From assembly GCF_004010195.1 (NCBI RefSeq), contig NC_057719.1:27261623-27293112 (forward strand): a stretch of 31,490 bases of DNA, written 5' to 3'. Under the pieces are notes generated by a model. It had not been told where the DNA came from, searched no databases, and saw only the letters and a list, made by a program, of their open reading frames with translations. The translations under genes were made by a program, and so were the position numbers. Shown piece after piece: positions 1-31,490 of this stretch. This DNA comes from Chiloscyllium plagiosum (taxonomy: Eukaryota). Numbering within the stretch: the first letter of the stretch is position 1; each line of letters opens with the position of its first letter.

Positions 1-24
1 GTGAAACATCCGCGGTCTGCATTA

Positions 25-275
25 ACATAGGAACATTGGAAATGGCAACAAGAATAATTCATTTGGCCGTTTGAGGCTATTCCGCCCTTCAATATGATCA
101 TGGCTGATCATCCAACTCAGTTCCACTTTCTCTCTGTAAACTTTGATTCCTTTAGTCCGAAGAAATATTTCTGCATCTTTCTTGAAAAATTCAATGTTTT
201 GATCTCAACCGCTTTCTGTAGCAAAGAATTTCACAGGCTCACCTCTCTCTGGATGAAGACATTCCATCACCATAT
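25..275 (-). mobile_element. CR1/HER1-type LINE 3' end fragment
   Basis: Similar to other CR1 3' tails in this window (ttcaatatgatcatggctgat; gaatttcacaggctcacctctctctggatgaagac; compare 3140-3560 and 24642-24870). Confidence 0.75.
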
Positions 276-279
276 TAGG

Positions 280-545
280 AGTTTCTTCAGCGTGAATCTC
301 CAGGACCATTGTCTAAATCAATAGATGGTGGTAAAAGAGCTGTGGCTCTTTGTGATTGGAAGTCCAAACAGTCATGCAGCGTTGTGAATGTCAAGACACT
401 GCGCAATATCTCCTGATATCTTCCAACATTTTTGAGGTTTGGATGAGAAAGATGGGCAAAATACAAAAGGAAGATGATTACTCTTACAGACAATTGTTCC
501 TGTGACTCCGACATTACCATCCTCAGGAATGTCAAGTTGACACAA
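280..545 (+). pseudogene. Tigger/pogo DDE_1 transposase remnant, part 1
   Basis: Hand translation with frameshifts gives DGGK..VIG(K)SKQ..NVKTL...KRKMITLTDNCSCDSDITILRNVKL, which resembles the pogo/Tigger motifs VIGKSKxPRCFxNVKTLP and RKIxLLxDNCSAH...LxNVKL. Confidence 0.65.
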
Positions 546-552
546 AATTTAC

Positions 553-1770
553 ATGCAATTGGAAAGGCAGGGACTGTTTAGGGGTCGTCAACATGACTTT
601 GTGTTTGGGAAATTGTGTCTCACTAAGTGGATTGAAATTTTTGAAGAGGTGACAATGAAGATTGATGAAGACAAATCGCTAGGCATTGTCCATATGGACT
701 TCAGCAAGGCATTTGCTACTTTTCATCACTTACATAAGTGATTTGGATGTAAATATAGAGGTCAATGGTAGAGGGTTGTTTTTTGAACTGGAGGTCTGTG
801 ACCAGCAGTTTTCCACAGAGATTGGTACTGTCATTTACATAAATGATTTGGATGAGAATACAGGAAGTGTGGTTAGTAAGATTGCGGATGGCATCAAATT
901 TGGTTGTATAGTGAACAGTGAAGAAAGTTATGGAAGAGTACAATAGGATCATGATCAAGTGGGCCAATGAATCGAGGAGTGACATCTGGACTTTAATTTA
1001 AATAAATGAGTCATTGCATTTACGTAAGGCAAACCAAGGCAGGGCTTCTACAACTATTGGTAGGGCCTGAGGAGGGTTGCCGATTGAAGAGACCAGAAGT
1101 GCAGGTGCATTGTTGCTTGAAGGTCGAGTTACAGATAGATAGGGTGGTGAAGAAAGTATTTGGCACCTTGCATGGGTTAGTGCATTGAGTTTAAGAGTTG
1201 GGACATCACATTGTGGCTGTGCAGGACACTGGTGAGGCCACTTTTAGAATACTGCATTTAATTCTCAGCTCCCTAATACAGAAAACATGTTGTTGAACTT
1301 GAAAGGGTTCAGAAAAGATTTATAAGGATATTGTCAGGTGTTTGGAGGGTTTGAGCTACAGGGCAAGGCTGAATAGGCTGTGGCTTTTTATTTCCCTGGA
1401 GTATCAGAGGCTGACAGGTGACCTTATAGAGGTTTATAAAGTCAGGGATAGGGTGAATAGCCAAGGTATTTTTCCCAGTATAGGGGAGATCAAAACTAGA
1501 GGGCACAGTTTTAAGGTGAGAAGGTAAACATTTAAAAGAGACCTGAGGGGCAGAGTGTGGTGGGTGTACGGAGTGAGCTGCAATTGGAGGTGGTGGAGGG
1601 GAATACAATTACAACATTTAAAAGGCATCTGAATGGGTACATGAATAGGAAGGATTTAGAGATTAATAGGCCAAAGTATGGCAAATAGAATTAGATCAGT
1701 TCAGGATATCTGGTCAGTGTAGACGAATTGAACCAAAAGGTTTGTGCATTGCTGTAGAACACTATGACAC
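553..1770 (+). mobile_element. CR1 LINE ORF2 reverse transcriptase region and 3' end (degraded)
   Basis: QHDFVFGKLCLTKWIEIFEEVT..HMDFSKAF; IYINDLDE..VSKIADGIKFG (FADD motif decayed); RLTGDLIEVYK..TRGHSFKV. Confidence 0.92.
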
Positions 1771-1924
1771 CAAAGTTAAGATTCCACCAATCTATTCAGG
1801 GGATGGTTACCTTAGGAATGTATAAATTTTCTTTGAGATGGCAACTGATCCCTCAGATTATTGAGGCTATCATTAAGAGGCAAAAGCATAGCTAATTAAT
1901 CCTTGATGTGGTCTGTCTTTACAC

Positions 1925-2042
1925 ATGATTTGGAGATGCCAGTGTTGGACTTACAACCACCTAATGAAGGAGCGGCGCTCCGAAAGCCAGTGCTTCCAAT
2001 TAAACCTGTTGGAATATAACCTGGTGTTGTGTGATTTTTATT
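1925..2042 (+). mobile_element. Penelope-derived short element with degenerate minimal hammerhead motif
   Basis: acctaatgaaGGAGCggcGCTCCgaaagccagt = CUGAUGA-like core (mutated to CUAAUGA), perfect 5-bp stem II, GAAA. Confidence 0.6.
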
Positions 2043-2047
2043 TTTGT

Positions 2048-2246
2048 CTTTACACAGAGAGTGGTAAGTGTGTGAAATGCACTGCTAGCGGTGGTAGTAG
2101 AGTCAGATACACTGGGGGCATTTAAGCAACTCTTGGATATGCACTTGGATGATAGTAACTAGAAGGGTATGTAGGTTAGTTTGATCTTCGAGTAGGATAA
2201 ACTTCAGGGCCAAAGGGTCTGCACTGTGCTGTACTGTTCTATGTTC
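2048..2246 (+). mobile_element. CR1/HER1 LINE 3' fragment
   Basis: tttacacagagagtggtaag...gcatttaagcaactcttggat...ctgtgctgtactgttctatgttct tail. Confidence 0.75.
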
Positions 2247-2619
2247 TGTCTGAAAAGAGCACACTAAGCAAAAATAGATTACAGAGATTTTCCAGGGCAA
2301 TCTCCTAACATTCAACAATGTAAAGATCCTGTCTTTTATATGGTCAGGCAACTGTAAGGTGTGAAAAATTTGAATGAAGACTTATCCTCACATACAGCAC
2401 ATTACAATGTTTTCATTCTGTTGTCAAATGAATCCTGAGGACTGAAGAGCATGATATATGAGCTATCTGGTAGATTTGCTGCCATCATCCTCTTTTCTGG
2501 TCGGGATCTACAGGGCCTATCCAGTTTGGTGTGGTAGAGGTAAACCACTTGGTAGTCAAAGCAGAAGAACTATTCTGCCACTGAGTCCATATGATAATTT
2601 CATAGTGCTGAAAGCATAG

Positions 2620-2746
2620 CGTATAAATCCTCTTGAGATGGCAGCTGATCCCTCAGATTATTGAGGCTATCAATAAGAAGCAAAAGCATAGCAAATTATT
2701 CTATGCCTGAAAAGAGCACATTAAGCAAAAATAGATGACAGAGATT
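2620..2746 (+). repeat. Second copy of the Tigger segment (direct duplicate of 1820-1900 joined to 2248-2289)
   Basis: gagatggcaRctgatccctcagattattgaggctatca..aagcatagc and ctgaaaagagcaca.taagcaaaaatagat.acagagatt both occur twice. Confidence 0.85.
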
Positions 2747-3139
2747 GCTTAAAATATGGATGAGTGCTTAAAGCATTCTTCAGTGTGAACCCTTTCAGAC
2801 CTGAACACTCTGTAAGCAACAAACATTCAACATTTGAATCTATTATCTTGACACAGAGCTTCTCATTTGTAGGCATAGCAGGTTGCATGGAGATGGATTC
2901 ATTGAGGCTATCATTATGAGGCTGTTTTGACTTTCACAAAGCTCTTCTTAATGCTAATTTATGCCTGGATCCCCTGATATTCAACTGTGGTCAGGTGACC
3001 CATGATCTCCTGGAATATTGACATTTTTTTCCTGAGCGTTGATAATCTCGAAATGTGTAAGGCAAGTTGAAACCTAGTCAGACTCTGCTGTTTGCAAACT
3101 GCAGAGCTGGAACAGTCAGTATTCATGTAGTCAGGTCTT

Positions 3140-3900
3140 GGACCATAAGACCATAAGATATAGGAACAGAAATTAGCCCATTCAGCCCCATCAATTTTGC
3201 TCTGCCATTCGATCATGGCTGATAGGTTTCTCAATCGAGGGTGTGGTGCTGGAAAAGCACAGCAGGTCAGGCAGCATCCGAGGAGTGGGAGAATCGACAT
3301 TTTGGGCATAAGTCCTTCATCAGTCATTCTTGACTCTGATCTCCAACATCTGCAGTCCTCACTTTTTCCTCGTTGATAGGTTTCTCAACCCCATTCTCCT
3401 GTTTTCTCCCCATAACCCTTGATTGCTTTGATACTCAAGAACATACCTATCTCAGTCTTAAGTATACTCAATAACCTGGTCTCCACAGCCTTCTGTGGCA
3501 ATGAATTCCATACATTCAACACTCTCTGGCTGAAGACGTTTTTCCTTATCTCCACTCTAAGGTTGTGCCTTCCTGACTGAATCTCTCCTAACAATGGACA
3601 ACATCTACTCTGTCCAGACCATTCAATAGTCTGTATGTTTCAATTAGTTGCCCCTACATCCTTCTAAACTCCATCAAGTATAGACCAAGAGTCCTCAACC
3701 ATTGTTAACACACATGTTAAGCTTTCCATTCCTGGGACCATTTTTGTGAACTTCCTCTGAACATGCTTCAGGGCTAGTACATCCTTCCTGAGGACCCAAA
3801 ACTGCTCACAATACTCAAAATGTGGTCTGACCAGAGCCCTACAGACCCTCAGAGGTACATCCCTGCTTTTATACTCAGTCTTCTCCAAATAATGCCAATC
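3140..3900 (-). mobile_element. CR1 LINE 3' ORF2 and tail
   Basis: LVRPHFEYCEQFW; FSQRVLNVWNSLPQKAVE; (gaccataa)n tail. Confidence 0.9.
3235..3373. mobile_element. Penelope-derived short element nested in CR1, with a perfect 15-bp TSD
   Basis: tgataggtttctcaa at 3220-3234 and 3374-3388 flanks the gctggaaaagcacagcaggtcaggcagcatcc family repeat. Confidence 0.8.
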
Positions 3901-5619
3901 AACTCCCCATTGAAATCAGACAACCCTGGAATTTCCTGGCCAGTGCTAGTCACATCATTTCAGAACGAACAGTTGTCTACACCTCCAGCAAACCTGCTTT
4001 GTTGGAAGAATGTTACACAGACTTGGTGGCATCCAGCTGAATAGGAGGCCAAAGGCAGAGCACAAGTACCACACTTGACAACTGAAGGGTCAAAGCCATG
4101 TTCTACAATCTCCAAATGTGGCAAGTAGTCACCACATTGGATGTTCCTGCCCCACCCATTGCATCCATTGCACACATGTCACAGTATCTTCAAGAAGGCC
4201 ATGAAGAGGGGGATGAAAGGGGCAACCTGAAGCCCCAACTCTCTTTGACTTTTGCATCTTCTTCAAAGGTATCTCCAGACAGTGTGATGACACAAAAACC
4301 AGAACCAGCCCCAGACAAGATGGGAAGTCCAAATCAACAACTGAAGATCCTGAAACATCAACCAACCCTCAACGACTGAGGAACAGCCTGTACCAGCCAT
4401 ATTGAGCAGGTATTCCTAGCTCTTTCAGACAAACAGTTCAAATGCTGTGTTTAGGACCTATGCATAGGATGTAATAAATCCTTGACATTCATGGCAGAAG
4501 TAGGTAACTAATATAAATTTGAGACAGTTTACTCTAAGATTTCAAATTGTTTCCTGGAGAGTCCTGTGAAGAGATCGAGAGAGTTTAATTAAAGTTTCCA
4601 GTGGAGTCTGATAAATGTTGGTTTTCCTTAATAAAAAGTGTGCAATAAAATTGTGTTGCACCTTCCCCATCTTCTTTGTTTAACGTATCAAGTTGTGAGT
4701 CTAAGATAAAAACAGTTACTGCAAACTGGACAAGGTTAGTCAGGGTACACTTACCAACCTTTCACTGAACAACACAATTCATTTTTCTCCATAATGTTGG
4801 GACACAGTCCTTGAGTCCAAGTAATAATAAGAATAGCACTTGGTTACTTCAACATTATCAGGATCCCTTTGGAACCATATTAAGAGTATTATAATGGTTC
4901 GTTTATCTCAATACAAAGAAATATCATTGGCTATTCAGCTCAAATACAGTTAGCCAATGGATTATTACAATTTGATGTGGAGTTTTCTATTAATGTGGTA
5001 ACCATTTCAATGCACCACCCTCTGCAGGGAATCTGTGGCACTTGTGAGCAACCTATGATATTGAAATTTCCTGACAGACATATAGATTTTGTCAACACTG
5101 TGGCATTCCTGATGGTGGGACAGGAAGAGTGGTCCATTCTTTTGTTTTTTTTATTTCACATATAATTAATTTTAAATAATTTCAAACCAAAACCACATTT
5201 TGCCTACCATATAAATGAATAATGTGGTACATGAATTTCAATGCCAGTTGGATGCCAGATATGTAGACTGGCCTGTGCTAAAGATTACACCATAAACCTA
5301 TTTAAAATCATCAATCAGGCTTGCAATGGGAAGTATTTCCATGTGCCAGAAGCTATATATATTAATGTACAAGACATTAATTCACACATTCATTGCCACT
5401 TTTTAATGAAAATAGGGGGTCATGGAGACTGTCAATCTCTGCTGTATACTCGCAGCTACAACCTGATGATCAAGCTTCACCTGCCTGCTCTGGGAATGAA
5501 GGTTGAAAGGTCATTGTTCATGCTGTACCTCTACACTAATGATGGCACAATCAGTCAACAGCTGCTTCTCAAGCTATATAAATTGGTGTCCTTTTTGTCA
5601 AGTCTGTTTGAGTACAGAT

Positions 5620-6078
5620 GAAAAACTTTGACTTTTAGTCTCCTTTTAGCAATGTTTAAGTTCTGTACTCTCTTGCCTCCCTTTCTATCCTTCCTGTAGC
5701 ATTTATATCCCGGAACATTAAGCTGCCAGTCCTGCCCATCCCTGAGCCATGTTTCTATAATTGTTATGATATCCCAGTCCCATGTTCCTACCCATACCCT
5801 GAGTTCATCTGCCTTCCGTATTAGGCCCCTTGCATTGAAATAAATGCAGTTTAATTTATTAGTCCTACTTTGTCCCTGCCTACCCTGACTGTTTGACTCA
5901 CTTCTGTTCTCAACTGTACCAGTCTCAGATTGACCTCTTTCCTCACTATCTCCCCTGGGTCCCCCCCCTTACTAGTTTAAATCCTCCTGAGCAGCTCGAG
6001 CAAATCTCCCTGCCAGTATATTAGTCCCCTTCCAATTTAGGTGCAATCCATCATTCTTGTACAGGTCACTTCTATAAT
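5620..6078 (-). mobile_element. CR1 LINE: ORF1 esterase C-terminus and ORF2 APE endonuclease start
   Basis: DLYKNDGLHLNWKGTNILAGRFARAAQEDLN* followed by LNCIYFNARG..WDWDII..ETWLRDGQDWQLNVPGYKCYRKDR. Confidence 0.9.
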
Positions 6079-6519
6079 CTTCCTTCACTACATCTAGTGT
6101 TCCCTGTATCCTCACATTTTCCAATTCTCTGTGCACTTGATCCCTCTCCCCACACATCCCAAGTCCACCTTACCACTGATTCACCATTGCCAGTTCTTTG
6201 CCTCTATGCAAGTTGTCATTCTAATGTTCTCATCTCAAGTACAGACTCACATCATGCTGTCTCAAGGTTCACCATGCTGCAAATAGACTACTGACCACAT
6301 CTCTATGTCTCAACCTTCCATCAGGAAATTGAAAATTCACAAAATCTCAAATTCAGACATCCTGTAAACCATATGCCTTCTGCTCTTGTGAGCTCTCGAA
6401 AATACTCCCACAGATTTCAAACAATGAAATTAATGGTTTGACACTTAATCATTGAGCATCATACGAAATGAAATGTAGGGCATGAGTTAGACTGAACAGA
6501 AGATAAATAACTGAAAATA

Positions 6520-7900
6520 TTTTTAAGATGATCTGCAATGTTAATTTCCTTGAGGAATGGAAATTCCGATGATAAAATTTATTCTCGAAGGGCCAGTAAG
6601 GTTGACCAGAGATAATTATTACAAAGCACCAATATAAACCTCTTCCTCGACATGGGTGAGGGGGGGGGGATATATAACCAGGAGGTTAGAATCTCCTCAG
6701 TTGAAAAAAATATATACCAGGAGATTAAAATCTCCTCAGTTTAAAAAAACCTCTTTCATAATACTTTCACAATATTTTTAAGGCAGAGTCATGGAGTATG
6801 TATTTTAACTTTACACCCTTACAGTGAGTCAGTCAGTGAGGGCTGCAATAGCACACCTTGGAGAAATATTTCTATATTTAATGGTGCCTGTGAGAATATC
6901 AGAAGGTGCTTTCAGATTTGTCCTCAACATTGCAACTAAAACAAAATCTAATAAATGACTATTAAATTATCAATGAGATAATAAATGGATATTAAACTAT
7001 CAACTGCAACCATCTTTTAAGTTGTGCTATTTCTGAGAAAATAGTGTTTAAACATATTTGATAAAATTAGAAAATCTGCCAAGATTCAGCTTAAGACAAT
7101 AAGCCTGAATTGCTGGGAAATTTCATTATAGTACTGATGCATTATCAGCATTTACCTTTATTTAAAACATGGAAGTTCTTAGAAACAATGGGGTCCAAAT
7201 CAAAGCTATGTCATTGTTGCATTGCTCCTTAGTTTACTCCACTTTTAAAACTCTAACATGATAAAAACTTGTTCCATTTGCTCAACCCAGTATTGAGTGT
7301 TCAGCCTTGGTTCAGTGGTAACACTTGTGACATCTCCAACATCTACATTGGCACAATCAATGTCTTTCAAACATAAATTTTTGAGTCATTGATACAGTCA
7401 ACTACTCCACAAACACAAGGACTGGAAGATTAATCATGCTTTGTAACTCGCCATTAAGAGAAACATACATATTTTCTGCTGACGGGGTTGACTTATTTCG
7501 AAAAGTCTCTTTACCATTAATGATACGGACTATTAACGATTAGCTATGATATTCACATTGATACTGTTTCCCGATTTACATGCTATTCTCAAATATATTT
7601 GGAACTGTAAAAGGAGGCAATATGCTAATAGATGAAGCAGAGTTGTATTCTTCAATCTACCATAATATCCCAGGAGAACTGAATCATCTATATACCTTTT
7701 CCACGACTGCACACTGGACACAATTCTAAAAGATTCCATAACAATCTAACATTTTATCAGAAATTATCATTTTTAGCTGTCATCTTTGTCAACATTGATA
7801 CCTTTAATTGTTAATTGTGGATGCCAGACTACAGAGAAACAGGATTGTTGTACATTGTTATCACACAAATCAAAGAACATGGTTCAAGCTGCAGCCAGCA
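6520..7900 (-). pseudogene. Penelope-like element RT + GIY-YIG endonuclease, heavily decayed
   Basis: (Q)IKG..MLTKMTA (compare QxKGxAMGTKMAP), WKRYIDD at ~7700, VIY*I...GQ at ~6920-6960, and LRE...IPQG(I)NI at ~6540-6590, all in the correct order. Confidence 0.6.
6670..6749. repeat. Tandem duplication of a ~40-bp unit containing a small hairpin
   Basis: tatata(a)ccaggagRttaRaatctcctcagttKaaaaaaa x2; aggagatt/aatctcct inverted arms. Confidence 0.85.
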
Positions 7901-9009
7901 CATTGAGATGGAGTGCACTGCAGATGAGGTCCTTCACATGAAAGAGATGAGGGACAATACTTAAAGAGCAAAGCCAACTCTGTTAGATTCAAGCTGACTC
8001 ATCCATGGACTGAAGACTTTTTCTCCTTGCTCTTCCTGTCATCTGCGGCATGAATGTGTTTAAAGAGTAAATGGTTCAAAAAAATCTCAAATAGCAATTA
8101 AAACCCAACAGTGCAAGTTGTTTCCTACAATGTTTTATTTTAACTACACATTTCAATCACTATAAGTTGTTCATCTTTTCCTGTACACCTTCCAAAGGTC
8201 AGAGAAGAACATGTGATGGGGTGAATTTTTCCTTCTATATTGGGTCCCCAACATTTGCTTCAGATTGGAGTATCAACCACACACTATGTCAGTCAACTAA
8301 CATTGATATGTCTAGGAGCAGACGATTTAATAACTGTACAGTCCTTCTACCATCCATTTAAGAACACAAGTGAGCTCCCAAGGCTAGGGATTCAGCAGGA
8401 GGCTATCAAGTGATGACACATGAGGAGCAACAGTATCAGATGTCCACAATCAAGACCTCCTCTGAATATCTGATGAAATAACGTATCTAAAAACAGATTA
8501 CCAAAACCAGGCATAGCCATGATCATTGAAAAGCAATGTCAATCAGCAAATGGGTATGGGAGGCGGCAGGGGGCTCCCTGTCGAATAAAACATGATTCCA
8601 CACACCCCTCTGTTCTGCCTGGAGGCCCCTGATTTAGCTGGTCATGGTTCCGCTGCATCAGTGGTCTGCCCAGTAAATGCAAAGTTCTCATAGGCATGGA
8701 GGTTGGGCCTGAACAGGCTAATGCATCATTTTGTTTGTATCACTGTTTGTGATCATGCAGCCACTTCCAACCCAACCAGTCTTTTTAAAAATGCTCCAAC
8801 TGCCGCATTCTGCCAGCAATGCCAGCTGCCAGATGAAACTATGTGCCCAACCCACTTTCTGAAATATTTGCTGATGTGCCATCTCAATGTAACCAGCCTC
8901 TTTGTTAGAATCCTCATGCAAGGATTATTCAGCTAAAGAAAAGAAATATAATTAGGACAAATTTATTTTCTCTCCACCCAGCAGTGAGTAGGGAAGGCAA
9001 AGATTTAAA

Positions 9010-9385
9010 TGTGTTGCTGGAAAAGCGCAGCAGGTCAGGCAGCATCCAAGGAGCAGGAGAATCGACGTTTCGGACATGAATCCTTCTTCAGGAATGATGA
9101 AAGTGTGCCAAGCAGTCTAAGATAATCTGCAATCTTCTTCCTGACCTCTCCGCCCCCACCCCCACTCCGGCCTATCACCCACACCTTAACCTCCTTCTAC
9201 CTATCGCATTTCCAACACCCCTACCCCAAGTCCCTCCTCCCCACCTTTTATCTTAGCCCGCTTGGCACACTTTCCTCATTCCTGAAGAAGGGCTCATGCT
9301 CCTTGGATGCTGCCTGACCTGCTGCACTTTTCCAGCAACACACTTTCAGCTCTGATCTCCAGCATCTGCAGTCCTCACTTTCTCC
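9010..9385. mobile_element. Penelope-derived element with long inverted arms, carrying hammerhead motifs
   Basis: 9011-9125 is the approximate reverse complement of 9248-9341; minus-strand CUGAAGA-a-GGAUucauGUCC-GAAA-CG-UC at 9091-9064. Confidence 0.75.
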
Positions 9386-9833
9386 AAGGCAATGATTTCG
9401 GCAAGGTTTGTCTGCCTTCCCCACCCCACTGTGTTTCCCAGGTTGAAAATAGGACACTGCCATTTGCATATTCATTGCAAAATAACAAGTGATACTGAGC
9501 CAGAGAGAATGCCCAATGCAGGTAATCAGGGAGAAATTGCTTTTAGATCTACATTTCCAAAAGCACAGCAAGCACCTGAACCCTTGAGAACGAGGCTAAG
9601 ACTTTTCACATTTAATAGCGGAAATGGTTCCTTCTGTCCTTATTGTTTTGTTACTGAAGTTATGAAATCCTAATCTACCTTGGAGCTACTCAGTAAGACT
9701 GTGAGTTCAAAAACTTTTAAACATATCTCCAGGAGAATCGAATCTACTCTCAACTTAACTGTTACTATAGCAGCACATTGTTTTATACAGATTGGAGAAA
9801 AATTCACTTGCTAGGGTTCTGGCAGAATGATAA

Positions 9834-10238
9834 GTCATAGAGTCACAGAGATATACAGCATGGAAACTGACCCTTCGGTCCAACCCATCCATACCAACCA
9901 GATATCCCAATCTAGTCCCACCTGCCAGCACTTGGCACATACCCCTCCAATTCCTTCCTATTCATATACCCATCCAAATGCTTTTTAAATATTGCAATTG
10001 TACTAGCGTCCACCAGTTCCTCTAGCAGCTCATTCCATACACATCCCACCCACTGTGTGAAAAAGTTGCCCCTTAGGTTTCTTTTATATCTTTCCCATCT
10101 CACCCTAAACCTATGCCTTTTAGTTCTGGACTCCATGGCCCCAGGGAAAAGACTTTGTCTATTTATCCTATCCATGCCCCTCATAATTTTGTAAACCTCT
10201 ATACGGTCACCCCTCAGTCTCCGACACTCCAGGGAAAG
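9834..10238 (-). mobile_element. HER1/CR1 LINE 3' end
   Basis: RRLRGDRIEVYKIMRGMDR..RGNFFTQWVGCVWNEL..FKKHLDGYM. Confidence 0.9.
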
Positions 10239-10425
10239 CATGGCCAATTGACCTAACCTGCACATCTTTGGACTGCAGAAGGAAACCAGGGCACCCAAAA
10301 GAAAGCCATGCAGACATGGGGAGAATGTGCAAACTCCACACAGACAGTCACCCAAGGCTTGAATTGAACCGGGGTCACTAGTGCCATGAGGCAACAGTGC
10401 TAACCACTGAGCCAATGTACCAGCC
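10239..10425 (-). mobile_element. HE1-type tRNA-derived V-SINE (5' part)
   Basis: Reverse strand has the A-box tggctcagtggttagcac, the B-box ggttcaattc and the V-domain tgtgtggagtttgcacattctcccc. Confidence 0.9.
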
Positions 10426-10559
10426 CTAAAAGTGGTGATTTTTTTTTCCCATTATAGCAAAATGTAATCTGCAACTGCCATCTAATCTTAATTTTAATAT
10501 CTCCTGTACCACAAAGCTGAATGAAAGGTGACTGCAAAATTTCGGCCCTCAACCTTGCA

Positions 10560-10632
10560 AGCTCTATAACTCAATGGTTGGAGTGCTGGTCTTGTTCACC
10601 AGAAGCTGTGAGTTTGAGTCCCATTAGGGCCT
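10560..10632 (+). tRNA. tRNA-Thr(TGT) pseudogene
   Basis: 73-nt cloverleaf with D-stem ACTC/GAGT, anticodon stem CTGGT/ACCAG around CT-TGT-TC and acceptor AGCTCTA/TAGGGCC. The T-loop (TTTGAGT) and anticodon loop are mutated. Confidence 0.75.
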
Positions 10633-10788
10633 TTGAAGAGAACCATTCCTCATGTCATTTGAGATTAAAACGTCAAGGAGAAAAATATCAGGAAGTAAAG
10701 ATGTAAGGGGAAATTGCAACTCTTTCTACTTTTTTGACTCTTCCCCCAAAGACAAGGACTTTGCTGTAATATATAGATTTTTTAAAAT

Positions 10789-11130
10789 GGGACAGCACTA
10801 TGATTCAGTGGTTAGCACTGTTGCCTCACAGCATCAGGGACCCAGTTTTGATTCTGGCCTTGGGCTGTATGGAGTTTGCACGTTCTCCCCAGTCTGCGTG
10901 GGTTTCCTCCGGGTGCTCCAGTTTTCTTCCACAGACCAAACATGTACAGATTAGGCGATTGGCCATGCTAAAATTTGCCCGTGGTGTCCAGGGTTGTGCA
11001 GGCTAGGTAGGCTCGCTGTGGTAAATGTGTGGTTACAGGGATAGGGTATGGGCAGGATGCTCTTCAGAGGGTTAGTGCAGATTCAATTAGCTAAGTGGCC
11101 TCTTTCAGCACTGTAGGGATTCTATGATTC
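10789..11130 (+). mobile_element. HE1-type V-SINE
   Basis: tRNA-like head, V-domain ggagtttgcacgttctcccc..gggtttcctccgggtgctcc, and ctgtagggattctatgattc tail. Confidence 0.9.
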
Positions 11131-12276
11131 AAACTATGGGATTGAATTCGAAAGAATCGATACACTTGCCAATATATTCAATTCAAACTGAACTTTATGT
11201 TAACCATGTTATCTGCATACTAGAATTTGTCATGGGGCTTTGCATAATCAGGAGAGCTGAAATCCTATACAGGATCTTCTATATTCTCCCAACAAGAATT
11301 CATCTTGCTCATCAGTATCCTCTAAAGTTTGGACACAGCAGTTTCTTGCCATCTGTTTGTAACTTTTTGTGCTGTTCAGACAGCTGTGACATATTCTCTC
11401 TCTTGGCACTGACCCTCTGCAATACCAGTTGGAGTCAGCTCTGCCTCGTGAGGTCCTTTAATGGGGTCAGCAATGCCCTATTTCTTTCTGCACTTCCTGG
11501 CAGCAGACTTTATGTGTCTTTTTTTTATTTCCCATCAGTATAAAGGTCTCTAATCCACAATAACAGCTTGCTCACTGCGGGTGACTGATTTTTATTTTCT
11601 CTTTGCCATGGCTTTTCCTGCACTTTCTCAGCATTGCGTATGGTTTCTACTCTGCAACATGGTGACTAGGCAGACCTTGAAATCCTTTACCTGCTGTATC
11701 CTGTCACTGCTGGGTATCTCTCCAGGATTCTGTCCCTCTTCTGCTGTCTGATTGCTGAGCTGGTCTTGTCCTTTACCTGTTGTAACTATACTGCTGTTGG
11801 GCTTCTCTATGGGCACACCCTTGCCATTTCTGTTGGTCTGGTATATAGCAAGATCACATAATAAGATCAGGTCTGGCATTTTGGTACAAGGTAGTCCACA
11901 TACATACCTTTGAATATTAATAGCCTTTATCAAGTATTAATAACATCCAAAAGACTCAAATCCCAGTGGTCTGATGTTATTATGGTGTAGCTCTTTATGA
12001 ATTTGTTTGGTACCTATTTATGAAGTAAATATACAGTCATCCCTTTACTCCACAGGAATGACATTAGTTGTACATTTGTATCCAGAGAATCATATGAAGT
12101 GAATAACCAATGGAAAAGATCAAGGAAATGCATTATGCATGCCATTGCAATATGCCTAACTGTCATTCAACATATTACACTAGTTTATCAGTGTCTCAGC
12201 CCAAGCCTATCTCAAAGCAGTAGAAGAGTTCTGCCCCCCACAGCCAAAGATAAACATACAAAACTCTCCTGCAATT

Positions 12277-12807
12277 CGTAATGATGCTGTAGCTTTAGGA
12301 GGTATATTTTGTCCTGATTTCTTTTAAGAGAGAGATTGAAGGAGAGATAGCAAGCAGTACATTTTGTTTTAGCTTTTAGATTCAACAGAAGCTCCTGGAG
12401 TCTTGAAGAAGGAGAAGCTATTTCTTGCCCTCAGTCACAGATAGACACTGGGGTTTATCTTCCTACTGAGGGCATAACCAATAAGAAAATCTGTTTTCTG
12501 AATTTGCGTGTTTGCAAAGGTATGTTTATATGGGATATTAATATATTGGAACAGTTAATTAGTAATAGTTACTGTATCTATTATTCTGGTAACTTTTCTA
12601 ATCGAGTTAAGTTAATCTCAGTTCTTACTTCTTTATGTTTTAACTATAGTGGTTGAATAAATTATGCTTTGCTTAACGCCGAGTAGTTTGACCGGTCAAA
12701 TTGTATCTGGAACACAGCACTTTACATTTGGCTTTGAAATAAGAAAACATTAGGGTCAAGGCAACCAGCTTAAAATGTTTTGAGGGAGTCTGCTCCAGTT
12801 CAGAACA
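12277..12807 (+). mobile_element. Solo LTR (531 bp) with 4-bp TSD
   Basis: AATT at 12273-12276 and 12808-12811; termini (c)GTAATG...AACA; AATAAA at 12656-12661. Confidence 0.7.
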
Positions 12808-12849
12808 AATTACATCAATACAAATCAGTGTCAAATTAATTTCTGCTTT

Positions 12850-14125
12850 TGCCCCTATCCGAGCTAATGTGTGATTATGAGATTTTAGCTTGTGTTATAA
12901 CCTCTTGTGTGGCACTTTATCAAATGCCTTCTGGAAATCCAGATGTAGTACATCTACAGGATTCTCATCTTTAAAGAATTTTAGCAAATTAGTCATAAAA
13001 CTATGCTGATTTCAACGGTTGCCATTTCGACTTCCCAAATCTCCCGTTCTACTTTCTTAATAATGGATTCTAACAATTGCCAATCAACACATGTTAAACT
13101 AACTAGTCTACAGTTTCCTACTTACCGCCTCCCTACTTTTTGAATAAGGGTGTTACTTCTGTATTTTTTCAATCCACTGGAACCTTTCCAGAAGCCAGGG
13201 AATTTTGGAATGTTGTAACCAATGCATCCATTATCTCTGCTGACACTTCCTTTAAGACCTTAGGATGTAGGTCATCAAGTCCTGAGAACTTGTCTGCCTT
13301 TAATACCACTAGCTGGCTCAGTACCTTTTCCCTAGTGATCATGATTAAGTTCCCTCTTTTCTATAAACTGTGCATTCTTTAATACCACTGTGATGGCTTT
13401 AGTGTCCTCCACTGTGAAAACTGAGGCAAAATATTGATTCAGTGTTTCTGCCATTTCTATATTACCCACTATTACCTCCTCAGTCATGCCCTCTCAGAGA
13501 CCAACATTTAATTTAGCTACACTCTTCCTTTTTATATATTTATGGAAGCCTTGATTATCTGTTTTTATATTTTGCATGATTAGCTTTTACCAAATCCTCC
13601 AGCCTGCCACTGATCTTTGCAATAAGTTTTTGCACTTATGTTAGCTTTAACGTGCTTGCTGAGTCTTTGTTCCTCAATCTTTGTTCCTTTCTGGAGTATA
13701 TTTCAGTAAGGAGGAAATGAATATCTCTTTAAATTTATGCTGCTCTTTGTCAACTATTCTACCCTTTGTCTTTCCACCCAGTCCAAATTGAGGGCCAAAT
13801 CTGCCCTGATGCCCATGTAGTTACCTTTCTTTTACATAAGAACACGAGAATCAAGTTTTTTGGCCTCAAATTGAATTTGAAATTCGAGCATGCAATAATC
13901 ATTCTTCTCTAGGGGATCCTTTAGTATGAGCTCATTGATCAGTCTCACCTCATTACTCAATACTAAATCCAAAATAGCCTACTGACTGGTTGGTTCCCCA
14001 GTATATTGCTCCAAAATACACTCTAATAAACTCTGTGAACTCTTTCTCAAGGCTAACCGTGCAACTTGAGTAATCCAGTATTATTTTCATATTAAAATCA
14101 CCCATCACTATTGTTGCACCTATTG
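12850..14125 (-). mobile_element. CR1 LINE ORF2 (APE to RT N-terminus), degraded
   Basis: TIVMGDFN near 14100; PVDVLHLDFQKAFDKVPH near 12910-12960. Confidence 0.88.
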
Positions 14126-15200
14126 TCATAGACAGCAGGATAATGGCTTGCATGAATGGGTGTAATATTGGGTGCAATTTCCAGATGATGGTCTCATAAA
14201 AAGCTTCACCTCCAAATAAGTACACCTTGATAAATATTTCAACTCAATTCTCAATATTTCATCTTATAGAGCTTATTTCTGGTTGTCATTACACTTTTAC
14301 AAGAACTTCAACACAAATGGCTTGGAGTACAAATAATCTTAATATTGGCACAGACTCTGGAGACCAACACAACAGCTATAAAGGTGTTCCAATTTTTCTT
14401 CCTTAAATTTTTAATTATCGTCTCTCCTTGTGTTCCCAGCAAATGTTCAGCAGCTGCAAATAATTCAAAGACACTTTAGAAATTCTAATTGATGCAATTA
14501 TGAATATTATTTCATTCACTTCACATCTAAGGCTGCCAGTCACTAAGGTTCAAATTCTACGGAGCTAGATGAACCTGAAATATTAAGTGTAAATGATTAA
14601 ATTCAAAATCTAAATTTGGCTAAAATGCTACTTTCTGGTATAAAGAATATATAGACAACACAGAACACATTCTATGTAATTATTTTGATATGCATTTTTT
14701 AATCTTAAAGTACTTGTGATGCATATTATTTTAAAGCAATCCGGCTTAACATATGCAGCAAGGATGAAAATACGGGTGCAATTATTATATGAAGTGGCAA
14801 TTCTTTTAAACATCTTCAAATTACCATCTACCATAATAACCTCTGTTAAGGCTATTACATCATTAGCTACAACTCAAAGTTGTGACTGGTATAATAAATT
14901 GCCTACTTCTCCTAATAGGCTCCATTAACCTTTTTGCACATTTTTCAAATTGTTTTATGCAAATCAGGAACCTTGGCCTGAGATTTCATTAATCCCATTT
15001 GTGGAGAAAATATGTCTAAATGTGCATTGGTTTCGACGCTGATCTTGCCAAGAAGAACTTGAGCCAAAATCTCCTGAAAATTCATTGGCCTAAACCCAAT
15101 GACAAAGGGAAAATCATCACTACCAATGAACCAATGGTCTAGAGTAAAATGATGTGTGCCGTCTTTAATCTTGATGCCACTTTTGAATCTCCTATAAAGG
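14126..15200 (-). pseudogene. Unknown degraded ORF, homologous to the foamy post-env ORF at 21800-22230
   Basis: NW..IKIIC..ICVEVL..QPEISSIR..KVYL..HYPA aligns with IW..NKIIC..ICFEII.QTGLHSLR..KVYL..HYPA; shared 12-mer cattatcctgct. Confidence 0.65.
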
Positions 15201-15202
15201 TA

Positions 15203-15925
15203 TGAACAAGGAGTGGGATTAGGATATTGGTCTCTTAAATCTGTTCTATTTGATCTGAATGCAATCACAAATTCATATTCCCAAATACCCCTGATAAGTT
15301 TTAACCCCCTTGCTTAATAGAAACCTATCCACCTTTGCCTTGGAAATATTCAAGGAATCTGCTTCCACCATTTTTTCAGGAAAAGTGTTCCAAAAAACTC
15401 ACAACCCTCTGATATCATTTTATTTTCGCACATCTCTGTTTTCAATGGGCATCTCCTTTTTATTTAAAACAGCGTCAAAGAGTCATATAGTCTTTCAGCA
15501 TGGAAACAGACCCTTTGGTCCAACCAGTCCATACAGACCATCTTCCAAGCTAAACTAGTCCCACCTGCCTGTGTTTGGCCCCTATCCCTCCAAAACTTTC
15601 CTGTTTGTGAACTTATCCAAATTTCTTTTAAATGTTTTAACTGTACCTACACCTATCACTTTCTCTGGCAGTTTGTTGCGTACACAAATCACTCTCTGTG
15701 TAAGAATGTCTTTTTTAAAACTTTCACCTCTCACCTTAAAAATATGCCCCCTAGTTTTGAACTGCACCACCCTAGTGAAAAGACCTTGACTATTCACCTT
15801 ATCTGTGCCCCTCATGAATACATAAACCACTAAATTATCTGAAAAGAGAAATCATCCACTTCACATCCAACCTGTTAAACGCCCTCAGGACCATATATGT
15901 TTCAATAGAACAACAAATCTTCTCA
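15203..15925 (-). mobile_element. Nested CR1/HER1 LINE 3' fragments
   Basis: Inner copy ~15480-15825 (TRGHIFKVRGESFKKD..TFKRNLDKF) lies inside an older CR1 tail. Confidence 0.8.
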
Positions 15926-16119
15926 TCCGATATGGGCCTTAAGCCTACAACACTTGGATTTGACCCCCATTACCTAGCTGACCAGCTTAGGAGCTCTTTG
16001 CCCACTGTCATTTCTGTATCTGCAGTCTATTCATCTTCCACTTTCATGGTAAACAAGGATATGACCATTAGGGAAGCCAATGCAGCCTTTATAAATAGAA
16101 ATACTTGGAGAGCACTGAG

Positions 16120-16540
16120 ACTAATAACTTCAGCAGGGGCAGTCAGCGCCCTGGAGAGAAGCGGGGACAGCTAGCAGGGCAGGGCGAAACGAGGACCATC
16201 TCTGGCCCAGAGTGGAGTGAGGAGCTCCAATGAGCCGGGAGTGCAGATCACTACTGGAACAGGTGGAGCCTGACCAGCCCATGTGGAAGTCCTGATAGAA
16301 AGACCATAATGGCTATCCTTTTAGCAATATTTCTTGTTTTCCTAACATATAGTATATATATTTGTAACGTAGTGTAACTTTTTCTTTATTTTCTTTGTCC
16401 TCTGTACCTAAGATTGTACCTGGGAACTTTGTACCTAAGATGGCACTGTGTGTTGGTGATATTGTACACTTTTCACTGTACCCCTGTTCTTTTGTCATTT
16501 GAGTACACGTGTTAGTAAACCTAATTCTAATTCTAATTCA
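16120..16540 (+). mobile_element. Non-autonomous retroposon with an L2-like 3' tail
   Basis: ttttcactgtac...gagtacacgtg.tagtaaa followed by a (ctaatt)n tail. Confidence 0.5.
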
Positions 16541-16580
16541 TTTAAACAGAAGCTTTAGCAAGAAGAATTCAGTGGAGAAA

Positions 16581-19385
16581 ATGCTATTAAACCCTAAAAA
16601 GCCCTGGTACATTACTATCCAGTGGCTTTTGACTAGGCAGCATCTACAATATTACATACAAATTTATACATGCCTAGAGCTTGACCCAGTACAAGAAACC
16701 CCCTTGTTCATGTTATTTTGCCTGTGGGGTTGTGGAATAGTTGATGAAAGAAATAGGGTGGTGTAAAACAACAGTGCTCTAGTGTAAAACCAGTACAGCT
16801 CAAATAACCTCACCCATTACATACCAGTGATTGGGAAAGAAACACTGGAATGACACTTCCTCATGCATATCAATATTCTTGTTCCAAAGAAGAATCATTT
16901 GACTCAAAATGCTAACTATGTTTTTCTATCCACAAATGCTGCCTGAGTTTCTAAGGCATGTTCTGTTTCATTAGTATATTGCTGGACTAGATTAGCCCAA
17001 GACTTCAGAAGTAGCCCAGCTTTGCTTTCTTCACATTTAACTAATATACTCTCAGGTCTGGAGAACTGGATCCATACGTTAATGAGTTTTACATTTGACA
17101 AGATAATCCGGAAAAACATTTCAAGTAGTGTAGAAATTATCTTAGACTGACTAACATCAGTGGGATGTATCATTAACATTAAACTGAAGTCAGCCCTTAT
17201 AAGGAAGGAAGTTGACTTTCTGGGTTTGATAACATCTGGCACAGGCAGAGAGTTTACAAATAAATATAGAACTGAAGATGGGACAGATAGAATTTCCAAA
17301 AAACCATGAAGCCCTACTTTCAGCTTGACATCTTTTAAATTTTGAATGTTTTCTTATTCCAAGTTTTTCAGAAATTTCCCAGCTGCTTTATAAGGGAATA
17401 GGTAATGTCCCAACCACAGGTAATTTTGTGTTTACTGTGATGAATTATGGATAATTAAAACTATTTACTGTAGAGGTGCAAAAAGCAATTGTCTTCTAAC
17501 AATGGGATCCATAGACCATTTGGTCATTTATATCCGAATAGGATTCAAAGTAGCTGTAGATATCTTTTATAGCAAAGTAGGTTTTATTACTATTCAATTT
17601 CACCCACATAATTTCACCTCCAAAGAGCACAGAAAGTCATGATAGTGCCCTTAAATACATATTAAGGCAAGATCTCTATTAGGGAAAAAAAACCCTGAGT
17701 ATCTGGATTGAGAAGTCAGGCTTAACAAATCTCATGGACATGACAGTTCCTGAAAGAAAGGGCACCAACATCAGATCTGGCAGTGGGTAGTTCACAAATG
17801 ATGTCACCATTGTGCGGAAATATATAAAACCAGAAAAGTATTTAGAATGCTTAACACAGATGGAACACTCTAATCCAAAGATTGAACTAAACTTCAACAG
17901 GAAAAGTCTTTAAACCAATACACTGACGTTATGCAATGTAATGGTTCAAGGCAGAAGTTAGGACAAAAACAGATTATAAAACTATAGCTGGAGTCGGTAT
18001 AGTTAAAGAAGAATTTATAAAGAAAGTTTAATAAGAAAGACAATTTCAATTCATCTCAGCCCACAAAATACTGAAGTAGCAGCCTTAAAATAGGCACTTT
18101 CCGAAGTTATCTGTGCAGACAATTATTATTGCACTAACCACAAGAATCAAGACAGTCCCTCTGGGAAAGAAACCACTTTACAAAACACAAAGGAAGACCG
18201 ATGCACCGTGTAACTAACTGAAAAGTATAAAGCTCGTCTTTGGAAAATTAAATTGTCAGGTAATATATGTGAAAGGATATGAGAAGGGTGACATATTAGA
18301 AACAATGTTGGAAACCTGGTAGCAAAGGCAGCAGTAGCTAAATCCCAAAATGGTAAACCAATTCTAGAAGTTTCTGGAGCACTTACTGCAGAAAATATAG
18401 ATTCTGAGCTGTGACAATTTGAATATCTAAACAAATATCAATATTGCTGAAAACTAGAAGCAAGTTTCTGGTTGAACTGCCGATAGGGAAATGCCAGTAA
18501 CTTGCAAACCAGATGAACTGATTGCACAAGCTCATTCTGAGCAAGGAAATGTACTCTCAGGATGTCAACAAACTCTCTGTAACTTGACAAAATGTTATTG
18601 GTGGCCCAACACGCTGAAACATTGCAAGACTTGTTATGCAAATTGTACAGTCTGTAACCAGGTGAATAAAGTTTTTACTGTAAAAGCCCCCACAACCGTA
18701 GTCAAAAAAGACAGAACATTATGTAAGATTATAACTGATTTTATTGGGTTTTCAAATGCTTACAAAGATGTGCTCATTTGTGTTGACCATTGCATTAATT
18801 TGTCATAGTGTATCCCCAGCAAAGATATAAAAAAATGTACACTTAGTGGCACTCTTGGAATTGAATTAATTCCTGTTATTGAGATACCTGGAGTATTGCA
18901 CTCAGATAGATGGGATACCTTCATTTTTAAAGATTGTCAAAGAGAAAAAGATCTCCCTAGTGCGCAGCAGACTTAATCACTCTCAATCAGCAGGGACAGT
19001 AGAAAGGAAAAACAATGAGGGCAAGAAATGTCTAATCAAAATACTTTCAGGAAACCACAATAAGTGGGCCACGATACTACAAGAGGTACAGACAGCTTAA
19101 ATAATCAAACATTATTGTCAAGTGACACAGTGTCTCCTGTACTGCTACAATTGATTACTATTTGTTACACATATGAATATACCTTTCACACAAAATACTG
19201 TTCTAGAAAACGGAGCAATTAGATGAGCTAGATTAGCACAGCTACAATTTAAATAGGAGATTACTCAAATGTCCATGGAACTGTACAGAAACAGGAACAT
19301 TGAATACAGAAAGCATTATTTAATCAAGTCTGGTCACTTAACATAAAAGATCAGGTACAACTAAGTGGAACGTGCTTACTTAGAT
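16581..19385 (+). pseudogene. pol: Foamy virus pol (PR-RT-RNase H-IN), many stops and frameshifts
   Basis: PR-like VAFD*..; RT YCWTRLAQDFRSSPAL, PYVNEFYI*QDNPEKH (YVDD decayed), EVDFLGL, LLNF..FLIPSFSEISQLLY, TVPERKGTNIR; RH AGVGIV, EVAAL, ICADNYY, PLWERNHF..KGRPMH, YEKG, GNLVA; IN AH..YWWPN..CxxC, DFIG, VLHSD, HSQSAGTVERKN..LIKILSG..KW, NIPFTQ. These parallel prototype foamy virus Pol. Confidence 0.92.
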
Positions 19386-19389
19386 GCTC

Positions 19390-20252
19390 ATAGCATCCCT
19401 GCTATGCCTTGCTTTTTGTGTTTTACCCCACCACTCATCTTGGCTCTTTCTATTCTATTGAATAGAATAGAATAAGACAAAGAGAAAGACTGGGTGAGCT
19501 GAAAATAGCTGGCACTGCGGTTAGTGTTGGTGTAGTCAGTGCAAAGTTGATGAGGTACTCCGAGTGAGTGAGTGGACAACACAGTGGGCATGTAGAGTTG
19601 GTGGTGTGGGGAGTTGGAAAGGTGAGAATGGGTGAGGGAAGATGTTGCATGCTTTAATGAAAACAGTAGAGCAGAAGCTGTATTGGAAGATGGGTACAGT
19701 AGCAGAGATACAGTGAGTGTGAAATAGCATAGAAAGGATTGTCGCACTTAGCCTCGTGGACTGTAGAAGGTCAGTAACCTTCTTGCAGCACTACTGGCCA
19801 TTCCTCCAAACCACAGAAACAACACTGACCTGGGTGGCAACCTCAGACTAAGCTGGCAAGATCTGGTAGCCCAGTCTCCCCCATGTATCCTTGGGAAAAA
19901 GGACAGTCCTCCTCTACACCACCCTCTCCATCAAGACCTCCAGAACCCTCTTGCATGTAGGGATGCCCCTGTCCATCACGTCTGGGACAACTTTTCAGAC
20001 AAAGGGAAAATCAGGGCAACACTGGACTGGCAGCACTTGGCTTACTGCATTTTAGATATTGCACTGGCACTGGGAATCTTGGGATGTCCTGTCATATTCC
20101 TGTCTCCAGTGAGATGGAAGATAGGTTGAACAAACTCCAGAGAGGCACAGTACAGAGCTAATGAAGTGAGTTTCAGGCAATAGAGGAGGGAAAAACCTGC
20201 TTGAAACTCACCAAAGCTAACACTTAGCTGATTTCTGGTAAAATTTAACCCC
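19390..20252 (-). mobile_element. Harbinger/PIF DNA transposon remnant (Myb/SANT gene) inserted at the pol-env junction
   Basis: 19977-19752 translates LEVLMERVV*RRTVLFP..A*SEVATQVSVVS..RNGQ*CCKKVTDLLQSTR; intron-like CA/CT-rich stretch; then ERAKMSGG (compare ERxxTGGG); terminus-like ggggttaaattttacc ending at 20252. Confidence 0.75.
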
Positions 20253-21795
20253 ATGACGTTACTGGCAGTAATTCTAGCTATAATTCAACTAAGGGTATAG
20301 CATATTAATGCTCAGACAGAAGAGGGATTGTTAGAATTAGAGATCTTGAGGAACATGCAAAATAAGATACGAATATGGGAAAATAGATTGCTGACAAAAG
20401 CCCAATGCAAGTTAAAATATGCCATAAATACTCTGGGAAATGGGATATGGTGGAAGAGAAATCAACAATGACTAACTTTGACTGAAGGAGTATATAACTT
20501 GCTGATAGCTTCAAAGATTGATTCAGAAAATATCAATAATCTGAATTAAAACAGTATAAGACTCTCAAAAAGAAATCACAAATTATTTTGACACTCCACC
20601 TGTATATTTACCATAGGACTTTCCTCATAGACAGTGCAATGACAATTTAGTACTTTGCAATTTAATAATATACAGCAAGGCATGGGCACTATCTAAGACA
20701 AATAAAGGCTGTCAACAAGGGTCTGTATGGAATCGTTGCAAAAAAATCTAGCCCAATATATAATTGAAATATAGGTTAATCTTTGTACCTTTTTGCTTAT
20801 TATACCACTTTCAGTGTAACTATCAATGGATGTAAGGAAACATTTAGAGAATAGAAATATTCACAGAAACTTCTATGAAGCAGTTATATGTTGCACAATC
20901 ATATAATGTGACAGTTTTCTGTGCAACACAATATTACAAAGATAAAACTATAAAATCTTCGAATTCAGATGGTCAATTAGACATGGGTGCAGTTTTAGAG
21001 TACAGTATAAAAACAGAATGTAAGTTAAAAGAAGAATACCCACCAAAAACAAAACTTCAGACTGAATCAAATCCAAAAACCGAATATAATGTTTTCAAAG
21101 CCAATTTGCATAATGCACATCAGGTGTGTGTGATTCACTGTGTGAAGCTTTACACAGTTACAAACTTTCCTGCTATATAATGGGAGAACAAACATGGAAA
21201 TGGTGAAAGAATATAACTTATCATGCTGCTGGGAAAGGGAATATAAAGATGAGAAAGTGGTGAATCTGGGAAACACAATAATTAAAGATTTTATGAAAGG
21301 GTCATTGCACATTGTAACATTGACATACAAACGTACACACATCAAACTAAACTAAACATCGTGATCCCAGTAACACTATCAGATGCAAATGTTTATTCAC
21401 TTTATTATTTATGCAAGCTGCAAGGATGGAATTTGATTCAACAGAAATGAGAAAACCTGTAATAAAATAAAATAGGGCAGAAACATTAAATACTTTCACA
21501 ATAGACAAAAATACCGCTTCACCTTTTTATGAATAAATGAACATCAGTCTGCCACAGGCATGCTAGCTAATGTATGTGATATGACAACAATAAAAAAAAA
21601 CCATCTAAACAGTAAAGAAGTGTCAGTACTATAAATGCAATTGAAAGGTCAAGTAAGGCAATATTGCATTTTCCAACACGAAATGAAGATCGAGCTATGT
21701 TAAAAGCTTTAAGTCCTTGTTAATTGTTAAAAGCCCTGGAAATCTCAGTTAAAGAACAACTAAATGTGACAAATAGACAGATTAAATGGTCAGTT
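20253..21795 (+). pseudogene. env: Foamy virus env remnant (LP, SU and TM pieces with internal deletions)
   Basis: TLLAVILAIIQLRV* (leader-peptide hydrophobic segment), YYTTFSVTINGC (compare YYSFSLWEGDC), LDMGAVLEY..EYNVF, KVVNLG..HIVT (compare NVVNIG..THVT), SVKEQL (compare SIKEQI), in order downstream of IN. Confidence 0.6.
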
Positions 21796-21799
21796 AAAA

Positions 21800-22240
21800 T
21801 TGGGATTTGCTATCCTTTCACCTGGAAAAATACCATGGGAACTTAAATTAACAAAGGAAGATAAACATTATCAGATCATTTGTAAAATTACTAACTTCTG
21901 CTTTAATATATGGAGTTGAAAGGCATCAAAGTGTACATGAAACTATAGATGCAAAAGTATAGGTGTGTCATCAATTTGGATTCACAGTAAAATTATCATG
22001 CCAAACAGAGATTATGAAAATAAAATCATTTGCATGCAGTCCATGGAGCCAATTTGTTTTGAAATAATTACACAGCAAACAGGTTTACATTCTTTGAGAG
22101 CATTACAAGTAGCCAACACCAATACTAAAGTTTATTTACTATGATAGAAAACCTTTTCTGATAATGGTTTAAATTTGTTAGAGAAGTATCTCACTAGATT
22201 CTCTATTCCCAATTCATTATCCTGCTACAAGAATATACCT
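21800..22240 (+). pseudogene. Putative foamy accessory ORF (post-env, unknown protein)
   Basis: One frame for ~145 codons with 4 stops: LGFAILSPGKIPWELKLTKEDKHYQIICKIT..IWIHSKIIMPNRDYENKIICMQSMEPICFEIITQQTGLHSLRALQVANTNTKVYLL; its position matches bel/tas-type accessory regions. Confidence 0.55.
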
Positions 22241-22699
22241 ACCCTCTGAAGTTATTAGTATCATTTGTTATTTTCATTGGTTTAGAAATGGATAGCCAAC
22301 ACTTGACAATTTGTTAAGATTGTTCTCATGTTGTCAAAGGTTACATGGTAATCTGTAGAGCACATCATTTTGCTTACTTCTTTAACATATTTGTTAAATA
22401 TATACCTATAATGCAGAAATTCCCTTAAAACCAAAACATTCCCAGTCTTGTGCTTTCTCATTTAGTTTTAGGAAGAGGGAATTCTATTAGAACCTCCTGT
22501 TTCCTTACTTTTGCCAACACTTTTCCCCATCTATAATATATCCTGGGTAAATTATTCTTGCTTCCAAATTGAATTTTGGCTAAATTTATTACTAAGCTGG
22601 TGAACTCTAATTGCTTAAATGAGTTTTCTCTTTATCTGACATGCTCTTCCAGTATATTACTGTTTATCATATCATTTAACTAAACTACACAGTTATGAA

Positions 22700-22872
22700 G
22701 GCGCAAGAGAGTCAACGTTTTGGGCATAAGCCCTTCATCAGAAATGTTGATGAAGGGCTTATGTCTGGAGTGCTGACTCTCCTGCTCCTCAGATGCTGCC
22801 TGACCTGCTGTGCTTTTCCAGCGCCACACTTTTTGACTCTGATCTCCAGCATCTGCAGACCTCACTTTCTCC
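22700..22872. mobile_element. Penelope-derived short element, inverted (hairpin) arrangement
   Basis: cataagcccttcatca-gaaatgt-tgatgaagggcttatg palindrome plus the family 3' segment. Confidence 0.75.
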
Positions 22873-23569
22873 GACACAATTATGAACCTCAGCTAGAACT
22901 TGATGCATTACTAATGGAATATAAGTGAAGTGTTCTTTAATCAAAATGGCATTACTCAACATTAATATAATCTATTTGGTATAACAAAAGTGGATATTTC
23001 TTTAGCCCTTGATATCAAAGGCACTTGCCAATACCCCTCAATAGATCATTCTTAGAAAGGAACTAAGCTCTTTCAGCCATACCAATACAGTCCTTTAACT
23101 GTGAAATTGGATTTTTAAAAATCTGTCTTTGTGATTGCACTTACTTTTCTATAATCTGTACAGAGTTTGGTTAACCCAACTGGTTTAGACGCTAACACTA
23201 CCAGTGAACTCCACCTGCTTTGACTCGGTTCTCAGCATCTGAGAGTGTTACTGGATCAGCATGTCTAATTTTGTTTGATGTGTGTAAGTTTGTATGTCAA
23301 TGTTACTGTGGTACTATGGTCCTTTTTACTGGTTTCCCAGCATTTTTCAAATCCCAGTTTCTACCTGGGCTTATTTTCCTGGCGTCAACTGAAAAGGATA
23401 CCATTTATTGTCCTGACTTTCCCATGTCCACATCCTCTATAGTTAGGCATCCAGGCCTATCTCTACAGACTACTTTCTCAGCAGACTTACATGATCCTTC
23501 CATTGTCATTTCTTTAAATATGTCTCAGTATTATTGTGTTAGCTAGTTGAACTGTAGGAGGTTTTCTTT

Positions 23570-23890
23570 GAGACTGGAAGAGGACAATTGACATTTTGAG
23601 CATAAGCGCTTCATCAGGAATGTGGGGGGGCCCAAGGAGCTGAGAGGAAAATGGGAGTGGGGTGGAGCTGGGGAAATCGTAGCTGGGAATGTGATAAGCA
23701 GATCATGTTCCCAGCTACCTTACCCCCAGCTTCCCCTCCATCTCCCGCTTCCCCTTCCCCAACATTCCTGATGAAGAGTTTATGCCTGAAACGTTGACTC
23801 TTCTGTTCCTTGGATGCTGCCTGACCAGCTGTGCTTTTCCAGCACCACACTTTTTGACTCTGATTTCCAGCATCTGCCATTCTCACTTCC
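23570..23890. mobile_element. Penelope-derived short element with inverted hammerhead-like ends
   Basis: cttcatcaggaatgt ... acattcctgatgaagagtttatgcctgaaacgttga. Confidence 0.7.
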
Positions 23891-24641
23891 TTCTTGCTTT
23901 GAGAACTGTCTACGTCTTCTTCCACTTCACTTTTATTGTCTCTGTCAACTTTCATTACTCTCAACACCTAACACATTTACTCATTCTTATCTTCTTTTCT
24001 ATGATAGTATCTTTCCACACGTTTATGTGACAGAATTGAAGTTTCTTCTCATATTCAAAGTATTTATCAGATAAGCCATTTCATTAACCCTTTTCATTAC
24101 TTTGTATAAACCACTGAATTTCACTTTCAGAGATTCACCTTGCAAAGGCAACAATATCAATACTCCATCTCCCACTTGAAACATTCTAACCGTACTTGTT
24201 TACCTCCTCACTCTTTCATTTTTGCTTGTAAAACTTCCAAATGTGCTATCTTAGATGAACTTGTGAGTCTTTTCCTTCCACCAGATATTAATGACATATA
24301 AGACATGTTTTACAGAACTGCACTATGTCTTAATGATGTCTTGGCCGTGTAAAATATCAGTGCTTGAGTTTTTTGCATTCTTACATGTCCTGCAAAATTT
24401 CAAATGTTATTTGTAGTATCTCCTTACAATATCTGGGTTTCACCACGTTTTGATGAATAATCGTCCATTCTCCATCCACAAGCCTGTGAGGATGTCTCCA
24501 CTTTCTCTTCAGAACTCTGTTTTTAATATAATAACACTTTGGAGCTTCTCAGCTTTAATGTGAGCTGTCAGTGCTAACTTCCTTAACTCTGGATCTGCTT
24601 TCAGAGCCATGATTAACAAACACGTGCCAAGCATTTCTTTT

Positions 24642-25215
24642 AGACCACAAGACCATAAGAAATAGGCGTAGGAGTTGGTCATTCAGCCCTAGAAGCTATT
24701 CTGCTATTAAATAGGATCATGGCTGATCCAAAATTCCTCACATCTGACGTTCTGCCCTTTCCCTTGATTCTCCTACTGACCAATAAACAATCTATCTCAG
24801 CCTTAAATATATATAAGGACTCTATTACAAAAAGTTCCAAAGAATCAATGCTCCAAGAAAAGAAATTCCTCCTCAACTTTATCGTAATTGCCACCTCTTT
24901 ATTCTGAGACTATGCCCTCTGGTCCTAGACTCTCCCATGAGCAGAAGCATCCTCTCAGCATTTACCCTGTCACACCCCATACAGATCCTATATGTTTCAG
25001 TTGAATTACCTCTCATTCTCCTAAACTCCAGCGAGTAGAGTCCTGAACATTTAACCTTTGCTCACAAGACAACCCCTCCATAACAGGAATCTTCTCTGAA
25101 TGATCTCCAATGATTTTCTTTCATTGGGTCTCCAATGAATTACTTTCCCTAAGTAAGGGAAGCAAAACTGCTCATAGTACTGCAGATGTGGTCTCTCCAG
25201 CACCTTGTATGGTGG
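24642..25215 (-). mobile_element. CR1 LINE 3' region
   Basis: YKVLERPHLQYYEQF; LRRNFFS; FKAEID; gaccataaga tail. Confidence 0.88.
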
Positions 25216-25439
25216 CAGGAAGGCTTCTCTACTCTTGAAGATCAAAACCCCAATCTTTCCATCCTGCACCTTCATTCATTTGACTGACAAAGATGTGGAT
25301 GTTATCTATATGCCAAGTAATGTTTTTGATGAGGTCAGTGGTCCCCATGATGCATTTTCCTTTGATTATGGTGCAAGTATGGAATCGAGGGCATACTGGT
25401 TTTGTTGGGTAAATAACACAATTCTGAAAGCATGTCCCT

Positions 25440-26396
25440 AATTTCTGATAAGGCAGCAGTTATCTCATTACCGAAGAGGGTGAGATCACAAATGAGATAA
25501 TTATGGTTTTGACGGCTAATAACTCCTGAAGATCCTCCTACAGAAAAAAAACACTAAGACCTGCATATCGCAAAGAGTGAGTTTTACTGTTTTGTAAAGC
25601 CTTTGGATTCTTCCATTCTGTGCAAAACTCAGGAGAGACTGAATATTTGACAGGGGAATTCCAATCTCGTTGCCAGGTAATTGGATAGGGAACAGTGGTT
25701 GGAAAAGGTGTTACTACAGCTACAGCACGAGGAGTACTAGCTTTATTCAAGACAAGGTAGTTAGATGCTTTATTTTGACTTAAAAAAAAAAACAGGTTTA
25801 GTATAGATAACAGAGGGACCTTCCCAATAAGAGGCAGGCCTATCTTTGTGACTTCCTTGAAGCTGTTCAATAGAAAGAGGTGGTTCTTTCGGTAAGAGAT
25901 GCGGTTATTGTCCTAGAATGGTTCCACCTATCCCATAATTGGGAAGACATCGGTGCCATTAGGGATCAAAGAGTCTTTTGCTGAAGTCAGGACGTAACAG
26001 ACCACTTCATCCCTGCCAAATATACTATTGTGACTTTGACGAAACAAATTGTTAGCGAAAGATAACATTTCCCTATCTTCTCTTTTGCGGCATGACCTAT
26101 TTGGATGGGGCAAGGCTTACCAGGGTTTCCCATAGCACAACTGGAATCAAATTGACAGGGTAAAGACCATTTAGACTTGTTCTGTAAATTAACTGTTCAA
26201 TCTCTTTGATGCAGTTGACCACTGCAATAGTCATTCTTGGTAACAATCAATCTCTCAGCACACAAGAGCATCTTCCAGGCATAGTTGATACACAGTCTCT
26301 GGTTGCTCGCGATCGCACAGGTAAACTGTTCCCTTCTTGTGCACCAATGTTGGCAATGGCAAGTCCAAACAGCAGGGCAAGTTCGATCTTTATCAT
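25440..26396 (-). pseudogene. env: ERV env (signal peptide, SU, start of TM), truncated
   Basis: ATG at 26396 MIKIELALLFGLAIANIGA lies 20 nt after the IN stop; NNLF..VCYV; fusion-peptide-like YAGLSVF..GGSSGV then NYLICDLTLFGNEITAALSEI; ends before the ISD/CX6CC. Confidence 0.7.
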
Positions 26397-26415
26397 CTCC
26401 CCCCTTGCAAGGGGC

Positions 26416-27075
26416 TCATCTGTTGAACTTGCAATGATGGAGATGAACCCAGGCGGAACGTTCAGTGACCTTAGCAGTAGTTGGGGTGGTGAGGAGAACC
26501 TGAAAGGGTCCTTGCCAATGAGATTGAAGGCTGCTGAGTTGTAATAAAGTACAGACCATTTCCTCCTTGCTCAAGTGTAGACAAAATACACATAACCAAT
26601 TAAAATAAGCAGCAGCAAAGAAGGAACAGAAAATAGTCTAGTAGAGGTCACCCATATTCTGGTTGTTTAAGTATCGAGGGAGTGCCCTATTTGAGGCCAT
26701 AATTGTGTCCTTCAGCAGGGGCTTCCCCCATGATTTCTGCACCTTACCCAGGTCTGGCATACCCGTTGTTATACTGCGTCTAACCGGGTTTTGCTGGGGA
26801 CCCATTGGGACCAGATGTTTGGGGTGAAAGGCTGCCTGCTAGGCAGCTTCATCTACTTGCCCACTACTTTTGAAACAGTATAAGTTTCCTCAGCATGAGC
26901 TGAACATCTTGACAATTGCCAGATTGATTGGACAAAACAGCATTATTAATCCCTTGGAGGTTAAAAATCTTCAATGTTCCTACAAGGCTCCAAAATCGTG
27001 GGTCATACTATAAGCACAATGAAGAGTCAGTGTATATGAGTAGATTTTCCTTTTGCTAGGACAAAAGCCTGTCGA
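26416..27075 (-). pseudogene. pol: ERV pol remnant: RNase H plus IN N- and C-termini (IN core deleted)
   Basis: QAFVLAKGK..IYTDS..HDFGAL..FLTSKG..LFCPINLAIVK..VDEAA*QAA; HLSKEEMV joined to HWQGPFQVLLTTPTTAKVTERSAWVHLHHCK. Confidence 0.88.
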
Positions 27076-27099
27076 TTCCCCACGTTAGCTCCAAGGTAA

Positions 27100-28330
27100 T
27101 ATTAAAGATACATCACTCCCCAGTGGCCACATTTCAACAGTTAAAGCAAGGGCTAGGCATTTGTCCCTGGGGGTTTTGCTGTCTTGTTGCCAGACTCAAA
27201 AGTGAAATGCTGGGGCCTGCCTATCCCTATTTTTAGGATCTCCTTGGGAAAAGGTTGCCCAGCAGTGGTTGTCAGGTGGGCACAGAGGTAGGTTCCACCC
27301 CAAGTGGGTATCCTGGTTCCAATCAACCCTATCAGGGCTGGCATATGGCATTTGGGATGGCGAGGGCACTGGATGTAATTGGCTTTACCTGTAACTTGCA
27401 TTGTGGTTCAGTCCAGTTCTGGCCATCCCAATAGAAAACTACCACTCACCTCATTTGCAACTGGAAATTCCTGGACGGGTTTGAACTGTTGGTCTGGATC
27501 ATATCGTGACTCCAGGTGGAAAACATTGCAAAAGCATAGGGTTAAACAAAGGTAATTGAGTTTCTTGATTATTGTTCAACTGTATGTCACTTCCATCAGA
27601 CAGACAGGCACATCTTTCAGTATTGTAACACAAGTCATTCATAATCAGGTTACTCCCAGAATTTCACTGCATTTACATTTGTATCACCCTTGGACATATT
27701 GAGTAAATTTGGCCAGTTTGGTCTTGCAGTCAGGGACATGCTTCATTAACATAACTCTAATTCCCGGGATGGACCCGGTTTGGGTTAGCGCAGGCCACTT
27801 ATCCCCATGATATCGGCTATTAAGACTGGATGCTTCAGTTTCAAAAGAAGGAAAGGTTTGTAACAAGTGGGTGGTTTAAATTATGCTGGGGATAATCAGG
27901 AGATGTTAGAGGCTCAACGGGTATACAGGAACAAAATCCCAATCCTCAAAAAGGGGTCAGCATGCCAGACACAGGCTCGGGATTTATTTTACAGTATTGT
28001 TGCTTTATCCTTGTTTATGTATTTCCCAACTTAGTGGCCTTACACATTTTCTCATGTCCCTTTTATTTTTTTCATATACCCATTCACAGTCACGTCCCCA
28101 GCTGTTGGCAGTTCCATCTGCTTTGTATATATATATCCCTATCCCCCAATCACATGCAGAATGTCTTCAACTGGCCAGTAAGGTAGCTTTCCATTCTTTA
28201 GTTAACAATGAATTAATGCAGCCATGCTTCAAATTAACCATGAGGCAATGAGACAGGTCACTGACAATGTGTAAAGGAATAAAACCAAGCGATTCTGACA
28301 ATTCATTTTGATTTTGTGAATCAGGCTAAT
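27100..28330 (-). pseudogene. gag: ERV gag remnant (MA, CA with MHR, NC zinc knuckle)
   Basis: PYWPVE(G)TF (MA WPxxGTF), KTKLAKFTQYVQG..AVKFWE (compare MLV PTNLAKV..TQG..AFLERL), CFNC..GHW knuckle at ~27150-27115. Confidence 0.7.
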
Positions 28331-29185
28331 ACAACTGATTATCAAAAATAATAAACAAATTAATCATTATCTGTAATTCAGGGTGGAAACTCAACGAGTG
28401 GCTAAGACATTTTAAAAAGTCATCAACATAAATTGGAAATTCATTTATTCAGTATTTAATATTTAAAATGTAAAATGTACACTGTTTCAACTTTGAAATC
28501 CACTATAACTACCCAGTTTTAGTCCCTTAATTTAAATCCTGGTCCTGACCAGTCATTGCTCATTGACAATGCTATAGGTCATGAAATGGCTGCTGCTGAC
28601 TTAAAAGGTCTTGTCTACTCAGGTGATAAAAAAACTTCTAATGCACGAATAATGGCCCAATCCAAAGATGCAATATTAACCATAAGATATTAATTTTGTT
28701 ACATGAATTATCACAACCCTAATGTTGAACTTGAAACTTCAATTGTCATTGAGGGAGGGGACTCCCTCAATAAGGCTATGACTGGTAGATAATAATGAAA
28801 CACCAATGAAACACAGCAGTCTTAAAATTAAGTGGAAACAAATGAGTCTGGAACAAAACAAAGGATGATAATGTTGTCTTCCTCTGTATTAAACTGATTT
28901 GAAATTGAAAAAGGTTGGCTTTTATGAAAGGATAAAAGAGATTAATTAGAATCTGACAGTAGGACAGTCATGACCCGTAAAAAGAACAGGAGTTAATATT
29001 TCATTTCATAATCATTGAAGGATCCTTAACCTTAAAAGAAATCATGTTAAGTTTCCAAAATGCAAATCAGATTCAAAACAGTCCCAGATCTCAAGCTCCA
29101 GGGAACAAAGCACATTCAATCACCAACAAACAAATGTTCATTCAAACCGAATCACAAAGGATTAAACTTTCTACAAGCTGTACAG

Positions 29186-29222
29186 CTCTCTCACTCTCTT
29201 TCTCTCACACGCACACACACCA
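29186..29222. repeat. (CT)n(CA)n microsatellite
   Basis: ctctctcactctctttctctcacacgcacacacac. Confidence 0.8.
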
Positions 29223-29249
29223 TATCTCAGTTTTTTTTTAGCATGGGAG

Positions 29250-29790
29250 TTTAGTCTCATAAATCCAGGCTGTGGCACATTGTTGTTTAACCAAGTGTGC
29301 AAAATCTAAATACCTCTGAGCCTCTTTGCAATTCTAACAATATTTTCAAGGTAAGTTTTCCATGCCTCTGCACTTGACCACAACCCAGGGGAAATACAAC
29401 GAGTCTTTAATAGTTGCCCAATGTGTCCTGTATGCCAAATTCATTAAGACCCACAGCAGATTTGTACTGGCCAATTAAAACTAATATTGGGCACTCGAAC
29501 GGATCGGGGGCATCTTGAAGCATAATGCGGATCTCAGTGTGGGTCCAGGGCTTATCAAATGGAGTTTCACCTGTCATAATCCTGGGGCAAGCAAATTCTA
29601 TATTACTAATTTTTTTAAATCTTAAGATTCTTTCAGCAGAACTTTCTGTCCAGACACTAGGATCCTGTTGAGTACTCACACTATGAGTACTTATGGCTGA
29701 GTAGCAAGAATTATGTCAGCATTTCTAACAGTATTTTTGTACCTAGCCAGCTTTCTTATATTTTTTTTAACATGATAGAGGCATAAACTA
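29250..29790 (-). pseudogene. Pre-gag ORF remnant with capsid N-terminal-like sequence
   Basis: FDKPWTHTEIRIMLQDAPDPFECP...IGQLLKT.CISPGLW, ~1 kb upstream of the main gag. Confidence 0.55.
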
Positions 29791-30156
29791 TCCTCCATAT
29801 TTCATAAACAGAGAACAAACACCAAAACAAACAAAAAAAACAAAAACAGCAAAGCAAGACAAGCCAAGCCGAACAGATACGACAGAAATAAATTTGACAT
29901 AAAACTTACACTAATCAACAGCCTGACAATGAGCAACAAGACTCATGATTTCTGCAGAACATTCTTGACATTCTAAAATCCTGACAGTTTCGTTATAATA
30001 TATCGCGATACTTTATTTTCATCAAGCAGTTTAGGTATTAATTTAGACAATGCCAATCCAGCTTTTCTTAATTCTGAGAAAGTTCCCGACCTTCTCTATT
30101 TTTTTAAAGCAGATCGACTTCAATCACTATATTTTTTAAAAAGTCAGAGGATTCAA

Positions 30157-30245
30157 AGGTCAGAGTTCAACAACTCTGTTCGGAGTTCAACTGTCCATAT
30201 AAAGAAGGTCAGAGTTCAAAAACCCCCGGTTGGAGTTCAACAACT
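30157..30245. repeat. Tandem repeat in the ERV leader (~50-bp unit x2; gagttcaa x4)
   Basis: aaggtcagagttcaa.aac.c....t.ggagttcaac occurs twice. Confidence 0.8.
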
Positions 30246-30276
30246 TCAGAAATCACCAACCGTCAATATAGAAAAG

Positions 30277-30585
30277 GGGCAGCACAGTGGCTCAGAGGTT
30301 AGCATTGCTGCCTCACAACACTAGGGTCCCAGGTTCGATTCTGGCCTCGGGCACCCGTCTGTGTGGAGTTTGCACATTCTCCCCATGTCTGTGTGGGTTT
30401 CCTCTGGGTGCTCTGGTTTCCTCCCACAGTTCAAAGATGTGCAGGTCAGGTGAATTGACCAGGCTAAATTGCCCATAGTGTTGGGTGCATTAGTCAGATG
30501 GTCTGGGTGGGTTACTCTTTGGAGGGTTGGTGTGGACTTGTTGGGCTGATGGGCATGTTTCCACACTGTAGGAAATCTAATCTAA
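30277..30585 (+). mobile_element. Full-length HE1-type V-SINE inserted in the ERV leader
   Basis: gggcagcacagtggctcagaggttagc head, V-domain, (aatct)n tail; flanked by ~35-bp direct repeats. Confidence 0.92.
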
Positions 30586-30860
30586 AACTCCAGAAATCAT
30601 CAACCATCAATTTGAAAAAGGTCCAAATTTCACTTATTCCTCCCCCCTTTGTTTAGATAGGGTCCCCCTGACCCTATCCTTGCTAAAACTGATCCTTTTG
30701 GGCTGGATTGGAAAATAGACAGCGAGGGGTCAGGTCGGACACAACTTGAATGAGAGGAAAACATACATAAAATACTCATGTCTGGTCGGCCAAATTCCTT
30801 AACACACAATAGTGAAAGACTCAGTTCTTACACCGCTGTCCACGATCCATCCGTGCCGAA

Positions 30861-30878
30861 CCACAAGTCACAGCACCA
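30861..30878 (-). promoter_or_regulatory. Primer binding site, tRNA-His
   Basis: TGGTGCTGTGACTTG vs PBS-His TGGTGCCGTGACTCG (both differences are CpG>TpG), preceded by LTR-terminal CA plus 2 nt. Confidence 0.8.
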
Positions 30879-30880
30879 TA

Positions 30881-31356
30881 TGAAGATCTGGAACACCCCG
30901 CCTGCCCCAAGAGGGGCCTCTCAGTTCAGTGTTCGGTCAAAAGAATCACTAGGAGTACGGTCTGTTTAAAGCAAGGTTATCAGTGTAATGAAATAAGGCA
31001 GCCTGGCGCAGATTTGTCCAGCAACACAGAGGTTAAAGCTTTTGTGTTCCCTGGAGAAATTGCGCAATTACAATTGAACAATAAGCAATTTTTATATGTT
31101 TTTTAAGAGACAGTACAGTCTTAATTACAAGAAAAGACCAATCAAATGTAATAAGGTGACATGATTGACAGCAGGTTAATCCAATGATATTTTTTGGGAA
31201 ACTGGATTGTCTTACGCACAACATCATCTCATACTCGCAAGTTCAATGTTAGTTTGAATACTCAGTTAATGTCTCATGATTCATGTTATGAAAACTCCAT
31301 TGTTTGCTTTATCTCCTAATTCAGCTAATTCAGCAAAGTAGAAATGTAGGTTCACA
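30881..31356 (-). mobile_element. 5' LTR of the class I ERV
   Basis: Ends ...cttCA at 30881 next to the PBS; TATAAAA at ~31096-31090; CCAAT-like boxes upstream; candidate TG start (tgtgaa) at 31356, which is uncertain. Confidence 0.7.
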
Positions 31357-31359
31357 GTG

Positions 31360-31490
31360 TCACAGCAATTCAGGCAGCATCCGAGGACAGGCAAAATCCA
31401 AGGACAGGCAAAATCGACGTTTCTGGCAAAAGCCCTTCATCAGGAATAAAGGCAGAGAGCCTGAAGCGTGGAGAGATAAGCTAGAGGAGG
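31360..31490 (-). mobile_element. Penelope-derived element with a near-intact hammerhead motif (runs off the window)
   Basis: Minus strand attcCTGATGAaGGGCttttGCCaGAAACGTCgat. Confidence 0.7.

Follow-up and report, generated by a model that had tools for sequence, protein, structure and literature searches.

The window, a stretch of 31,490 nucleotides of Chiloscyllium plagiosum DNA, carries what is very probably (about 90%) the dead remnant of a foamy virus. In a common ancestor of three related species, the virus would have become part of the germ line some 100 million years ago or more, likely through a short burst from which at least four copies survive. The remnant comprises part of pol and likely env (Table 1), and its host is likely to have belonged to the shark lineage. 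The sequence-only reading of this DNA had already called a decayed endogenous foamy virus, and that call stands: reverse transcriptase (RT) and integrase (IN) both fall in the foamy clade, and a Gypsy or ERV-L/class III placement does not fit.

Table 1. Features of the remnant and of its borders, in positions of the window
Feature	Position	Strand	Remark
Host retroposon with short TAATTC-type tandem tail	16184..16540	.	5' border; start approximate
Stretch holding ATG 16581	16541..16880	+	Match to Pol 1-276 not significant
Short high-copy host repeat, nested just before recognisable RT	16881..16968	.	Own-genome matches
RT palm and thumb	16977..17436	+	Foamy Pol positions 277-427
Connection (tether) domain	17439..17920	+	PERK at 17749
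RNase H and linker	17921..18447	+	Profile alignment
Integrase	18449..19208	+	Zinc-binding part and core
Probable integrase C-terminal part	19209..19467	+	Common with C38 copy up to ~19350
Nested host repeats, pol-env junction	19468..20255	.	19468-19950 high-copy; second piece ~20185-20255
Env-like region, 3' end lost	20235..22086	+	62% identity to C20 copy over 1985 columns
Host repeat, 3' border	22145..22400	.	Bounds the remnant
Inverted duplicate of env 21296-21386	23235..23325	-	77/90 alike

The pol remnant and its affiliation

In a frameshift-aware alignment, 16977-19208 matched positions 277-1034 of the foamy Pol profile in the unbroken order of RT palm, connection, RNase H and IN. The score was 265.6 bits against a mean of 19.2 and a maximum of 25.5 over 100 local shuffles, and the reverse strand gave 22.8. 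The motifs picked out by the earlier reading lie where it had put them: YCWTR at 16977, the PERK of the connection domain, the RNase H W..N.F at 18162, YWWPN at 18596 and GTVERKN at 18993. Both acidic positions of the RT catalytic motif (17075-17086) are changed, and two of the four RNase H catalytic positions examined are retained. The zinc-binding part of the integrase was recognised as Pfam Integrase_H2C2 (E 1.1e-5), and the D, D and E of the core are kept at 18737, 18905 and 19002. The score of 19209-19467 against the foamy profile was not significant. Judged from its letters, the remnant would yield no working protein now, because the RT active site is broken and Pol carries 15 frame changes and 10 stops.

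A search of 1.84 billion proteins gave a sole match, feline foamy virus Pol (E 1.1e-13). Against the PDB, the RT piece matched foamy PR-RT with E 1.7e-5 versus about 1 for MLV RT, and the IN piece matched prototype foamy integrase only. In a word-based protein search, the latter piece had no match. When every reference was given its own frameshift-tolerant alignment to the element, seven foamy Pols scored 186.5-214, P0029 221.5, P0031 156.5 and the partial frog protein P0032 81, and the 24 non-foamy references scored 18.5-69. For IN, the abundant class III family of the genome reached 62.5-68.5 versus 95.5-120 for foamy INs. The best identity to exogenous foamy Pols was 34-39%, and among 34 references GxVERKN and SP[AG]LF were restricted to foamy-clade rows.

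The RT phylogeny that the earlier reading had called for joined the element to foamy viruses (100/99), not to Gypsy or ERV-L/class III. The other trees agreed, with values of 99/98 for IN, 100/99 for the joined alignment and 97/96 under a mixture model; in all of them the window row is long (1.2-1.8), its frame breaks were set using the foamy profile, and there were no coelacanth, salamander, fish, shark or lokiretrovirus rows identified as such. Pairing with the snakehead-like row was rejected by the AU test (p-AU 4e-5). Ty3/Gypsy, ERV-L and snakehead-like class III identities were thus rejected, on scores of at most 69 versus at least 186 and, for the snakehead-like pairing, on this test.

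Within the foamy clade, free trees grouped the element with mammalian foamy viruses, the frog protein and P0029, excluding P0031 (IN 99/92, joined 96/91, mixture 92/94, reduced set 89/86), and AU tests were compatible with several placements (p 0.17-0.38). The 'deep foamy lineage' of the earlier reading gains no support from this grouping with tetrapod-type foamy viruses. No relative of P0031 was found in viral contigs. Own-genome searches with P0029 RT and IN returned at least 150 places each, class III, epsilon- or gypsy-like, with identity up to 39-42%, and there was no better-kept foamy copy among the best matches examined.

The env-like region and the lost ends

The chain from protease to env that had been read across frameshifts holds for RT, connection, RNase H and IN, with an env-like stretch behind them, and is not confirmed for the protease. 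The env-like stretch is viral, since a second copy, C20, has it behind pol. Its previous extent to 22300 was too long: homology to the second copy stops at 22086, and ~22145-22400 is host repeat. The first 20 bases, from 20235, overlap the repeat piece at ~20185-20255. A foamy-type Env has a leader peptide, two furin sites and two membrane spans. The region here begins with a hydrophobic stretch and holds a VYSLY..CKL motif (21382-21420) that is found in both env copies; no membrane anchor was recovered in it.

The results on a hit to the foamy Env profile, whose lack would have spoken against the sequence-only reading, were mixed. There was no match to Pfam Foamy_virus_ENV (PF03408) in the region, hmmsearch against foamy Env gave negative scores, an ungapped test did not reach significance (90 and 41 of 500 shuffles scored at least as well), and an Atlas search with env found nothing. 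A frameshift-aware alignment to the foamy surface subunit gave a weak, collinear match of 26-34 bits that was equalled by 0-4 of 200-500 shuffles, and one of five non-foamy Env controls likewise exceeded all its 50 shuffles.

These data bear on two other identities of the virus. It could be a fish-type foamy-like ERV (FLERV) of the teleost or ghostshark lineage, basal to true foamy viruses, and its env would then have no relationship to foamy Env. The marginal env match agrees with this, as does a passage in PMC5210030 that describes the teleost FLERV env as having no detectable similarity to foamy Env, and AU tests tolerate a placement outside the tetrapod-type group (p 0.38) or with the Gag-Pol protein P0031 (p 0.29). 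However, the free trees, the higher Pol scores against mammalian foamy viruses and P0029 than against P0031, the collinear surface-subunit match and the shared VYSLY..CKL motif make it unlikely. Far less probable, indeed hardly credible, is a lokiretrovirus or some other class III element outside the foamy viruses, with an RNase H that is merely foamy-like. According to PMC7947760, lokiretrovirus RNase H clusters with that of foamy viruses and an N-terminal signal peptide is present in its Env, which would suit the hydrophobic opening of the env here, and our trees included no lokiretrovirus row; but the same source puts its RT outside all retroviruses and its IN with CGIN1, whereas both lie inside the foamy clade here. 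The restriction of GxVERKN and SP[AG]LF to foamy-clade rows also speaks against it, as does the absence of a match to the fusion-glycoprotein Pfam PF00523 in the env-like region. A foamy virus proper is the identity that we prefer.

Foamy viruses are marked by a Pol that has its own ATG and is separate from Gag, an N-terminal A9 protease and a Gag without a Cys-His zinc finger. Further hallmarks are long LTRs, a primer site for tRNA-Lys, accessory genes that follow env and a 4-base target duplication. The parts that would carry the separate Pol start, the Gag without zinc finger, the accessory genes and the Lys primer site are missing from the remnant, the 5' part of pol being either lost or beyond recognition. 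The protease that had been proposed did not rise above shuffle level, as 61 of 200 shuffles scored as high as 16541-16976 against Pol 1-276. The corresponding figures were 191/200 when the protease or Pol 1-276 was sought in 13000-16976, 59-82/100 in an anchored test upstream of RT and 72/300 with the nested repeat excluded. No protease or first RT half was recognised upstream, the local, anchored and repeat-excluded alignments all being at shuffle level. From the spacing, 16541-16880 may correspond to the first half of RT in decayed form. The ATG at 16581, taken earlier for the Pol start, is present, but it lies only 132 codons ahead of YCWTRL (about 103 once the nested repeat is removed) versus 276 residues in foamy Pol. 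The peptide after it scored -8.4 bits at profile position 1. On these sequence grounds the ATG appears to be internal and not the start of Pol. By eye, the peptide can be fitted to the protease end or to the RT fingers; neither match is significant.

No gag signal was found in the window, in 10 kb to either side or upstream of the three other copies, and there was no LTR pair in the window and no 3' LTR or accessory genes at the 3' end. The direct repeats seen within the window, like those close to the C20 copy, are SINE-like and were rejected as LTRs. A tRNA-Lys primer site was not found at three or fewer mismatches to the search pattern, whose first 10 bases occur in all five foamy genomes checked. 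Host repeats cut both ends of the remnant. The bin 16184-16497 has repeat-level high read depth, and depth is near 0-1 over unique sequence in raw reads of the same species (run X19, about 4 in 100 read). Among 40 own-genome matches listed, 38 cover about 16881-16968 alone, and the nested repeats at the pol-env junction had 1845 first-look candidates.

Copies, orthologues and age

Three further decayed copies (C20, C38, C6) lie on other contigs, giving at least four copies on four contigs, and each retains a different portion of the viral genome. Upstream of the C20 copy, at a distance of 4 kb, a weak signal for RT 208-238 was seen (24.2 bits; 0/40 shuffles as high). The copies differ by 0.40-0.45 changes per site, on alignments near 60-68% identity. 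Per codon position, the differences in five copy pairs were 0.33/0.29/0.31, 0.27/0.29/0.27, 0.29/0.30/0.31, 0.31/0.31/0.27 and 0.37/0.30/0.33, with no third-position excess in any pair, and all four pairs of living foamy viruses (p-distance 0.23-0.34) had a strong excess (p < 1e-19). Because they are flat across codon positions, the differences between copies would have arisen after integration. Stop-codon density alone points to ~0.12 changes per site for each copy, less than the 0.2 obtained by comparing pairs of copies.

Taken together, we suggest that a foamy virus inserted into germ cells several times in a short period by means of its D,D,E integrase, and that the copies subsequently decayed neutrally. 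Host retroposons would have inserted into and next to the window copy, and both LTRs, gag, the protease and the env end would have been lost by deletion. The four copies could instead stem from a single integration that host duplications multiplied long ago, or from infections by distinct viruses at different times, so that their divergence would date no burst. No LTRs or target-site duplications survive to prove separate integrations, and every copy retains another part of the genome. Nevertheless, we consider this quite improbable: the flanks of the window and C20 copies do not rise above shuffle level in alignment, against 61-62% for pol and env, and the third-position excess expected of distinct viruses is absent. 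Under host duplication, the copy divergence would still be a minimum age.

The search for the orthologous locus that had been suggested found the insertion under two other species labels. In organism B, one 6263-base contig spans 16457-22732 with 189 other letters, and in organism C five overlapping contigs span 15785-22684 with 281 of 7054 letters different. The insertion is thus orthologous at the same spot in three species labels that are 3-4% apart, and the earlier view of an old insertion useful for dating gains support from it. Since the copies are 0.40-0.45 apart and the species 3-4%, the element would be ~10-14 times older than the split of the three species. The insertion is likely ~90-100 million years old even at a mammalian rate, and roughly 100 million or more, an age that depends on the assumed substitution rate and on copy divergence. 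Literal dates from 0.5e-9 per year (given in PMC10699275) or 2.2e-10 (given in PMC4422223) come to 400 million years or far more, and were rejected.

Relation to known foamy viruses

The element that Wang and co-workers described is said to occur in sharks and rays and to have retained canonical foamy motifs. The title of their paper (Wang, Chen, Cui 2023, J Virol 97:e01816-22) puts an endogenous foamy virus from cartilaginous fish at the root of those of vertebrates. On that title alone, their virus resembles the present element in being truly foamy and endogenous to cartilaginous fish; it is placed at the root, whereas our trees allow several places inside the foamy clade. The window locus may be one of that family and already described. 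A literature search that did not include their text turned up no description of this locus.

The exogenous Spumaretrovirinae (feline, simian, bovine, equine; P0002, P0017-P0028) share with the element the order and spacing of Pol domains over positions 277-1034, the integrase H..CC and D,D,E positions, GxVERKN and an A-rich composition. In contrast to them, the element is dead and without LTR, no gag, protease or accessory genes were found, and its Env similarity is marginal. Foamy-like ERVs of cartilaginous fish are already known from the ghostshark (CmiFLERV), where according to an excerpt of PMC5512871 only pol was detected and the element is basal with fish FLERVs, and from the catshark (ERV-Spuma.0-Sca), which an excerpt of PMC10699275 clusters with ray-finned fish FLERVs and dates to ~36 million years. 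Compared with these published descriptions, the present element retains an env-like region, leans to the tetrapod type and is likely older; as a foamy fossil of cartilaginous fish it is likely unusually old. The gecko ERV-Spuma-Ppi/-Gja, described in PMC6669660 as an orthologous endogenous foamy virus of more than 96 million years and named the oldest in 2019, likewise serves as an age anchor. Its env genes are intact and selected, whereas the window element is neutrally decayed and dated by copy divergence, not by host split.

Deep-time foamy ages lean mostly on assumed host co-divergence. An insertion that is fixed and orthologous sets a firm lower limit on age. Because the decay is ~10-14 times the divergence of the three sharing species, an orthologue is expected in far more distant relatives, where it would equal or exceed the 96-million-year gecko anchor. 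As a speculative extension, possible but on balance doubtful, a tetrapod-type foamy virus with a foamy Env would have entered an ancestral shark upwards of 150-200 million years ago, its four copies then being the oldest foamy insertions on record and the locus datable by synteny across shark families. An orthologue in distant relatives would test whether true foamy viruses were in cartilaginous fish before land vertebrates or were passed back from them, as an excerpt of PMC6955096 proposes for the coelacanth virus.

Preserved pol and its affinity

The window (G000:C10:27261623-27293112) comes from a source genome of 3.56 Gb. The viral remnant in it has no long reading frame, and its longest piece is a frame of 110 codons. 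A Pol profile built from 14 foamy-type Pol proteins was aligned in a frameshift-tolerant manner, and profile positions 277 to 1034 were matched without a jump at 265.6 bits. The mean of 100 local shuffles was 19.2 bits and their maximum 25.5, while the reverse strand gave 22.8. The alignment contains 15 frame changes and 10 stops over 705 codons. The integrase retains its D,D,E residues and three of its four zinc ligands. Two of the four checked catalytic positions remain in RNase H, and both acidic positions of the RT catalytic motif are changed. The five Pol motifs named by the sequence-only reading were all found. Its proposed PR-RT-RNase H-IN-env chain was borne out from RT to IN but not for the protease, as no match above shuffles to Pol positions 1-276 was obtained upstream of 16977. 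Its Pol start at ATG 16581 has to be given up, because this codon lies 132 codons ahead of YCWTRL (~103 once the nested repeat is taken out), against 276 residues in foamy Pol.

The protein search was done with one natural frame, stops being written as X. Feline foamy virus Pol was the sole match among 1.84 billion proteins (E 1.1e-13). In the PDB, the RT piece matched foamy PR-RT (E 1.7e-5; MLV RT, E ~1) and the IN piece matched only prototype foamy integrase. To limit bias, each of 34 references was given its own best frameshift-tolerant alignment to the element. The scores were 186.5-214 for seven named foamy Pols, 221.5 for the Logan protein P0029, 156.5 for the Logan Gag-Pol P0031, 81 for a partial frog protein (P0032), and 18.5-69 for 24 class III, gamma, class II, gypsy and own-genome rows. 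P0029, an intact foamy Pol of 1156 residues, comes from a contig of 10.3 kb and shares 52% identity with feline foamy virus. P0031, from a contig of 11 kb, is a fused Gag-Pol of 1687 residues and is basal to the foamy clade.

The element fell within the foamy clade in the RT (100/99, 32 rows), IN (99/98, 31 rows) and joined (100/99, 30 rows) trees, which supports a decayed endogenous foamy virus. The RT tree was made without two gypsy rows and the frog row (no RT cut), the IN tree without two partial rows, and all without named fish, shark, coelacanth or lokiretrovirus rows; group labels of viral-contig rows were assigned by the author from motifs and genome lengths. Grouping of the RT with Gypsy or class III, one half of the outcome named beforehand as contrary, was not seen, such rows scoring at most 69. 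Pairing with a snakehead-like row was rejected (p-AU 4e-5, 18 rows). None of the alternative places inside the foamy clade was rejected (AU p 0.17-0.38, 18 rows). A mixture-model tree that also included two other copies placed all three in one clade (95/92, stem 0.59). This clade lay inside a group made up of mammalian foamy viruses, the frog protein and P0029 (92/94), from which P0031 was excluded. Since the copies are joined on this stem, the long branch of the window row is mostly decay.

The env-like stretch and the limits of the element

The C20 copy aligns to pol at 17294-19036 (61%) and, with order and strand kept, to the env-like stretch (62%, 1985 columns), so this stretch is part of the virus. 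Its resemblance to foamy Env is weak. The match to surface-subunit positions ~114-505 gave 26-34 bits, and 0-3 of 200, 1-3 of 300 and 1-4 of 500 shuffles equalled it. The C20 copy matched the transmembrane subunit at 25.4 bits (3/500 shuffles as high) and the surface subunit at shuffle level (108/500). VYSLY..CKL, a motif chosen post hoc, is retained in both copies; simian foamy Env has it at about position 505. For this stretch, Pfam gave no match, hmmsearch scores were negative, and an ungapped test against foamy Env was not significant. Reversed Env profiles reached 21-24 bits, and one of five non-foamy Env controls exceeded all 50 of its own shuffles. The stretch likely derives from a gene for a foamy-type Env.

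No sign of gag was seen in the window, within 10 kb to each side of it or ahead of three further copies, and neither an LTR pair nor a Lys primer site was found.

Coordinates of the element, its surroundings and related loci (window positions unless a contig is named)
Feature	Location	Strand	Remark
pol part	16977-19208	+	
longest frame	18476-18808		
env-like stretch	20235-22086	+	
retroposon tail	ends 16540		borders element 5' side
nested repeat	16881-16968		between ATG 16581 and YCWTRL
repeats	19468-20255		between pol and env-like stretch
repeat	starts near 22145		beyond env-like stretch
inverted env duplicate	23235-23569	-	of env 21047-21386; 1.9 kb downstream of source
tRNA-Thr(TGT)-like sequence	10559-10633	+	between SINE copies; ARAGORN and Rfam (46 bits)
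SINE/LINE-like repeat	3241-3380, 8998-9396, 22698-22872, 23576-23894, 31361-31447		very high copy; internal inverted arms
LINE fragments	5555-5968, 9912-10451, ~13000-13400		CR1/L2-like
C20 copy	G000:C20:14340663-14348597		L063-L065
C38 copy	C38:12.4434-12.4442 Mb		L005-L006
C6 copy	C6:35.1008-35.1018 Mb		L007-L008
gamma/epsilon-like ERV pol	G000:C38:12416000-12425999		L185; ~20 kb from C38 foamy fragment; assembly gap inside

The inverted env duplicate has a core of 77/90 alike and a doubtful extension of 137/222. It is also covered by contigs of organisms B and C, two other species labels in public sequence runs.

Other copies, orthology and age

Own-genome searches showed that this foamy family has at least three other copies, likewise decayed (contigs C20, C38 and C6). 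In the C20 copy, the transmembrane subunit of env is better preserved in extent, and pol and env lie ~4.2 kb apart. The copies differ by p 0.31-0.34 (corrected 0.40-0.45; five pairs with enough shared codons). Third-position excess was absent in these five pairs (chi-square p 0.67-1), and the same procedure gave a strong excess in 4/4 pairs of living foamy pol genes (p 0.23-0.34). This suggests that the copies derive from near-identical parents and then diverged as dead DNA. The sequence flanking the window copy does not align with that around the C20 copy, which favours separate integrations.

The stretch was present in public runs of three organism labels (18/23 rows, 7 studies). Contigs of organisms B and C were compared over window 14300-23700. 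One 6263-base contig of B spans 16457-22732 with 189 other letters, and five overlapping contigs of C span 15785-22684 with 281/7054 other letters. These contigs cross both element ends and the nested repeats, so the insertion is orthologous across the three labels and the matches are not cross-matches to the 61% copies. The search for the orthologous locus, proposed earlier as a check, thus found it under two further labels.

The copy divergence is 13-15 times that between the window's own organism A and B, and 10-11 times that between A and C. With the mammalian rate quoted in PMC4422223 (2.2e-9 per year), the age comes to 91-102 million years, and with 1e-9 to 200-225 million years. The 400-450 million years from the rate of 0.5e-9, applied to a catshark in PMC10699275, are not accepted as literal. 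Since slow evolution is reported for sharks in PMC10587355, 91-102 million years is likely a floor. Stop density gave a lower estimate of ~0.12 changes per site per copy; as stops are avoided in aligning, this value is an underestimate. The earlier view of an old insertion usable for dating is in line with these values.

Origin and relation to known elements

A foamy virus would have reached germ cells, with several integrations probably made within a short period and then passed on by inheritance. Through neutral substitution, small indels, insertion of retroposons and deletion, the window copy, which is plainly decayed, would have lost its LTRs, gag, protease and env end. The element has no coding function today. 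It shows no sign of co-option, in contrast to the gecko env genes, which are intact (PMC6669660).

The class is not new, as the earlier reading had recognised. Foamy-like ERVs are described in PMC5512871 (ghostshark, pol only) and PMC10699275 (catshark), and a true cartilaginous-fish foamy virus is announced by the title of a 2023 paper (Wang et al.), to whose published set the window locus may belong. The element is a further foamy ERV of an already published kind, or possibly one already catalogued. Its worth lies in being a very old, orthologous insertion that can be dated.

A younger ERV family of class III type (L012-L030, L184, L188-L199) is also abundant in the source genome. It is the first match of foamy queries (37-39% identity) and lies outside the foamy group in trees. 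A family of this sort could be taken for foamy-like in quick screens.
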